Below are positions 1-64,000 of a stretch of 64,000 nucleotides of DNA, piece after piece (the first letter of the stretch is position 1; each line of letters begins with the position of its first letter). This stretch comes from Candidatus Omnitrophota bacterium (GTDB lineage Bacteria; Omnitrophota; Gorgyraeia; Duberdicusellales; Duberdicusellaceae), in contig JAFGCB010000025.1 of the NCBI GenBank assembly GCA_016932855.1, forward strand, positions 118,987-182,986, given 5' to 3'. A program made the position numbers and the translations under genes. Under the pieces are notes generated by a model. It did no database searches and had not been told where the DNA came from. It worked only from the letters and a program-made list of their open reading frames with translations.

Positions 1-127
1 ACGTGGAGATATTAAGTGACGGCTGGACTGTAATTTCCCAGGACCGAAAATCTTGCGTACATTTCGAGCATACCGTAGCGGTTACTAACAAGGGCTGCAG
101 AATATTGACTAATTAAGACTTTTACGG

Positions 128-343
128 ATGGCTAAGGAAGATTTAATCGAGACTGAAGGCGAGGTTGTCGAAACTTTGCCGAACGCGATGTTTAGAGTGA
201 AAATAGAGGAAGGACATATTGTGTTGGCCCATGTATCGGGAAAAATGCGTATGCATTTTATACGGATTTTGCCCGGTGACAGGGTCACGCTTGAACTATC
301 ACCTTATGATTTACGCCGGGGCAGGATAACCCGGCGTCTGTAA
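128..343 (+). CDS. infA: translation initiation factor IF-1
   Basis: 71 aa; S1-like IF-1 sequence ([22 protein letters not shown]...AH.SGKMR...IRILPGD.V..E.SPYDL..GRI..R); sits directly upstream of rpmJ-rpsM-rpsK-rpsD-rpoA-rplQ. Confidence 0.93.
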
Positions 344-466
344 GGAAGATAATTATAGACTGGATAGTAGGGGAATGTTCCCGCAGATGAATGCAGATAA
401 AATATATTTACGGCTGTTTTTGACAGTCAGGGATAATCTGCATGTTGCATAATAGGTTATGCTAAG

Positions 467-580
467 ATGAAAGTAAGATCATCAATAAAAAGAATTTGCG
501 AAAATTGTAAGATAATAAAAAGAAAAGGGATTTTGCGTATAATTTGCAAAAATCCTAAGCATAAACAAAAGCAAGGATAG
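467..580 (+). CDS. rpmJ: 50S ribosomal protein L36
   Basis: Not in the ORF track (<60 aa). Manual translation gives [37 protein letters not shown] (37 aa) with the C-x2-C...C zinc-ribbon signature of L36; canonical position between infA and rpsM. Confidence 0.85.
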
Positions 581-651
581 CTATTGTTTAAGATTTATTG
601 TCTTTTGGCGGACAGTCAAAATCAGATAAGATTTAACTAAAGGAGAGTAAA

Positions 652-1020
652 ATGCCGAGAATTGCCGGTGTAGATATTCCTCCAAATAAAAAGATTTATT
701 ATTCGTTGCAATATATTTACGGAGTCGGGCCTTTGAGGGCGAGACTTATTCTTGAAGAGGCAGGGCTTGATTTCGCAAAGAAGGCTAAAGATTTGAACGA
801 AGAAGAGACTTCCCGGATTGCCGGAGTAATCCAGACTCATTACAAGGTCGAAGGCGAATTGCGCAGGCAAGTTGCCCAGAATATAAGAAGACTTATAGAT
901 ATCGGTTCTTATCGAGGCAGCCGACATAAAAAAGGCTTGCCAGCGCGGGGACAGCGTACGCGCTGTAACGCAAGAACTCGTAAAGGACCCAGACCGCGCG
1001 TAGGCGGCATAAAGAAGTGA
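652..1020 (+). CDS. rpsM: 30S ribosomal protein S13
   Basis: 122 aa; [11 protein letters not shown].....L..IYGIG.. N-terminus and basic C-terminal tail typical of S13; AGGAG ribosome-binding site upstream. Confidence 0.93.
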
Positions 1021-1027
1021 GGATAAA

Positions 1028-1429
1028 ATGCCAAAGGTATCAAGATCAAAGGCCGGAAAACGTAAAAAGAAAGTCACTCAGAAAATCGTATCGGGGATTG
1101 CTCATGTCAAATCTACTTTTAATAATACAATTATAGCCATAACCGATAAAGAAGGAAATGTGTTGGTTTGGGGTTCAGCCGGTACCGGCGGGTTCAAAGG
1201 AACCAAGAAATCAACCCCTTATGCGGCTCAGATTACCGCTCGTGAGCTGGCGAAACGGGCCAAAGAATTAGGCTTACGCGAGCTTACCGTAAGGGTAAAA
1301 GGGCCGGGGCCAGGCAGAGAGGCAGCTATACGCTCGCTTCAAAGCGCGGGCTTAAGCATAAAAAGCGTAAAAGACGTAACGCCGGTTCCCCATAACGGAT
1401 GCAGGCCGAGAAAAAAGAGGAGAGTTTAG
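1028..1429 (+). CDS. rpsK: 30S ribosomal protein S11
   Basis: 133 aa; GIAHV.STFNNTI...TD..GN...W.SAG...[11 protein letters not shown] motif block. Confidence 0.93.
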
Positions 1430-1484
1430 TACAAATTGCTAAATTGTTTTATTGTTAAATAATTAGATTGAAAGGAAACTTAAT

Positions 1485-2114
1485 ATGGCCAGATATACAG
1501 GCGCAAAATGTAGATTGTGCAGGCGAGAAGGCGCAAAATTGTTTTTAAAAGGGGCGAAATGCAACGGAGCGGCGTGCCCATTTGCCAAGAGACCTTATGC
1601 TCCCGGAGCCCGGACCCGTTCCATGCGCAAGCCTTCCTATTATGCGCTGCAATTGCGTGAAAAGCAAAAAGTCAAAAGAATGTACGGTCTTCTCGAGCGA
1701 CAATTCCGAAGGTATTATGTAATAGCCTCTAAATCAAAAGGCGCTACCGGCCGAGTTATAATACAGCTTCTCGAGCGAAGATTGGATAATGTCGCCTTTC
1801 GTCTACTTTTTTCCAGCTCCCGCAGTCAAGCCCGCCAGCTGGTAAGGCATGGGTTTATGTTTATCAATAACCGGCGGGTCAATATTCCTTCGTATCTGGT
1901 AAAGGTTGACGATAAGGTTGAAATAAGAGGTAAAGACGTTTTGCAGAACAGGATTAAAAAGAATATCGACGCCATTTCGAAAGAAAGAAGCGTAGCTAAT
2001 TGGCTTTTTTTAGACAAAGGCAATTTAAAAGCTGAAATCTTGCGGTTGCCCGAAAAAGAAGATTTGATTGTTCCTATTAATGAACAGCTGATAGTTGAAT
2101 TGTATTCTAAATAG
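1485..2114 (+). CDS. rpsD: 30S ribosomal protein S4
   Basis: 209 aa; MARYTG.K.RL.RREG..LFLKG.KC N-terminus with Cys cluster, S4 RNA-binding domain. Confidence 0.93.
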   Translation: MARYTGAKCRLCRREGAKLFLKGAKCNGAACPFAKRPYAPGARTRSMRKPSYYALQLREKQKVKRMYGLLERQFRRYYVIASKSKGATGRVIIQLLERRLDNVAFRLLFSSSRSQARQLVRHGFMFINNRRVNIPSYLVKVDDKVEIRGKDVLQNRIKKNIDAISKERSVANWLFLDKGNLKAEILRLPEKEDLIVPINEQLIVELYSK

Positions 2115-2289
2115 AATGAGGCAGCAGCTTATGACCAACAGAGTTTCAAATCTTTGGACTGGTTGCTGTTGTTCGGGTCAATTAATGCAGAGAGCTAGAA
2201 CTATTATTGACCCGAGCTTTACCCGCTTTTAAATATTGTAATATTTAGCGGGATCCTGCCGAGGCGGGATCATCAAAGGAGGCTTAAGA

Positions 2290-3276
2290 ATGGGTATCAA
2301 ATGGAGAGACTTCCAGTTTCCCCGAAAAATTGTGGTCGATGAGAAGACATATTCGCCGACCTACGGAAAATTCATCGCCGAACCCTTTGAGAGAGGTTTC
2401 GGTGTAACTTTGGGAAATTCTTTTCGAAGGGTTCTTCTTTCTTATATTGAAGGCGCTGCGGTTACCTCGATAAGAATCGATGGCGTAAGTCACGAATTTT
2501 CCAGTATACCGGGAGTCTTGGAAGATCTGTCTGAAATTATTCTTAATATCAAAAGCCTGGTTTTAAAATCATTTAGTCGTGCGCCGAAGAAAATCCATAT
2601 AAAGGCGGAAAAAAAGGGGGAAGTTACCGGCGCGGATATTATTACCGACGAGTCGGTGGAAGTCATTAATAAAGATTTACACATTGCTACTCTTACCGAA
2701 GATGCTCACTTTTTTGTCGAAATGGAGGTCGGTAAAGGCAGGGGTTTTGTATCGGAAGAGTTCAACCGGCGCGATGACGCTCCGGTGGGCACAATTGCGA
2801 TAGATTCCTTGTTTGCTCCGGTAAAAAAAGTTAATTTTAAAGTCGAGAGCACCCGGGTCGGAAAAAGCACTGATTATGATCTGCTCACCCTTGAGGTCTG
2901 GACCAACGGAAGCATCGAGCCTAAAGACACCCTTGTTTATGGTGCGAATATACTAAGCAAGCATTTAGAGCTATTTATGAATCTTGGTCAGATTGAAGAG
3001 GAAGAGGAGGAAGAAGAATTGACTCCTGAAGAGTCATCTTTATACGAAAAACTTAAAATCCCGGTTTCGGAAATTGAACTTTCGGTGCGCAGCGCCAATT
3101 GCTTGCGCGAGGCGAATATAAAGTCCTTGGCCGATTTAGTGGAAAAAACCGAACAGGAGATCCTCTCCTATCGAAATTTCGGAAAGAAGTCATTAAATGA
3201 AATCGTGACCCTTTTAAAGAGTATGGGGTTGTCTTTAGGAACACCGATTGATAAAAAGAAACTGGAGAAAGCTTAA
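2290..3276 (+). CDS. rpoA: DNA-directed RNA polymerase alpha subunit (with poly-Glu linker)
   Basis: 328 aa; N-terminal assembly domain and C-terminal alphaCTD (ELSVRSANCL...I..L..L.....L......G.KSL.EI); an EEEEEEEE linker lies between the domains. Confidence 0.92.
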   Translation: MGIKWRDFQFPRKIVVDEKTYSPTYGKFIAEPFERGFGVTLGNSFRRVLLSYIEGAAVTSIRIDGVSHEFSSIPGVLEDLSEIILNIKSLVLKSFSRAPKKIHIKAEKKGEVTGADIITDESVEVINKDLHIATLTEDAHFFVEMEVGKGRGFVSEEFNRRDDAPVGTIAIDSLFAPVKKVNFKVESTRVGKSTDYDLLTLEVWTNGSIEPKDTLVYGANILSKHLELFMNLGQIEEEEEEEELTPEESSLYEKLKIPVSEIELSVRSANCLREANIKSLADLVEKTEQEILSYRNFGKKSLNEIVTLLKSMGLSLGTPIDKKKLEKA

Positions 3277-3305
3277 TTGTACGAATAAACTAAAAAAACA
3301 TAGCG

Positions 3306-3824
3306 ATGCGACATTTAATCAAAGAAAACAAACTTTCCCGCTCGCGGGCCCAGCGAAAGGCCTTGATAAAAAGCCTTGTGCGTAACCTTTTAATTTACGA
3401 GAGGATCAAAACCACTCCCCGTAAGGCTAAGGCCGCCTCGGCTAAAGCCGAGCGCCTTATTGCTATGGCCAAGAGAAACGATCTTCATTCACGAAGGATC
3501 GCATTTTCTTTTCTGCAGGACCATAATTTAGTTACGCGTCTTTTTGACGAGATAGCCCCGCGGTTTAAAAGCAATCCGGGCGGCTGTACCCGGATAATTG
3601 ACCTGGGATTTCGAAAGGGCGACGGAGCAGAAATATCTATTTTGGAATTAACAACCCTGGTCGAGAAGCAGCATCAAAGGAAGGAAAAGAAGGCGGCGAA
3701 AGAACATCCTCAAGAGGCTCACGTTCCCTCTCTTAAGGAAGCTCCCAAGAAGAGCGCTCCTTCAAAGAAAGGTTTACGTCAGAGTTTGCGAAAAATATTT
3801 AAAAAGGAAAGAGACGCCCTGTAA
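3306..3824 (+). CDS. rplQ: 50S ribosomal protein L17 with ~50-aa Lys/Ala-rich C-terminal extension
   Basis: 172 aa; MRHL....KL.R....R.A....L...L......I.TT..KAK N-terminus; the L17 core is normally ~115-130 aa, here followed by a K/A/E-rich tail. Confidence 0.88.
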   Translation: MRHLIKENKLSRSRAQRKALIKSLVRNLLIYERIKTTPRKAKAASAKAERLIAMAKRNDLHSRRIAFSFLQDHNLVTRLFDEIAPRFKSNPGGCTRIIDLGFRKGDGAEISILELTTLVEKQHQRKEKKAAKEHPQEAHVPSLKEAPKKSAPSKKGLRQSLRKIFKKERDAL

Positions 3825-3942
3825 AATTAGAGTCCTAATTCTAAGTTCGAAATTCTAAACAATCTTGGATTTTTTATTTCAAAAAATAAATTTTCAAAAA
3901 GTTTTTCAGTGTTTAGAGTTTAGGATTTAGATTTTTTTTTGT

Positions 3943-5202
3943 ATGGGTAAGACAATAGTCGAAAAAATCTTTTCCTCTCATTCCAACAAGCCGTTAACTG
4001 CTGGCCAAGTAGGTATTTGCAATGTCGATTTTTGTTTTTCGCAAGACGGAACGACTTCTTTAGTCATCGACAGTCTTAATAAATTTAAAAAAACCCGTTT
4101 AAAGAATCTTAAAAGTTTCGCTATGTTTATCGATCATAGCGCCCCCTCTCCTAATTTAGGAGTTTCTGCCGTGCATCAATCGATGCGCAAATTCTCGTTA
4201 AAGCATAAAAACCTGCTTTATGATGTTGGGTGCGGCATTTCTCATCAGCTGATGCTGGAAGAGGGTTTTGTGCTGCCTGGCCGGCTTATCTTAGGCGCTG
4301 ATTCGCATACGGCCACGGGAGGGATTTTAGGCGCCTGTTGCGTTGCCGTGGGTTCCACTGATTTAGCCGTGGGGCTTGTCTATAAGAAAAATTGGTTTAA
4401 AGTTCCGGAGACGATTAAGATAATTATTAAAGGAAAAATTCCCCGAGGTGTCTTCAGTAAGGATATTGCTTTGGAGATAGTCCGAAAGTTCACAGCCAAA
4501 GGCGCCACATATAAAGCGCTTGAATATGAAGGGGAGGTGATAAAGGCCCTTTCTCTGGATGCCCGAGCGACCCTTACGAATATGAGTATTGAGTTTGGGG
4601 CAAAAACCGCGATAATCGCCCCTGACAAGAAAGTCTTCGCCTTTCTTAATAAAATTACGAAAAAAAAGATAAATCCTGTTTATTCCGACGAAGACGCCTG
4701 TTATGAACAGATATGCGAGATTGATGTGACTAAGCTTTCTCCGATGGTCGCTAAGCCTCATTCAGTCGATAGCGGGGTTGCGGTTTCGGAAATAGAAGGC
4801 TTGAAGGTCGATCAGGGATTTATCGGGACTTGCACTAACGGCCGTCTGGAGGATCTCGAGATCGCTGCAAAAATCCTTAATAAACGAAAAGTTCATAAAG
4901 AGACAAAGCTTTTTATCGCGCCGGCTTCGAAGAAAATTTTAGAGTCGGCTTATAAAAAAGGTATTCTGAAAGTTTTTATTGATTCGGGTGCGATAGTTTT
5001 ACCTGTAGGCTGCGGTCCCTGCGTAGGAACCCATCAGGGCATTCCGGCTGACGCGGAAGTTACGATTTCTACCGCCAACAGGAACTTTAAGGGCCGGATG
5101 GGTAATCCCAATGCTTTTATTTATTTGGCATCGCCGGCGACGGTTGCCGCTTCATGTATCAGGTCAAAAATTACAGACCCACGAAATTTTATCAAAAATT
5201 AG
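3943..5202 (+). CDS. leuC: 3-isopropylmalate/homoaconitate dehydratase large subunit (aconitase family, archaeal-type short form)
   Basis: 419 aa; aconitase-family catalytic domain (GADSHT..GG, IGTCTNGR, PCVGTHQG Fe-S ligand region); length fits the short archaeal-type LeuC/HACN; a matching small subunit lies downstream. Confidence 0.8.
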   Translation: MGKTIVEKIFSSHSNKPLTAGQVGICNVDFCFSQDGTTSLVIDSLNKFKKTRLKNLKSFAMFIDHSAPSPNLGVSAVHQSMRKFSLKHKNLLYDVGCGISHQLMLEEGFVLPGRLILGADSHTATGGILGACCVAVGSTDLAVGLVYKKNWFKVPETIKIIIKGKIPRGVFSKDIALEIVRKFTAKGATYKALEYEGEVIKALSLDARATLTNMSIEFGAKTAIIAPDKKVFAFLNKITKKKINPVYSDEDACYEQICEIDVTKLSPMVAKPHSVDSGVAVSEIEGLKVDQGFIGTCTNGRLEDLEIAAKILNKRKVHKETKLFIAPASKKILESAYKKGILKVFIDSGAIVLPVGCGPCVGTHQGIPADAEVTISTANRNFKGRMGNPNAFIYLASPATVAASCIRSKITDPRNFIKN

Positions 5203-5270
5203 GCCTAAAGCGGTTGAATAAATATTAATTTTTGAAATTGAATATGGACAGAGTTTAAAAGGAGGTTGAT

Positions 5271-6323
5271 ATGCTGGATATAAAAAATTTGCTTAAATTG
5301 ACCATGGAAAAGAATGCTTCCGATTTACACCTTACGGTAAACAGCCCGCCGGTATTAAGAGTCGACGGCACCATCATTTTGGAAAATGATTTTGAAACCC
5401 TTAACACCGAAACCCTTAAGAATTTAATTTACAGCATTCTTACCAATACCCAGAAGGAAAAATTTGAGCGTGACAAGGAATTGGATTTTTCTTTTGCCCC
5501 CCAGGGATTTGACAGATACAGGGTCAATGTTCACTTGCAGCGGGGCAATGTTGAAGCAGCGTTCAGAAGGGTGCCGCGCTCAATACCTAAGCTCGGAGAT
5601 TTAGGTCTTCCTCAGATTAGCCAGGAGTTGGCTCGGAAGCCAAACGGCCTTGTCTTAGTTACCGGGCCCACCGGAACCGGCAAAAGCACGACCTTAGCGG
5701 CCATGATTGATTTAATTAACAACGAGCGGGAGTGCGTGATAATTTGCATAGAAGACCCGATTGAATTTATGCATAACAATAAGAAAAGCATTGTCAAGCA
5801 GCGGGAGATTTATTCAGACACTCATTCGTTTGCCGAGTCTTTAAAGAGGGCCTTGCGCCAAGACCCGGATGTAATTGTTGTCGGTGAAATGAGGGATTTA
5901 GAAACAATCGGAACCGCCCTTACTGCAGCCGAAACAGGGCATCTGGTTTTAGCCACTCTTCATACCCCTGATGCTCCTCAGACCATTGAGCGAATTATCG
6001 ACGTTTTCCCGCCTTATCAACAGAGGCAAGTACGTCTTCAATTGGGCGATTGTCTTCAGGGTATAATTTCCCAGTTATTGCTCTCGCGCATGGAAGGTAA
6101 AGGAAGGGTTCTGGCTACCGAAGTCATGATTGCCACTCCCGGTATACGAAATTTGGTAAGGGAAGGAGAAATAGCTCAGCTACCCACCTTAATTCAGACC
6201 GGGGCCCAGTACGGCATGAGGACCATGGATAAGTGCTTAAAAGAGCTTTACAAGAAGCGGATAATATCTTACGAAGCGGCGCTGAGTAAAGTGAAAAATA
6301 TTGAAGAATTTAAGATTCTATAA
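5271..6323 (+). CDS. pilT: type IV pilus retraction ATPase PilT-family
   Basis: 350 aa; N-terminus MLDIKNLL....ASDLHL....PP..RVDG, Walker A GPTGTGKSTT, Asp/His boxes (DPDVIVVGEMRDLET...A.TGHLV..TLHT) characteristic of PilT/PilU. Confidence 0.85.
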   Translation: MLDIKNLLKLTMEKNASDLHLTVNSPPVLRVDGTIILENDFETLNTETLKNLIYSILTNTQKEKFERDKELDFSFAPQGFDRYRVNVHLQRGNVEAAFRRVPRSIPKLGDLGLPQISQELARKPNGLVLVTGPTGTGKSTTLAAMIDLINNERECVIICIEDPIEFMHNNKKSIVKQREIYSDTHSFAESLKRALRQDPDVIVVGEMRDLETIGTALTAAETGHLVLATLHTPDAPQTIERIIDVFPPYQQRQVRLQLGDCLQGIISQLLLSRMEGKGRVLATEVMIATPGIRNLVREGEIAQLPTLIQTGAQYGMRTMDKCLKELYKKRIISYEAALSKVKNIEEFKIL

Positions 6324-6372
6324 AAAGAGCTTTGTAGTTTAATGCAAGGATATTTTTGAGAGTATAAATTAA

Positions 6373-6876
6373 ATGATTTGTCAGGGAAAAGTATTTAAAT
6401 TCGGGGACAACATTAACACCGACTTTATTATTTCCGGAAGGTATAAATTCTCGATTACCGACATGAGCAAGCTCTGTAGGCATATATTTGAGGACATACG
6501 CCCGAATTTTTACGAAGAAATAGAATCGGCCAAGAGTATTATTGTCGCCGGCGCTAATTTTGGAATGGGTTCTTCCCGTGAACAAGCGCCTTGGGTAATC
6601 AAGGAAGCAGGCATTTTTTGTGTCGTGGCCAAGAGTTTCGCCAGGATTTTCTACCGTAACGCCTTTAATATCGGCCTGGCCTTGATAGAGGCGGATACTG
6701 ACAGCATAAGCGAAGCCGATTTTCTGGAAATAGATCTTAAGAAAGGGGTTATTAAAAATAAGTCTCGCAATATTCAGACGCAGTTTTATCCTTGGAATAA
6801 ATTTCAGCTGGAACTAATAAAGAATCACGGGATAATTAATTATTTGGAAAAATATAAGGAATTTAAAATAACTTGA
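6373..6876 (+). CDS. leuD: 3-isopropylmalate/homoaconitate dehydratase small subunit (archaeal-type)
   Basis: 167 aa; aconitase swivel domain (G.V.KFGDNI.TD.II, VVAG.NFG.GSSREQA); size typical of archaeal-type LeuD. Confidence 0.8.
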
Positions 6877-6897
6877 GAAAATAAACCGATAGTAAAT

Positions 6898-7983
6898 ATG
6901 AGTTACAGAGTAACGTTAATACCTGGCGACGGAGTAGGCCCTGAGGTTGTTGAGGCCGCTAAAATTTGCATAGAGGCCAGCGGTGTCGAGATTATCTGGG
7001 AAGAGAAGCTTTTGGGCGCCCAGGCCCAGGAGAAATTGGGCAGCCTTATTCCCGAGGAGACTCTGGCGTCAATTCGAAAGAATAAACTAGCCCTTAAAGG
7101 CCCGGTTACTACTCCCGTGGGTAAGGGCTTTAGGTCGGTAAATGTGGGCTTACGAAAAGCCCTTGATTTATATGCTAATGTAAGGCCGGCAAAATCTCTG
7201 GGTGCATGCAACAGCAAATATGACAATGTCGATATTGTTGTTGTCAGGGAAAATACTGAAGACCTTTACGCCGGCATAGAGTTTGATTTCAATGACCCCT
7301 TTGCGAGTTTTCTTATCGATAAAATAAATAAGGGCAATATCGGGAAATTATCCGAAAACACCGCCATTTCTTTTAAGACAATTTCAAAAAAAGCCAGCGA
7401 GAGGATTATCCGCTTTGCCTTTGAGTATGCCATTCAAAATAAAAGAAAAAAACTTGCCTGTGTCCATAAGGCAAATATTTTAAAGTTTACTGATGGGCTT
7501 TTTTTATCAATATTTTACGAGATTGCAAAAGATTATAAGGAAATCGAGGCTCAAGATTACATTGTCGATAATCTTTCGATGCAGCTGGTGCTTCGTCCGT
7601 ACAACTTCGATGTTTTAGTCCTGCCTAATCTTTACGGTGACATAATTTCCGATCTCTGCGCCGGTTTAATCGGAGGATTAGGCCTTGCCCCCGGAGCTAA
7701 TATCGGTCAGACAATCGCGGTATTTGAGCCGGTCCACGGGTCCGCGCCTAAATACACCGGTAAAAATAAAGTAAATCCCGCGGCAACAATTCTTTCCGCG
7801 GCCCTTTTACTCAAGCATTTACAGGAAAACGAGGCAGCCCGAAAGATAGAACAGGCGGTTAAGGACGTTATTAAAGAAAATAAATCCGTCACTTACGATC
7901 TTAAACTTAACCGCGATGACCCAAGTTCAGTAGGTACCCTTGAGATGGCCGAGGCCATCGCCGATAAGATAAAGTCATATTAA
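6898..7983 (+). CDS. isopropylmalate/isocitrate dehydrogenase family enzyme (likely 3-isopropylmalate dehydrogenase)
   Basis: 361 aa; LIPGDGVGPEV N-terminus, NLYGDIISD metal-binding motif of beta-decarboxylating dehydrogenases; assigned leuB-like by context with leuC/leuD, but ICDH or HICDH cannot be excluded from sequence alone. Confidence 0.75.
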   Translation: MSYRVTLIPGDGVGPEVVEAAKICIEASGVEIIWEEKLLGAQAQEKLGSLIPEETLASIRKNKLALKGPVTTPVGKGFRSVNVGLRKALDLYANVRPAKSLGACNSKYDNVDIVVVRENTEDLYAGIEFDFNDPFASFLIDKINKGNIGKLSENTAISFKTISKKASERIIRFAFEYAIQNKRKKLACVHKANILKFTDGLFLSIFYEIAKDYKEIEAQDYIVDNLSMQLVLRPYNFDVLVLPNLYGDIISDLCAGLIGGLGLAPGANIGQTIAVFEPVHGSAPKYTGKNKVNPAATILSAALLLKHLQENEAARKIEQAVKDVIKENKSVTYDLKLNRDDPSSVGTLEMAEAIADKIKSY

Positions 7984-7990
7984 TGCCGAA

Positions 7991-8920
7991 ATGAGCGTTA
8001 AAAAAATATCAATAGTAGGAGCCGGCCAAGTCGGCAGTACCCTTGCTTTTTTACTTCTTATAAGGCGTCTCTGCAGCCAGATCACATTAGTTGATGTACA
8101 GCATGAGCTCGCCAAAGCCTGCGTCTTAGACCTGGAAGACAGCCGCTGGGTTTTTTCGGCTATCACAAACTTAACCTCAAGCAATAAGCTGCAAAGCTTA
8201 GCTTCTTCCGACATAATAGTCATAACTGCCGGCAAGCCCCGAAGTCCGGGAATGAGTCGCGCAGATTTAATCAAGGCAAATACCTCAACCATCCGGGATA
8301 TTTCCCGGGGAATTAAAAAGTTTGCGCCGGAAGCGCTGGTTATCCTTATCACAAACCCTTTGGATTTAATGACTTGCGTAGCTTTAAAAACTTCGGGTTT
8401 TTCGAAAGGCAGAGTTTTCGGAATGGGTTCATCTTTGGATTCAGCGCGCTTGGCGAATCTTATAAGTCAAAGGCTGAAATTAAACATTAAAGACATAAAT
8501 CCGGTTGTTTTCGGTGCTCACGGAAAAGACATGCTGGTTTCGGAAAATACAACTGTTCAAGCCGCCGGTTTAGCGAATTTTCTAAGCAAGAAAGATTTTT
8601 CACGGCTTAAGGAAGCCACCCTTAACCGAGGGGCAAGCATTGTTGGGCTGTTAAAAAAAGGAAGCGCTCGTTTTGGCCCGGCTGCGGCTTGTTTAGATTT
8701 AATCGAGGCTGTTGTTTTTGATCAAAAGAAAATAACATTTGCCTCGGTCTATTTAAATGGCCAATATTCAATTAAAGGCGTTTGCCTGGGCGTTCCGGTC
8801 GTGGTAGGCAGAGAAGGTATCGAACGCATCTTGGAGCTTAAGCTTTCCAAGCAGGAGAAAAATATCCTGATCCAAGCTGCCAGGACAATTAGAGGCCATT
8901 TAAAGCTGTTAAGAGATTAA
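7991..8920 (+). CDS. mdh: malate/L-lactate dehydrogenase family (LDH/MDH-like Rossmann)
   Basis: 309 aa; KISIVGAG.VG...AF NAD-binding N-terminus, ITAG.PR.PGM.R.DL, LDS.R motif of the LDH/MDH family. Confidence 0.75.
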   Translation: MSVKKISIVGAGQVGSTLAFLLLIRRLCSQITLVDVQHELAKACVLDLEDSRWVFSAITNLTSSNKLQSLASSDIIVITAGKPRSPGMSRADLIKANTSTIRDISRGIKKFAPEALVILITNPLDLMTCVALKTSGFSKGRVFGMGSSLDSARLANLISQRLKLNIKDINPVVFGAHGKDMLVSENTTVQAAGLANFLSKKDFSRLKEATLNRGASIVGLLKKGSARFGPAAACLDLIEAVVFDQKKITFASVYLNGQYSIKGVCLGVPVVVGREGIERILELKLSKQEKNILIQAARTIRGHLKLLRD

Positions 8921-8921
8921 A

Positions 8922-10010
8922 ATGACTTTCGAGCGAAAACATCTTAAAAATATAAAAAATTACCAGCCGGGAAAGCCCATCGAGGAAGTAAAACGGGATT
9001 TGGGTTTACGGCAAGTAATAAAGCTAGCTTCCAACGAGAGCCCTTTTCCGCCATCTAAAGCAACACGTAAAGCCCTTATCGAGAATATATGCAGAGTTAA
9101 TCGTTATCCTGATTCCCAAGGCTATTATTTAAAACGCAAGCTGGCCGCGAATTTAAAAGTTAAACCTGGCAATATAATTTTAGGTAACGGTTCTGACGAA
9201 CTTATTGTTTTGGCCCTGCGTGCCTTTGTCGATCCGGGCCAAGAAGTCATCGTCGGAAATCCTACTTTTTTAATCTATGAAATACAGGCTAAGGCTTGCG
9301 GGCTTAGGGTTGTGCGCAGCCGGCTTAAAGATTTCAGGTATGATTTGGATGACATAAAACGCAAGATTACAAAAAAAACAAAGTTAATCTTTATTGCCAA
9401 TCCCGACAATCCTAACGGGACCTATTTAAAGCATGAAGAAATTCAGAGTTTTTTAAAAGCGATTCCCCGGAAAGTTATTGTTTTCTTTGATGAAGCGTAT
9501 TGTGAATTTTCTCCTGAAGATTTTCCAAAAAGCATTAATTTCTTGAAGCAGGGCTATAATATGATTTTCACCAGGACTTTTTCGAAGGTTTTCGGCTTAG
9601 CCGGTTTACGAATCGGCTATGGAATTGCCAAGCCTGAATTAATCCGGTCTTTGGATAAAGTCCGCGAACCTTTCAACGTCAACTCTTTGGCGCAAGCGGC
9701 GGCTTGTTCCTGCCTGAACCAGAAAAACCAAGCCAGACAAACAGTCCGGTACATCAATAAAGAAAAATATTTTTTCTACGAAGGCCTGGGGAACCTTAAT
9801 CTGAGATTTGTAAAAAGCGCCACGAATTTTATTTTAGTAGATTTAGGTAGGATTTCTTCGAAGGCAGTTTTTTCACGGCTTCTTAAAAAGGGAATAATCG
9901 TGCGCGAAATGAGCTCCTGGGGGTTTAAAAACTTTATCAGAGTTACCGTAGGAACCCATTCCCAGAATCGCAGATTTTTAAAAGCTTTAAGCTTAAGCCT
10001 TAACCATTAG
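8922..10010 (+). CDS. hisC: histidinol-phosphate aminotransferase
   Basis: 362 aa; class-II aminotransferase; YPD..., [16 protein letters not shown]-lysine region. Confidence 0.82.
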
Positions 10011-10024
10011 AGGAGGAGATAGCT

Positions 10025-11044
10025 ATGATTATAGTGTTGAAGCCCAAGGCCACCGATCAGGAGATTGATTACATAATCTCCCGTATCGAGAAACTGGGTC
10101 TTAAAACCATGGTTTCTAAAGGAGTCGAGCGCACGATCATCGGCGTAATCGGCCCGGAAGACATATTAAGATCCCATCCCCTGGAGGTATTTCCCGGTGT
10201 GGAAAAAGTAATGCCGGTTTTAGCTCCTTATAAATTGGTTTCGCGTTATTTTAAGGCTGAGCCTTCGGTTATTGAGATTACTAAAGATGTAAAGATCGGT
10301 ACAAAAAAAATCATAATAATAGCCGGGCCTTGCTCTATCGAGTCAAAGGAACAGTTGCTGGACGTGGCCAAAAGGATAAAGGCGGCCGGTGCTACAATTA
10401 TACGCGGTGGAGCGTTCAAGCCCCGGACGTCTCCTTATAGCTTTCAGGGTTTGGGCAAAGAAGGTCTGGAAATCCTTAAGGCGATATCCCAAGAGACAGG
10501 CTTGCCTACTATCACGGAAGTAATGGATACGCGTGATGTCGAATTAGTTTCGAAATATACCGATATATTGCAGGTTGGTGCTCGAAATATGCAGAATTTT
10601 AACCTACTTAAAGAAATCGGCCAGACGAAGAAGCCGGTAGTGTTAAAGCGAGGCCTGAGCGCGACCATTAACGAGCTACTTATGAGCGCAGAGTATATTC
10701 TCTCGGGAGGTAATTTCAACGTCATCTTATGCGAGCGGGGCATTAGAACATTCGAAGATGCAACTCGCAACACTTTGGATTTAAGCGCCATCCCCATAAT
10801 AAAGCAATTATCCCATCTTCCGGTAATAGTCGATCCTTCTCACGCCACCGGTAAATGGAATTTAGTTTCTCCGCTGTCGAAGGCCGCGGTCGCCTGCGGA
10901 GCTGACGGTCTTTTAATCGAAGTTCACCCTCAGCCCGAAGAAGCTCTTTCCGACGGCCCGCAGCAGCTATTGCCGAAAAAGTTTGTTGCTCTTATGGGAG
11001 AATTACAAAAGGTGGCCTTAAGTGTTGAGAGAACTTTTGACTAA
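10025..11044 (+). CDS. aroF: 3-deoxy-7-phosphoheptulonate (DAHP) synthase, AroA(G)/KDO8PS-like type with N-terminal regulatory domain
   Basis: 339 aa; N-terminal ferredoxin-like/ACT-type domain (MIIVLKP.A....I..I...I...G) followed by a KDO8P-synthase-like TIM barrel (IAGPCS.ES.EQ, ..[16 protein letters not shown]). Confidence 0.8.
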
Positions 11045-11059
11045 CTTAAGAAATAAAGT

Positions 11060-11890
11060 ATGAATTTTAATAAAGTCACTGTTATTGGGGCCGGATTCAT
11101 GGGAGGGTGTTTCGCGATTAACCTTAAGAAGAAAAAAATTGCCAAAAGCATCTGGGCAGTAGCCCGAAACCAACAAAGGGTTCGTCAGATAAACAAGTTA
11201 AATATTTTTGATAAGGTTATAACCAATCTTGAGAGTGCCGTAGACAATGCGGAGGTGGTGGTTTTGGCCACTCCGGTGTCAGCAATAATTACTTATATCG
11301 AAAAAATAGCTCCGCTAGTGCATAAAAAGTGCGTAGTTTTTGATTTGGGTAGCACAAAGCGCGAAATTATAAAAAAAGCGAAAGAGTTTCTTAAGGATAA
11401 TTTTGTCGGTTGCCACCCTCTCTGCGGCTCGGAGAAAAAAGGCGCAGCCTTCGCGGTTGATTCTTTATTCGAAGATTCTTTATGTATTCTTACGCCTCTA
11501 ATGAAAAACAGGGCTTTCGCGATTACAAACAAGCTTTTCAAGTCGCTCGGCGCCCGGACAATAACTCTGGATGCCAACCGCCACGATAAAATTTTGGGTT
11601 TTGTTTCAGCCTTGCCCCATCTTCTAAGTTTTTCTTTGATTAAAGCCCTGCCTTCCGAATTTTCTCCATTCGCAGCCGGCTCATTCAAGGATTTGACCCG
11701 AATTAGCGCCTCCGATAGTTTACTCTGGGCAGATATATTCTTAAGTAATTCCGGTAATCTTAAAGATGCCGCGGCAAACTTGAACCGCAGTATAAAAACG
11801 TTTTTGAGAATTATCGAGAAAAACGATAGAGCAAAGTTAATTTCGCTTCTTAGGGCAGTAAACCAAAAACATAAACGCTTAATTGAATAA
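11060..11890 (+). CDS. tyrA: prephenate dehydrogenase
   Basis: 276 aa; V.VIGAGFMGG Rossmann N-terminus; TyrA-family core; adjacent to DAHP synthase. Confidence 0.8.
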   Translation: MNFNKVTVIGAGFMGGCFAINLKKKKIAKSIWAVARNQQRVRQINKLNIFDKVITNLESAVDNAEVVVLATPVSAIITYIEKIAPLVHKKCVVFDLGSTKREIIKKAKEFLKDNFVGCHPLCGSEKKGAAFAVDSLFEDSLCILTPLMKNRAFAITNKLFKSLGARTITLDANRHDKILGFVSALPHLLSFSLIKALPSEFSPFAAGSFKDLTRISASDSLLWADIFLSNSGNLKDAAANLNRSIKTFLRIIEKNDRAKLISLLRAVNQKHKRLIE

Positions 11891-11970
11891 TCATTGCCCA
11901 GCTGCCCCCGAACTTTTCACGCGGATTGTAAATATATCGATTTTTTTACCTTTGGGAGACGGGGTAATTT

Positions 11971-12627
11971 ATGATAGTTGCGATTGACGGACCTGCCGGG
12001 AGCGGTAAAAGCACGATAGCTCGGCTTCTGGCTCAGCGGCTTAATTTTTTGTATCTGGATACCGGCGCGATGTACCGGGCGCTTACTTTGAAGGTTCTTC
12101 AGATGAATATTGATCTTGATGATTACGAAAACATAATCGTCCAGGCCAAAAACACAGAAATTGAATTTAAGGACGAAAAAGTTTTTTTGGACTCGGCTGA
12201 CGTTACTTCCGATATTCGCTTGCCTCAGGTCGATAAAAGCATATCTAGTATTGCCAAAATTCCCGAAGTAAGAGAAGAAATGGTTAAAATCCAGAGAAGT
12301 ATAGGGTGCAGTACAGATTGCGTCGTAGAAGGACGTGACACTACAACCGTTGTTTTCCCTGACGCAAAACTTAAAATTTTTTTAGATGCCCGGTTTTCGC
12401 AGAGGGCAAAGCGCCGTTTAGGCGATTTCCGGCAAAAGGGCATAGACGTTGACATCAAGAGCCTCGAAACCGATTTAAAAGCCAGAGATACCGCAGATAT
12501 GACCCGGGCGGTCGGGCCTTTAAAGAAGGCTTCCGATTGCGTCTACGTAGACACTACAGATTTGACTATAGACGAAGTAGTCAGCAGGGTTTATTCCTTG
12601 GCCGAAAATAAGTTAAAAATTAAATGA
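11971..12627 (+). CDS. cmk: cytidylate kinase
   Basis: 218 aa; IVAIDGPAGSGKST.A..LA..L.F.YLDTGAMYRA signature. Confidence 0.9.
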   Translation: MIVAIDGPAGSGKSTIARLLAQRLNFLYLDTGAMYRALTLKVLQMNIDLDDYENIIVQAKNTEIEFKDEKVFLDSADVTSDIRLPQVDKSISSIAKIPEVREEMVKIQRSIGCSTDCVVEGRDTTTVVFPDAKLKIFLDARFSQRAKRRLGDFRQKGIDVDIKSLETDLKARDTADMTRAVGPLKKASDCVYVDTTDLTIDEVVSRVYSLAENKLKIK

Positions 12628-12636
12628 TCAAAGAAG

Positions 12637-14430
12637 ATGTCGAATAAGCGTATTCGCAATTTTTGCATCATAGCCCACATTGATCACGGCAAATCCACTC
12701 TTGCCGATAGAATTTTAGAGATAACCTCGGCTGTAGAGGAACGCCAGTTTAGGGACCAGATGCTTGATAGCATGGATCTCGAAAGGGAGCGGGGTATTAC
12801 CATAAAGGCAAAAGCCGTAAGATTAGCGTTTAACTCTAACGACGGTAATGTCTATACATTTAATCTGGTTGATACTCCGGGGCACGTGGATTTTACCTAT
12901 GAGGTTTCCAAGTCTCTGGGTGCGTCCGAAGGGGCCTTGCTTTTAGTTGACGCAACCCAGGGCATTGAGGCGCAAACCATGGTAAATTTCTATTTAGCAA
13001 AGGACCAGAACTTAAAAATAATACCGATAATCAATAAAATAGACTTAGCCGGAGCCCAAATTGAGCGGACCAGGACCGATCTTTGCGATGTATTCGGTTT
13101 TTCGCCTGATGAAATTCTTTCTATTTCGGCAAAAGACGGCAGCGGCGTGCGAGAAGTTCTCGAGAAAATAATAACCGAAATACCGGCTCCTTCAGGTTCT
13201 CTGGACGAACCCTTAAGAGCGTTTCTTTTTGATTCCCAGTACGATCCTTATAAAGGCGTAATACTTTTTACCCGCGTTCTTGAAGGAAAAATTACTAAAG
13301 GTACAGAAATTTTAATCCTTTCCAAGAACATAAGTTATCCGGTAGAGGAAGTCGGGATTTTTAAGCCCAAGATCGAGAAAAAAGAGGAATTAGAGGCTGG
13401 CGAGATAGGTTTTATTTATTGCAATATAAAGGACCCTCAGCAAGTATTGATACCGGACTATCTTACCGATAAAAACAACCCTACTCATAAGCCGATTCCT
13501 GATTGCAAACGGCTTACTCCTATGGTTTTTTGCGGCGTCTTTCCTTCTTCTCCCAAGGATTACACTAATCTTAGAACGTCTTTAGAAAAGCTCAAGCTGT
13601 CCGATCCGTCCTTTGTTTATGAGGTTGACGCCTCACAGGTTTTAGGATACGGCTTTCGCTGTGGATTTTTAGGTCTTCTTCATATGGAGATCATCAGGGA
13701 ACGGATTGATCGAGAGTACGATTTGGATGTATTGCTTACTTCCCCTAACGTCAAATACGAAGTGCTCACCAAAAAGCAAGAGGTTTTAACGATTGATAAT
13801 CCCCAGAAATTCCCGGAAGTTCCCCAGATAGAGGAAATAAGGGAGCCATTTATCAAGGCTTGCATTATTACTCCGGTGGAATTTATGGACCCGATCTGTG
13901 AGTTGGCAAAATCCAGGCGGGGAGTATTTGAAAAAATGGATTACTTGGGTCAAGAACGCTTAAGTATTTACTTTGAACTTCCTTTTCAGGAGGTGATTGT
14001 TGACTTTTACGATAATATAAAGTCGGTAACTAAAGGCTACGGGTCTTTCGAATATGAATTTATAGGTTTTAAGCCTTCGGATATCGTGAGGGTCGATGTT
14101 TTGTTTAATCGAAAACCTTCGGGTATCTTTTCGCTTCTTTTGCATCAGGAAAAGGCCGAACGTTTGTCAAGAAAGATGCTTCTTAAGCTGAAAGAAATTA
14201 TACCCAGGCACGCCTTTGAGATAAGCCTTCAGGCGGCCATCGGAAGCAAGATAATTGCGTCCGAGAAAATCCCGGCTCTAAAGAAAGATGTGACTAGCAA
14301 ATGTTACGGAGGAGACATTACGCGAAAACGAAAACTTTGGGAACGTCAAAAAGAAGGAAAGAAAAAAATGAAAATGCTGGGTAATGTTCAAATACCCTCA
14401 AAAGCATTTTTGGAGATTTTGAAACTATGA
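12637..14430 (+). CDS. lepA: elongation factor 4 (LepA)
   Basis: 597 aa; IRNFCIIAHIDHGKSTLADR G1 box, DTPGHVDF, NKIDL, LepA C-terminal domain. Confidence 0.95.
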   Translation: MSNKRIRNFCIIAHIDHGKSTLADRILEITSAVEERQFRDQMLDSMDLERERGITIKAKAVRLAFNSNDGNVYTFNLVDTPGHVDFTYEVSKSLGASEGALLLVDATQGIEAQTMVNFYLAKDQNLKIIPIINKIDLAGAQIERTRTDLCDVFGFSPDEILSISAKDGSGVREVLEKIITEIPAPSGSLDEPLRAFLFDSQYDPYKGVILFTRVLEGKITKGTEILILSKNISYPVEEVGIFKPKIEKKEELEAGEIGFIYCNIKDPQQVLIPDYLTDKNNPTHKPIPDCKRLTPMVFCGVFPSSPKDYTNLRTSLEKLKLSDPSFVYEVDASQVLGYGFRCGFLGLLHMEIIRERIDREYDLDVLLTSPNVKYEVLTKKQEVLTIDNPQKFPEVPQIEEIREPFIKACIITPVEFMDPICELAKSRRGVFEKMDYLGQERLSIYFELPFQEVIVDFYDNIKSVTKGYGSFEYEFIGFKPSDIVRVDVLFNRKPSGIFSLLLHQEKAERLSRKMLLKLKEIIPRHAFEISLQAAIGSKIIASEKIPALKKDVTSKCYGGDITRKRKLWERQKEGKKKMKMLGNVQIPSKAFLEILKL

Positions 14431-15017
14431 AAAACAGACAAGATACAAAGAAAAAAAAGTCAGTTTTGCGGGAGTGGGTTGATTCGATTCTGATCGCGTT
14501 TATTTTAGCTATGTTTGTCAGGGTGTTTTTCTTCGAGTTTTATAAAATTCCTACCAGCTCCATGGTCGCCACTCTTATTCCCGGCGATAGGATTTTGGTC
14601 GGCAAGATTATTTATGGACCAAGAATACCTTTTGTCGGGGTCCGTATACCGGGATACCGAAAGCCCCAGCGCGGGGAGGTGATTGTTTTTATTTCGCCGC
14701 CCGAAAAAAGCAAGGCCTACGTAAAGAGGATAGTCGGGTTTGGAGGAGAAGAAGTCGAAATTAGCCAGGGCAGTATCTATATAGACGGCCGGGAGATAAC
14801 CGATCCCCGGATAAGGAAGAATTTTTATTATAATTTTGGCAAGTTCGGCCAGGAAGGCAAGGTCACCAAGATTCCCGATGATTCGTATTTTGTTTTAGGT
14901 GATAATAGCGCTTCATCGCGTGACAGCCGCCATTGGGGGTTTGTTCCCGCTAAAGATGTTTTGGGAAAAGCAATATTGATCTGGTGGCCGCCTAAGCGGA
15001 TAAGGATGATTGAATAA
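14427..15017 (+). CDS. lepB: signal peptidase I
   Basis: 196 aa; TM anchor, catalytic SM.PTL box (PTSSMVATL), GDNS..S.DSR.WG box; ATGA overlap with lepA. Confidence 0.9.
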   Translation: MKNRQDTKKKKSVLREWVDSILIAFILAMFVRVFFFEFYKIPTSSMVATLIPGDRILVGKIIYGPRIPFVGVRIPGYRKPQRGEVIVFISPPEKSKAYVKRIVGFGGEEVEISQGSIYIDGREITDPRIRKNFYYNFGKFGQEGKVTKIPDDSYFVLGDNSASSRDSRHWGFVPAKDVLGKAILIWWPPKRIRMIE

Positions 15018-15103
15018 GAATCGCCCGGGACCCGGTTTTCAGCGCCGTCGAAAAACAGGGGATGTTTAATTTATCGTATCTTGCGCGTTATTTAAGATAA
15101 ACT

Positions 15104-15685
15104 ATGGGTTTTGCCAATAAAATATCGTTGTCACGAATTCTTGTCATTCCTTTTTTTGTCGCTTCTCTTATTTACTCCGCGCGCAACCCCGGAACGCCCC
15201 AGTTTAAATGGCTTGTTTTGTTTCTCTTTCTTTTCGCCATGATTACCGACTTCCTTGACGGTATTATCGCCCGCATTAAAAAGGAGAAGACTTCTTTGGG
15301 CAGAATACTTGATCCCTTAGCGGATAAGCTGCTGCTTTTAAACGCTTTTATTTGGGTGTATTCTTTGCGAAACAATTTACCTTTTCTTTATAAGCTACCT
15401 TTAATCGTGGTTCTCGTGGTAATCAGCCGGGACGTAATAATTTTATTGGGGATCGGAATATTTTCCTTTTTAAAGATCGAAGTCTGTATAAAGCCGAATA
15501 TTTGGGGTAAGCTTACGACTTTTTTTCAAATGTCGACTATCTTAAGCATTTTTTTGGATTTTCCGGTTTCCGAATATATTTGGAATTTAGCCTGTCTTTT
15601 TACGATTATTTCCGGCATACTCTATATAAAACGCGGGGTTACGGCCTTGAATGTTTTCGATAGCAAACCTAACAGCCATTCCTAA
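15104..15685 (+). CDS. pgsA: CDP-alcohol phosphatidyltransferase (phosphatidylglycerophosphate synthase-like)
   Basis: 193 aa; D.LDG..AR......G..LDPLADK CDP-alcohol phosphatidyltransferase motif, multiple TM helices. Confidence 0.8.
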   Translation: MGFANKISLSRILVIPFFVASLIYSARNPGTPQFKWLVLFLFLFAMITDFLDGIIARIKKEKTSLGRILDPLADKLLLLNAFIWVYSLRNNLPFLYKLPLIVVLVVISRDVIILLGIGIFSFLKIEVCIKPNIWGKLTTFFQMSTILSIFLDFPVSEYIWNLACLFTIISGILYIKRGVTALNVFDSKPNSHS

Positions 15686-15697
15686 AGGTTAAAGTAA

Positions 15698-16327
15698 ATG
15701 TCCGTATCTGTAAAAATCCTAATCCTGTCCGCTTTTAGCTATTTTTTCGGTTCCATTCCGTTTGGTTTGATCGTTTCGAAAAAAGTCCGGGGGATCGATG
15801 TACGCAAGTTCGGTTCGGGAAATATCGGTGCGACTAATGTCGTGCGTGTAGTGGGCTTTAAATGGGGAGTTTTTGTTTTTTTCCTGGATTTTTTAAAAGG
15901 CTTTCTGCCGGTTTTTTTAGTTTTTGCTATTTTGGAGAAAAACCATGAATTAGTTTACTTAGGGTCGATAAGCGCGGCTTTGCTGGCCATTGCCGGACAT
16001 AATTGGCCGGTATTTCTTAAATTTCGTGGCGGAAAAGGAGTATCAACCAGCATAGGATGCATAGTCGCGTTAAGTCTTTTTTTGGTCTTTTTAAGAATCC
16101 CTGTAATGTTGAGTCTTCTGGCTTGGCTGGCCCTATATTTTCTTACCCGCTTAGTTGGCCTAGCTTCGCTTTCAGCCGGCCTTTCTTTTTTTATAAGCTG
16201 CCTTTCGGTTAAGGAAACGCCCCTTGAATTTAGATTTCTTTCCTTTGTTATCGCCCTTTTTATAACTGTTCGGCATCGGCAAAATATTAAAGATATTATC
16301 CAAATATATAAGAGTAAAAGGCGGTAA
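15698..16327 (+). CDS. plsY: glycerol-3-phosphate acyltransferase PlsY
   Basis: 209 aa; GSIPFG, GSGN.GATN, AGHNWP..LKF.GGKGV motifs of PlsY. Confidence 0.9.
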   Translation: MSVSVKILILSAFSYFFGSIPFGLIVSKKVRGIDVRKFGSGNIGATNVVRVVGFKWGVFVFFLDFLKGFLPVFLVFAILEKNHELVYLGSISAALLAIAGHNWPVFLKFRGGKGVSTSIGCIVALSLFLVFLRIPVMLSLLAWLALYFLTRLVGLASLSAGLSFFISCLSVKETPLEFRFLSFVIALFITVRHRQNIKDIIQIYKSKRR

Positions 16328-16423
16328 TTTCTTTGAAGTTAACGCCTTTGTTCAGAGGCTTTACGCTTACCCCACAAGGCTAAAAGCTTAATTCTGACAA
16401 AGAATTTTATCCAGATGGCCAAA

Positions 16424-16451
16424 TTGACAAGCGATTTTCTTCTGGTATAAT
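16424..16451 (+). promoter_or_regulatory. sigma70-like promoter upstream of recA (TTGACA-16 nt-TATAAT)
   Basis: TTGACA at 16424-16429 and TATAAT at 16446-16451, about 50 nt upstream of the recA start. No CTGT-N8-ACAG or GAAC-N4-GTTC LexA box was seen. Confidence 0.5.
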
Positions 16452-16504
16452 ATCATTTCACTTGTATAGATTAATTATTCTACTGACGCAGGAAAGGAGT
16501 TATT

Positions 16505-17515
16505 ATGACTAAAGAGACGGATAACAGAAAAAAAGCCTTGGAGTTAGCATTAGCACAAATCGAAAAACAGTTCGGCAAGGGCGCGATTATGAGGCTTGGA
16601 AGTTCAGTAAAGCTTGATGTTGCGGTTCTTTCAACCGGGATTCTAAGTCTTGATCAAGTTTTAGGTGTCGGCGGCATTCCGCGAGGAAGAGTGATTGAAC
16701 TTTTTGGTCCGGAGTCGTCCGGAAAGACCACTTTAGCCTTAAGCATATTGGCTGAAACTCAAAAAAACGGCGGAGTAGCGGCTTTTATTGATGCTGAACA
16801 CGCTTTTGATCCTTCTTATGCCAGAATAATCGGAGTCAATCTCGAGAATCTTTTAATTTCCCAGCCCGATACCGGAGAGCAGGCGCTAGAAATAACTGAA
16901 ACCTTGGTGCGTTCAAATGCCGTTGATTTAATCGTTATCGATTCGGTTGCAGCCTTGGTTCCGCGGGCCGAAATCGAAGGAGACATGGGAGACGCTCAGA
17001 TGGGCCTTCAGGCCCGGCTTATGTCCCAGGCTATGCGTAAACTGACCGCGGCCATAAGCAAATCTAAGACCTGCGTGATTTTTATAAATCAGATAAGAGA
17101 AAAGTTAGGGATTATGTTCGGGAATCCTGAGGTTACTCCCGGGGGAAGAGCCCTAAAGTTTTATTCGTCAGTTAGGATAGATCTGCGGAAAATCGGAACC
17201 ATCACCGATAAAGACAAGATTGTCGGCACCAGAGTCCGGGCGAAAATCGTAAAAAATAAAGTGGCTCCGCCTTTTAAAGAAGCTATATTTGAGATTACTT
17301 ATACCGAGGGTGTTTCCAAGATCGGCAATTTGATTGATTCCGCTTTGGATCTGGGCATAATTAATCGAGCCGGCAGCTGGTTCTCGTATAAAGATGAAAA
17401 GCTGGCCCAGGGCAAGGAATCGGTTAAAAAGTATCTGAATGAAAATCCGAAATCATTAGAGAAGATAAAAAAAGAGGTTGAGGATAAAATATATTCGACG
17501 AAAGCTGGAAATTAG
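16505..17515 (+). CDS. recA: recombinase RecA
   Basis: 336 aa; [31 protein letters not shown] Walker A, full RecA core. Confidence 0.97.
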
Positions 17516-17569
17516 CGACGCATTCCGATAAGCCAGGAACTGTTCCTGAGTAATAAATAGGAGGTTTTT

Positions 17570-19045
17570 ATGAAAAAGTATAATAAGCGAATTCTGCTTG
17601 TTTTGTGCGGATTGGTTCTAGGAGTCTTCATTACTCTCAAAGCCGATTTATTCCAGGCTGGTTGCGCCCAGCGCACAGGGTCTGATCCGCAAGCGGCGTC
17701 GTATAATTTGGAATCCCAAACTATTAAAGTAGCCCAAGATGTAGGCCAGGCCGTGGTTTCGATAAGCACGGAAGTTAGGCAAAAAACAGGTGGTTATCGC
17801 CAGGCTCCCTTTGATGATTTCGGGGATGACTTTTTCAGGCGGTTTTTCGAAGAGTTTTTCGGCGATTCCCCCTATCGAGAATTTAAACGACAGGGCTTAG
17901 GCAGCGGAGTCATAATCGATAAAGAGGGATATATTTTGACTAATGAACACGTGGTTTCCGGAGCAGATACTATAAAAGTGCGTTTAGCTGACGCTCGGGA
18001 GTTCGATGCAGAAGTTAAAGGTGCGGATTCCCGGTCGGATCTGGCAGTTATAAAAATAAAAGCCAGCAATCTTCCGGCGGCGGTTCTCGGCGATTCAGCC
18101 GAGGTGAAAATCGGCCAGTGGGTCGTAGCTATAGGCAATCCTTTTGGTTTTGCGATTGAAGGAAGCCAGCCCACGGTTACAGTAGGTGTTATAAGCGCCT
18201 TGCACCGCGATTTGCCGATTTTAGGCAGAAGGGACAAAAGTTATAATGACTTAATTCAAACCGACGCTGCCATAAATCCCGGTAATTCCGGAGGGCCGTT
18301 GGTGGATATGGCCGGTCGGGTTATCGGCATCAATGCAGCAATAATTTCCACTACCGGAGGATATCAAGGTTTAGGTTTTGCTATACCGGTAAACAAGGCA
18401 AAGAAGATCCTGCAGAAATTAATTAAAGGAGAGGAGATCTTGTACGGCTGGCTAGGCGTAAGTATTCAGGATCTAAACGAAGACTTGAAAAATTATTTTG
18501 GTTTAAGCCAGGAAGAAGGCGCCTTGATCATAGATGTTTTCAAGGATTCACCGGCATCCAAAGCCGGACTTATGGAAGGCGACTTGATTCTTGAGCTTGA
18601 AGGGCAAAGAGTGACGAAAGTAAAGGATTTGGTTGATAAAGTCACTAACCGAGACCCGGAAACCAAGATCACTTTAAAAATTTTGCGCCAGAATAAACTC
18701 ATGGATATAGAGGTAACATTAGGAAAACGTCCGGGCGACTTGGAGGGTTTTGAGACCAAAACAAAAGAAGTAGGTTTTCGCGGCCTGGAAGTGGACGACA
18801 TAACCGATGAAATTAAGCGCCGGTACCGGATAAGCGACGACGAAGGAGCTGTAGTTACTTACGTTGAGCCGGATTCCCCGGCTGATAAAGCTGGGATTAT
18901 CGCTTCGGACATAATCCAAAGCGTAGAAGGCAACCCGATAAAAAATAAAAAAGATTTTTTAGACGCAATAAGCGGGCTTCAAGGTGATTGTTTGGTGAAA
19001 ACAAATCGCGGGTTTTCCGTGATTAAAGATAAAAGTGTTGAATAA
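17570..19045 (+). CDS. htrA: periplasmic serine endoprotease DegP/HtrA with two PDZ domains
   Basis: 491 aa; signal/TM N-terminus, trypsin-like core with GNSGGPLV catalytic Ser motif, two C-terminal PDZ domains. Confidence 0.9.
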   Translation: MKKYNKRILLVLCGLVLGVFITLKADLFQAGCAQRTGSDPQAASYNLESQTIKVAQDVGQAVVSISTEVRQKTGGYRQAPFDDFGDDFFRRFFEEFFGDSPYREFKRQGLGSGVIIDKEGYILTNEHVVSGADTIKVRLADAREFDAEVKGADSRSDLAVIKIKASNLPAAVLGDSAEVKIGQWVVAIGNPFGFAIEGSQPTVTVGVISALHRDLPILGRRDKSYNDLIQTDAAINPGNSGGPLVDMAGRVIGINAAIISTTGGYQGLGFAIPVNKAKKILQKLIKGEEILYGWLGVSIQDLNEDLKNYFGLSQEEGALIIDVFKDSPASKAGLMEGDLILELEGQRVTKVKDLVDKVTNRDPETKITLKILRQNKLMDIEVTLGKRPGDLEGFETKTKEVGFRGLEVDDITDEIKRRYRISDDEGAVVTYVEPDSPADKAGIIASDIIQSVEGNPIKNKKDFLDAISGLQGDCLVKTNRGFSVIKDKSVE

Positions 19046-19505
19046 TAAACAGTTAGGGCAAGCTCGCAAAGCCGCGCTCAGGCTGCTTAAATATAGGCCG
19101 CGTTCCGAAAAAGAGCTGGAACGACGCCTGCGGCTTAAAAAAATACCCGCCCAGCTGGTCGAGTTGGTTTTGGGCGAGCTTAAAAAGACTTCTTTGATAG
19201 ACGATGCGCGGTTTGCAAAGATTTGGACACAAGACCGCTTAAAGAAAGGTTACGGCCCAAGACGGATAGAGAAAGAATTAAATGAAAAGGGCCTAGATCG
19301 GCAAATAATTGCCGGGTCTATTAAAAACGCACGGACTTTCTTAAACGCGTCCCCGGTTCTAAACGAACTTTTAGAAAAAAGATTACGGCGATTTAAAAAG
19401 CAAGATGATCGCCTTAAAACAAAACAAAAATTATTTAACTACTTATACCGCAGGGGTTTCGAGCTAGATCATGTACGGCGTTATATCGATGAATTAGCAT
19501 TATAA
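19035..19505 (+). CDS. recX: recombination regulator RecX
   Basis: 156 aa; RecX three-helix repeats (A...L..R.RSE.EL...L..K......V...L......DD.RFA); located close downstream of recA. Confidence 0.75.
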   Translation: MLNNKQLGQARKAALRLLKYRPRSEKELERRLRLKKIPAQLVELVLGELKKTSLIDDARFAKIWTQDRLKKGYGPRRIEKELNEKGLDRQIIAGSIKNARTFLNASPVLNELLEKRLRRFKKQDDRLKTKQKLFNYLYRRGFELDHVRRYIDELAL

Positions 19506-19509
19506 CATT

Positions 19510-22137
19510 ATGGATACCAACAAGTTAAGGAATGAATTCCTTTCTTTTTTTGAGTCCAAGGGTCACAGAATTATCAGGTCGGATTCTTTGGTTCCTAAAG
19601 AGGATCCGACTTTGCTTTTTACTTCCGCCGGAATGAATCAGTTCAAAGATTATTTTTTAGGCAAGAAGAAAGATATAAAACGCGCCGCGAGTTGTCAGAG
19701 GTGTCTGCGTACGGGAGATTTAGACCGGGTGGGAGTTACCCCTTATCATCACACATTTTTTGAAATGCTGGGAAATTTTTCTTTCGGCGATTATTTTAAA
19801 CAGGATTCTATTGTTTGGGCTTGGGAATTCTTGACTAAACGTCTGAATCTAAAAGAAAAAGATCTTTGGGTTTCGGTTTATCAAGATGACGACGAGGCTT
19901 ACGGTATTTGGCAGACGCAGATTCAGGTAGTTCCGGAAAAAATATCGCGATTCGGCCCCCAGGACAATTTTTGGCCGGCTAACGCTTTGCTTGACGGTCC
20001 CAACGGACCTTGCGGGCCGTGTTCCGAGATATTTTTTGATTGGGGCGTCGACAGAGGGTGTCAGAAGCCGGAGTGCAATCCTTCTTGTAGCTGTGGCCGT
20101 TTCGTTGAAATTTGGAATTTAGTGTTTACTCAGTTCAATCGCGTAGGCGTTAATGAGACGCAGCCGCTCCCTTTCAATAACATTGATACTGGCATGGGTC
20201 TTGAGCGGATGAGCTCGGTTTTGCAGGGTAAAGCCAGCAATTTTGAAATCGATATCTTTCAGCCGATAGTAGATCAAGTCAAGGCATTTATGAAAACCAA
20301 AGATTCCCGCTCAGTTCGGGCAATTGCCGACCACGTTAGGGCTGTTGTTTTTGCTATATCGGACGGGGTTTATCCCTCGAACGAGGATCGGGGCTATGTT
20401 ATAAGACGAATCTTGCGCCGGGCGTTATGGTTTGGTTTTAGCTTGGGCCGAAAGAAGCCGTTTTTATACGATTTAGTCGCTGCGGTGTCTGAGACTATGA
20501 AGCAAGCCTATCCGGAAGTCTGCCGCAAGAGCGATATTATTTCTCAGGTTATCCGGGCAGAAGAAGAAAGATTTCTCAATACTTTGGATAAGGGAAAACA
20601 GGTCCTTAGCTCATATATTGCTGAGGCTGTGCAGGATAAAAAAGACCTTATTTCCGCAGAAGAGGTTTTTACGCTTTATGATACATACGGATTTCCCTAC
20701 GAACTTACGGAAAGCATCCTAAAGCAGAAGGGGTTAAAAAGCGATTTTGCTGGCTTTGAGGAATTGCTGGAAAAACAGCGTAAATCTTCGCGTCAACGGA
20801 GCAAGTTTCAGGAAGGAGTGTTTACCAGCGACGCATTCTTAAATCGGCGTTGTGAATTTATAGGGTATGACATAAGCGGGCAGGAAATAAGTGTAAAGGT
20901 TAAAGATGTACTTAGCTTTGGCGACGAAACAAAGCGTGGCCTTGTTTTGGATAAAACACCGTTTTATTTTACTTCCGGCGGCCAGCTTAGCGATAAGGGA
21001 ATTATAAGGAATGCGGTCGGGGAAAACTCTTTTATTTTCCAGGTAGAGGACGTGGATAAAATCGGAGATTGCCTGGTACATAAAGGAGTATTTATTTCAG
21101 GCGACTTGGCTGACGCCGTTGACACCGACTTAAAGGCTGTGGCTATTGTTGATATGGCGCGGCGCAGGGCCTTGGCCCGGGCTCACACTTCAACCCATCT
21201 TTTGCAGGCCGCTTTACGTAAAGTCTTAGGCGCTCATGTGCAACAGCAGGGTTCTTTAGTTGACGAGGATTATTTTAGATTTGATTTTACTCATTTCAAA
21301 GGCTTAAGCCAAGAGGAGATTATCGTAGTTGAAAAAGAGGTAAACAGCTATATATTGGACGATTTCCCGGTTGAGAAGGTAATCCTGTCGCTTGCGGAAG
21401 CAAAAAAGCAAGGGGCCCTTGCTTTTTTTGAAGAAAAATACGAGGAGCAGGTCAGGGTCGTAAAAATATCCTCGGTAAGTAAAGAACTTTGCGGCGGCAT
21501 ACACTTGGCGCGCACTTCGCAAGCAGGTTCATTTTTTATTATTTCCGAAAGCTCGATAAGTAGCGGCATAAGACGGGTCGAGGCGGTTACGGGAAAAAAG
21601 GCTTATAGTTTAGCCGCCAAAAAAAATGAAATACTTTTATCGGCTGGCGCAATGCTTAAAACCGCCCCGGAAGGCATACAGAAGTCTCTTAATGCCCTCG
21701 TTGCTAAAAACAAGGAATATTCGAAAACCTTGAATAATTTGCGAAAAAAGATATTCGAAAACAGCGAAGCCCGGGTTCTTCTTAACCAAAAGAGCTGTTT
21801 GGTCAAAGATAAGAAGCTTGTAATTTTTGAATTAAAAGACAGCGACACTGAATTTTTACGGCAATCCCTTGATATTTTACGAAAGAAGGCGAAAGATAAA
21901 ACAATTATTTTGGGTTTTATCCAGGATGCCGATAAATTAACCTTAAATATTTCTTGCACAAAAGATTTGTTGATTGCAGGTTTTTCCTGTAAAATCGTTG
22001 CTTCTGCGATATCAGAAAGATTAGGCGGTTCAGGAGGCGGCAGGGATGATTTCGGATTTGCCGGGGCAAAAGGCTTAAAGAATATATCCGAGGAAAAAAT
22101 TAAAGAGCTGAGTATAGAAATCCTCGGAAATTACTGA
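19510..22137 (+). CDS. alaS: alanine--tRNA ligase
   Basis: 875 aa; F..FF..KGH....S.SL.P..DPTLLFT.AGM.QFK class-II core, editing domain (HTSTHLL), C-terminal DHHA1-like domain. Confidence 0.96.
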   Translation: MDTNKLRNEFLSFFESKGHRIIRSDSLVPKEDPTLLFTSAGMNQFKDYFLGKKKDIKRAASCQRCLRTGDLDRVGVTPYHHTFFEMLGNFSFGDYFKQDSIVWAWEFLTKRLNLKEKDLWVSVYQDDDEAYGIWQTQIQVVPEKISRFGPQDNFWPANALLDGPNGPCGPCSEIFFDWGVDRGCQKPECNPSCSCGRFVEIWNLVFTQFNRVGVNETQPLPFNNIDTGMGLERMSSVLQGKASNFEIDIFQPIVDQVKAFMKTKDSRSVRAIADHVRAVVFAISDGVYPSNEDRGYVIRRILRRALWFGFSLGRKKPFLYDLVAAVSETMKQAYPEVCRKSDIISQVIRAEEERFLNTLDKGKQVLSSYIAEAVQDKKDLISAEEVFTLYDTYGFPYELTESILKQKGLKSDFAGFEELLEKQRKSSRQRSKFQEGVFTSDAFLNRRCEFIGYDISGQEISVKVKDVLSFGDETKRGLVLDKTPFYFTSGGQLSDKGIIRNAVGENSFIFQVEDVDKIGDCLVHKGVFISGDLADAVDTDLKAVAIVDMARRRALARAHTSTHLLQAALRKVLGAHVQQQGSLVDEDYFRFDFTHFKGLSQEEIIVVEKEVNSYILDDFPVEKVILSLAEAKKQGALAFFEEKYEEQVRVVKISSVSKELCGGIHLARTSQAGSFFIISESSISSGIRRVEAVTGKKAYSLAAKKNEILLSAGAMLKTAPEGIQKSLNALVAKNKEYSKTLNNLRKKIFENSEARVLLNQKSCLVKDKKLVIFELKDSDTEFLRQSLDILRKKAKDKTIILGFIQDADKLTLNISCTKDLLIAGFSCKIVASAISERLGGSGGGRDDFGFAGAKGLKNISEEKIKELSIEILGNY

Positions 22138-22141
22138 AGAT

Positions 22142-23365
22142 ATGAAAGTTATAAAAGCTAACTCGAAAAGCTTTCGCAAAATAGTTGACCGCAACGGGAA
22201 CATAAAACGCAGGATTTCCAAAAAAGTCTCAAGAATAATTGATGATATCCGGGTCAAGAAAGACTTGGGACTTATCGAATATACAAAGAAATTTGATAAG
22301 GTTAAATTGCAGCCCCGGGATTTGCAAGTAAGTGAACGGGAAATTAACGCTTCGTTTCAGGATTTGGATTCATCTCTCATATTATCGCTTAAAGCGGTTA
22401 TGGAAAATTTATTCAAATTTTACAGACGGCAGTCACCTAAAAATTTCAAATTCAAGACCGAGGATGGAACGAAAATAGAGGAAAGATATATGCCGCTGGA
22501 ACGCGTGGGAATATATATTCCCGGCGGGCAAGCCCCTTTGGTTTCTTCGGTGTATATGTGCGGGGTCCCCGCTATAGTCGCCGGCGTAAAAGAGATAGTC
22601 GTTGCTTCACCGCCTGATTCCCGGGGTTTTATAAATCCCTATATTTTAGCCACGGCTTCAATTTTGAAAATAAAAGAAGTTTATAAAGTCGGAGGGGCCC
22701 AAGCCATAGCCGGTCTTGCTTTGGGGACGGAAACGATCGCCAAAGTCGACAAGATAGTCGGCCCGGGCAACGAATACGTAACCGAAGCTAAAAGGCAGCT
22801 TTTCGGAGTCGCTGGCATTGATATGCTGGCCGGACCTTCGGAGGTAGTAATTGTTGCCGGAAGAAAAGCCAATCCCGAGTATATTATTAAAGACTTGGAA
22901 GCTCAGACCGAACACAGATCCGGCCTGGGCATTGTCATAACTTTAAGCAAGTCTCTTTTCAAGCAATTAAGAAAAACTAATATTAGGAACGCCTATTTAA
23001 TCTCCGTTAAGAATCTCGAAGAAGCAATTTATCTGGTGAATAAAATCGCCCCCGAGCATTTAGAGGTCATGCTTCGCAGTTCGGCGAAGTTTATTAAAAA
23101 GCTGCGTCATTGTGGAGCGGTATTCTTAGGAGACTACTCCCCGGTATCCCTAGGCGATTATGTTGCCGGACCTAGTCACGTGCTTCCGACCGGCGGAACC
23201 GCCCGCTTTTTTTCCGGGCTGTCGGTATATGATTTTCTCAAGCGTACACATGTTGTTTCCTATTCAAAAAAAGCCCTGGTAAAAGATTTTGAGGCTTTGG
23301 AGAAAGTCGCGAATTTAGAAGGAATGAAAAAACATATCGATAGCGTTAAAATTCGAATAAGCTAG
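22142..23365 (+). CDS. hisD: histidinol dehydrogenase
   Basis: 407 aa; HisD family (GIYIPGG.APL.SSV.M...PA.VAG, GP.H.LPT.G.ARF.SGLSV.DF). Confidence 0.9.
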   Translation: MKVIKANSKSFRKIVDRNGNIKRRISKKVSRIIDDIRVKKDLGLIEYTKKFDKVKLQPRDLQVSEREINASFQDLDSSLILSLKAVMENLFKFYRRQSPKNFKFKTEDGTKIEERYMPLERVGIYIPGGQAPLVSSVYMCGVPAIVAGVKEIVVASPPDSRGFINPYILATASILKIKEVYKVGGAQAIAGLALGTETIAKVDKIVGPGNEYVTEAKRQLFGVAGIDMLAGPSEVVIVAGRKANPEYIIKDLEAQTEHRSGLGIVITLSKSLFKQLRKTNIRNAYLISVKNLEEAIYLVNKIAPEHLEVMLRSSAKFIKKLRHCGAVFLGDYSPVSLGDYVAGPSHVLPTGGTARFFSGLSVYDFLKRTHVVSYSKKALVKDFEALEKVANLEGMKKHIDSVKIRIS

Positions 23366-23380
23366 TCAAAAGGAGAAGAC

Positions 23381-23968
23381 ATGAGAAAAGCCGTTATCAA
23401 ACGTAAAACAACGGAAACCGCCATTGATGCCGAGCTTATTATTGAAGGATCTGGTAATTTTAAAATATCTACTCAAATAGCTTTTTTGGATCACATGCTT
23501 TGTTTGCTTTCAAAGCATGGACTTTTTGATTTGAAATTAAAGGCTAAAGGTGATTTAGAGGTAGATTTTCACCATACCAATGAAGACGTGGGCATCGTCT
23601 TAGGTCAAGCCTTAAATAAAGCACTCAAAAGCAAAAAAGGCATACGGAGATTCGGAGCGGCCTTCTCTGTACTAGATGAAGCGCAGGTGCGGGTGGTTGT
23701 CGACATAAGCGGAAGGCCTTATTTAGATATCGCTGTTTTGTCGCCGATAAAATCCCCCAAGGAAGGATATACTTTTAATTATTTTGAGCAATTTTTACGG
23801 GCTTTCGTTCATGCCGCGTCAATTACCCTTCATGTCGATGTGTTAAAAGGCCGGGATTTACATCATATTCTTGAGTGTTGTTTCAAGGCTTTGGGTCTGG
23901 CTTTAGATGAAGCCACATCAATAGATAAGCGAAAGAAAGGATTACCTACCACCAAAGGAAAGCTTTGA
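23381..23968 (+). CDS. hisB: imidazoleglycerol-phosphate dehydratase
   Basis: 195 aa; R.T.ET.I...L...G.G...I.TGI.FLDHML, duplicated H..E motifs of IGPD. Confidence 0.9.
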   Translation: MRKAVIKRKTTETAIDAELIIEGSGNFKISTQIAFLDHMLCLLSKHGLFDLKLKAKGDLEVDFHHTNEDVGIVLGQALNKALKSKKGIRRFGAAFSVLDEAQVRVVVDISGRPYLDIAVLSPIKSPKEGYTFNYFEQFLRAFVHAASITLHVDVLKGRDLHHILECCFKALGLALDEATSIDKRKKGLPTTKGKL

Positions 23969-24675
23969 TAGTCATACCGGCAATCGATTTAATGGATAAA
24001 AAGGTGGTTAGGCTTCTTCGCGGCTCGTCTCAGAAAAAAACAATTTATTCTGATGATCCAGTTGAAGTCGCCGGCAGATTTCAAAGCCAGGGGGCTCGAC
24101 TTGTGCATCTGGTGGATCTAGATGCCGCTTTTGGTCAGGGCAATAATTTTGAATCGATAAAAGAAGTTGTTGCCAGCCTCAATATTGATGTTCAAGTCGG
24201 GGGCGGCATAAGGACCCCGGAGTATGCTCATAAACTTATCGATGCGGGAGTAAAAAGGATTGTCGTAAGCACCAAGGCTATCCAAAATAGCCGCTTCTTA
24301 AATCTTCTTTACCAGAGCTTTGCCGATAGGCTTGTTATAAGTCTGGATGTACGAAACGGTAAATTAGCCATAGAAGGATGGCGGCAATCATCTTGCCAGG
24401 AGCCTTTACCTTTTATCCGAGAACAAGAACGCAAGGGTCTTAAATGGCTGGTTTATACGGATATATCCCGCGACGGGACACTTGAAGGGTTAAATTTTAA
24501 GGCAATTAAAGCTTTAAAAGAAGAAACCTCTATAGGAATCATTGCCTCCGGGGGGGTGGCGAGTCTGGAAGATATAAAAAAAGCTAATTCCTTGGGAGTC
24601 TGGGGGGTTATTGTCGGTAAGGCCTTGTATGAAGAAAAATTTACTTTAAAGGAGGCGTTAAAGACTTTATCATGA
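23965..24675 (+). CDS. hisA: 1-(5-phosphoribosyl)-5-[(5-phosphoribosylamino)methylideneamino]imidazole-4-carboxamide isomerase
   Basis: 236 aa; (beta/alpha)8 HisA/HisF family, IPAIDL..G..VRL N-terminus, VQVGGGIR, GG..S..D; assigned HisA rather than HisF by the start motif; overlaps the hisB stop. Confidence 0.8.
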   Translation: MIVIPAIDLMDKKVVRLLRGSSQKKTIYSDDPVEVAGRFQSQGARLVHLVDLDAAFGQGNNFESIKEVVASLNIDVQVGGGIRTPEYAHKLIDAGVKRIVVSTKAIQNSRFLNLLYQSFADRLVISLDVRNGKLAIEGWRQSSCQEPLPFIREQERKGLKWLVYTDISRDGTLEGLNFKAIKALKEETSIGIIASGGVASLEDIKKANSLGVWGVIVGKALYEEKFTLKEALKTLS

Positions 24676-25010
24676 GTAAAAGACTAGGAAAAAATACCCG
24701 GATACCGCGTCTAAAATATGATGAAAAAGGGCTTATACCTGCGATCATTCAGGATTATAAAACTAAACAAGTCTTGATGCTCGCTTACATGAACCGTCAA
24801 TCGTTAAAGATTTCCCTGAAGGAGGCAAGGACTTGCTTTTATTCTCGTTCCCGAAAAGTTTTGTGGAGGAAAGGCTCTACCTCCGGAAATATCCAGAAGA
24901 TAAAAGCTGTTTATTACGACTGCGACAAAGACACCCTTCTTGTAAAGGTTATTCAGAAGGGGGGAGCTTGTCACACCGGCAATAAAACCTGCTTTTACAG
25001 AAAAATTTAG
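24672..25010 (+). CDS. hisI: phosphoribosyl-AMP cyclohydrolase
   Basis: 112 aa; GLIPAI.QD..T..VLMLAYMN..SL..... and C.YD.D.D.LL.KV.Q.G.ACHTG...CF HisI signature. Confidence 0.88.
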   Translation: MSKRLGKNTRIPRLKYDEKGLIPAIIQDYKTKQVLMLAYMNRQSLKISLKEARTCFYSRSRKVLWRKGSTSGNIQKIKAVYYDCDKDTLLVKVIQKGGACHTGNKTCFYRKI

Positions 25011-25013
25011 TTT

Positions 25014-26510
25014 ATGAATATTTCAATTGATTTAAAACCGAGCAGAGAAGAGTTTATTAAAATATCCGGCAGGTTTAATGTGATACCTTTATCAGCAGAG
25101 CTGGGAGATGACTTCATTAGTCCAATCCAGCTCTATTCCAAGCTGAAGGATAAAAGTCACAGTTTTTTATTGGAGTCGGTGGAAGGCGAAGAGAAGATCT
25201 CCCGGTTCTCGTTCGTGGGATTTAATCCTTTATACGTCTTTAAGAGCAAAGCGGATTCAATTGAAATAAACGATTTAACTCTCGGGTCTCGCAAGCATTT
25301 CAAGACTTCACTTGATCCCCTGGAGGAACTTAAGAAACTCATGAGCAGGTTCAAGGTTTTTTCGTCAAAGGATTTGAGGTTTCCCGGGGGATTCGTGGGA
25401 TATCTAGGTTATGACAACATCCGCTTTTTTGAGCCGGTTCTAAATAAAAATTCACGGATTAAAGATGCCGAAAGTATATTTGTGTTTTGCAAATACCTTT
25501 GCGTATTCGACCATAAAGAAAAAAATATCCGTATTATTTCGTTTGTGGTTCTGCCCGAAGATATCAATAAAAATAAGCTTACGTCCGTATATGCGGCAGA
25601 GACGGAAAAGTTAAAAAAAGTCATCCGGTCGTTCTATTCCCATAGCCGTCTTGTACCGATCGGACTGGGACGAAAGACAAAGCTTTTAAGGTATAAATCA
25701 AATATTTCTAAGAAAGATTTTATGGCGCAGGTAATGCGGGCTAAAGAATATATCAAGAAAGGTGACATTATACAAGTTGTTCTCTCTCAGAGACTTGAAG
25801 TAAATTATTCCAGGGATCCTTTTGACATCTACCGCTATTTGCGCATTCTTAATCCTTCGGCCTACATGTACTATATTAATTTTAAAGATGTAAAAATTAT
25901 CGGCGCTTCCCCAGAGATGCTTCTGCGCTGCGAGAATGAAGTCCTGATTACTCGTCCCATAGCCGGAACCCGGCCCAGGAATTCAAACGATCAAAAGGAC
26001 GTTCTCTTAGAGAAAGATTTACTGAAGGACCCCAAAGAAAAAGCCGAGCATATTATGCTCGTGGATTTAGGCCGCAATGATTTAGGCAGAGTTTCCCGTA
26101 AAGGAAAGGTGTCGGTCCCGATATTTATGAAAATCGAAAGATTTTCCCATGTCATGCATATTGTTAGCGAAGTCAGAGGCTTTATGGATAAAAAGAAGGA
26201 TGTTTTTTCCGCTCTCAGATCCTGTTTTCCTGCTGGAACTGTAAGTGGCGCTCCCAAGATAAGAGCGATGCAGATAATTGATGAACTTGAAAAAACCTCC
26301 CGTCGCATCTACGCCGGTTGCGTTGGATATTTTTCGTTTACAGGCAACCTTGATACCGCTATAATTATCCGTACTATTGTCTTGCGGAAAAAGAAAGCCT
26401 ATGTTCAGGCTGGCGCGGGCATAGTTTTAGATTCGAAGCCAGAAAAAGAATATTTCGAAACATTAAATAAAGCTAAGGCGCAATTATTGGCGCTGCAATT
26501 AGCAAGTTGA
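25014..26510 (+). CDS. trpE: anthranilate/aminodeoxychorismate synthase component I (chorismate-binding enzyme)
   Basis: 498 aa; chorismate-binding C-terminal domain (PIAGTRPR, ML.DL.RND, GAPK..AM..I...E...R..Y.G..GY); TrpE versus PabB cannot be resolved here. Confidence 0.8.
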   Translation: MNISIDLKPSREEFIKISGRFNVIPLSAELGDDFISPIQLYSKLKDKSHSFLLESVEGEEKISRFSFVGFNPLYVFKSKADSIEINDLTLGSRKHFKTSLDPLEELKKLMSRFKVFSSKDLRFPGGFVGYLGYDNIRFFEPVLNKNSRIKDAESIFVFCKYLCVFDHKEKNIRIISFVVLPEDINKNKLTSVYAAETEKLKKVIRSFYSHSRLVPIGLGRKTKLLRYKSNISKKDFMAQVMRAKEYIKKGDIIQVVLSQRLEVNYSRDPFDIYRYLRILNPSAYMYYINFKDVKIIGASPEMLLRCENEVLITRPIAGTRPRNSNDQKDVLLEKDLLKDPKEKAEHIMLVDLGRNDLGRVSRKGKVSVPIFMKIERFSHVMHIVSEVRGFMDKKKDVFSALRSCFPAGTVSGAPKIRAMQIIDELEKTSRRIYAGCVGYFSFTGNLDTAIIIRTIVLRKKKAYVQAGAGIVLDSKPEKEYFETLNKAKAQLLALQLAS

Positions 26511-26602
26511 TATAATCCGGTGATTTAGATAAGATATCCTGGACATTAGGTGTCCGCGATATTAATTTCCCGCCGTGGCGGGGTTATTGAGGAGGTATAT
26601 TT

Positions 26603-26866
26603 ATGGCTTTGGTGATTCGTTTAAGAAAACCCGGTAAATCTGTAAAAAGACATTATCATTACAAAATTGTAGTTGATGAAAAACGCAGCAAAAAAGAAGG
26701 CCGATTCTTGGCTCAGGTTGGTTACTATGACCCTTCCAAGAATCCTAAGATTATCCAGGTCGATCTGGATAAATACCAGGAGTGGATTAAAAAAGGAGCC
26801 TTGCCTACGGAGACTGTAAAGGAATTAGCCAAGAAATTCGGAAAATTAAACAAAAAAGGAGAGTAA
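26603..26866 (+). CDS. rpsP: 30S ribosomal protein S16
   Basis: 87 aa; MALVIRLRK.G.....HY.IVV.....K..GRF...VGYYDP. Confidence 0.9.
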   Translation: MALVIRLRKPGKSVKRHYHYKIVVDEKRSKKEGRFLAQVGYYDPSKNPKIIQVDLDKYQEWIKKGALPTETVKELAKKFGKLNKKGE

Positions 26867-26867
26867 A

Positions 26868-27152
26868 ATGCCGCAAGCACAAGGTCCGGGAATTATAGGA
26901 TTTTTACCCTTAATTTTGATTTTTGTGATTTTTTACGTTCTTATTATTCTACCTCAGCGTAAACAGCAAAAGCAGCATAAGGAAATGATCCAGAATCTTC
27001 AGAAAAATGATGAGGTGGTAACCCTTGGCGGTCTGCACGGGGTCATTGTGAATATTAAAGAAAAAACTTTTTCTTTGCGGGTCGACGACAACACAAAAGT
27101 CGAAATCGATAAGACCGCCGTGTCATATAAGGTATTCAAGGATAAAAAATGA
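26868..27152 (+). CDS. yajC: preprotein translocase subunit YajC
   Basis: 94 aa; single TM followed by a P..K...K......LQ.ND.V.T.GG..G.I YajC core; immediately upstream of secDF. Confidence 0.8.
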   Translation: MPQAQGPGIIGFLPLILIFVIFYVLIILPQRKQQKQHKEMIQNLQKNDEVVTLGGLHGVIVNIKEKTFSLRVDDNTKVEIDKTAVSYKVFKDKK

Positions 27153-29305
27153 TGTATAAGAACTTAGGCTTAAAAACCACGCTTGTTCTGGTTGCGCTCA
27201 TATTAAGCATAATATTGGCTTTTCCGCTTAAGGATAAGATAAATTTAGGCTTAGATTTGGAAGGCGGAATGCATCTGGTCTACAAAGTGGATGTATCGCG
27301 TCTTAAAGATAAGACTGACGCTAAGGGGGCCGCGGAAAGAGCCGTTGAGATTATCAGGAACCGTATCGACGAGCTAGGGGTAAAGGAACCGATAATTCAA
27401 CCTCAAGGGGTAGATAGAATATTAATTCAACTTCCGGGCGTGGTGGATAGAGAAAGGGCCTTGAGTATCATCGGAAGAACTGCCCTGCTTGAATTTAAAT
27501 TAGTCGAAGATGACCCCGAGGCCATAACAAAAAATAAAGAGGCTTTGGATTCCGAGCACGAATTTAAAGACTTGGAGGAAAAAAGACTTCTTCTTAAGAA
27601 AGAAGCTTCTTTAACCGGAGGCGCCTTGACCGACGCTCAAGTTGGCTTTGATTCTTTGGGCTTAAGCTATGTCCTGGTAAAATTTAATTCCGAAGGCTCA
27701 AAATCTTTTGCTAAGCTTACTGAGGCAAGCGTAGGCAAAAGACTGGCTATAGTTTTAGACGGAAAAGTCAAATCTGCGCCGGTAATAAGGGAGCCGATAC
27801 TTTCGGGTCAAGCCCAAATTACAGGGAATTTTTCACCCAGTGAAGCCAAAGATTTATCATTGGTGCTTCGTTCAGGCGCTTTGCCCTGCCCTCTTTACAT
27901 TGAAGAGGAGCGCACGGTAGGACCGCTTTTAGGTGCTGATTCCATCAGGCGGGGCATAAGGGCGACTTTTGTCGGAGCCTGTGGGGTTGCTTTGTTTATG
28001 GCTGTTTACTATCTTTTTGCCGGCTTAATAACCGTGCTTGCTTTAGTTTTTAATTTACTGTTGATTTTAGGGGGTTTAAGTCTTTTAGGCAGCACTCTTA
28101 CGCTTCCCGGCATTGCCGGAATCATTCTTACTTTAGGTATGGCGGTTGACGCCAACGTACTTATTTATGAACGGATCCGTGAAGAATTAACTCTTAAGAA
28201 GCCTTTGGGTCTGGCCGTGCGTCTGGGATACGAAAAGGCCTTTAAGACCATTCTTGATTCAAATGTGACCACTTTGATCGCTGCTCTATTTTTGTTTATT
28301 TTCGGGACCGGGCCGATTAAGGGATTCGGGATAACCTTAATTCTGGGGATTGTGGCTTCGATGTTTACGGCTTTAGTGTTTACAAGGGTTATTTTTGAAT
28401 TTCTTTTATCGCGAAGACTCATTAAAAACTTAAAAATGCTGCGCATAGTCAGAGTCCCCAATTTTAATTTTATCGGAAAAATAAAACTCTGCTTGTTTAT
28501 TTCAGTAGCTTTTATAGTTGCCGGGGGTTTTTACTTCGTAAAGGGAGGTGAATCTATATACGGTATAGATTTTACCGGCGGACAGGTTCAGGAGTATAAG
28601 TTTAAACAGGCGGTTAACCTGGAAGAAATTCGGGCTAGTCTGGTGAATCAAGGGGCAGATGACGTGGTTATTTATAATTTCGTTTCCCAAAATACCATTG
28701 CCATAAAAAGCTCCGAAGACAGATATTCTTTGGTTAAAGCCGCCCTTGACCAAAATTACAAAGGTGAATATGAACTCCTCCGGGTGGAGAAAGTAGGGCC
28801 GGTAGTAGGTAAATTATTGCGCCGAAAAGCAATCTTCGCGCTTGTCTTTGCGATTCTAGGCATTCTTTTATATACCACCTTGCGATTTAAGCATTTTGAT
28901 TTCGGAATCGCAGCTGTGGTGGCATTGTTTCATGATGTAATCATTGCGTTTTCCTTTCTTCTATTTTTTTCTTACAAAATAGACCTTCTTATTGTTACCG
29001 CTTTTCTTACCATTGCCGGTTATTCTATTAATGATACTATCGTTGTCTACGACAGGATTCGAGAACTTTCTGTGCAGATGTCGAAAGAAAAATTACCTCA
29101 GATAATAAACGCCGCTTTAAACCGGACGCTTTCCCGGACCTTAATCACTTCTTTGACGACAATACTGGTCGTGGTTTCGCTGTTTATTTTAGGCAGCCAG
29201 AACTTAAAAGGCCTTTCCTTTTGTCTTCTTGTCGGTTTTATCGTCGGGACATATTCTTCGATATACATAGCCTCGCCTCTGGTAATCCTTCTTCGAAAGA
29301 AATAA
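27149..29305 (+). CDS. secDF: fused protein-export membrane protein SecD/SecF
   Basis: 718 aa; SecD periplasmic domain and 6 TM, followed by a SecF half; a single continuous ORF. Confidence 0.88.
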   Translation: MMYKNLGLKTTLVLVALILSIILAFPLKDKINLGLDLEGGMHLVYKVDVSRLKDKTDAKGAAERAVEIIRNRIDELGVKEPIIQPQGVDRILIQLPGVVDRERALSIIGRTALLEFKLVEDDPEAITKNKEALDSEHEFKDLEEKRLLLKKEASLTGGALTDAQVGFDSLGLSYVLVKFNSEGSKSFAKLTEASVGKRLAIVLDGKVKSAPVIREPILSGQAQITGNFSPSEAKDLSLVLRSGALPCPLYIEEERTVGPLLGADSIRRGIRATFVGACGVALFMAVYYLFAGLITVLALVFNLLLILGGLSLLGSTLTLPGIAGIILTLGMAVDANVLIYERIREELTLKKPLGLAVRLGYEKAFKTILDSNVTTLIAALFLFIFGTGPIKGFGITLILGIVASMFTALVFTRVIFEFLLSRRLIKNLKMLRIVRVPNFNFIGKIKLCLFISVAFIVAGGFYFVKGGESIYGIDFTGGQVQEYKFKQAVNLEEIRASLVNQGADDVVIYNFVSQNTIAIKSSEDRYSLVKAALDQNYKGEYELLRVEKVGPVVGKLLRRKAIFALVFAILGILLYTTLRFKHFDFGIAAVVALFHDVIIAFSFLLFFSYKIDLLIVTAFLTIAGYSINDTIVVYDRIRELSVQMSKEKLPQIINAALNRTLSRTLITSLTTILVVVSLFILGSQNLKGLSFCLLVGFIVGTYSSIYIASPLVILLRKK

Positions 29306-29345
29306 AGGGGCGCAGAATCTATACTGCATAATCAGAAATTAAAGG

Positions 29346-31262
29346 TTGTTGAGCTTTTCGCAAAAAGCTATGGAATTCAAGACGTTTAAGATATACAGGG
29401 GCAAGGTTCTATCTATCGACCAGGTGATAAAAGAATTGGTTTCTTTAGGCTATAATTCTTGCCTTCAGATCGCCGAAGAAGGGGATTTTCGTAGAAGCGG
29501 CGAGGTTTTGGATATATTTTGTGTTTCCTTTGAGTATCCGGTTCGAATAGAATGGGATTGGGACAAGGTAACAAAAATCCGCAATTTTGACCCGGTAAGT
29601 CTTATTTTTTTTCAAGAGCACGACATTTTAATAATTCTGCCCAAATTAAAAAAAAGGCGCCTTTCTTATCTTCACCAAGAATATCCTCTCCAGGGCACTC
29701 TTGATCTTCGCAAAGGTGATTTCGTTGTCCACGTAAATTACGGCATCGGAAAATATCTGGGTCGAAAGAATATAGAAACTAACTCCGGGTTAAAAGATTT
29801 TCTGGAAATAGAATATCAGAATAAAGAGAAAATATTCGTCGCTTTGGACAAGGCTCATCTTGTCCAGCGCTATGTAAATCTAGGCGGCCGCCCCCCGAAG
29901 CTTTCACGCCTGGGCACAAAAGAATGGCTTTATATAAAAGAACGAGCCCATAAGTCTATACGCCGATACGCGCTTGAGCAGGTTCGGGAGCAGGCTTTAC
30001 GGCAGGTTTTAGGCGGGGTTAAATTCAGCGACGACACTGCCTGGCAGAAACAATTTGAGGAAACTTTTTCGTATGACGAGACTCCTGACCAGCTTACGGC
30101 CCTTGGCGAAGTAAAGCGCGATATGCAAAACCCGATGTCCATGGATAGGCTTATTTGCGGTGACGTAGGCTACGGCAAAACTGAAGTCGCCATGCGGGCC
30201 GGCTTTAAGGCGGTTATGGATTCAAAACAGGTGGCGTTCTTGGTTCCTACAACCATACTTGCCGAGCAGCACTACCAGAATTTTAAAGCAAGGCTTAAAG
30301 ATTTTCCGGTACGAGTGGAGATGCTTTCGCGCTTTAGAACACCCCTTGAGCAGAAACGGATTGTTGATGAAGTCAAAAAAGGCATTATTGATATTGTGAT
30401 TGGAACTCACCGCTTGTTGTCGCAGGACGTGGGATTTAAAGAATTAGGGCTTTTAATAATTGATGAAGAGCAGCGGTTTGGAGTAAGGCAAAAAACAAAA
30501 ATAAAAAAATTGAAATTGGGCATAGACGTGCTCACTTTAACCGCTACACCTATACCCCGGACTTTATATATGGGTTTGACAGGAATAAAATCAATCTCTA
30601 TAATAAAAACACCGCCGAAAGACAGGCTTTCGGTCAGGAGTTTTGTGGGGCAATTCGATAAAACTCTGATCAAGGAGGCGATTGTACGGGAACACCAAAG
30701 AGGTGGTCAGATTTATTTCATTGAAAACAGAATAAAAAACCTTTCCAGCATAAAATCAATACTTGAAGAAATTTTACCGGGCTCTTTGAACATCGGTGTA
30801 GCTTTTGGAAGAATGCGCCCCCAGGAATTAGAGAAAGTTATGGTTAATTTTATCCATCATAAAATAGATTGTCTTCTTTCAACCGCGATAATCGAATCCG
30901 GGATAGACATCCCTTCGGCTAATACCGTAATAGTAAATAATGCGCATAGATTCGGGCTTTCGGATTTGCATCAGTTACGAGGAAGGGTAGGGCGTATGAA
31001 TATACAGGCCTACGCATACTTTTTGGTCCCCAGGGGTGCATCGCTTTCAAAAGAGGCTAAAAGTCGCCTTGACGCAATCCAGGATTACTCACATTTAGGC
31101 GCTGGATTTGAGTTGGCGATGCAGGATTTAGAAATTCGGGGAGCAGGAAATATTTTAGGCGAGCAGCAGCACGGCTTTATCTGGCAGGTGGGACTTGACT
31201 TGTATTGCCGGTTGCTGAAGATGGAAATAGATAGACTGCGGGCAGAGTTTAAGCTTAACTGA
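29346..31262 (+). CDS. mfd: transcription-repair coupling factor, compact form (RID + superfamily-2 translocase; lacks N-terminal UvrB-like region and C-terminal D7)
   Basis: 638 aa versus ~1100-1200 for canonical Mfd. Has a D2-like fragment (VLDIF....YPVRIEWDWD.V..IR.FDP.S), CarD/TRCF RNAP-interacting domain (GDFVVHVNYGIGKYLG), helicase motifs (GDVGYGKTEVAMRA, DEEQRFGV, LTATPIPRT, QLRGRVGR); ends right after the D6-equivalent. Confidence 0.75.
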   Translation: MLSFSQKAMEFKTFKIYRGKVLSIDQVIKELVSLGYNSCLQIAEEGDFRRSGEVLDIFCVSFEYPVRIEWDWDKVTKIRNFDPVSLIFFQEHDILIILPKLKKRRLSYLHQEYPLQGTLDLRKGDFVVHVNYGIGKYLGRKNIETNSGLKDFLEIEYQNKEKIFVALDKAHLVQRYVNLGGRPPKLSRLGTKEWLYIKERAHKSIRRYALEQVREQALRQVLGGVKFSDDTAWQKQFEETFSYDETPDQLTALGEVKRDMQNPMSMDRLICGDVGYGKTEVAMRAGFKAVMDSKQVAFLVPTTILAEQHYQNFKARLKDFPVRVEMLSRFRTPLEQKRIVDEVKKGIIDIVIGTHRLLSQDVGFKELGLLIIDEEQRFGVRQKTKIKKLKLGIDVLTLTATPIPRTLYMGLTGIKSISIIKTPPKDRLSVRSFVGQFDKTLIKEAIVREHQRGGQIYFIENRIKNLSSIKSILEEILPGSLNIGVAFGRMRPQELEKVMVNFIHHKIDCLLSTAIIESGIDIPSANTVIVNNAHRFGLSDLHQLRGRVGRMNIQAYAYFLVPRGASLSKEAKSRLDAIQDYSHLGAGFELAMQDLEIRGAGNILGEQQHGFIWQVGLDLYCRLLKMEIDRLRAEFKLN

Positions 31263-31304
31263 AAAAGTTTAAATAAAGCAGTTCGGCGAAACAAGGAGAA
31301 AAAG

Positions 31305-32210
31305 ATGAAAAAAATTTTTACATTTTTGGTTATTTTGTTCATATGCAACATTGCCTTCTGTCAGCATAAAATTGTGGCGGTAGTAAACGATGATGTAATT
31401 ACGGATAAGGAACTTAAGGACTTTTTGAATATTACTAAATTTAACCTCCCTTTAGAAAGCGCGGCAATAAACGATATTCAAATGCAGCAGACCTATGAAC
31501 AGGAAAAGAGCTTTGCTTTGCAGCGGCTGGTTGAAGATCGTTTGATTATTCAGGAGGCAAGAAAAAGTGAAATCGAAATACCCGAAGAATCAATAGATAA
31601 GCAAATTGAAGGTTTTCTTGCGCAGTTTCCGAGCCGCCGGGAATTCGAGTCCTATTTGGCGGAAAAAGGGCTTACTATCTCTTCTTTGCGAAAGAAGATC
31701 GAGGAGCAAACCCTTATGCGGTATATTGTGCGTTTAAAAATACGTGACAAAATTGCGATTACTCCTTACGAGATTACCGAGTATTACAAAGGCCACTCCG
31801 ATGAGTTTAAATCTCCTCTTCGCGTAGATTACCGGGCGCTGAAATTCACTCAGACCTTTAAGGCCTATCAGGCACATGAAGAGCTGGAAAAAAGCGGGGA
31901 CATAGGCGCTGTTTTGGATAAATATAAAGAAAATCGTGTAAGCGGCACTCTTAGCCAAAAAGAATCCCGAAGAGAACTGGAAGAGATTTTCCTGTTGGAT
32001 GAAAACAAATTCACATCGCCTATAAGTCTTGACGCTGAATTGTATATCTTTGTCATTGATAAAAAATACCCGGAGACACAACTGGCTTTAGACGAGGCAA
32101 AAGACAGAATTTGGGAAATTCTATATCAGAATAAATTTCAGGGTTTAATGAAGGATTGGCTTAAGGATTTAAAGGAAACGGCGCTGATTAAGATAATGCC
32201 CGCCTCCTAA
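31305..32210 (+). CDS. SurA N-terminal-domain periplasmic chaperone-like protein
   Basis: 301 aa; signal peptide, SurA_N-like chaperone region (I.AVVND..IT..EL......). No clear parvulin PPIase motif was seen. Sits upstream of pdxA-ksgA as surA does in E. coli. Confidence 0.6.
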   Translation: MKKIFTFLVILFICNIAFCQHKIVAVVNDDVITDKELKDFLNITKFNLPLESAAINDIQMQQTYEQEKSFALQRLVEDRLIIQEARKSEIEIPEESIDKQIEGFLAQFPSRREFESYLAEKGLTISSLRKKIEEQTLMRYIVRLKIRDKIAITPYEITEYYKGHSDEFKSPLRVDYRALKFTQTFKAYQAHEELEKSGDIGAVLDKYKENRVSGTLSQKESRRELEEIFLLDENKFTSPISLDAELYIFVIDKKYPETQLALDEAKDRIWEILYQNKFQGLMKDWLKDLKETALIKIMPAS

Positions 32211-32219
32211 AGGCTTCAA

Positions 32220-33167
32220 ATGTTAAAACGCCTGGTTATTACAATGGGCGATCCGGCAGGAATAGGGCCTTTTATTCTTGTTAAATCTCTACTCCCTTTA
32301 AGATTAAAAAACGTTGAAGTCGTATTGCTAGGCGATCGAAAGGTTTTAAGCGGCGTGCCCGGATTTAAACGGCTTGAAGGCCGCGTTACTTTGGTGGATT
32401 TGAAAAATGCCGGAGGCATACCTCGGGGTCAGCCCGGCCGGGGTTCCGGAATAGCCGCCCTTGAATATCTTTATCGGGCCCGGGATTTCTTAGGTGATCA
32501 GAAAAGATCTTGCCTGGTTACCGGGCCGGTTTCAAAAGAGGCTATACAGTTAAGCAAAACCGATTTCACGGGACACACCGAATTTTTAGCGAAAGAATTT
32601 TCTGTCGAAAATTTTGCCATGATGATGGTTGGACGTATTTTGAAGATAGTGTTTTTAACCCGTCATGTTAACATAAGAGACGTACCTAAACAGCTTAATT
32701 TGACGAAGATCAAGGACACGCTAAAACTTACCAGTGATTCTTTAAGATTTCTGTTTGGTTTAAGGACTCCAAAAATTGCTCTCTGCAGCTTAAATCCCCA
32801 TGCCGGACTTGATACCTATCTAGAACGGGAAGAAAAAAATTTGCTTAAAGCAGTAAAAGACTTAAAAGAAAAAAATACTGATTTTATCGGCCCCTATCCC
32901 GCAGATACATTATTTAAAGAAGCGTTAAAGGGCGGCTTCGATGCTGTAGTTTCGTTTTATCATGACCAAGGAATGATACCTTTTAAGAGTTTTGAATTCT
33001 CTTCAGGGGTGAATCTTACCTTAGGACTTCCTTTTGTGCGGACCTCTCCCGCTCACGGCCCGGCTTTTAATATTGTAAATAAATCGAACAAAATTGACCC
33101 GCGGTCGATGACGCAGGCAATAAAGCTGGCTCTTAAGCTTAAGTCAAACCCGGTATTTTCGCCTTGA
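32220..33167 (+). CDS. pdxA: 4-hydroxythreonine-4-phosphate dehydrogenase
   Basis: 315 aa; ITMGDPAGIGP N-terminus, H.G..E PdxA family core. Confidence 0.85.
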   Translation: MLKRLVITMGDPAGIGPFILVKSLLPLRLKNVEVVLLGDRKVLSGVPGFKRLEGRVTLVDLKNAGGIPRGQPGRGSGIAALEYLYRARDFLGDQKRSCLVTGPVSKEAIQLSKTDFTGHTEFLAKEFSVENFAMMMVGRILKIVFLTRHVNIRDVPKQLNLTKIKDTLKLTSDSLRFLFGLRTPKIALCSLNPHAGLDTYLEREEKNLLKAVKDLKEKNTDFIGPYPADTLFKEALKGGFDAVVSFYHDQGMIPFKSFEFSSGVNLTLGLPFVRTSPAHGPAFNIVNKSNKIDPRSMTQAIKLALKLKSNPVFSP

Positions 33168-33184
33168 AGGTTTAAACAGCAGTA

Positions 33185-33955
33185 ATGAGATCTAAAAAGC
33201 ACTTAAGCCAATTTTTCTTAGTAAACAAAAAATATCTTGAGAAGATTTCAGATCTTGTTTCCGTTCACGACCAGGAAATCATGGTGGAAATAGGTTCCGG
33301 CAAAGGCCAGCTTACAGATTTTCTCATCGGAAAACAGAAATCGATTATATGTGTCGAAATTGATCCGGCTTTTTGCGAAATTTTGAATGAAAAGTATGCT
33401 GATATTCCTTTTTTAGATGTGGTTTGTGCTGATATACGTAAGTTTAAATTGCCCGATAAAAAAGTAATCGTTGTCGGTAATGTACCTTACCATTTAAGTT
33501 TTGAGATAATAAATTTTGTAATCAGTAATCGCGATAAGGTGCCTCGGGCGTATTTAACCTTCCAAAAGGAATTTGCCAGGAAGCTTGCCGGTCGATTAGG
33601 CACCAAGGATTACGGATATCTTTCCTGCTTTATGAATATTTACGCCGACGCAAAAATTCTTTTCACTATCCCTAAGACTTGTTTTCACCCGCGGCCTAAG
33701 GTTGACGCAGCTTTTCTGGAGATTAAATTACACTCGGAGCCGAAGGCGCAAGTGTCTAGCCAGGAAGCTTTTTTAAATTTTTTGCGGAATGTTTTCAGCC
33801 AACGCCGAAAAAAAATAGCAAATATAATTGAAAATCTCTATCCTCATCTGGCAACCGAAACCATCCTTGCGACTGCTCAAGTTCTTGCGGATTTGCGTCC
33901 GGAAAATATAAGTTTTTTAAAATTAGCCCAACTTTATAAACTGCTATCAAATTAG
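33185..33955 (+). CDS. rsmA: 16S rRNA (adenine1518/1519-N6)-dimethyltransferase
   Basis: 256 aa; KSLGQ.FL-type start (KHLSQFFL), EIG.G.G.LT SAM motif, VGN.PY box. Confidence 0.88.
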   Translation: MRSKKHLSQFFLVNKKYLEKISDLVSVHDQEIMVEIGSGKGQLTDFLIGKQKSIICVEIDPAFCEILNEKYADIPFLDVVCADIRKFKLPDKKVIVVGNVPYHLSFEIINFVISNRDKVPRAYLTFQKEFARKLAGRLGTKDYGYLSCFMNIYADAKILFTIPKTCFHPRPKVDAAFLEIKLHSEPKAQVSSQEAFLNFLRNVFSQRRKKIANIIENLYPHLATETILATAQVLADLRPENISFLKLAQLYKLLSN

Positions 33956-33999
33956 TTACCGGCCGGATTCTATCTTTTGTATAATTTGCGGATCTATTT

Positions 34000-35298
34000 T
34001 TAAGGCAGGCTTATGCTGCGGGTAAAGGCTTTGACTACTTCCGGGTCAAAGTGCGAGCCGGATTCCCGGCTGATTATTTTTAAGGCTTTTTTAAATTCAT
34101 AGGCTTTTCGATAAGGACGGTCGGAAACCAAAGCTTGAAAGCTATCGGCTAAGGCCACAACTTTAGCTTCAATAGGGATTTGATTATTTTTAAGTCCGTA
34201 AGGATAGCCATGGCCGTCGATTCTTTCGTGGTGGTAGAGGATAGACGGTATTATCTTAATAAGGGGGTGCAAGGGCCGCAATATTTCTGCGCCGATAACC
34301 GGATGTTTCTTTATTTTTTTAAACTCTTCTGCGGTAAGCTCGCCCGGTTTTTGCAAAATTGATTCCGGAATGCCTACTTTGCCCAGATCATGCAGCATCG
34401 CCGCATATCTGATTATTTCTAATTGTTGTTCTTCAAGATTAAGTTTGCGCCCGATGACCAAAGCTATTGTTACTGTTCTTTCGGTGTGTTCTGCCGTATA
34501 GAAATCCTTGGCTTTGATTGCGGTTGCAAAGGCGATGATTGTTTCGAGGGTTGTACGGTCAAGCATCGTAGTTAGCTGCAGGATTTTATTTTTTAGTTCA
34601 GTAACTTCGTGTTTGCCATTTGCATTGTCCTCGCTGGCCGCGGTGTTTTCCTTTAATTTTCGCAACGTGATTACTTTATTATTTTTCGCCTTTGAGCAGT
34701 TAAGGCATTGATTTAAGATCGAAAGCAGTATTTCTTCATTGGTTCCGTCTTCAGGATAAGTCACAAGCCCTATGCTTATTTGGAGACTTATCTTTTCTTT
34801 GCCGAAATATCTGAATTTAAGCTTTTCTTGAATCCGGCCGGCAAGCCTTGTCGCCTCTTCCTTGGAAGTATAGCTGCATATTACGATGAATTCATCTTCC
34901 TTTGATCTGGCTAGAATATCTCCGGTACGCAATTCGTTTTTTAAGAAACAAGCAAATTCGCGCAAGATTACATCTCCGCGCGATACGCCATAGATTTTAT
35001 TGATATTTTTAAATAGTTCTATGTCAATTTTTAGCAAGGATACCGAAAAATTATGCCTTTCGGCCTGAGTCAGGCTTTCCTTAAGGCGAAAGGCTAAATA
35101 TTTGGAGTTGTATAAGTCGGTTATAGTATCGATGAACGAAGACCGGGCCAGACGTTTGTTTAATTGCGCGATTTGGGCATTTTTTGAATTAAGCCTAAGT
35201 TTTAAATAAAATGCCCAGAATAAAACAGGAAATAGCGCTAGCCCTGTAAAGGGCAAGGGTTTTGAAAAAGTCTTTAGAAACTGGAGAAAATAGTCCAT
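34000..35298 (-). CDS. membrane-anchored degenerate-GGDEF / HD-GYP domain protein (putative c-di-GMP phosphodiesterase)
   Basis: 432 aa; N-terminal TM, GGDEF-like fold with the motif degenerated to SKEDEF, C-terminal HD-GYP (HDLGK ... HHERIDGHGYPYGL). Confidence 0.8.
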   Translation of the reverse strand: MDYFLQFLKTFSKPLPFTGLALFPVLFWAFYLKLRLNSKNAQIAQLNKRLARSSFIDTITDLYNSKYLAFRLKESLTQAERHNFSVSLLKIDIELFKNINKIYGVSRGDVILREFACFLKNELRTGDILARSKEDEFIVICSYTSKEEATRLAGRIQEKLKFRYFGKEKISLQISIGLVTYPEDGTNEEILLSILNQCLNCSKAKNNKVITLRKLKENTAASEDNANGKHEVTELKNKILQLTTMLDRTTLETIIAFATAIKAKDFYTAEHTERTVTIALVIGRKLNLEEQQLEIIRYAAMLHDLGKVGIPESILQKPGELTAEEFKKIKKHPVIGAEILRPLHPLIKIIPSILYHHERIDGHGYPYGLKNNQIPIEAKVVALADSFQALVSDRPYRKAYEFKKALKIISRESGSHFDPEVVKAFTRSISLP

Positions 35299-35416
35299 CT
35301 CCCTATTAATTTTTGAAAGCGTTTACATTATCCGTGGCAACGGTGTGCATTTAGAGTATAAAATATTCCCGGCTGCAAAATCAAGTCTTTAAGGCAAAAT
35401 AAGACAAATAATATTT

Positions 35417-35445
35417 TTGACTTTTGTCGGTTTAAATGGTAAGAT
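35417..35445 (+). promoter_or_regulatory. putative sigma70 promoter for gatCAB (TTGACT-17 nt-TAAGAT)
   Basis: TTGACT at 35417-35422 and TAAGAT at 35440-35445, in the divergent intergenic region upstream of gatC. Confidence 0.35.
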
Positions 35446-35546
35446 TTACCTTCAAAAAAAACAGCTTTCCCGATTTAATTTTGCAAAATTAACATTTTTT
35501 AGAATTAATCCGGATGCGCGTTAAAATGTCGGGGGAGGAATAAGGT

Positions 35547-35834
35547 ATGTCTATAGACAAAACGACTGTAAGTTATATTGCCCGACTTGCCAGGATAAAT
35601 CTGGAGGAAGACGAGCTTGATTATTACTCAGGCCAGTTATCTAAGATACTAAATTATATCGAAAAGATAAACGAGCTTGATCTCAAAGAAATTCCCCTAA
35701 GCTTCAGCGTTTATCCCGATGTCAATATCTATCAAGACGATGAAGTATTGAATTTCGAAAATACTCAGGCGATTATTGATATTTTTCCTCAGAAAAGTGA
35801 CAATTTCATAAAAATACCCAAAGTTATTGAGTAA
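35547..35834 (+). CDS. gatC: Asp/Glu-tRNA(Asn/Gln) amidotransferase subunit C
   Basis: 95 aa; V..IA.LARI.L.E.E GatC start; directly upstream of gatA/gatB. Confidence 0.85.
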   Translation: MSIDKTTVSYIARLARINLEEDELDYYSGQLSKILNYIEKINELDLKEIPLSFSVYPDVNIYQDDEVLNFENTQAIIDIFPQKSDNFIKIPKVIE

Positions 35835-35854
35835 TCAGGATCCTTTACATTGTT

Positions 35855-37288
35855 ATGTCTTTACATAAGCTAAGCGGTTGGCAGATATCGGAAAAACTTA
35901 AGAAAAAAGAAATAGGCTTGGGCGAGGTTGTCTCTTTTTTTCAAGAACGAGTCCAACGCCTGAACCCTAAAATAAAGGCGGTTATTTCTCTGTTTGATGA
36001 ACCCCTGGGCCCGGAAAAGGATTCGGATTCCAAGCTTTGGGGCGTGCCGGTTTTAATAAAGGACAACATATGTATCAAAAACAAGGAAATCACTTGTGCA
36101 TCAAAGATATTAAAAGGATTTATCAGTCCGTATAATGCAACAGTTATTGAAAGATTAAGGAAGGCCGGTCTTGTGATCCTGGGCACGGCAAATATGGATG
36201 AGTTTGCCTTCGGTTCTTCTTGTGAGAATTCTTGTTATGGACCGACTTTGAATCCTTGGAATGAAAGCTGTGTTCCCGGCGGTTCTTCCGGGGGATGCGC
36301 TGCTGCGGTTGCGGCCGGGCTTGTACCCTGCGCCTTAGGTTCTGATACCGGGGGATCAATTCGGCAGCCTGCCTCATTTTGCGGAGCCGTCGGATTTAAA
36401 CCTACCTACGGCAGGGTTTCCCGGTTCGGGCTGGTTGCTTTTGGGTCAAGTCTTGATCAAATCGGTCCGATCTCAAGAGACATCGTCGATTCCGCCTATC
36501 TTTTAAATATTGTATCCGGCAAAGATTCCCGCGACAGTACCTCGGCTTCGATAGCAGTCCCTGACTTTTCAAAATCTTTTGATGGCAGTCTAAAAGGCTT
36601 GAAAGTCGGCCTGCCTAAAGAATATTTTGTCAGCGGCCTAGACGGCCAGGTTAAGAAAACCGTTGAGCTTGCGATATCTGTGCTAAAATCAAAAGGTATC
36701 GAATTTAGCGAAATTAGCCTGCCTCATACCGAATACGCAGTTCCGACGTATTATATCTTAGCTTCCTCCGAGGCAAGCTCCAATCTTTCCCGTTTTGAAG
36801 GGATAAGGTACGGAAAGAGAATACATCAAAATAATCTGATTGAACTTTATAAAAGAACCCGGCAGGAAGGCTTTGGTCAAGAAGCGAAGCGCAGGATAAT
36901 GCTTGGGACGTTTAGCCTCTCTTCAGGATACTATGAGGCCTATTACCTTAAGGCCCTGAAGGTGCGTTGGCTTATTAAAAAGGATTTTGATCAAGCGTTT
37001 AAGGCTTATGACGCTATAATCACGCCTACTTCTCCCACCGCCGCCTTTAAGATCGGGGAAAAGGCAGACAATCCTTTAAGTATGTATCTTTCGGATATCT
37101 ACACTATTTCCTGTAACTTAAGCGGGGTTCCTTCGGTTTCGATTCCTTGTGGCTTTACCCAGGAAGGCTTGCCGGTGGGCCTTCAGCTAATAAGTAAACA
37201 TTTTAATGAAGAGATGTTGATTCGTTTAGCCCATGCCTATCAAGAGTCAACTGATTGGCATAAACAATTCCCCGTGAATTATGAGTAA
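35855..37288 (+). CDS. gatA: Glu-tRNA(Gln) amidotransferase subunit A
   Basis: 477 aa; amidase signature GGSSGGCAAAVAAG...GSDTGGSIR. Confidence 0.93.
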   Translation: MSLHKLSGWQISEKLKKKEIGLGEVVSFFQERVQRLNPKIKAVISLFDEPLGPEKDSDSKLWGVPVLIKDNICIKNKEITCASKILKGFISPYNATVIERLRKAGLVILGTANMDEFAFGSSCENSCYGPTLNPWNESCVPGGSSGGCAAAVAAGLVPCALGSDTGGSIRQPASFCGAVGFKPTYGRVSRFGLVAFGSSLDQIGPISRDIVDSAYLLNIVSGKDSRDSTSASIAVPDFSKSFDGSLKGLKVGLPKEYFVSGLDGQVKKTVELAISVLKSKGIEFSEISLPHTEYAVPTYYILASSEASSNLSRFEGIRYGKRIHQNNLIELYKRTRQEGFGQEAKRRIMLGTFSLSSGYYEAYYLKALKVRWLIKKDFDQAFKAYDAIITPTSPTAAFKIGEKADNPLSMYLSDIYTISCNLSGVPSVSIPCGFTQEGLPVGLQLISKHFNEEMLIRLAHAYQESTDWHKQFPVNYE

Positions 37289-38702
37289 GTTTGATTCGGT
37301 AATCGGTTTAGAGGTCCATGTGCAATTGGCCACAGCGTCAAAGATGTTTTGTCGCTGTCCTAATATCTTCGGGAAAGAGCCAAATAGCCTAGTCTGCCCG
37401 GTGTGTATGGGCCTGCCCGGGATTTTACCGGTTTTAAATAAAAAAGCTCTGGACTTAGGGACAAGAGTCGCCTTGGCTTTAAACTGCGCGATTCAGGAAA
37501 AGATTATTTTTGAGAGAAAGCATTATTTTTATCCGGATTTACCCAAGAATTTTCAAATTTCCCAATATGCCAGGCCCCTTGGCGAAGAGGGAAAGCTGGA
37601 TATTAAAGGAGAAACGATTAGAATAAAAAGAGTTCATCTCGAAGAAGATGCCGGAAAACTCATCCACACCCGGGATTATTCACTTGTCGACTTGAACAGA
37701 GCAGGAGTGCCTCTTTTAGAGATAGTAAGTTATCCCGACATAAGTTCGGCTAGTCAAGCCTATGATTATTTAAAGGAACTTAAACTTATCGTTCAGTATG
37801 TCGGGGCTTCAAGCTGCGACATGGAAAAGGGATTTTTACGCTGCGACGCCAATATTTCACTGAAAGAAGAGGGGAGTCCGACCCTGGGGGTGAAGGTCGA
37901 ACTTAAAAATATGAACAGCTTTCGTCAAGTTGAATCGGCCTTGGAATACGAGATACGAAGGCAGGAAAAAATACTGCTCAGCAATAAAAAAGTTTTCCAA
38001 GAAACCAGGCTTTGGGACGAAGAAAAGAAGATAACTACTGTTATGCGGACAAAGGAAGAAGCCCATGATTACCGGTATTTCCCCGAACCGGACCTGTTGC
38101 CGATTACAATCAAAGAGAAGGACGTGGAGACTCAGAAAAAATCTATACCGGAAATGCCGGCTCGAAGACGGCAACGATTCAGTCAGCAATATTATTTAGG
38201 CGAAAAGGAAATAGAGATCATTCTTTCAAATATGTTTCTGGCTGAATTCTTCGAAGCGTCGCACAAGATTTATCCCAATACGAAAAAAGTTGTTAATTGG
38301 ATAATCGGGCCTCTTTTGGAGGTTCTAAACAGTAAAGGAATAGAAACCGAAAAAATTCAGCTGACCCCGGATAATTTTGCCCGATTGATCAAATTGGCTA
38401 GCGAGGGCAAGGTAACTAATATAGTTGCAAAAGACATCCTTTCCCAGATAATTGATAAAGATGCTGATCCCGAAAGAATCGTTCAGGAGAAAGGTCTTTC
38501 TTGCGTTTCAAATCAAGAGGAGCTGACCGGATTGGTGAAGGACGCCATAGAAAGCAATCCTAGGGCTGCCGATGACTTTCGAACAGGAAAAGAACAGGCT
38601 TTAATGTTTCTGGTGGGGCAAGTTATGAGGAAAACAAGAGGTAAGGCGAGCCCCAATACGCTTAAGTCTTTATTTATTAAAATTCTTAAGGAAAAACCGT
38701 AG
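37281..38702 (+). CDS. gatB: Asp/Glu-tRNA(Asn/Gln) amidotransferase subunit B
   Basis: 473 aa; GLE.H.QL.T.SK.FC, RCDANIS, C-terminal YqeY-like tail; 8-nt overlap with gatA. Confidence 0.93.
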   Translation: MSKFDSVIGLEVHVQLATASKMFCRCPNIFGKEPNSLVCPVCMGLPGILPVLNKKALDLGTRVALALNCAIQEKIIFERKHYFYPDLPKNFQISQYARPLGEEGKLDIKGETIRIKRVHLEEDAGKLIHTRDYSLVDLNRAGVPLLEIVSYPDISSASQAYDYLKELKLIVQYVGASSCDMEKGFLRCDANISLKEEGSPTLGVKVELKNMNSFRQVESALEYEIRRQEKILLSNKKVFQETRLWDEEKKITTVMRTKEEAHDYRYFPEPDLLPITIKEKDVETQKKSIPEMPARRRQRFSQQYYLGEKEIEIILSNMFLAEFFEASHKIYPNTKKVVNWIIGPLLEVLNSKGIETEKIQLTPDNFARLIKLASEGKVTNIVAKDILSQIIDKDADPERIVQEKGLSCVSNQEELTGLVKDAIESNPRAADDFRTGKEQALMFLVGQVMRKTRGKASPNTLKSLFIKILKEKP

Positions 38703-38726
38703 TGAAATACTACGGAGGAGGTAATA

Positions 38727-39971
38727 ATGAATAAAACTAAACTGGTGGTTTTTGGTGCAATTTGCATCTTTTTGGCTGTCGCCATTACTTCAGTTGTATT
38801 CGGGCTTTCGCGGGAAGAGAAAGAAGATACGTATAGAGAACTTGAACTCTTTGCTGATGCCCTTGCTTTTGTGCAGACAAGGTATGTGGAAGCAAAATCC
38901 GCCCAGGACTTAATTTACGGGGCATTAGAGGGCATGCTTGCGTCGCTGGATCCTTACAGTCAATTTTTAACTCCCGAGGACTATAAAGAGCTTTTGGTTG
39001 AAACCGGTGGCAGATTCGGAGGGTTGGGGGTGGAAATTACCATAAAAGACGGACTTCTTACGGTAGTATCGCCCTTAGAAGATACTCCAGCCTGGAAAGC
39101 CGGGCTTAAACCCGGCGACAGAATAGTAAAGATTGAAGGAGAGCTTACCAGGGGAATTACTTTGACCGATGCGGTAAAAAAGCTGCGCGGAGATCCCAAG
39201 ACGGACGTTACGATAACTATCTTAAGAGAAAAAGAGAGAAAAGTTTTCGATGTTACAATCACTCGCGAGATTATCAAAATAAAAGACATAAGAAGAAATC
39301 TTCTCTTGGAAAACAACATAGGCTATATTAGGCTTTCGGAGTTCAGAGAAGATACGGCAAACGAGCTAGATAAAGCAATAACCGAGACGAAGAAGCAGGG
39401 AGCAAAAGCCTACATACTCGATTTACGGAATAATCCCGGCGGGCTTCTTGATAGTGCGGTGAGCGTAACTTCCAGGTTCGTTGACGAAAACAAGCTTATC
39501 GTCTATACCCTAGATAAGGAAGGTAAGAAGATTGAGTACAAATCCTCACCGCGTTCAGCGCGCATTCTGCAAGAGCCTTTAGTAGTGATCGTTAATGAAG
39601 GCAGCGCTTCCGGCAGCGAGATAGTCGCCGGGTGCCTTAAAGATTATAAGCGGGCAGTTATTCTAGGAGCAAAGACTTTCGGGAAAGCCTCAGTTCAAAC
39701 CGTTCTTCCTCTTTCGGACGGCTCAGCTTTAAGGCTGACTACTGCCAAGTATTACACTCCTAAAGGAAAGCTTATACAGGATGAGGGAATTACGCCTGAC
39801 ATCGAAGTAGAACAACGGGAGCTAAAAACCGAATCTTCAAAAGAAGAAGAAATTTTTGATAAAATTGAGGAAAAAAAAGAACCGGAGGAAGATTTTTATA
39901 AAGTAGACTATCAGATCATAAGGGCTTTGGATTTGGTTAAGGGTTTACTTATACTTTCAGAAACAGAATAG
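38727..39971 (+). CDS. ctpA: carboxyl-terminal processing protease (S41)
   Basis: 414 aa; signal/TM, PDZ domain, S41 catalytic region (GSASGSEI..G ... K..G). Confidence 0.85.
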   Translation: MNKTKLVVFGAICIFLAVAITSVVFGLSREEKEDTYRELELFADALAFVQTRYVEAKSAQDLIYGALEGMLASLDPYSQFLTPEDYKELLVETGGRFGGLGVEITIKDGLLTVVSPLEDTPAWKAGLKPGDRIVKIEGELTRGITLTDAVKKLRGDPKTDVTITILREKERKVFDVTITREIIKIKDIRRNLLLENNIGYIRLSEFREDTANELDKAITETKKQGAKAYILDLRNNPGGLLDSAVSVTSRFVDENKLIVYTLDKEGKKIEYKSSPRSARILQEPLVVIVNEGSASGSEIVAGCLKDYKRAVILGAKTFGKASVQTVLPLSDGSALRLTTAKYYTPKGKLIQDEGITPDIEVEQRELKTESSKEEEIFDKIEEKKEPEEDFYKVDYQIIRALDLVKGLLILSETE

Positions 39972-39994
39972 TAATATCGAAAATAATTAGTCCA

Positions 39995-40981
39995 ATGTAC
40001 ACTCTAGGAATTGAAACTTCGTGCGATGAGACTTCGGTTTCGGTTGTGAGACGAAGAAAGGTTCTTTCTTGTAAAACTCTTTCCAGCCTAAAGCTGCACG
40101 CAAAGTACGGCGGGGTAATCCCCGAGATCGCCAGCCGCCGGCATTTAAAATTCATCGACAAGGTCGCAAATCAAGCTCTTAAAGAAGCTAAAATTAATAT
40201 AAATGACATAGGCTTAGTCGCCGTGACGCAGGGTCCGGGTCTTATAGGGTCTTTGCTTGTAGGTATCTGCTATGCCAAGGCGTTGGCCTTTTCTTTAAAA
40301 GTTCCAATTTTAGGCGTTAACCATCTTTGGGCCCATTTATTCGCATCGTTTTTAGATAAACCTCTGGTAATGCCTTTTCTGGGATTGGTTGCTTCCGGCG
40401 GCCATACACAAATCTATAAAGTTTCGGATTTTGATAAAATCACTCTGGTCAGCAAAACCCTGGATGATGCCTCGGGTGAAGCTTTGGATAAAGTAGGCAG
40501 ATTTTATGGCCTGGGGTTTCCGGCGGCCCCCCAAATTGATAGAATTTCCAGGCGTGATCTGGTAGACGAGAGGTTGTTTAGTTTTAAAAAAACTGATAAT
40601 TTAAATTTCAGTTTTAGCGGAATTAAAACCAAGGCTGTATACCTGCATGATAAATTAAAGAAACAAAACAAACTTTCCAGCAAAAAGGTCTGCCAGGTGC
40701 TTTCTTCGTTTCAGCATTCAGTAGTAGACTCTTTAATTAATAATTTGACTATATGCATTAAAAAATTTAAAATAAAGAGTGTGGTTTGCGGAGGAGGCGT
40801 TTTGGCGAATCGATTATTACGCGGGCGGTTAGATAAGCTGCGCAGGGAAAGCAATCTTACGGTATGCATACCCGAAGTTTCGTATTGTCAGGATAATGCC
40901 GCTTGCGTGGCCGGCTTAGGCGAATACCTATATCGTAAAGGATACGCGTCAAAATTTAATTTCGCTCCCCTTGCGCGCTAA
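39995..40981 (+). CDS. tsaD: tRNA N6-adenosine threonylcarbamoyltransferase
   Basis: 328 aa; LGIETSCDETSV N-terminus, Kae1/YgjD family. Confidence 0.88.
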   Translation: MYTLGIETSCDETSVSVVRRRKVLSCKTLSSLKLHAKYGGVIPEIASRRHLKFIDKVANQALKEAKININDIGLVAVTQGPGLIGSLLVGICYAKALAFSLKVPILGVNHLWAHLFASFLDKPLVMPFLGLVASGGHTQIYKVSDFDKITLVSKTLDDASGEALDKVGRFYGLGFPAAPQIDRISRRDLVDERLFSFKKTDNLNFSFSGIKTKAVYLHDKLKKQNKLSSKKVCQVLSSFQHSVVDSLINNLTICIKKFKIKSVVCGGGVLANRLLRGRLDKLRRESNLTVCIPEVSYCQDNAACVAGLGEYLYRKGYASKFNFAPLAR

Positions 40982-40986
40982 AGCCT

Positions 40987-41454
40987 ATGAGTAATTTTAC
41001 TGTTTTTATCCGAATTGTGCTGGCGGTTATTTTCGGCGGACTTATCGGTCTTGAGCGCGAACATAAAGGAAGGGCAGCCGGGCTTAGAACCCATGTTCTG
41101 GTATGCATGGGTTCATGTCTTATAATGCTGGTGTCGTTATCGGTCTTCGAGGCCTATAAAAGCCAGACTCCGCTTGATCCGGGAAGAATAGCCGCCGGCG
41201 TTGTTACCGGCATAGGTTTTTTAGGCGCCGGCACGATTATACGAAGCGTTCAGCATGTAAGCGGTCTTACTACCGCCGCCTCAATCTGGGTAAGTGCCGG
41301 CATTGGCATCGGCGTAGGTTGCGGTCTTTATTTCGCATCTTTTTTGGTTACGGTTTTTGCCCTGGTAACTTTGGTTTTATTTAAACGAATTGAAGGTGCT
41401 TTGGAAATAAACGATTCTGCGCAAAATAATCAGGCAAACCCGGACGGCGGCTAA
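40987..41454 (+). CDS. MgtC/SapB family membrane protein
   Basis: 155 aa; MgtC N-terminal family (GLERE..G..AGLRTH.LV..GS), 4-5 TM helices. Confidence 0.75.
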   Translation: MSNFTVFIRIVLAVIFGGLIGLEREHKGRAAGLRTHVLVCMGSCLIMLVSLSVFEAYKSQTPLDPGRIAAGVVTGIGFLGAGTIIRSVQHVSGLTTAASIWVSAGIGIGVGCGLYFASFLVTVFALVTLVLFKRIEGALEINDSAQNNQANPDGG

Positions 41455-41532
41455 TCAGCGCGGTCAGCGATAAAGAAAACCAGTGCTATCTTTATATAGA
41501 TACGCATAACCAGTGATAATAGGGGGTGGAAC

Positions 41533-42024
41533 ATGCTAAAGAAGAAGGAAGAGGAGAAAGTGCTGGATGTAAACGCCAGTATGCAGGGAAGTCTTGTATT
41601 TTCCGACCCGGTAAATTTACGCATCAACGGAAAGTTCGACGGGGACCTTAAGACAAAAGGCATACTGCAGGTCGGCCAATACGCAGAGGTTCGGGCAGAC
41701 ATACACGGAGAAGTAATCATAATTTCCGGGAGAGTAAGAGGCACAATTCTTGCTGATAAAAAAATATGTTTGCTTTCCACCGCAGTGGTGCAGGCTGACA
41801 TATCGGCCCCGGCTTTAGAGGTAAAAGAGGGGGCAATTTTCGAAGGCCGCTCCAGCATGATCGCCGATACAATGGAACTTAAAGACATTTCTCGTTATCT
41901 GGATATCGAAGAAAACAAGATTCTCGAATGGGCTTCAACCGGCAAGATTCCGGCAATCCAAGACGGCAGCAAGTGGATATTTGAGCGAAAAAGGATTGAA
42001 AGCTGGGTAAAAGACACGAAATAG
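41533..42024 (+). CDS. bactofilin-domain protein with C-terminal HTH_17 (excisionase/MerR-like) helix-turn-helix
   Basis: 163 aa; bactofilin beta-helix repeats (INGKFDGDL...G.L.VG..A.V.ADI.GEV.I.G.V.G.I.A...I.L..TA.V.ADI.A..LEV.EGAIFEG...M), then ...LDIEENKILEWASTGKIPAIQDGSKWIFERKRIESW matching the HTH_17 pattern. Confidence 0.7.
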   Translation: MLKKKEEEKVLDVNASMQGSLVFSDPVNLRINGKFDGDLKTKGILQVGQYAEVRADIHGEVIIISGRVRGTILADKKICLLSTAVVQADISAPALEVKEGAIFEGRSSMIADTMELKDISRYLDIEENKILEWASTGKIPAIQDGSKWIFERKRIESWVKDTK

Positions 42025-42031
42025 ATTAGCG

Positions 42032-42071
42032 GATTAACTGATTAACTAATTAAGGGATTCACTGATTAAAA
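42032..42071. repeat. five tandem imperfect octamers (GATTAACT-like) in the promoter region of the HTH-membrane gene
   Basis: gattaact gattaact aattaagg gattcact gattaaaa read directly; about 20 nt upstream of the 42093 start codon. Confidence 0.7.
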
Positions 42072-42092
42072 AGCAAGGGGTGTAATACGGTT

Positions 42093-42392
42093 ATGGCAGA
42101 GAAATTAATTACCATAAGGGAAGCTTCGGAAATACTGGGAATACTGGAAAAAGACGTTATCGACTTAGCGAAGAAAAAACGGATACCTTCATATCTTATA
42201 GGCGGAGAATTTTTGCGGTTTCCCCGTGAAGATATCCATCAACTCAAAGAAAAGATACAAAAAGAATTCAACGTTTTGACTACCACTGTATCTTTTGGCG
42301 AAAAGGTCTATAATCTTTTCCATTTTAATGATTTCTACATAATATCCTTCCTGGCTATCGCAATTCTTTTGGGCGTGATTCTTTTTACATAA
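42093..42392 (+). CDS. HTH_17-family helix-turn-helix protein with C-terminal transmembrane anchor
   Basis: 99 aa; ITIREASEILGI.EKDVIDLAKKKRIPSYLIGGEFLRF.REDI matches excisionase-type HTH; C-terminal hydrophobic helix (YIISFLAIAILLGVILF). Confidence 0.6.
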   Translation: MAEKLITIREASEILGILEKDVIDLAKKKRIPSYLIGGEFLRFPREDIHQLKEKIQKEFNVLTTTVSFGEKVYNLFHFNDFYIISFLAIAILLGVILFT

Positions 42393-43070
42393 ATGTTTGA
42401 AAAAAATGAAAGTTTCCTTGAACTAGGGTTTGCTAAACTTGATTGCTCACGACAGCGACGAACCGGCCTTCCGGAGATCGTTTTTGCGCAGACAAAAGAA
42501 ATCTCCCAGCTTAAGGAAATCATTATTTCCTTTAAAAAAAACAAGGTGCCCCTGTTTCTTTCCCGCCTTAGCAAAGAACAATACCTAAGGTTAAAAAAAC
42601 ATTTTAAAGATTTAAAATATTTTTCTGCCGCCCGGATAGGGTTTTTGGGAAAACCCTATCCTAAAACCGGCAAAACCGTTTCTTTAGTCACGGCCGGCAC
42701 TTCGGATATCCCGGTGGCGGAAGAAGCAGGAGTATTTTTAGAGATTTTGGGAAACAAGGTTGAGCGAATTTTTGATGCCGGAGTTGCCGGCGTCCATCGA
42801 ATACTAAGTTTTAAAAATAAGATCGATCGCTCAAAGATAATAATCGTGGTGGCGGGAATGGAGGGGGCGTTGGCAAGTTTGGTTTCAGGAATCACCAAAA
42901 GGCCGGTTATCGGAGTTCCTACCAGTATTGGCTACGGTGCAAGCTTTAACGGCCTTGCCTCGCTGTTAGGCATGCTTAACAGCTGCTCTTTAGGGGTTTG
43001 CGTGGTTAATATTGACAACGGACTGGGAGCCGGTTATTTAGCGCACACGATTATAAACAGCGATATTTGA
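42393..43070 (+). CDS. larB: nickel-pincer cofactor biosynthesis protein LarB (PurE-like carboxylase/hydrolase)
   Basis: 225 aa; PurE-like fold with V.LVTAGTSDIPVAEEA...G..V....DAGVAGVHR; N-terminal extension typical of LarB rather than PurE; followed by larC. Confidence 0.7.
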   Translation: MFEKNESFLELGFAKLDCSRQRRTGLPEIVFAQTKEISQLKEIIISFKKNKVPLFLSRLSKEQYLRLKKHFKDLKYFSAARIGFLGKPYPKTGKTVSLVTAGTSDIPVAEEAGVFLEILGNKVERIFDAGVAGVHRILSFKNKIDRSKIIIVVAGMEGALASLVSGITKRPVIGVPTSIGYGASFNGLASLLGMLNSCSLGVCVVNIDNGLGAGYLAHTIINSDI

Positions 43071-43073
43071 TAA

Positions 43074-44213
43074 ATGGCCATGCGTGAAGAAAAGGTTATA
43101 TATTTTGATTTAATCGGCGGGGCCTCCGGCGATATGCTCTTGGCCGGGCTTATCGGCGCGGGTTTCCAGAAAACCTCTTTGGAAAATTTAATGCGGCGGT
43201 TAGGGTTTAAGCAACTCGGTATCCGCCTTAAAAAAATAAAAGTCGGTCACATATCTGCCAACCGGCTTAGTTACCAAGAGAAAAATACTAAAAATTTATC
43301 TTTTAAGGAGATTAGATCCTTGTTCCGAAAAGCTCCGATAAGCCGATGGGTAAGCGAAAAATCCATGCAGACCTATGACGATCTGCTCCGGGCTGAAGAA
43401 GCGGTACACGGCCATAAACACCATACAAGGTTCGAGCATTTAGGAAAGCCCGATGCAATAATCGAAATTGCTGGATTCTGGCTAGCCCTAGAAGAGCTGA
43501 AAATTAATCGCGGTTTTTGTTCCATATTTCCTTTAAGCCAGACCGCCCCAGCTACTATCGAGCTTCTCAAAAACCGCAAGGTTTGTTTTGTTGATTGGGG
43601 TTATGAAACAGTAACCCCTACTGCGGCCGTATTGTTAAAGAATTTTAGTCAAAACGACATGGTTCTTATTCCCAAAACCGCCGGTTACGCAGCAGGATAC
43701 AACAACAGCCCTGAACGAGAGGATATGTTACGAGTGGTTACTTGTCAAAAACCGGATATAAAAGAAAAGATCCTTAAGCTCGAAACGAACTTAGATGACA
43801 TAAATCCCCAGGTTTTTGATTATATTATGGAGCTGCTTTTTAAAGCGGGCGCTCTCGATGTTTACATCACGCCGATTATTATGAAAAAAAGCAGGCCGGC
43901 TTTTGTGTTATCGGTTCTTCTTGATAAAAAGGATTTAGTGAAAATAGAAAAAGTAATTTTTCGCGAAACAACTACTTACGGCCTGCGCTATGCCGAATTT
44001 TCGCGCGATAAGCTCAACTATAAATTTATTGAAAAAAAGACTTCTTTCGGTAAAGTCCTTTTTAGGACCGGGCATTTGGACGGAAGCATTTTTAAGCAAA
44101 GTCCCGAATATAGCCATTGCAAAAAAATAGCCTCTAAGTATAATATTCCTTTAATTGACGTCTATAAACGTTTAAATGCAAGTAATGCAGTTTTAAGGGG
44201 TAGCGGGGATTAA
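43074..44213 (+). CDS. larC: nickel insertion protein LarC (DUF111)
   Basis: 379 aa; IYFD...GASGDMLL..LI..G N-terminal LarC signature. Confidence 0.75.
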   Translation: MAMREEKVIYFDLIGGASGDMLLAGLIGAGFQKTSLENLMRRLGFKQLGIRLKKIKVGHISANRLSYQEKNTKNLSFKEIRSLFRKAPISRWVSEKSMQTYDDLLRAEEAVHGHKHHTRFEHLGKPDAIIEIAGFWLALEELKINRGFCSIFPLSQTAPATIELLKNRKVCFVDWGYETVTPTAAVLLKNFSQNDMVLIPKTAGYAAGYNNSPEREDMLRVVTCQKPDIKEKILKLETNLDDINPQVFDYIMELLFKAGALDVYITPIIMKKSRPAFVLSVLLDKKDLVKIEKVIFRETTTYGLRYAEFSRDKLNYKFIEKKTSFGKVLFRTGHLDGSIFKQSPEYSHCKKIASKYNIPLIDVYKRLNASNAVLRGSGD

Positions 44214-44331
44214 AAGGATAGAAGGGGTGAAAGGTGCCCCTCCCTCTGTAACCCTTGTATCCCTTAAAACCCTTGCAACCTTTAAAGTTGTTTCGCCATC
44301 AAACGCATTACGCGTTACGCATAACGAAATT

Positions 44332-44405
44332 GGCGGGATAGCTCAGGCTGGTAGAGCAAACGGCTCATACCCGTTCTGTCGGTGGTTCAAGTCCACTTCC
44401 CGCCA
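44332..44405 (+). tRNA. tRNA-Met (anticodon CAT; could alternatively be lysidine-modified tRNA-Ile2)
   Basis: GGCGGGA/TCCCGCC acceptor stem, GCTC..GAGC D stem, AACGG/CCGTT anticodon stem with loop CTCATAC, GGTGG-TTCAAGT-CCACT T arm, discriminator A; CCA not encoded. Confidence 0.85.
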
Positions 44406-44417
44406 TTCTGTTTCGCC
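44364..44417 (+). repeat. direct repeat copy 1 (3' half of tRNA-Met plus 12 nt), candidate attL-like site
   Basis: 54 nt; 52/54 identical to 45986-46039. Confidence 0.8.
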
Positions 44418-44811
44418 TATAGCAACGTAACACTAGTTAGGGTTTCGTAGGAATCGCCGAAGTAGGTCCTTCGAAGCCATGCCTTTTTTGAAGGGTTAAT
44501 GGCGAAGAAGACCGCTTGCCGCCACTTCTAATTACAGTTTTACCTACCATTCTCAAATTCTTAAGAATATTGGAATAGTTGTGAATCCTGCCGAAATTGC
44601 TTATCCAAACCTACTATCTTGCGGTATAATGAAAACAAAGAGCAGTTTATGAAGCGGAAATGATAACAAATTAAAGAAGATTATCGCAGACTAAAAATCG
44701 GTGTAAATCTGCAATAAATCAGCGCAAATCTGTGCAAAAAAATGAAACCTTTATTCCCGCCAATGCTTGAATTAGATGGGGTGAATCAGTAGTTATAATG
44801 CAGAAAAAAAT

Positions 44812-45918
44812 ATGAAGACTGTAAAAAAAATTTTGGGAATGGTGATTATTTTGGTTGGCATATGGAGTCTTTGGCCTTATCTTGGAGATGCTCTTTGGGG
44901 TATTGCGGGCGGCGCAGAAGACATGCTGGCTACAATCGTTGCTATAATTTTATTTTTATTGAACGTTGGACTAATTTTAGTTGGCGTCCAGATTTTCATG
45001 AATAAGATTAAAGTCTATACTTACGTATTTTTGATACTTGGACTGATAGCCTTAGTCCCTTTTTATAAACAGCTCTATTTAGAGTATATGAGTCCAATGC
45101 GTAAAGTGGCACGAGGAGATGTAGAAGGCGCACTTAAAGAATGTACTCGAATTATAGATTCTGAAGAAAAGGGTTCAGCGTATGTAATGAGAGGGAGAAT
45201 TTATTACGGTCTCGGCGAATATAAAAAAGCCCTTTCAGACTTCGCGGCTGTAGATGGTTGGATTAAATATAAATATGCAATCTTTACCCATATTAGGTTA
45301 AATGATTTTGAAAGTGCGTTGCGGACCTGTGATGCGTGGGCGAGGGTTATGCCACGGCTTGCGAGCGTTGCATATTGTTATAAAGGGGATTTGTATTATG
45401 CGCAGGGAGATTATGAAAACGCAATAGAAGCATATAGAAAACATATTGAGTTATCGAAAATACCTAACGACGATAGATCGTGGGTTGAAGATGGTGCAAA
45501 GGTCGAAGATTACATACGTTTATCAACTTGTTATGCGAAACTGGGAAATTTTTCTTTAGCTGAAGAATACCTTGATAGGGCCTTTACTCTAGCAAGTGAT
45601 TTTAATAAAGATTTATCAATAAATGAAAGCGCTGACCTTACAAGCGTATTGGTTGCAAGAGGAAATCTTTATGCTTATATTGGTAAGCTCGATGAGGCAA
45701 AAGCCCAGTATCGTCAGGCTGTTCAAAGGAACGATTCTAAATTTACGCAGAGAGTTATATGCAAGAAAGCCTCCAGCAAGATATTAAAAGAAATGGGGGT
45801 GCAGTGCTACCTTAATGCGCTTGATGAGAAGAAGGAGAGGGATCCGAGCCGAGCGATAGATCGAGATATGAGAGATTTAATGCCAAGCTTCCCATCCTAT
45901 AAATGGATATGCAGGTAA
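44812..45918 (+). CDS. membrane-anchored TPR-repeat protein (cargo of tRNA-flanked insert)
   Basis: 368 aa; 3 N-terminal TM helices then several TPR-like helical repeats (YYGLGEYKKAL, YYAQGDYENAIEAY, LYAYIGKLDEAKAQY). Confidence 0.6.
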   Translation: MKTVKKILGMVIILVGIWSLWPYLGDALWGIAGGAEDMLATIVAIILFLLNVGLILVGVQIFMNKIKVYTYVFLILGLIALVPFYKQLYLEYMSPMRKVARGDVEGALKECTRIIDSEEKGSAYVMRGRIYYGLGEYKKALSDFAAVDGWIKYKYAIFTHIRLNDFESALRTCDAWARVMPRLASVAYCYKGDLYYAQGDYENAIEAYRKHIELSKIPNDDRSWVEDGAKVEDYIRLSTCYAKLGNFSLAEEYLDRAFTLASDFNKDLSINESADLTSVLVARGNLYAYIGKLDEAKAQYRQAVQRNDSKFTQRVICKKASSKILKEMGVQCYLNALDEKKERDPSRAIDRDMRDLMPSFPSYKWICR

Positions 45919-45985
45919 TAAAAGGAGCGGTTTAAATAAAAAAGGAGGTGAAAGGCTCAAAGGAAAAGTATTACTTTTAGCGGGC

Positions 45986-46039
45986 CTCATACCCGTTCTA
46001 TCGGTGGTTCAAGTCCACTTCCCGCCATTCTGCTTCGCC
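45986..46039 (+). repeat. direct repeat copy 2 (partial tRNA-Met 3' half), candidate attR-like site
   Basis: ctcatacccgttctatcggtggttcaagtccacttcccgccattctgcttcgcc; weaker homology to the tRNA flank continues ~60 nt further, and a 16-nt perfect palindrome aagccatatatggctt lies at 46056-46071. Confidence 0.8.
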
Positions 46040-46248
46040 CTTCATAGTTTTGACGAAGCCATATATGGCTTTAGATGGCTAATGCCGAAGAAAACTAAGT
46101 TCAGTCATTGTTATTTTAAGTTATTATTTTAAATCTTGCTCTGCAGTTTTGCCTGTAGTATAATACTTTTCCGATTTTTACGAAATAGGTACAAGGCTGT
46201 TTTCGGTCAAATTTTATTAAAATCATTTTTAGCTTTAGGAGGGTTCTT

Positions 46249-46452
46249 ATGGAGACTTTTGCTTCAAGGCTATCGGGCTTGCTTAAGCGAAACATAACCG
46301 TTGTTACTACTCAAATGGAGGAAGGCAAAGCCGTTGTTTACGGCGGCACTCTTATGGAGGTGGGCTCTGATTATCTAGTGATTAAAGTTCCTAGGGAAGG
46401 CCAGCAGGTTATAAATTTTGCCCATATTGTTCGGGCTTTCGAAAATATATAA
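46249..46452 (+). CDS. small hypothetical protein (67 aa)
   Basis: GGAGG ribosome-binding site upstream; no recognisable motif; lies between the att-like repeat and the receiver pseudogene. Confidence 0.4.
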   Translation: METFASRLSGLLKRNITVVTTQMEEGKAVVYGGTLMEVGSDYLVIKVPREGQQVINFAHIVRAFENI

Positions 46453-46588
46453 AGGATTTATCGCCGAACGTCAAAAACAAAAGTATAAAGGTTTTTTCTA
46501 ACCCTAAGTATTCTGTATTTGATACGGGATGGGTTAGGGCATACTTAACTAAAAAAAAGAAATAAAGTCAATTAAGGACGAAGCTATG

Positions 46589-46980
46589 CTATAAATTTAG
46601 CGCGCCTACGTCCTTCGAGAGTTGTTTGTATTTCTGAGAGTATGTCTTTCAAGCTGAAGGGCTTGTTAATAAAACAGCTTGCTCCTTTTTTCAAACCTGT
46701 TTTCAAATCTTCCTCGGACGCTAAGGCAGTCAGCATTATTTTCGATATTTTTCGGGTTTATTGTCTTTTTTAAGACGCTGGCTGGCCTCGAATCCGTTAA
46801 TTTCAGACATAATAACATCAAGGATTATCAAATCGGGGTTTTCGCTTGCGGCTTTTTTAAACAATCAGCGCCGTTAGATACAGCAAGGATATCATAACTT
46901 TCTATTTTAAGCATTTTACCCAATAAATCGATTATTGCCGCTGCGTCATCGACCAAAATATTTTTTATCCTTTCCGACAT
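46589..46980 (-). pseudogene. CheY-like response-regulator receiver gene interrupted by two frameshifts
   Basis: Minus-strand translation gives MSERIKNILVDDAAAIIDLLGKMLKIESYDILAVSNGADCLKK... then, after a -1 shift in an A6 run, ...AASENPDLIILDVIMSEINGFEASQRLKKDNKPE..., and after a second shift ...IMLTALASEEDLKTGLKKGASCFINKPFSLKDILSEIQTTLEGRRRAKFI; together a complete REC domain. Confidence 0.65.
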
Positions 46981-47308
46981 CGCTTAATACCGTCAGCGTA
47001 GTATATCACAACAAAACATAATCACTTCCACATTTTAAGTCGCCTAAGCGCCGGGGTTAGTTCCTTTTTTTTCGCCGGCACTGTAGGATTTTTTATCAGT
47101 ACTGCCAAATTTCTGCTTTATTTTTAATCAGCAATGGGTTATTATAAGATTACAAGGTGGCAGTATGGACGTCGATAAAATAAAACTTTTTTATTCTTTC
47201 GGTATTTAATCTCCGTTGGAGCAGGCGAATTTACCGATTGATACTTTTTCTTTTTGAAATATAAAGATAAAAACCTTTTTTGGATAAAAGGAAAATAGAA
47301 TAAATTTT

Positions 47309-47692
47309 ATGCCAGAGGACCGAAGAAGATTTGAACGCGCGAAATTTCCTATTGTTGTCAGATGGCGATGTTTGACAACTTTCGCTGAAGGCGACGCGTC
47401 TTTGCCGGATTTGGCGGAAGACATATCCGCAGGAGGCGTCTGCCTGGTGTTGTATGACGCATTGAAAGTGGGCGATGAAATCGAGCTTCAATTTTCATTA
47501 CTAGGTAAAGGAAACATTCAAACAAAGGCAAGGGTTGTTTGGGTCAGGCAAGCCCAAATGTTTAGCGGCGATTACAGGATGGTGAAATACTATGCCGGCC
47601 TTGAATTTATCGAAATGAGCCAGAAAGATAAAGAATTCATTAATCAGATCATCGCTCGATTAAAAAGAAATCCCGAACAGGCACAGGCTTAA
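47309..47692 (+). CDS. PilZ-domain c-di-GMP-binding protein
   Basis: 127 aa; RRRFER (RxxxR) followed by DISAGG (DxSxGG) PilZ signature. Confidence 0.8.
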   Translation: MPEDRRRFERAKFPIVVRWRCLTTFAEGDASLPDLAEDISAGGVCLVLYDALKVGDEIELQFSLLGKGNIQTKARVVWVRQAQMFSGDYRMVKYYAGLEFIEMSQKDKEFINQIIARLKRNPEQAQA

Positions 47693-47706
47693 ATGTAGGA
47701 GCAAAA

Positions 47707-48336
47707 ATGAAAAATGTTATGCGAACAGTTTTTGTTGTTCTTTTCCTAAGTTCTGGCGTTATCTTCGCTTTGGCCGAGACCGTTGCTGAAAAATCCTCTT
47801 TACCGGATATTTCAATCGAGGGCATTCTTTTTGATGAAAACAATCCAATGGTTGTAATCAACGGCAGGACTTTACGGATAGGCGATAATATCGAAGGGGC
47901 TGAAATAGTAGAGATTACCGAAAACGGGGTAAAGTTTGACTTTCAGGGGAATTTCTATACAAAGACGCTCAATGTCGGAAAGCCCGGTCCGGTGATACGC
48001 AAACAGGAAAGTTTTTTTGAGAAGGTTAAGAAAAGTTTGAGTAAATTCTTTACCAAAGAAAAAAGCCCTACGGAACAAATAAACGCTTCGAAAGTATCGC
48101 GGTTTCAAAGACACAAGGAACTGGCTTACCGCTATTCGCGGGATGCTCAAAAAAGATCTCGTTCTGACCCCGTGGGGGCTGCGGCCTTGTATGGAAAAGC
48201 GCACCGGGAAGCTCAGATGGCTTACAAGGCTGTTCCCGGTAAAGGTAAATATGCCGATATTGAGAGGAAGAAAATGTTTAACTTAGCCAACGATTGCTTG
48301 GAACAGCAGGAAGCTTGTCAAAGATTAATGCGGTAA
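47707..48336 (+). CDS. secreted protein with PilP/GspC-like beta domain and basic C-terminal tail
   Basis: 209 aa; signal peptide (MKNVMRTVFVVLFLSSGVIFALA), segment L..ISIEGILFDENNPMVVINGRTLRIGDNIEGAEIVEITENGVKFDFQGNFY resembling the GspC-HR/PilP small beta domain, then a K/R-rich tail; 14 nt after PilZ. Confidence 0.4.
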   Translation: MKNVMRTVFVVLFLSSGVIFALAETVAEKSSLPDISIEGILFDENNPMVVINGRTLRIGDNIEGAEIVEITENGVKFDFQGNFYTKTLNVGKPGPVIRKQESFFEKVKKSLSKFFTKEKSPTEQINASKVSRFQRHKELAYRYSRDAQKRSRSDPVGAAALYGKAHREAQMAYKAVPGKGKYADIERKKMFNLANDCLEQQEACQRLMR

Positions 48337-48345
48337 ATCTACTCG

Positions 48346-48624
48346 TTGTTACAGAACTTAAGCAAGGAGGGTTATATGTTGGAAAATATCCCTTATGGCG
48401 AATATCTCGCCGGTTACATCGGAAATATAGTTTTGGTTTCATATTCAATGGCTGCGATGTTCAGTATCTTAGTTTTGGTTGTTTTGGAGATGACCGGGGA
48501 TAAGCTGAACCGCTTGGTGAAACGCATTTTTAGCGTAATCGCCTGGTTTAGCTTAATTTTTATTTTGTCCTACTGGGTCGGGAGTATTATACATACTTTA
48601 ATTGCCGCAGGCGGAAAAAGCTGA
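48346..48624 (+). CDS. small membrane protein (2 TM)
   Basis: 92 aa; two hydrophobic helices; GGAGG ribosome-binding site upstream. Confidence 0.45.
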   Translation: MLQNLSKEGYMLENIPYGEYLAGYIGNIVLVSYSMAAMFSILVLVVLEMTGDKLNRLVKRIFSVIAWFSLIFILSYWVGSIIHTLIAAGGKS

Positions 48625-48688
48625 ATGGCCGTCGTTGTATTGTTAATAAACTTTCTTTGATAGTCTAGGGTTTATTCTTTATCACAAA

Positions 48689-49012
48689 ATGTTTAAATTT
48701 AAAAAAACGGTCCGATTTTACCCTTTTATTTTTATTTTGGCCGCCAGCTTTGCCTTTGCTGAAAACGACAAAAAAGAGGATGTGCCTCCAGGAATGGAAG
48801 TAATTGAGGTGGGACAAACCAAAGTTGTTGTGCCTAAAGATTCGCAAATCCGTAAAGAAGGCGGATTGATAATACTTGAAAGCCCCAATCAATACGTGGC
48901 CAGGCGGCTCGTAGATTTTGACCAGCGTCTTTCGCTTCTAGAAAAACAAACACTAGAGCTTAAAAACCAGATTGGCCAGTTAGAAAAAGCTCTGGAAGAC
49001 GTAAAAGAATAA
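48689..49012 (+). CDS. small secreted coiled-coil protein
   Basis: 107 aa; signal peptide (FIFILAASFAFA), C-terminal heptad-like LLEKQTLELKNQIGQLEKALEDV. Confidence 0.45.
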   Translation: MFKFKKTVRFYPFIFILAASFAFAENDKKEDVPPGMEVIEVGQTKVVVPKDSQIRKEGGLIILESPNQYVARRLVDFDQRLSLLEKQTLELKNQIGQLEKALEDVKE

Positions 49013-49045
49013 CCGCTAAAGAAACAAACTAAATAAGGAGTTGTA

Positions 49046-49519
49046 ATGTCTGAGGATTTAAACAAGGAGAACATCGCTGCTGATTCTAGCAAGGATATTT
49101 TGAAGCGCCTTCTTGAAAATATCCAAAAATTTGTGACCAGGGCCAGTCTCCACACGGGATATTCCACACGAACCATGTCCTTTAACGTCTTTGGCCAGCA
49201 AACCTGGTGGCATATGGGAAATATCGGAGGAATGAATGTAGCCCAAGTCGTATGCAGATGTGAAATCACCAATATAACAAACAGCTTTGACGTAAGGCCG
49301 ATAAGCGCTATTTTAAAAGCCACGAACACTTACGGGATAGTTGGCGTAAACTCTGAAAACGGCGTTGTGTCTGTGCATTGGACTCTTCAGGCCGGTTTCG
49401 AATTTTGGGTGACCAAGCCGTTTAAGAAAAAAAGTCAGAGTTTTATATCGGATATTCTGGTGTACGATCAGTTCAGCAATCGTCATATAATAAAAGGAGT
49501 TAAATTTGAATACCGTTAA
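49046..49519 (+). CDS. hypothetical protein, no recognisable domain
   Basis: 157 aa; AGGAG ribosome-binding site upstream; Trp/Gly-rich core; no TM or signal peptide. Confidence 0.45.
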   Translation: MSEDLNKENIAADSSKDILKRLLENIQKFVTRASLHTGYSTRTMSFNVFGQQTWWHMGNIGGMNVAQVVCRCEITNITNSFDVRPISAILKATNTYGIVGVNSENGVVSVHWTLQAGFEFWVTKPFKKKSQSFISDILVYDQFSNRHIIKGVKFEYR

Positions 49520-49619
49520 AATTCGCCTTTTATTGATACCGAAATTATACTTTAACGGTAAAATTCTTTCGTTTAAAAATTGAGTTTTTTGTGTTATTAT
49601 TACATCAACAAGCTAAGCT

Positions 49620-50006
49620 ATGCTATTCTGGAAAAAAAAGAAAAAAATATTGATAATCGAGGATAACGAAGATTTAGTTATCTTTTTGAAAAAAATCCTC
49701 GAATCCGAGGGCTATACGGTTTTTTCGGTTACTCGCGGAGAAGGGGCTATAGATCTTGCCATAGCTAACAAGCCCGACGTAATACTTTTAGACATACTTT
49801 TGCCTGATATTCCCGGAGCAGAGGTAGAGCGTTTATTAAAAGAGGCTCCTCCTACCCGCAACATCCCGATAGTATATATGACTGCCTTGGTAAGCAGAGA
49901 AGATGAAGAAAACTCCAAACGGCCTGAGAGTACCCGCCTTTTATTAGCTAAACCCGTTACTAAAGATAGGCTTCTTCAGGCAATACGCAGCGCCGTCGCA
50001 AAATAA
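49620..50006 (+). CDS. single-domain response regulator (CheY-like receiver)
   Basis: 128 aa; ILIIEDNEDL..., D.ILLD (phospho-Asp), conserved T and K positions. Confidence 0.8.
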   Translation: MLFWKKKKKILIIEDNEDLVIFLKKILESEGYTVFSVTRGEGAIDLAIANKPDVILLDILLPDIPGAEVERLLKEAPPTRNIPIVYMTALVSREDEENSKRPESTRLLLAKPVTKDRLLQAIRSAVAK

Positions 50007-50063
50007 ACTAATTACGGACATTCCTTCCGATAAAATATTAATTGACTGAAAACTGGGTTAAAA

Positions 50064-50432
50064 TTAGGAAATTGCGGAGTTTATCACGGTGACCAATTCA
50101 CTCAGCCTAACTGGTTTAGTGAGTATTTTGTGGTCGTGGGGGTTAAGTCCTGCTTTTTCTATTTCGTCGTAGGATATTAAGGCTGTCACAAAAATAAAGG
50201 GTATGTTTTGCGTTTCTTTATTTTTTTTAAGTTCAATCGCAAGCTGAGATCCGTTTATTTCCGGCATCAATATGTCGAGAAGAATCAAGTCCGGTTGAAA
50301 CCGGGTAATTTCTTTGAAGCTTTCTTTAGCGTTGGAACATACCGCTACTGAAAACTTCCCGACTTTTTCCAATCCTTTCTTTACAAAAAAACAGAAATCT
50401 TTTTCGTCGTCAATAATAAGAACTTTTTTCAT
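50064..50432 (-). CDS. single-domain response regulator (CheY-like receiver)
   Basis: 122 aa; KVLIIDDEKDF, PDLILLDILMP, K at the expected position; 4-nt overlap with the upstream hybrid kinase. Confidence 0.8.
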   Translation of the reverse strand: MKKVLIIDDEKDFCFFVKKGLEKVGKFSVAVCSNAKESFKEITRFQPDLILLDILMPEINGSQLAIELKKNKETQNIPFIFVTALISYDEIEKAGLNPHDHKILTKPVRLSELVTVINSAIS

Positions 50433-51589
50433 TCTTTGTTTTTTCGGGTTAAAGGCAGGATTATTCTGACTTCCGTACCTTTGCTGATTTTGCTTTCGAT
50501 AAGCAGGTTACCGTTGTGGTTATCGAGGATAGTCTTTGCGATTGATAATCCTAAACCTGTGCCTTTCTTGTCTCGCTTGGTCGTAAAAAAAGGTTCAAAA
50601 AGCTTTGGCAGCATATCTTGGGAAATGCCTTGTCCTGTATCTTTAATTTTTATAAAGCAGGATGATTGGCCGGTATTTTGGTCATTAATCCAAGTGCCGG
50701 TAGTGATTGTGATCGTACCGCCTTGAGGCATCGATTCAACGGCATTCATCAAAATATTAAATAAAACCTGCTGTATTTGATTTTTATCAGCGTTAATGCC
50801 GATATCTTGATCAAACTCCGTTTTTATTTCAATATTTTTTAAGGGACAACGGTATTTCATAAGAGCGAGAGTTTCATTTATTATATCTTCCGGTTTAAGC
50901 AGAGTGAATTCGGCCTCCGAGGGTTTAGCGAATTTTAAAAGGCCTTGTATAATCGAATCCGCTCTTAGGGTAGCTTCTTTTATTTTCGTCATCGCCATTT
51001 TGGTGTCTCCGCTGGCGTTAGAAAGGGTCAATTCCAAGAACTCTATTCCGCCGAGGATTACCGCCAGGGGGTTTTTTACTTCATGAGCTATTCCCGAAGA
51101 AAAAGTTCCCAGTGCCGCAAGTTTCTCCGATTGAATTAATTCTTTTTGGGTTTCTTTTAGTTTACTATACGCCTCGCTTACTTCTGTTTCGAGGCGTTCC
51201 TTGTCTTTTTTCATCCTGTATTTGTCAAGGGATTTCTCAATAACCGCTTGTAAAGTTTCTCCGTAAGCGACATCCTTAACCACGTAATCGTACGCACCTT
51301 CCTTCATAAAGTCGACCGCTACCTTTTCGCTGCCTGACGCCGTAACTACAATAAACGGAATATCTATTTCTGCCTTTCGTAATTCGCGCAGCACATCCAG
51401 GCCGGTTAAATCCGGCATACGATAATCACAGAGGATTACATGCGGCCTTTCTTCGATCGCCTTCTTCAACCCTTCGCGAGAATCAGATACAAAATCAGCC
51501 TGATAATTGTTATCGACTTGCTCTAGAATCGTTTTTGTAAGAAAAGCGTGGTCTTTCTCGTCGTCGATTATTAATATCTTTACTGGCAT
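50429..51589 (-). CDS. hybrid response regulator-histidine kinase (REC-HisKA-HATPase_c), cytoplasmic
   Basis: 386 aa; N-terminal REC (ILIIDDEKDHAF...ILCDYRMPD), H-box GIAHEVKNPL, G-box GTGLGLSIAK; no TM. Confidence 0.85.
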   Translation of the reverse strand: MPVKILIIDDEKDHAFLTKTILEQVDNNYQADFVSDSREGLKKAIEERPHVILCDYRMPDLTGLDVLRELRKAEIDIPFIVVTASGSEKVAVDFMKEGAYDYVVKDVAYGETLQAVIEKSLDKYRMKKDKERLETEVSEAYSKLKETQKELIQSEKLAALGTFSSGIAHEVKNPLAVILGGIEFLELTLSNASGDTKMAMTKIKEATLRADSIIQGLLKFAKPSEAEFTLLKPEDIINETLALMKYRCPLKNIEIKTEFDQDIGINADKNQIQQVLFNILMNAVESMPQGGTITITTGTWINDQNTGQSSCFIKIKDTGQGISQDMLPKLFEPFFTTKRDKKGTGLGLSIAKTILDNHNGNLLIESKISKGTEVRIILPLTRKNKE

Positions 51590-51843
51590 ATAAAATTCTC
51601 CTTTACTTTAAACGCTGTACGCATATTATACATTTCCGGCCGCAAATTAACAATAATTAGTTTCTTTAAAAAAAGGGGGCTTTTATTTATTCCGCCGGCG
51701 AGAATAGAAAGAAAATAGAAGCGCCTTTTCTTCGGCTGCGAACCATGCATTTTTATGGCTCCGTTTGCCAGGTTTTAGCGATAATTTTATTGAAAAATGT
51801 TACTGAAGTGATAGAATGCAAATAGAGATATAGACAATAAGGT

Positions 51844-52185
51844 TTGATTATGAGTATAGTAGTCATTCGCAATACACTGCGAAAATTGTTTTCCCAACAT
51901 TTAGAAAGCCTTAAGGATTTTCAGTTTTCTTTTCGCAACCATCTATTCTGGATTTTTGTTCTTGTTTTATTCGTTATTCTGACACGTTTTTGGAAAGCCA
52001 AAAAAGCCTTTTCTTTTTGTTTCGTAACAGTTGCCCTTCTTTTGCTTACCACTAAAGCCGAAGAACTCCTGGGTGCCTGGCTTACTAATTCCGGTGAAAC
52101 TTTTGATCCTTTGCTCATTAGAGCAGTATCTGCTTTTTTGATTTTCATCATATTTTTTTATTATTCAATAATACGAGAAGAATAA
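51844..52185 (+). CDS. small polytopic membrane protein
   Basis: 113 aa; three predicted hydrophobic helices. Confidence 0.4.
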   Translation: MIMSIVVIRNTLRKLFSQHLESLKDFQFSFRNHLFWIFVLVLFVILTRFWKAKKAFSFCFVTVALLLLTTKAEELLGAWLTNSGETFDPLLIRAVSAFLIFIIFFYYSIIREE

Positions 52186-52221
52186 AAACCTTTGTTTTAT
52201 CAGATTCGTTGAGGAGAAGAA

Positions 52222-52602
52222 ATGGGCGATCTTTTCGATAATACAGAAAATTTATTTGTTAAATTAGCTAAATTTGAAGAGGTTTATCATCAGCTTAAAG
52301 ATGCAATTATCGAATGGACCGAGAAAGGTCAAGGCGTATATCATTGGACAGACGCCGATTCTAAGCAGTACGAACATAAGGCAAGCATGAAGCAAAACGG
52401 AGCCCTCATAAGATGCAGTAATCCTCGGTGCCGCCAGGGCGGATTCAATCTGGAACAGGAGCTTTCCTCGTTAGCCGTGGGCAAACAGAAAAAAATTAAG
52501 AATTTTAAAAAATGCATGGGTTTCGAGCAGGCAACGCCCGGTCAAAACCGGATAAACTGTCTGAACGGCATAGATTATAAGATAACCCTTGTTTACAAAT
52601 AA
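52222..52602 (+). CDS. hypothetical Cys-cluster (zinc-ribbon-like) protein
   Basis: 126 aa; CSNPRC...C...C arrangement; no other motif. Confidence 0.4.
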   Translation: MGDLFDNTENLFVKLAKFEEVYHQLKDAIIEWTEKGQGVYHWTDADSKQYEHKASMKQNGALIRCSNPRCRQGGFNLEQELSSLAVGKQKKIKNFKKCMGFEQATPGQNRINCLNGIDYKITLVYK

Positions 52603-52629
52603 AAGTTTCATTACCTTGATAGTTTTTCA

Positions 52630-52968
52630 ATGCAGGAAAGACGAAGATTCGTAAGAATACCTGAACGGCTGGCTATAGCCTATAAAATTCTGCCCAGCGA
52701 CAAACCAGCCGGGTTTCTTACCAAAAACATAAGCCAGGCAGGATTAAGGTTTTTCGTTCATGATTTCGTTAAACCCGCTAGCCTTTTGGAAGTAAGGGTT
52801 AGTTTTGAAAAAGTACGCTTTTCTTTGGAAGCGATTGCTCGGGTTGTCTGGGTTGAAAAAGAGGCTCATAGCGAGCGCTATGAAGTCGGCGTGGAATTTG
52901 CAACAATATCGAAAAAAGCTGCGTCTCAGCTTATTTCCTACATTGAAACAATCCTGAAAACCAAGTAG
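52630..52968 (+). CDS. PilZ-domain c-di-GMP-binding protein
   Basis: 112 aa; RRRFVR (RxxxR) and NISQAG (variant DxSxGG). Confidence 0.75.
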   Translation: MQERRRFVRIPERLAIAYKILPSDKPAGFLTKNISQAGLRFFVHDFVKPASLLEVRVSFEKVRFSLEAIARVVWVEKEAHSERYEVGVEFATISKKAASQLISYIETILKTK

Positions 52969-53036
52969 TCCTTACCCGCCTTACTCTGTCATTTTTTTAA
53001 AGCGGTTTTAGCTGGTATTTCAGGCAATATAGACCT

Positions 53037-54224
53037 ATGGAGCAAACAAAAAGAATTCTTCTTATTTGCAGGGATAAAAATCTTAACGAAATTATCTATT
53101 TTTGCCTTGAAGGCTGGGGATATGAGGTGTGCATACTGGCCGATGAAGTCATATTCCTTGAGCAAATTAAAAAAACAGAACCGGATTTGTTGATTGTTGA
53201 CTTTCCGCATCCTTATAAGGAACGCCTGAATTTTTGTCAGCAAATAAAGAACGATTTCATCACTAAATCGATTCCGGTTGTCGTATTAATTGACAGGCGT
53301 CAGCTGCGCAAACATCTTCTTTCTCTGGAGCATGGGATAGACGACTATCTTTTAAAGCCGCCTGACCCCCTCGATCTAAGGGTTAGAGTCGAGATGGCCA
53401 TGCGACGCACTCAGTATAGTTTTTACACTAACTCTTTGACTAATCTTCCCGGGGGAAGGATAATCGAAGAGATTCTTAAAGAAAAAATTTCGAAAAAAGA
53501 GAAATTTTCTTCAGCCCATATTGATATCGATAATTTTAAGTATTTTAATGACCGGTACGGTTACCTGAAAGGGGATCGAGCAATAACACAAACTGCATAT
53601 ATTTTGCATCAGACAGTGCAACGCTTCGGCACGAACAAAGATTTCATCGGCCATATCGGAGGAGACGATTTTGTTTTCATAACGTCGCTTGATGAAGAAG
53701 AGGCTGTGGCTTCGGAATTTATCCGGCAGTTTGATCGCCTTATCCCTTTGCATTATTCAAAAGAGGATCGCGTACGCGGTTATATTAATATCGAGGATAG
53801 ATTAGGGGCTGAGCGTAAAATACCCCTTATGAGTGTTTCAGTCGCAATCGTAAATAATAGAGGTGCGGACTTTAGCAATACTGTTCAGATAAACGAAGCT
53901 TTGGCCAGTCTTAAATCCTATCTTAAAAAAATGCCCGGAAGTAATTTTATGGTCGACAGAAGATTGGCGGATAAGGGAATAAATAAAAGGTCCGAAGCCC
54001 AGACATTTTTGAAAGCTTGCCGGCGGAAGGTTTGTCGAGGAAAGAACACCAAGCCCTTGGGGCAAATCCTGCTTGATAAAGGGATACTGAACAGCGATAC
54101 TCTTGAAAAAAACCTGGATATACATTTTCGACGAGGTCTTCCTTTAGGCGAAGTCCTAAAAGACAGCGGCGTAATCGATGGCCGCGAGCTTGCAGCTGTT
54201 TTATCCTGGCAGCAGCGATCTTAA
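53037..54224 (+). CDS. receiver - degenerate GGDEF (GGDDF) - MshEN-like c-di-GMP-binding domain protein
   Basis: 395 aa; REC-like N-terminus (LLIVDF phospho-Asp region), GGDEF fold with GGDDF in place of GG[DE]EF and no RxxD I-site, C-terminal tandem MshEN motifs PLGQILLDKGILNSDTLEKNL.. and PLGEVLKDSGVIDGRELAAVLSWQ. Confidence 0.7.
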   Translation: MEQTKRILLICRDKNLNEIIYFCLEGWGYEVCILADEVIFLEQIKKTEPDLLIVDFPHPYKERLNFCQQIKNDFITKSIPVVVLIDRRQLRKHLLSLEHGIDDYLLKPPDPLDLRVRVEMAMRRTQYSFYTNSLTNLPGGRIIEEILKEKISKKEKFSSAHIDIDNFKYFNDRYGYLKGDRAITQTAYILHQTVQRFGTNKDFIGHIGGDDFVFITSLDEEEAVASEFIRQFDRLIPLHYSKEDRVRGYINIEDRLGAERKIPLMSVSVAIVNNRGADFSNTVQINEALASLKSYLKKMPGSNFMVDRRLADKGINKRSEAQTFLKACRRKVCRGKNTKPLGQILLDKGILNSDTLEKNLDIHFRRGLPLGEVLKDSGVIDGRELAAVLSWQQRS

Positions 54225-54237
54225 CCTTTTAAAGATA

Positions 54238-54594
54238 GTGAATTTGTATAAAAATAGGTTAATTTTTGCATTAATTGTATTATCTGGCATTATTTGTCTA
54301 AGTTCTTGTAGTAGAACGCGGGGTTACTCTTCTACCCAAAGCGCCCTTACTGAAATTGGTTCGGCTGTAAGCCCCGGTAAATCAAAAACTTCAAAGAGTG
54401 CAGTTATTATCGAAAATATTTTAATTGATCGAAAAGACACTAAAGAAAGCGTGGAAAAGAAAATAGGCAAGCCTTCCTATATCGGCACTACTATCGAAGG
54501 TTTTCAATTCTATCGTTACGAGGATAAACACATAGAAATTTACTTTAGCGGCAATCGAGTGGTAGGTTGGAATGACCTTTATTTTCGACCGTGA
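54238..54594 (+). CDS. putative lipoprotein
   Basis: Proposed GTG start at 54238, just after the upstream stop; the track ATG at 54178 overlaps the preceding gene. Signal plus lipobox LSSC; 118 aa. Confidence 0.4.
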   Translation: MNLYKNRLIFALIVLSGIICLSSCSRTRGYSSTQSALTEIGSAVSPGKSKTSKSAVIIENILIDRKDTKESVEKKIGKPSYIGTTIEGFQFYRYEDKHIEIYFSGNRVVGWNDLYFRP

Positions 54595-54603
54595 GGGCAA
54601 AAA

Positions 54604-55884
54604 TTATTGCCCGGCCGAAAGTTTTTTGTTTAGTTGACGTGTATAATCTTTTATCCAGTAGAATTCCTTTAAAGCCTGCGGCCGGCTTGAAAAAAATATG
54701 GAATTGTTATGCAGCAGGGGATCGGCAAACATATTTTCATAATCCTTAAAAATCTTTGTTTTAGGCGTTATGGCGAATTCCGCAAGAGACACCCTGGCTC
54801 CCTGAGAATTAAGGAAATCTATCTCTTTCTTAAGTTCTTCCAAATCTTGATCAGGATAGCCTAAAAGTAAATAGAGGCTGAACTCACCGTTTTTAAACCC
54901 CGCTTTTTTTAATGTTTTCACGCCTTTTTCCACCTCGCTTAAATTTACTTTATCGCCCCATTTTTTTTGCAAGCTTGGATTCAATGTTTCCAGTCCGAAA
55001 TGTGGGTTGGTAAACCCCGTTCTTTTTAGCAGGCTGGCGGTTTCCTCATCCAGAAATCGCAAATGCAGGGCATTGGGGGTGTGAAATCTGACATTAATTT
55101 TTGCTTCTAGAATTTTTCGCAACAGGCTTTTTATGTATTTGTTTTCGTAAAGAAGGGCATCATCATAAAATACGAAATCGCCTATTCCTTTCCTGCAGTA
55201 TTTTAAAATAAACTTTATAACCTTTTCTTGGGAGATTCGGAAAAAACCATCGGATAATTCGTTTATCGCGCAATAGCTGCAGCTAAACGGGCATCCCCAG
55301 CTGGTCCGCAAAACCACGTAATCAAGCTTGTGATAAAAGTCTTCATATCGTGGTAAAGTGGAAAATAATTCTTTCGGCTCATAACCGATGTTAAAAAGTT
55401 CAAAAAAGCCGTTCAGCTTTCTGTTTTCGAACAAATAATCACACCCAATTATTGACTCTGCGTGGCTGTGACAAAGCGTGGCGTATGTGCCCCCTAATAT
55501 TATCGGGGTACCGGGATGATGCGTTTTAAGAATTTTAATGACTTCACTTATTGCCGGATACCAATAAGTCATAGAGGAGGTTATGAGTATAAAATCCGGC
55601 TTGGTCTTTTTTATTTCCGATTCGACCTCGGCTATAGTTTTTCCGTAACGCTTAAAATAGCGCGGCACCGATTCAAGAAGCTTCGGCTTAGCGATCCGCT
55701 CCGAATAGTATTTGCCTCTGCCGAACGGATCTTTAGAAATTTTTTTATCCAAGCAATCAATAAAATCGATTCTGTTTTGTTTGGTTTTTAAATAAGATAG
55801 GATCGAGAGAAATCCATACGGTTTAAGCCAAAAATCATAAGCCGCAAAATCATATATCCAGGGATTTATCGCTAAAATCCGCAT
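54604..55884 (-). CDS. B12-binding-domain radical SAM protein
   Basis: 426 aa; N-terminal cobalamin-binding-like domain, CPFSCSYC (CxxxCxxC) radical SAM cluster motif. Confidence 0.75.
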   Translation of the reverse strand: MRILAINPWIYDFAAYDFWLKPYGFLSILSYLKTKQNRIDFIDCLDKKISKDPFGRGKYYSERIAKPKLLESVPRYFKRYGKTIAEVESEIKKTKPDFILITSSMTYWYPAISEVIKILKTHHPGTPIILGGTYATLCHSHAESIIGCDYLFENRKLNGFFELFNIGYEPKELFSTLPRYEDFYHKLDYVVLRTSWGCPFSCSYCAINELSDGFFRISQEKVIKFILKYCRKGIGDFVFYDDALLYENKYIKSLLRKILEAKINVRFHTPNALHLRFLDEETASLLKRTGFTNPHFGLETLNPSLQKKWGDKVNLSEVEKGVKTLKKAGFKNGEFSLYLLLGYPDQDLEELKKEIDFLNSQGARVSLAEFAITPKTKIFKDYENMFADPLLHNNSIFFSSRPQALKEFYWIKDYTRQLNKKLSAGQ

Positions 55885-56020
55885 ATAACTCGACTTTTTG
55901 AATAAATTGCAAATTGTTTTGCCTATGCTATAATTTTTAAGAGTTTGGTTGACCTTTTAAAGGTTTCCTAAGGCGTCAAGAAAAACCGCGTCTAAAATAA
56001 AAGAACGGAGGTTTAAACAC

Positions 56021-56401
56021 ATGGGTGTGCCACGAGGATTATTGTATACTAAAGATCATGAATGGGCAAGAATCGAACAAAACAATGCTATGGTCGGGAT
56101 AACCTACTATGCGCAGTCTCATTTAGGAGATGTTACGTTTGTTGGTTTACCCCAGCTTGGCAAATCCTTTTCCCAATTCGAAACAATCGCTACCATTGAG
56201 TCAACTAAAGCGGCCGTGGAAATACACAGTCCTTTGTCGGGCAAGGTTATAAAAATAAACGAAAGCCTTACATCAAATCCTGAATTGATAAACCGGTCGC
56301 CTTACGATCAGGGTTGGCTTGCGGTCTTAGAGATCAATAGGGACAGCGAAGAAAAAAATCTTTTAACAGCCGGCCAATACGACATTTTTTTGGAAACCTG
56401 A
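56021..56401 (+). CDS. gcvH: glycine cleavage system H protein (lipoyl carrier)
   Basis: 126 aa; YTK.HEW...., G.T.YAQ..LGD, lipoyl-lysine region IESTKAA, PY..GW. Confidence 0.88.
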   Translation: MGVPRGLLYTKDHEWARIEQNNAMVGITYYAQSHLGDVTFVGLPQLGKSFSQFETIATIESTKAAVEIHSPLSGKVIKINESLTSNPELINRSPYDQGWLAVLEINRDSEEKNLLTAGQYDIFLET

Positions 56402-56427
56402 GCTGAGGCGCAGCGCAATTAAAAAAT

Positions 56428-57243
56428 ATGGCAATTTGGAGATTGATAAATTCCGGCCCGGCGAGCCCCTATGAAAATATGGCTTATGACGAGTCTTTAT
56501 TTTATAATTACGAGAGACATCAAAAGCCGACTCTCAGGATTTATTCATGGTGCTATCCGAGCTTTTCTCTGGGTTTTTCACAGAAGGCCGCTGATTCGCT
56601 CTATTTAGATCGGTTCAGGGATAAAAAAGTTTCTTTTGTCAGAAGAATAACTGCTGGTGGAATACTCTTGCACGATCACGACATTACGTACAGCGTCATC
56701 TGTTCCCAGAAAGATTTAGGCTCTTGTTTCGGTGTTAAGGAAAGCTTTAAGCATATCTGCGGCTTTCTGATTAATTTCTATGAGAAACTCGGACTTAAGG
56801 CTTATTTTTGTGGCGATGTCAACAAAAAAACCTCTGGTTTAAGCTCTGTATTTTGTCTCGATTCTTTTCAAGATTATGATATTTTAATCGGTTCTAAAAA
56901 AATCGGCGGTAACGCTCAACGTCGAAAAAAAGATTTAATTCTGCAGCACGGTTCGATTCCTTTCCGGCTTGATTTTACAAAAATTCGAGAGTTTATAAAG
57001 GGGGATTTGCCGGCCTTGGAAGCAAAAACAGCTTCTTTAAATGAGTTAATTTGCAATCAAGGCGGGCTGGATGCGCTTCTTGGTTTGTTCACGGAATCTT
57101 TTCAGGAAACTCTTTCCTGCAGGCTCGCGGAAAGCGAACCCACCGACAGCGAAACCCAATTTGCTCATTTTCTGGAAAAAGAAAAATACAGCAGTTTTTC
57201 TTGGAATGTATGCGGAATAACCCCCGCTTTAAGTTTGGTTTAA
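56428..57243 (+). CDS. lipoate-protein ligase/octanoyltransferase family protein (LipM/LplA-like BPL_LplA_LipB domain)
   Basis: 271 aa; BPL/LPL catalytic domain (RR.TAGG.L.HD.D.TYS, K..GNAQRR); position between gcvH and lipA fits the LipM-type relay. Confidence 0.7.
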   Translation: MAIWRLINSGPASPYENMAYDESLFYNYERHQKPTLRIYSWCYPSFSLGFSQKAADSLYLDRFRDKKVSFVRRITAGGILLHDHDITYSVICSQKDLGSCFGVKESFKHICGFLINFYEKLGLKAYFCGDVNKKTSGLSSVFCLDSFQDYDILIGSKKIGGNAQRRKKDLILQHGSIPFRLDFTKIREFIKGDLPALEAKTASLNELICNQGGLDALLGLFTESFQETLSCRLAESEPTDSETQFAHFLEKEKYSSFSWNVCGITPALSLV

Positions 57244-58100
57244 TGAGAAAACCCGGCTGGCTTAACAAAAAAATAGATTTTTCCCGCCTGAGATTCGTTG
57301 AGAAAACGTTAAAGGATTTAAATCTTTATACCGTCTGCCAGGAAGCAAGATGTCCGAATATTTCCGAATGTTTTCATAAAAATATAGCTACATTTTTAAT
57401 TTTGGGTAATATCTGCACCAGAGATTGCAGCTTTTGCGGGGTACGAAAAGGCCGCCCCCTATCCCCGGATATTGATGAGCCTGAAAGGGTCGCCAGGGCG
57501 GTAAGGCGGTTGAATCTGCGTTTTGTGGTTATTACAAGCGTTTGTCGCGATGACCTGCAAGACCAAGGGGTGTCGTTTTTTATTGACACTATAAAAAAAA
57601 TCCGTAAATTAAATTCCGGCGTCGATATTGAAACCCTTATTCCTGACTTTTCCGGCGATACAAATCTGATAAGAGCCTTGACTAAAAGTAAACCGAAAAT
57701 AATAAACCATAACCTTGAAACTATAAAAAGGCTTTACCCCTTGCTTAGGAAAAAATCAAATTATCATCGATCACTTGATGTTTTGCATTTTATAAAGACG
57801 GCTTCTCCTGAAGTATATACCAAATCCGGTATAATGCTGGGCTTCGGTGAGAGGGAAGATGAAGTAGTGCGGCTTTTGCAGGATTTGAGAAAAGTTAAGT
57901 GTGATTTTCTAAGCATGGGACAGTATCTTGCACCGACTAAAGGACATTTTCCGGTAAAAAAGTACATAGAAAAGGAACAATTCGAAAAATATCAAAAAAT
58001 TGCATTAAAGTTAGGCTTTCGGCACGTAATAAGTTTTCCGTATGCCCGTAGTTCTTTCGCCGCCTCAAGTTACACAACCAGCAAATCGATTATAGATTAA
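57243..58100 (+). CDS. lipA: lipoyl synthase
   Basis: Track ORF starts at 57051, but the LipA sequence begins at MRKPGWL (ATG 57243, ATGA overlap with the upstream stop). CQEARCPNISEC auxiliary cluster and CTRDCSFC radical SAM cluster. Confidence 0.9.
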   Translation: MRKPGWLNKKIDFSRLRFVEKTLKDLNLYTVCQEARCPNISECFHKNIATFLILGNICTRDCSFCGVRKGRPLSPDIDEPERVARAVRRLNLRFVVITSVCRDDLQDQGVSFFIDTIKKIRKLNSGVDIETLIPDFSGDTNLIRALTKSKPKIINHNLETIKRLYPLLRKKSNYHRSLDVLHFIKTASPEVYTKSGIMLGFGEREDEVVRLLQDLRKVKCDFLSMGQYLAPTKGHFPVKKYIEKEQFEKYQKIALKLGFRHVISFPYARSSFAASSYTTSKSIID

Positions 58101-59114
58101 ATGGAGAAAATTTTCGTCCGATTTAAAACATTTATCGAAGAAAACAAACTCATACTCCCGGGAGAAAAACTTATTTTAGGAGTTTCAGGAGGCCCGGATT
58201 CGCTGTTTCTTTTTCACATGGCTCTTATGTTAAAAAACCACCAGAAAAACGAGTTCATAGTGGCGCATTTCAATCATCTTTTACGCAAAGAGGCTTCGCG
58301 GGAAGAGGAATACGTAAGATCTGTTTGTCAAAAAAACAATATTGCGCTCGTTAGCGAAAAAAAGGATGTCAGAAAATTGTTTAAAGGTGATTCGCTAGAG
58401 CAAACCGCGCGCAATTTGCGCTACGATTTTTTTCTTAAAACATCAAGGACTTATAAAATAAAAAAAGTTGTCCTTGCGCATCATAAAGACGACTTGATCG
58501 AGACAGTTCTTTTGCGGATGCTCAGAGGTTCCGGTCTTTCGGGCTTGCGAGGGATCCTGCCGATCTCAAAATACAAAAAGATTGTAGTGGTCCGGCCGCT
58601 TTTATTTCTTGAGAAAAAAGAAATAACCGCCTTTCTTACGGCTCGTGAGATAAAATACCTAGTGGACAAAAGTAATTTTCAGGAAGAATTCCTGCGGAAT
58701 AAAATACGGCTGAGGCTTCTGCCGGTCTTATCGAAGATTTCGAATTCCTACAAGGATAACCTTTATAATTTGGCAAAAAGCATTGGGTGGGACTACGATT
58801 TTATCCATAAACAGTCTTTGCTGGCCGTTCAAAGCGCGGTTTTGAAAGAATCTGCCAACATTTTCGAAATCAGCTTTGAAAAAATTGCCCATCTTCATAG
58901 ATCCTTATTGAACGGTTCTATCCGGATTTGCCTGGAGTGGACTAAAGGAAATTTAAGACGTGTTGATTCCAAGCATATAGATGAAATTATTGACTTAATT
59001 TTTGAGAGACCGGTTGGCTCAGTCGTGGACATCCCCGATCTTAAAATCACAAAAAAAGAAAAGTCCCTGGTTTTTCGTAAAATCGAGGCTAATTCAGGAC
59101 ATAAAACCATTTAA
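58101..59114 (+). CDS. tilS: tRNA(Ile)-lysidine synthetase
   Basis: 337 aa; PP-loop LGVSGGPDS, TilS N-terminal domain. Confidence 0.85.
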   Translation: MEKIFVRFKTFIEENKLILPGEKLILGVSGGPDSLFLFHMALMLKNHQKNEFIVAHFNHLLRKEASREEEYVRSVCQKNNIALVSEKKDVRKLFKGDSLEQTARNLRYDFFLKTSRTYKIKKVVLAHHKDDLIETVLLRMLRGSGLSGLRGILPISKYKKIVVVRPLLFLEKKEITAFLTAREIKYLVDKSNFQEEFLRNKIRLRLLPVLSKISNSYKDNLYNLAKSIGWDYDFIHKQSLLAVQSAVLKESANIFEISFEKIAHLHRSLLNGSIRICLEWTKGNLRRVDSKHIDEIIDLIFERPVGSVVDIPDLKITKKEKSLVFRKIEANSGHKTI

Positions 59115-59155
59115 TTTACTTGATTTTAATGCCTTTTAGGTTATAATTAACTATT

Positions 59156-61060
59156 ATGGCTGCCAAAAAATCTAGCGATAACAAAGGTAATCTTAAGCAA
59201 AATCAGCAGTTTCTTCGATCTCTTTTAATCTGGCTACTGGGGTTTTTTATAATAGTCCAGCTGATTGCTTTATTTTCCCAAGGGCTTAAAAATAAAGAGA
59301 CATTGTCATATAGCCAGTTTTACAATATTCTTAAAAATAACAACGAAAACCCTCTTATCTATTCAGTAAAAAAGACCGAAAATAAAATCGAAGGTCAGTT
59401 CTTGCCGATTGAACAAAATAAGTGGTTTCAAGTCTATGTTCCCGATGAAGATAAAGAACTTATTGAACTTCTTAAAAATAATGTGGAAAAATTTGAGGTT
59501 GAACCGCCCCAAACTTTCTGGGCCGGACTTTTTTATTCTTTGGCTCCGATTGTGCTTTTTATTTTCTTTTTGTGGTATTTTGCTTATCGGGGTTCAAAGC
59601 AGGTCGGCGGCAGTCTCTGGTCCTTTGGCAAAGTAAGAGGTAAGCTTATCGAGCAAGGCAAAACTAGAGTTACCTTTGAAGACGTTGCCGGGGTTGACGA
59701 GGCAAAAGAAGAGCTTAAGGAAGTTATCGAATTCCTAAAAGACCCTAAGCGTTTCCAGCGTCTGGGCGGAAAAATACCCAAAGGCGTATTATTGGTAGGG
59801 CCGCCTGGCTGTGGAAAAACTTTAATCGCTAAGGCAGTAGCCGGGGAGGCCGACGTTCCGTTTTTTAGTATAAGCGGCTCTGATTTCGTCGAGCTTTTCG
59901 TCGGCGTGGGTGCTTCGCGAGTAAGGGATCTTTTTGACCAGGCAAAAAAAGCGGCAAAAATTTCCACCAAGGGATGCATCGTGTTCATTGATGAAATAGA
60001 TGCTGTCGGCCGGCAGCGTTTCGCCGGCATCGGCGGCGGGCATGATGAACGCGAGCAGACATTAAACCAGCTCCTTGTCGATATGGACGGTTTCGCCCCT
60101 AATGAAGGGATAATTGTCATGGCGGCCACAAACAGACCTGATGTGCTGGATCCCGCTCTGTTACGGCCGGGACGCTTTGACAGGCATATCGTAATCGACA
60201 GGCCTGATATAAAAGGCCGCGAAGAAATCCTGAAGGTTCATACAAAAACGATAAAGTTAGATCAAGACGTCAACCTAAATTCCATTGCCCGTCAAACCCC
60301 TGGTTTTTCCGGGGCGGATTTAGCCAATCTTTGCAATGAAGGAGCCTTGCTTGCTGCCAGGAAAAATAAAGATACGGTAACCAGGGAAGAAGTCGAAGAG
60401 TCAATAGAGCGTGTTATGGCCGGACCGCAGAGAAAAAGCCGGATTATTTCAAAAAAGGAAAAAGAAATCGTGTCAATACATGAATCCGGTCACGCGCTTT
60501 TGTCGGTAGTCCTTTCTGATGTCGACCCTCTTCATAAAGTATCGATTATACCCCGGGGAGTAGGCGCTTTAGGCTATACCATGCAATTACCGCTTCAAGA
60601 CCGATATTTGTTGACCGAGCAGGAACTCTTTTCCCGGATCTGCGTTCTTTTGGCTGGCAGAGTTTCTGAAATTCTTGTTTTGGGAGAAATTTCTACCGGC
60701 GCGGAAAACGATTTAAGGATTGCGACTGATCTTGCCAGGAAAATGGTTACTGATTTTGGAATGAGCAAGCGGCTTGGGAGCCTGACTTTGGGAAAAAGAG
60801 ACGGCCCGGTATTTTTAGGCAAGGACCTGATTGACCAGAAAGATTACAGCGAAGAGACGGCTCGGATAATCGATGAAGAACTCAAAAGGATAATCGACGA
60901 AGCTTACAGTAAATCTGAAAATATTGTCAAAGACAATCTCGGAAAATTGAAGCTTTTAGCAGCTGCTCTGCTTGAAAAAGAAATACTGGATGCCGAAGAA
61001 GTGAAGAAAATCTTGGGATTCGAAAACAAAAACGATGATAATGCAAGCCCGCCTTCTTAA
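59156..61060 (+). CDS. ftsH: ATP-dependent zinc metalloprotease FtsH
   Basis: 634 aa; 2 TM, AAA+ ([18 protein letters not shown]), zinc site HESGHAL. Confidence 0.96.
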
Positions 61061-62258
61061 TCAATCACATCAGCAAAATTTAGGCGATTTAATGCATGAT
61101 ATCGGGGTTGATAAATACGGAATCCGAATCATGCAACCTAAAGCAAATTTACGGGTTATTTATTTAGACAATATCGCCTCTTTTTCGGCAAATATTTTGA
61201 AGCAGGAAACTCTATCCCTGGGAGCGGATCTGGCCATACCCAGAGAGGCATTATTTACAAAAAAGCCAGTTCAATGCCTTTTATTTGCCACTGATTCCCA
61301 AATCGACAAATTACTTAAAAAAATTAAAAAGCAACCTTATTCTCTGCGTGAACTCGGCAGTTTAATAAAGGAATGTCTTGAAAATTCTAAACGCCGAAAA
61401 TTTCTAATTCAGGCCCGAGAACGTAAGCTAACCATTAATAAGCCCCTGATTATGGGCATACTTAATGTAACTTCCGATTCGTTCAGCGGAGACGGGCTTC
61501 TTAAGGCGCAAGACAAAAAACTTGCAATAAAGGACCTGGTTTTGAAAAGGGCGGATGAAATGATCCGTGAAGGAGCCGATTGGATTGATGTAGGCGGTGA
61601 ATCCACAAGGCCAGGAGCAAAGCCTCTGAAGCTAAAAGACGAACTGGCACGTGCAATCCCGGCCATAAAAACCATCAAAAAATATTTTCCTAAGATACCT
61701 ATTTCCATCGATACTTATAAGCCGGATGTGGCCAAAGAAGCGTTAGAGGAAGGCGCCTGCATTGTTAATGATATCACCGCTTTGCGAAGTGACCGTCTTG
61801 CGAAAACAGTCGCCAGAAAGAAAGCCGCGGTAATCCTTATGCATATGAAGGCAACTCCGTTAACTATGCAGCAAAAACCTTTCTATAACGATGTTTTAGC
61901 TGAGATTTATGGATTTTTGGATAAAGCTATCAGGCGCGCCGCTTCGTTCGGGATCGAAAAAGAGAAAACTATAATTGATGTAGGCATAGGCTTCGGCAAG
62001 CGCCTTGAGGATAACCTAAGACTAATGCGTTACCTTTACGAATTTAAAAGCTTAGGCAGGCCTATTCTAATCGGCACTTCCCGTAAGTCATTTATCGGCC
62101 AATTATTAAATAAAGCCAATCCCCAAGATCGGCTTATCGGTACAATCACAAGCATAGCAATAGGGATAATAAACGGGGCGAAAATCCTGCGAGTCCACGA
62201 TATACGCCAGGCTAAAGAAGCCGTTAAAATAGCCGATTCTATCATGTCGTTATGTTAG
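61035..62258 (+). CDS. folP: dihydropteroate synthase with ~135-aa N-terminal extension of unknown function
   Basis: 407 aa; C-terminal ~270 aa is DHPS (IMGILNVTSDSFSGDG, pterin-binding barrel); no internal start is available before the DHPS core except M140, so the extension appears to be translated. Confidence 0.8.
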   Translation: MIMQARLLNQSHQQNLGDLMHDIGVDKYGIRIMQPKANLRVIYLDNIASFSANILKQETLSLGADLAIPREALFTKKPVQCLLFATDSQIDKLLKKIKKQPYSLRELGSLIKECLENSKRRKFLIQARERKLTINKPLIMGILNVTSDSFSGDGLLKAQDKKLAIKDLVLKRADEMIREGADWIDVGGESTRPGAKPLKLKDELARAIPAIKTIKKYFPKIPISIDTYKPDVAKEALEEGACIVNDITALRSDRLAKTVARKKAAVILMHMKATPLTMQQKPFYNDVLAEIYGFLDKAIRRAASFGIEKEKTIIDVGIGFGKRLEDNLRLMRYLYEFKSLGRPILIGTSRKSFIGQLLNKANPQDRLIGTITSIAIGIINGAKILRVHDIRQAKEAVKIADSIMSLC

Positions 62259-63028
62259 AGGAATTGTTTTCGAAGATAACTTTAAATTGGCGGATCATTC
62301 TTGAAATAACCATTCTTTGGTTTGTTTTCTACAGAGTTTTACTCTTTTTAAAAGATACTAAGGCCGTATATGTAATACGCGGCATCTTTATTTTGATAGT
62401 CGCTTTTTTTGTTTTTCAAAAACTTAAGTTAAACAGTTTAAATTGGATACTTACTAAGATTTTTGCTCTTTCGGTAATCTCTTTAATGATTATTTTCCAG
62501 CCCGAGCTACGCCAGGGTCTTACCCGATTAGGTCAACAGCCTTTGCTCTATGCCGGTTTTCAAGAAGAAGAGATTGAAAACATCGTAAAGGAGGTAAGCT
62601 CCGCTGTAAGCATATTAGCGAAAAAAAGGGTCGGGGCACTGCTCGCGATTCAGCGCCAGATCGGACTTAAGAACTATGTGGAAAGCGGCGTACCCCTGGA
62701 CGCTCAAATTTCCTCTGAATTCATACAGTCGATATTCATGCCGGATTCTCCGCTTCATGATGGAGGACTGATTTTGGTCGGAGAGAGGATTGCCGCGGCA
62801 GCCTGCTTATTTCCCTTATCAGAAAATCCCGACATTGACAAAGCCTTAGGAATGCGGCATAGAGCGGGAATAGGCTTGTCTGAAGAAACCGACGCTTTGG
62901 TAATAATTGTTTCCGAGGAACGTTCTAATATTTCCCTGGCAATAAACGGCAGAATTACCCCGGATTTAAAAAAAGAGGATTTAATCACCATCCTTAAAGG
63001 CTTGCTTAAGAAGGGGCGAAAAAGATAA
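62252..63028 (+). CDS. cdaA: diadenylate cyclase CdaA (c-di-AMP synthase)
   Basis: 258 aa; 3 N-terminal TM, DisA_N/DAC domain with LHDGGLIL and GMRHRAGIGLSEETDALVIIVSEE. Confidence 0.9.
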   Translation: MLEELFSKITLNWRIILEITILWFVFYRVLLFLKDTKAVYVIRGIFILIVAFFVFQKLKLNSLNWILTKIFALSVISLMIIFQPELRQGLTRLGQQPLLYAGFQEEEIENIVKEVSSAVSILAKKRVGALLAIQRQIGLKNYVESGVPLDAQISSEFIQSIFMPDSPLHDGGLILVGERIAAAACLFPLSENPDIDKALGMRHRAGIGLSEETDALVIIVSEERSNISLAINGRITPDLKKEDLITILKGLLKKGRKR

Positions 63029-63030
63029 CA

Positions 63031-63144
63031 ATGAAATTAGTCTTTCTTATATCTAACATTTGGCTTAAGCTTGTATCACTTATCTTGGCAATCTTAACCT
63101 GGCTTTATGTTAACGGCGAGATTTCCAAGATAATTAAACCTTAA
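63031..63144 (+). pseudogene. 37-codon remnant resembling the N-terminal membrane anchor of CdaR (YbbR-domain regulator)
   Basis: MKLVFLISNIWLKLVSLILAILTWLYVNGEISKIIKP* starts 3 nt after the cdaA stop; sequence-level resemblance to CdaR N-terminal anchors; no YbbR domains follow; pdxJ begins at 63183. Confidence 0.4.
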
Positions 63145-63182
63145 AGCTTAGCAGTTTTTCAAAATCCCTTCTTACATTTGAA

Positions 63183-63896
63183 ATGAAATTAGGAATAAAC
63201 GTTGATCATGTCGCAACACTGCGGGAGGCCCGCAAAATCGTCGATTACCCTTCGCCTTTTAAGGCGGCGCTGACGGCACAGAAATCCGGAGCCGATTCTG
63301 TTGTCATCCACCTAAGAGAGGACAGGCGTCATATAAAAGATACGGACGCCATCTTGATCAAAAAAAAGCTTAAAATCAGCTTGAATCTGGAAATGTCGGT
63401 AAATCCCGAAATAGTTGATATCGCCACAAGACTCAAGCCTGATAAAGCGACTATAGTTCCGGAAAGACGTCAGGAGATAACTACCGAAGGTGGCTTTGAT
63501 TTATTCAAGGAAGAAAAAAAGCTAGTGAAGGCCTTAAAGAAGTTACGAAAATCCGGAATTTCCGTAAGTGTTTTTATCGACCCTTTGTCTTCCCAAATAA
63601 AGAAAGCCAAAGACTTAAGTATAGACGCCATCGAACTTCATACCGGAAAATTCTGCGAGGCGAAAACCGAAAAAAGCCGCAAGTATCAGTTTCAAAGAAT
63701 TTATCGCGCGGCAAAGCTCGCCCATGATCTTGGATTATTTGTGGCGGCTGGGCACGGCCTTAATTACAAAAACGTAAAGAAAATTGCCGGAATAAAATAT
63801 ATTAACGAGCTTAATATCGGTCACAGCATTATTTCTGAGTCTGTTTTCCTGGGATTGCCGGAAGCGATAAAAGCGATGCGGCGTCTCATCAACTAA
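63183..63896 (+). CDS. pdxJ: pyridoxine 5'-phosphate synthase
   Basis: 237 aa; GINVDHVATLR..R, PdxJ TIM barrel. Confidence 0.9.
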   Translation: MKLGINVDHVATLREARKIVDYPSPFKAALTAQKSGADSVVIHLREDRRHIKDTDAILIKKKLKISLNLEMSVNPEIVDIATRLKPDKATIVPERRQEITTEGGFDLFKEEKKLVKALKKLRKSGISVSVFIDPLSSQIKKAKDLSIDAIELHTGKFCEAKTEKSRKYQFQRIYRAAKLAHDLGLFVAAGHGLNYKNVKKIAGIKYINELNIGHSIISESVFLGLPEAIKAMRRLIN

Positions 63897-63960
63897 GAAG
63901 ACGCATTAATCAAGGTATGACAAAAACACAAAATTTCCTTATTAGATACCAAAAACTAAC

Positions 63961-64000
63961 CGCTAATCGCTATACGCTAAACGCTATACGCTAAACGCTA
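63961..64000. repeat. heptanucleotide tandem repeat (CGCTANN)x5.7, truncated by the window edge
   Basis: cgctaat cgctata cgctaaa cgctata cgctaaa cgcta read directly. Confidence 0.7.

Follow-up and report, generated by a model that had tools for sequence, protein, structure and literature searches.

Gene content of the locus

The sequence under study was a 64-kb window (the whole stretch of DNA analyzed), and the locus lay at positions 51844–54594. The initial annotation had placed a run of same-strand genes here, and the ORF list agreed with it: the locus harbored five plus-strand ORFs, all of which were conserved genes; the loci used for comparison here were L006, which is syntenic, and L005. 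The following features were assigned to the locus and its upstream neighborhood:

49620–50006, plus strand: stand-alone receiver (Pfam)
50064–50432, minus strand: stand-alone receiver (Pfam)
50429–51589, minus strand: hybrid histidine kinase (REC–HisKA–HATPase), divergently transcribed (Pfam)
51790–51817, plus strand: promoter-like site, TTGAAA, 16 nt and TAGAAT, plus an upstream TG (consensus scan, 10/12 matches)
51844–52185, plus strand: small membrane protein (gene 1), 113 aa as listed (ORF, L006 orthologue)
52222–52602, plus strand: 126-aa soluble protein with four conserved Cys (CSNPRC ... C ... C) (ORF, L006 orthologue)
52630–52968, plus strand: stand-alone PilZ-domain protein, 112 aa (Pfam, L006 orthologue)
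53037–54224, plus strand: 395-aa protein (ORF)
54178–54594, plus strand: small lipoprotein, 138 aa as listed (ORF, L005 ORF)

The promoter-like site was located about 30 nt upstream of the likely start of gene 1, and it was a consensus match only, with 11 such sites in the region versus 7.9 expected. The four-gene layout was kept only in L006, the closest relative sampled, and was not family-wide; the arrangement of hybrid kinase plus stand-alone receivers was also found in L006.

The membrane protein displayed 48% identity over 110 aa to the product of the first gene of the syntenic L006 cluster; the Met of that orthologue aligned to residue 3, and thus the start is probably the ATG at 51850, giving 111 aa. 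The 126-aa protein had 50% identity to its L006 orthologue; the two share all four Cys, which probably constitute a Cys4 metal site. The Pfam/NCBIfam search returned no family for the membrane protein and none above threshold for the Cys protein. The PilZ protein matched Pfam PilZ at 2.1e-12 (47.7 bits versus a cut-off of 22.5) and shared 61% identity with the L006 orthologue; it contained the canonical c-di-GMP-binding motifs RRRFVR (RxxxR) and NISQAG [(D/N)xSxxG], both as initially annotated. The last 47 nt of the 395-aa gene lay within the lipoprotein gene, which encoded the lipobox LSSC. The lipoprotein gene was absent from L006, and its product had 42% identity to that of a 123-aa ORF of L005 that overlapped its neighbor by an identical 47 nt and encoded the lipobox SLGC. 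Conservation with L005 set in at about residue 24 of the ORF as listed, and the true start of the lipoprotein gene is probably internal to that ORF.

Receiver and GGDDF domain of the 395-aa protein

The 395-aa protein was composed of a receiver-like domain, a GGDEF-type domain and a C-terminal extension, and this previously annotated domain order was confirmed by Pfam and fold matches:

53037–53408, plus strand: residues 1–124, atypical (pseudo-)receiver (Pfam, CheY alignment, family frequencies)
53409–53963, plus strand: residues 125–309, GGDEF-type domain of the 'HIGGDDF' subfamily (Pfam, solved-cyclase matches)
53964–54050, plus strand: residues 310–338, basic, poorly conserved linker, predicted to be disordered (AlphaFold, alignment)
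54051–54221, plus strand: residues 339–395, MshEN_N-type four-helix module (PDB matches, tail-only model)
54054–54125, plus strand: motif I, P340...H363 (tail sequence)
54126–54140, plus strand: spacer FRRGL (tail sequence)
54141–54212, plus strand: motif II, P369...Q392 (tail sequence)

The receiver matched Pfam Response_reg at 7e-9 (36.3 bits versus a cut-off of 30.2), and its AlphaFold model displayed (beta/alpha)5 secondary structure. It was aligned with CheY and with the window's own receivers, and residue frequencies were taken from 115 relatives. Asp55 and Lys107, equivalent to CheY Asp57 and Lys109, were each kept in 113 of the 115. The Mg-binding acidic pair Asp12/Asp13 of CheY was replaced by Cys11/Arg12 (the family having Ser at these positions in 100/115 and 94/115, respectively), and CheY Thr87 was replaced by Ile85 (Ile in 114/115). 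In contrast, tail-less relatives harbored canonical DD/D/MP/T/K receivers, the acidic pair and the Thr being present as D, D and T in 49, 54 and 51 of 62 such relatives, respectively. Long-tail forms were intermediate, and two of them had no acceptor Asp. Receiver decay thus correlated with gain of the MshEN tail, and the receiver is the degenerate part of the 395-aa protein. The initial annotation had taken the protein to be phosphorylation-gated; with the acidic pair and Thr lost in the tail-bearing proteins and kept in the tail-less ones, this gating was not supported, and the receiver is probably not phosphorylated in the conventional way. As for genomic context, many tail-less relatives had a GAF–HisKA–HATPase kinase gene directly upstream, one relative had a small HisKA–HATPase gene 2 nt upstream, and several adjoined kinases or receivers. 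The last two kinds of neighborhood, together with the retention of Asp55 and Lys107, count against phosphorylation independence.

The second domain matched Pfam GGDEF at 6.5e-15, the alignment covering only profile positions 4–105 of 161, and TIGR00254 at 1.4e-15; in the Foldseek search, the 395-aa model matched WspR, PleD and DgcR at 1e-16 to 5e-19. As initially annotated, the signature at 53658–53672 read GGDDF and no RxxD I-site was present, the I-site position reading TNKD. The domain contained an extra hairpin and terminated in a conserved DRR. GGDDF departs from the accepted signature of active GGDEF domains, [G/A/S]G[D/E]E[F/Y], but it was invariant in the family, and D163, D165, K168, N171, D172, D180, H206 and GGDD were found in 115/115 relatives; the Mg- and guanine-contact residues aligned to those of DgcZ and other solved cyclases. 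An unbiased HMMER search gave 494 clusters at E<1e-30, and the pattern H-[IV]-GGDD-[FY] defined a large cross-phylum subfamily that had no RxxD throughout and usually had no other output domain: among 155 domain hits, GGDD was present in 153–155, D211 was Asp in 153, and D163, K168, N171, D172 and G209 were each conserved in 146 or more. This subfamily included a large 2TM–HAMP group from Deltaproteobacteria and Thermodesulfobacteriota, in which the specificity position is Ser.

The initial annotation had considered the domain a degenerate cyclase likely unable to make c-di-GMP. That view was not supported, given the subfamily-wide invariance of GGDDF and its contact residues and the published activity of another GGDDF domain, that of GSU1937, which makes cGAMP and c-di-GMP in vivo (PMC8835794) and loses its activity when mutated to GADDF. 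The pattern of conservation suggests that GGDDF did not arise by decay; the other GGDEF domain in the window reads SKEDEF, has drifted at nucleotide-binding residues and is genuinely degenerate, leaving the 395-aa protein as the only candidate cyclase in the 64 kb. On balance, we favor a catalytically active GGDDF domain. Asp180 predicts GTP-only use, and since this guanine-specifying residue is kept, the product would be c-di-GMP. The C-terminal third of the domain diverged from cyclases: K297 was invariant, while the phosphate-binding Arg of 'GRN' (AK..GRN) was replaced by an invariant Ser302, so that the domain might make a different product or none at all; the subfamily-specific invariant R255, K293 and R309 may substitute for the phosphate-binding residues.

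The 395-aa protein resembled its top structural matches PleD, WspR and DgcR in the order receiver then GGDEF and in the conserved Mg- and guanine-contact residues. Those three have GG(D/E)EF, an RxxD product-inhibition I-site and phosphorylatable receivers, whereas the 395-aa protein had HIGGDDF, no I-site, a receiver lacking the acidic pair and Thr, the extra hairpin and the MshEN_N tail. It also resembled Geobacter sulfurreducens GSU1937, a TM–HAMP–GGDDF Hypr enzyme, in having GGDDF and no other catalytic domain; GSU1937, a producer of cGAMP, differs in that its base-specificity residue is Ser, while that of the 395-aa protein is Asp180. We infer the membership of GSU1937 in the HIGGDDF subfamily from its matching architecture and taxonomy, not from sequence comparison.

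C-terminal MshEN_N module

The linker had an AlphaFold pLDDT of about 51 for residues 311–330 and below 50 for residues 319–324, and it varied in length and sequence across the alignment. The following 57-aa tail consisted of two tandem 24-residue motifs separated by the 5-residue spacer FRRGL, the same arrangement as in MshEN, and the protein terminated 3 residues past motif II. Both motif strings noted initially were thus located in the tail, and this twin-motif arrangement was far beyond chance. A 34-sequence tail profile searched against PDB matched (i) Thermus PilF at 1e-17, with GSPII-B entries at about 4e-5, and (ii) Vibrio cholerae MshE (5HTL) at 1.2e-8 in exact register with MshE residues 8–61; the single-sequence tail search of PDB matched PilF at 2.8e-9. 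The tail-only AlphaFold model had four helices and pLDDT 91, and its best fold match was c-di-GMP-bound MshE 5HTL (TM 0.86, rmsd 0.8 Å, 56 columns), with c-di-GMP-bound GSPII-B at TM 0.80 and 1.0 Å. Three relatives with longer tails, L019, L022 and L027, had REC and GGDEF followed by a full MshEN domain recognized by Pfam (3e-11 to 3e-22). The tail is a true MshEN_N module, its homology resting on profile, fold and long-tail relatives, and the MshEN-like character first assigned to the extension was borne out. A profile check against T2SSE_N, also called for initially, gave a false negative: PF05157 did not match the tail even at E≤10, because the Pfam model covers only MshEN_C, which is missing here.

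G342, G371, L356 and L360 were present in 115/115 relatives, L341 in 111, L385 in 105 and L389 in 108, indicating selection on the ligand-contact positions. The first position of motif I was Pro in all 115 (Pro340 in the window), not Arg, Lys or Leu; that of motif II was I/V/L/M in 72, R in 23 and P in 13 of the 115 (Pro369 in the window). The last positions were His363 in 112/115 for motif I and Gln392 in 73/115 for motif II, and the spacer contained a conserved W-R/K-R/K-G. Mutation of these motif Gly residues in MshE abolishes c-di-GMP binding, and isolated MshEN_N (residues 1–62) binds c-di-GMP at 0.35 µM, MshEN_C not being required in MshE. By analogy, each deviation of the tail from the RLG...Q consensus appears to have a precedent in a binding domain: (i) motif I of Escherichia coli NfrB (R-PLGQILLEN...ALRNR) has Pro first and Arg last, and NfrB binds c-di-GMP with a Kd of 1 µM; (ii) PilF GSPII-B has Lys and Leu replacing both Arg and binds at 6 nM; and (iii) Pro335 starts motif II of PilF GSPII-C, whose affinity is similar to that of MshEN (Kd 500 nM). 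PilF GSPII-A, a non-binder, also has His at the last position of motif I; the non-binders XpsE and GSPII-A have lost ligand-contacting Gly/Leu residues. We consider it somewhat more likely than not that the tail of the 395-aa protein binds c-di-GMP. The Pro residues that open its two motifs and the His that closes motif I count against binding.

The tail thus resembled the 53-residue MshEN_N of Vibrio cholerae MshE (5HTL) and GSPII-B/GSPII-C of Thermus PilF in motifs, 5-residue spacer and fold, all of them sharing L-G dipeptides, a turn Gly and Leu clusters. Unlike these modules, which are N-terminal in secretion or pilus ATPases, the tail was C-terminal in a GGDEF-family protein; unlike MshE, it had no MshEN_C, its motif I had the invariant Pro first and His last, its spacer carried W-R/K-R/K-G, and it is a putative binder.

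Proposed mechanism and alternatives

As judged from its relatives, the 395-aa protein is an Omnitrophota-specific, tail-bearing paralogue of a widespread response-regulator cyclase family in which the GGDEF-type domain invariably reads HIGGDDF, with known parts in a new combination. PilZ genes were found within 4 kb in 6 of 21 distinct MshEN-tailed loci versus 0 of 66 tail-less loci. The mechanism outlined here builds on what was observed: how the protein is put together, which families its parts belong to, how they are conserved, and that tail gain correlates with receiver decay. The receiver of the tailed paralogue has lost the residues needed for Mg-dependent phosphorylation, and an MshEN-type c-di-GMP-binding module, here reduced to its MshEN_N half, has been added after a flexible linker. 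The GGDDF domain would be a working GTP-using cyclase making c-di-GMP, and c-di-GMP itself would have taken over control from a kinase: once bound to the tethered tail, the product would feed back on its own synthesis with either sign, the tail standing in for the missing RxxD I-site, and the signal would be sensed locally by the adjoining PilZ proteins. As a whole, this model of a GGDDF cyclase that works independently of phosphorylation, is controlled by c-di-GMP via its tail and is often encoded beside PilZ genes is put forward tentatively, its probability falling somewhat short of even. A broader proposal, in which HIGGDDF proteins are a cross-phylum cyclase class with Asp at the fourth signature position and never RxxD, and the Omnitrophota paralogue is c-di-GMP-gated rather than kinase-controlled, is doubtful. 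If its first part were true, the chemistry would tolerate or need Asp at that position; if its second part were true, the protein would be a single-polypeptide source-plus-sensor unit with homeostatic or bistable autoregulation, its signal being read by adjacent PilZ adaptors.

Three other explanations were weighed against this tentative mechanism. The reading given by the initial annotation, a dead GGDDF domain in a c-di-GMP receptor that binds through its MshEN-like tail and is switched by receiver phosphorylation, could draw on a motif outside the accepted signature, on PA3258 (GGDDF–EAL), which shows no cyclase phenotype, on the genuine MshEN_N nature of the tail, and on the kept Asp55 and Lys107 with a hybrid kinase and receivers encoded next door. 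It is very improbable: GGDD and the Mg/GTP-contact residues were invariant cross-phylum, unlike a decayed site such as SKEDEF, in a subfamily usually having no other output domain; a GGDDF domain of proven activity exists; the receiver lacked the acidic pair and Thr that tail-less relatives kept; and REC plus dead GGDEF plus MshEN_N alone would leave no evident output. The GGDDF domain could alternatively be a non-turnover GTP/nucleotide sensor, so that the protein would serve as an adaptor or scaffold, integrating GTP and c-di-GMP levels and relaying the outcome to partners such as PilZ or the TM and Cys4 proteins. Non-catalytic GTP-sensing GGDEF domains are known (e.g., CC3396), and conserved contact residues combined with Ser302 in place of the 'GRN' Arg and a divergent C-terminal third would fit such a sensor; however, the metal and catalytic-base carboxylates D163, D210 and D211, which mere binding would not need, were invariant, the invariant basic R255, K293, K297 and R309 could hold the triphosphate, and the precedent for GGDDF activity applies here as well, making this explanation quite unlikely.

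The remaining explanation keeps the GGDDF domain as a local c-di-GMP source and makes the tail a protein-docking, non-nucleotide module that tethers the enzyme to a PilZ protein or to a pilus or secretion component, much as the MshEN-like N-domain of Xanthomonas PilB binds PilZ. The PilB-N:PilZ complex 7LKM was among the top fold matches (TM 0.71–0.73), and PilZ gene enrichment was seen beside tailed members only, even if a PilZ gene was nearby in no more than those 6 of 21 loci. Neither motif opened with Arg, Lys or Leu, His replaced Gln, the closest single-sequence PDB match, PilF GSPII-A, does not bind, and partners might dock on the H-W-R/K-R/K-G patch, whose conservation is clade-specific. 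Against these points, the invariant positions were exactly the ligand-contacting Gly/Leu residues lost in XpsE and GSPII-A, the best structural match was the ligand-bound conformation of MshE, and NfrB, with a near-identical start of motif I (RPLGQILLEN), binds c-di-GMP; a docking-only tail is accordingly regarded as unlikely.

The proposed c-di-GMP-regulated cyclase has partial parallels in three known systems: (i) Escherichia coli NfrB, a glycosyltransferase, likewise has a C-terminal MshEN whose motif I opens with (R/K)-PLGQILLE(N/K) and does not end with Gln, and NfrB with its dedicated cyclase DgcJ likewise brings cyclase and MshEN sensor into one physical unit, but NfrB and DgcJ are two interacting proteins and the sensor controls a glycosyltransferase, while here the parts are fused with no separate effector domain; (ii) Bdellovibrio Bd2402, a response regulator, also joins a receiver to MshEN_N alone, and tight c-di-GMP binding is reported for it although its motif is imperfect, while the 395-aa protein has a GGDEF-type domain between the two; and (iii) in the Xanthomonas citri PilB N-domain:PilZ complex (7LKM), third in the fold search, an MshEN-fold module contacts PilZ, a parallel to the PilZ genes adjoining the tailed family, but the PilB N-domain shares only 14–15% identity with the tail, extends over MshEN_C as well and comes from a pilus ATPase.

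Gene organization of the locus and domains of the 395-aa protein

Features of the window (coordinates, strand, and identity)
34003–35322, −, GGDEF plus HD-GYP protein
44332–44405, +, tRNA gene, the sole Rfam match in the window
47309–49012, +, first PilZ operon
51844–54594, same-strand run of five ORFs (membrane protein, Cys-rich protein, PilZ protein, 395-aa protein, and small lipoprotein)
52630–52968, PilZ protein of this run
53037–54224, +, 395-aa protein
54604–58100, B12-binding radical SAM gene (−), then genes for GcvH, lipoate-protein ligase, and lipoyl synthase

The same-strand gene run at 51844–54594 held up as initially annotated: five ORFs were present there, and all five were conserved genes. 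The window derives from a Candidatus Omnitrophota genome; an NCBI entry from a MAG, labelled 'diguanylate cyclase', matched the 395-aa product at 100% identity. Compared to their counterparts at L006 (the syntenic genome locus with the closest relative sampled), the membrane protein (gene 1) displayed 48% identity, the Cys-rich protein 50% identity (its four Cys all being retained), and the PilZ protein 61% identity, while the small lipoprotein displayed 42% identity to an ORF of L005 (another locus with a relative) that had a lipobox and an equal 47-nt overlap with its upstream gene. The PilZ gene carried both canonical c-di-GMP motifs, as had been claimed (Pfam PilZ, 2e-12). The four-gene layout was found again only in L006, which had the whole neighbourhood of the window in common, including a divergent hybrid kinase, receivers, and the downstream B12-radical SAM, GcvH, LplA, and LipA genes. 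The window, L005, and L006 shared the genes at 54604–58100 in synteny with the tailed gene, which looks like ordinary conservation of the neighbourhood; a functional link is not evident.

The true start of gene 1 was probably the ATG at 51850. A consensus scan gave a promoter-like site upstream of gene 1, the number of such sites being near background; the promoter and terminator scans of the region were likewise near background and did not settle the operon structure. An Rfam scan of the whole window matched one tRNA and nothing else, neither a c-di-GMP riboswitch nor another regulatory RNA. The first PilZ operon encoded a canonical PilZ protein (Pfam, 2.4e-14; motifs RRRFER and DISAGG). Its next three products, a secreted protein of 209 aa, a membrane protein of 92 aa, and a secreted coiled-coil protein of 107 aa, had no Pfam family.

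The 395-aa protein contained Pfam Response_reg (residues 13–118) and GGDEF (residues 132–231, covering just the N-terminal two thirds of the profile) domains. Its AlphaFold model, built from a 115-sequence alignment (pLDDT 89, pTM 0.86), comprised a receiver fold and a GGDEF fold, the latter with an additional hairpin, then a basic disordered linker (about residues 310–338) and four C-terminal helices (pLDDT about 95); the nearest solved structures were WspR, PleD, and DgcR. Its signature read GGDDF and its I-site position T-N-K-D, and thus the earlier reading of a GGDDF signature without an RxxD I-site was correct.

GGDDF as a subfamily signature

The initial annotation had regarded the cyclase domain as degenerate. 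This was not supported by the homologues, among which GGDDF was a conserved subfamily signature with an invariant metal/nucleotide site, a pattern which argues that GGDDF did not originate through decay. G-H-[IV]-GGDDF was found in all but one of the 120 full-length homologues listed, the exception being a regex non-match. A scan of species-representative genomes gave at least 600 relatives from many phyla; its pattern was GHIGGDDF itself, and the invariance of this string in the 80 genome loci was thus not counted as evidence. The unbiased replacement was a HMMER search of residues 125–312 against 1.84 billion representatives, which returned 494 clusters with E<1e-30. The 155 top domain hits had (i) Asp as the fourth signature residue in 153 and His before the signature in 151; (ii) D163, K168, N171, and D172 in 154, 147, 146, and 148, respectively; (iii) the subfamily-specific residues Y240 (149), R255 (146), K293 (146), K297 (150), S302 (147), and R309 (133); (iv) Arg at the I-site position in none; and (v) Asp (102), Ser (27), or Asn (23) at the base-specificity position, a kind of variation displayed also by Hypr cyclases. 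Asp180 of the 395-aa protein predicts GTP as substrate.

Receivers, 2TM-HAMP modules, or other inputs preceded the HIGGDDF-type domain, and in most cases nothing lay C-terminal to it; the domain looks like an enzyme, because it was the sole output of many sensor proteins and had an invariant metal-/nucleotide-binding site. In published work, both cGAMP and c-di-GMP were made in vivo by the GSU1937 GGDDF domain, and a change to GADDF abolished this activity (PMC8835794). The description of GSU1937 (by which, rather than by sequence, it was compared) fits the 2TM-HAMP, Ser-containing, deltaproteobacterial group of the subfamily, and GSU1937 is thus likely a member by analogy; among the matches listed in the last homology search with the subfamily, none was labelled Geobacter sulfurreducens, and the cluster names read just 'Deltaproteobacteria bacterium'. 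Apart from this likely member, the cross-phylum HIGGDDF subfamily (H-[IV]-GGDD-[FY]; genome loci L023–L092 and representatives P0211–P0360) appears uncharacterised.

A negative control was available within the window: the GGDEF plus HD-GYP protein at 34003–35322 (−) read SKEDEF, its nucleotide-binding residues had drifted, and ND had become NK, all of which point to a genuinely degenerate GGDEF domain. With its HDLGK and GYPYG motifs intact, this protein probably acts as a phosphodiesterase whose pseudo-cyclase domain is regulatory. In c-di-GMP censuses, GGDDF by itself is no ground for a 'degenerate' score. The subfamily it marks is large and conserved, spans many phyla, and is essentially unstudied.

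The C-terminal tail

The MshEN-like C-terminal extension claimed initially was upheld by its profile register with MshE and by its fold, which together identify the tail (residues 339–395) as a genuine MshEN_N module, i.e., the c-di-GMP-binding-type four-helix half of MshEN. As a single query, the tail matched Thermus PilF at 2.8e-9 and MshE weakly; the tail family profile matched PilF at 1e-17 and Vibrio cholerae MshE (5HTL) at 1.2e-8, with the exact register P340=R9, G342=G11, H363=Q32, and G371=G40. The tail-only model (pLDDT 91) was superposed best on c-di-GMP-bound MshE (TM 0.86, 0.8 Å, 56 columns) and second best on c-di-GMP-bound PilF GSPII-B.

The correspondence to MshEN/T2SSE_N profiles was found through the family profile and MshE, but not through Pfam: with the tail as the only query and a cut-off of E≤10, Pfam yielded weak FumaraseC_C and DUF4388 matches and none to T2SSE_N/MshEN. 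This miss was rejected as evidence against homology, because PF05157 models only the other half, MshEN_C (T2SSE_N1). Five relatives of 480–503 aa had tails about 180 aa long; in all three of these scanned, PF05157 matched (3e-11 to 3e-22) downstream of the tandem motifs (protein coordinates 396–479 in L019, 401–486 in L022, and 388–474 in L027). PF05157, although named 'MshEN', thus misses the 53-residue four-helix c-di-GMP-binding part; MshEN_N-only proteins are therefore invisible to Pfam-based censuses, and such receptors go uncounted. The 395-aa protein retained the MshEN_N half only, a half that is enough for c-di-GMP binding in MshE (Kd 0.35 μM; PMC5013675).

Binding of c-di-GMP by the tail was considered moderately probable from its residues. 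The MshE ligand-contact positions were nearly invariant in the 115 relatives: both Gly (115/115), L341 (111), L356 and L360 (115 each), L385 (105), and L389 (108); some of them are missing from homologues that do not bind, XpsE and PilF GSPII-A among them. Counting against binding, motif I opened with an invariant Pro and closed with an invariant His in the 115 relatives, and motif II's opening residue was Pro in the window and I/V/L/M (72), R (23), or P (13) in the family; in the non-binder GSPII-A, the position matching the end of motif I here is likewise His, and the Arg opening motif II was essential in reconstruction experiments (PMC12002112). Every deviation of the tail from consensus nevertheless has a precedent in a c-di-GMP-binding domain: (i) PilF GSPII-B had a Kd of 6 nM with Lys and Leu replacing both Arg, and PilF GSPII-C, in which Pro335 opens motif II, had an affinity similar to MshEN (Kd 500 nM) (PMC11731258); and (ii) Escherichia coli NfrB, with motif I R-PLGQILLEN...ALRNR, displayed nearly the same opening string as the tail, lacked the final Gln, and bound c-di-GMP specifically (Kd 1 μM; PMC8669469).

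A tail-profile search of a 5.8-billion-protein collection returned only proteins of 49–116 aa, fragments or stand-alone minis, and was thus uninformative on other fusion partners. Many metagenomic matches of 50–115 aa (P0121–P0210) reached E-values down to 1e-25; some were contig-end fragments, and others resembled stand-alone MshEN_N mini-proteins.

Receiver decay, proposed mechanism, and gene neighbours

The 395-aa protein had also been called phosphorylation-gated, which its receiver did not bear out: in alignment with CheY and with the other receivers encoded in the window, Asp55 and Lys107 were retained, but the acidic pair was replaced by Cys11-Arg12 and the Thr position by Ile85. The decayed part of the protein is its receiver. 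The 115 tailed relatives had Ser at the two acidic-pair positions (100 and 94) and Ile at the Thr position (114), while 62 tail-less relatives (about 310 aa) had canonical receivers: acidic pair D 49/62 and D 54/62, Asp55 62/62, 'MP' present, Thr 51/62, and Lys 56/62. The long-tail forms had intermediate receivers, two of them without the acceptor Asp. Since short-tailed forms were decayed, tail-less ones canonical, and long-tail ones intermediate, gain of the MshEN module tracks with loss of the phosphorylation machinery; Omnitrophota have both paralogues. Many tail-less relatives had a GAF-HisKA-HATPase kinase gene (about 490 aa) directly upstream (e.g., L038 and L041), and 16 of the genome loci also had, at a distance of about 1.5 kb upstream, a FIST_N plus FIST_C gene (about 400 aa); from this recurrent gene order, the canonical-receiver paralogue may receive its input from a conserved sensory pathway.

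An invariant Cys23 and a G26-W27-G28-Y29 patch in the pseudo-receiver (53037–53408) were found in the tailed clade only, tail-less relatives being variable at residues 23 and 26–29, and may form a docking surface for the tail or a partner. Cys67 was conserved in both groups; a disulfide or redox role for Cys23 and Cys67 was set aside, since helices 1 and 3 presumably lie on opposite receiver faces.

In the most likely reading, the 395-aa protein belongs to the HIGGDDF cyclase subfamily and works independently of phosphorylation. The GGDDF domain would make c-di-GMP, the tethered MshEN_N tail would sense it and functionally replace the missing I-site, c-di-GMP would feed back on its own synthesis with negative or positive sign, and the adjacent PilZ proteins would be the local read-out. 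The initial annotation's dead cyclase serving as a c-di-GMP receptor has the same predicted tail binding in its favour and would, like a non-catalytic nucleotide-sensing scaffold, have to accommodate the invariant metal-coordinating residues. In a further rival reading, the tail would be a docking module for a PilZ protein or a secretion/pilus component and would bind no nucleotide; a 7LKM fold match and the Pro and His of motif I speak for it, and the nearly invariant ligand-contact positions against it.

To our knowledge, product feedback of diguanylate cyclases is understood almost wholly via the RxxD I-site. If the cyclase reading is true, an I-site-less cyclase family with a fused MshEN would represent a second, independent self-sensing route and a covalent version of 'local signalling' pairs such as DgcJ-NfrB, which are debated in the field. 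The MshEN fusions already listed in the literature comprise receivers, HD-GYP, CheA, adenylate/guanylate cyclases, and kinases, GGDEF being absent from the list, and a search of the accessible literature for a named GGDEF-MshEN fusion found none. All parts are known, and this is therefore not a new kind of system; the HIGGDDF subfamily and the Pfam blind spot are by-products of wider use. A search on Omnitrophota and c-di-GMP found nothing relevant; the 395-aa protein offers a concrete entry point into signalling in this phylum, for which we know of no cultured model organisms.

A PilZ gene lay within 4 kb at 6 of 21 distinct MshEN-tailed loci versus 0 of 66 tail-less loci (hypergeometric p about 1e-4), a count made with two Omnitrophota PilZ queries only, which divergent PilZ genes may have escaped. 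Neighbours of tailed genes elsewhere encoded a small kinase, STAS-PilZ, REC-GAF-PAS-GGDEF-HD-GYP, receivers plus kinases, or DHH-DHHA1 proteins, and some tailed loci had no signalling-related neighbour. The NrnA-like DHH-DHHA1 proteins (317–327 aa; L012 3055–4008 and L008 3294–4277) belong to a family that degrades pGpG and other dinucleotides; the gene was directly upstream of the tailed gene, overlapping its start, in one relative and two genes upstream in another. Three loci from Roseiflexus and Chloroflexota, L062, L074, and L080, carried a second, FleQ-like receiver after the GGDDF domain, where the MshEN tail would be; here a regulatory module has been added at the C-terminus in a different way.
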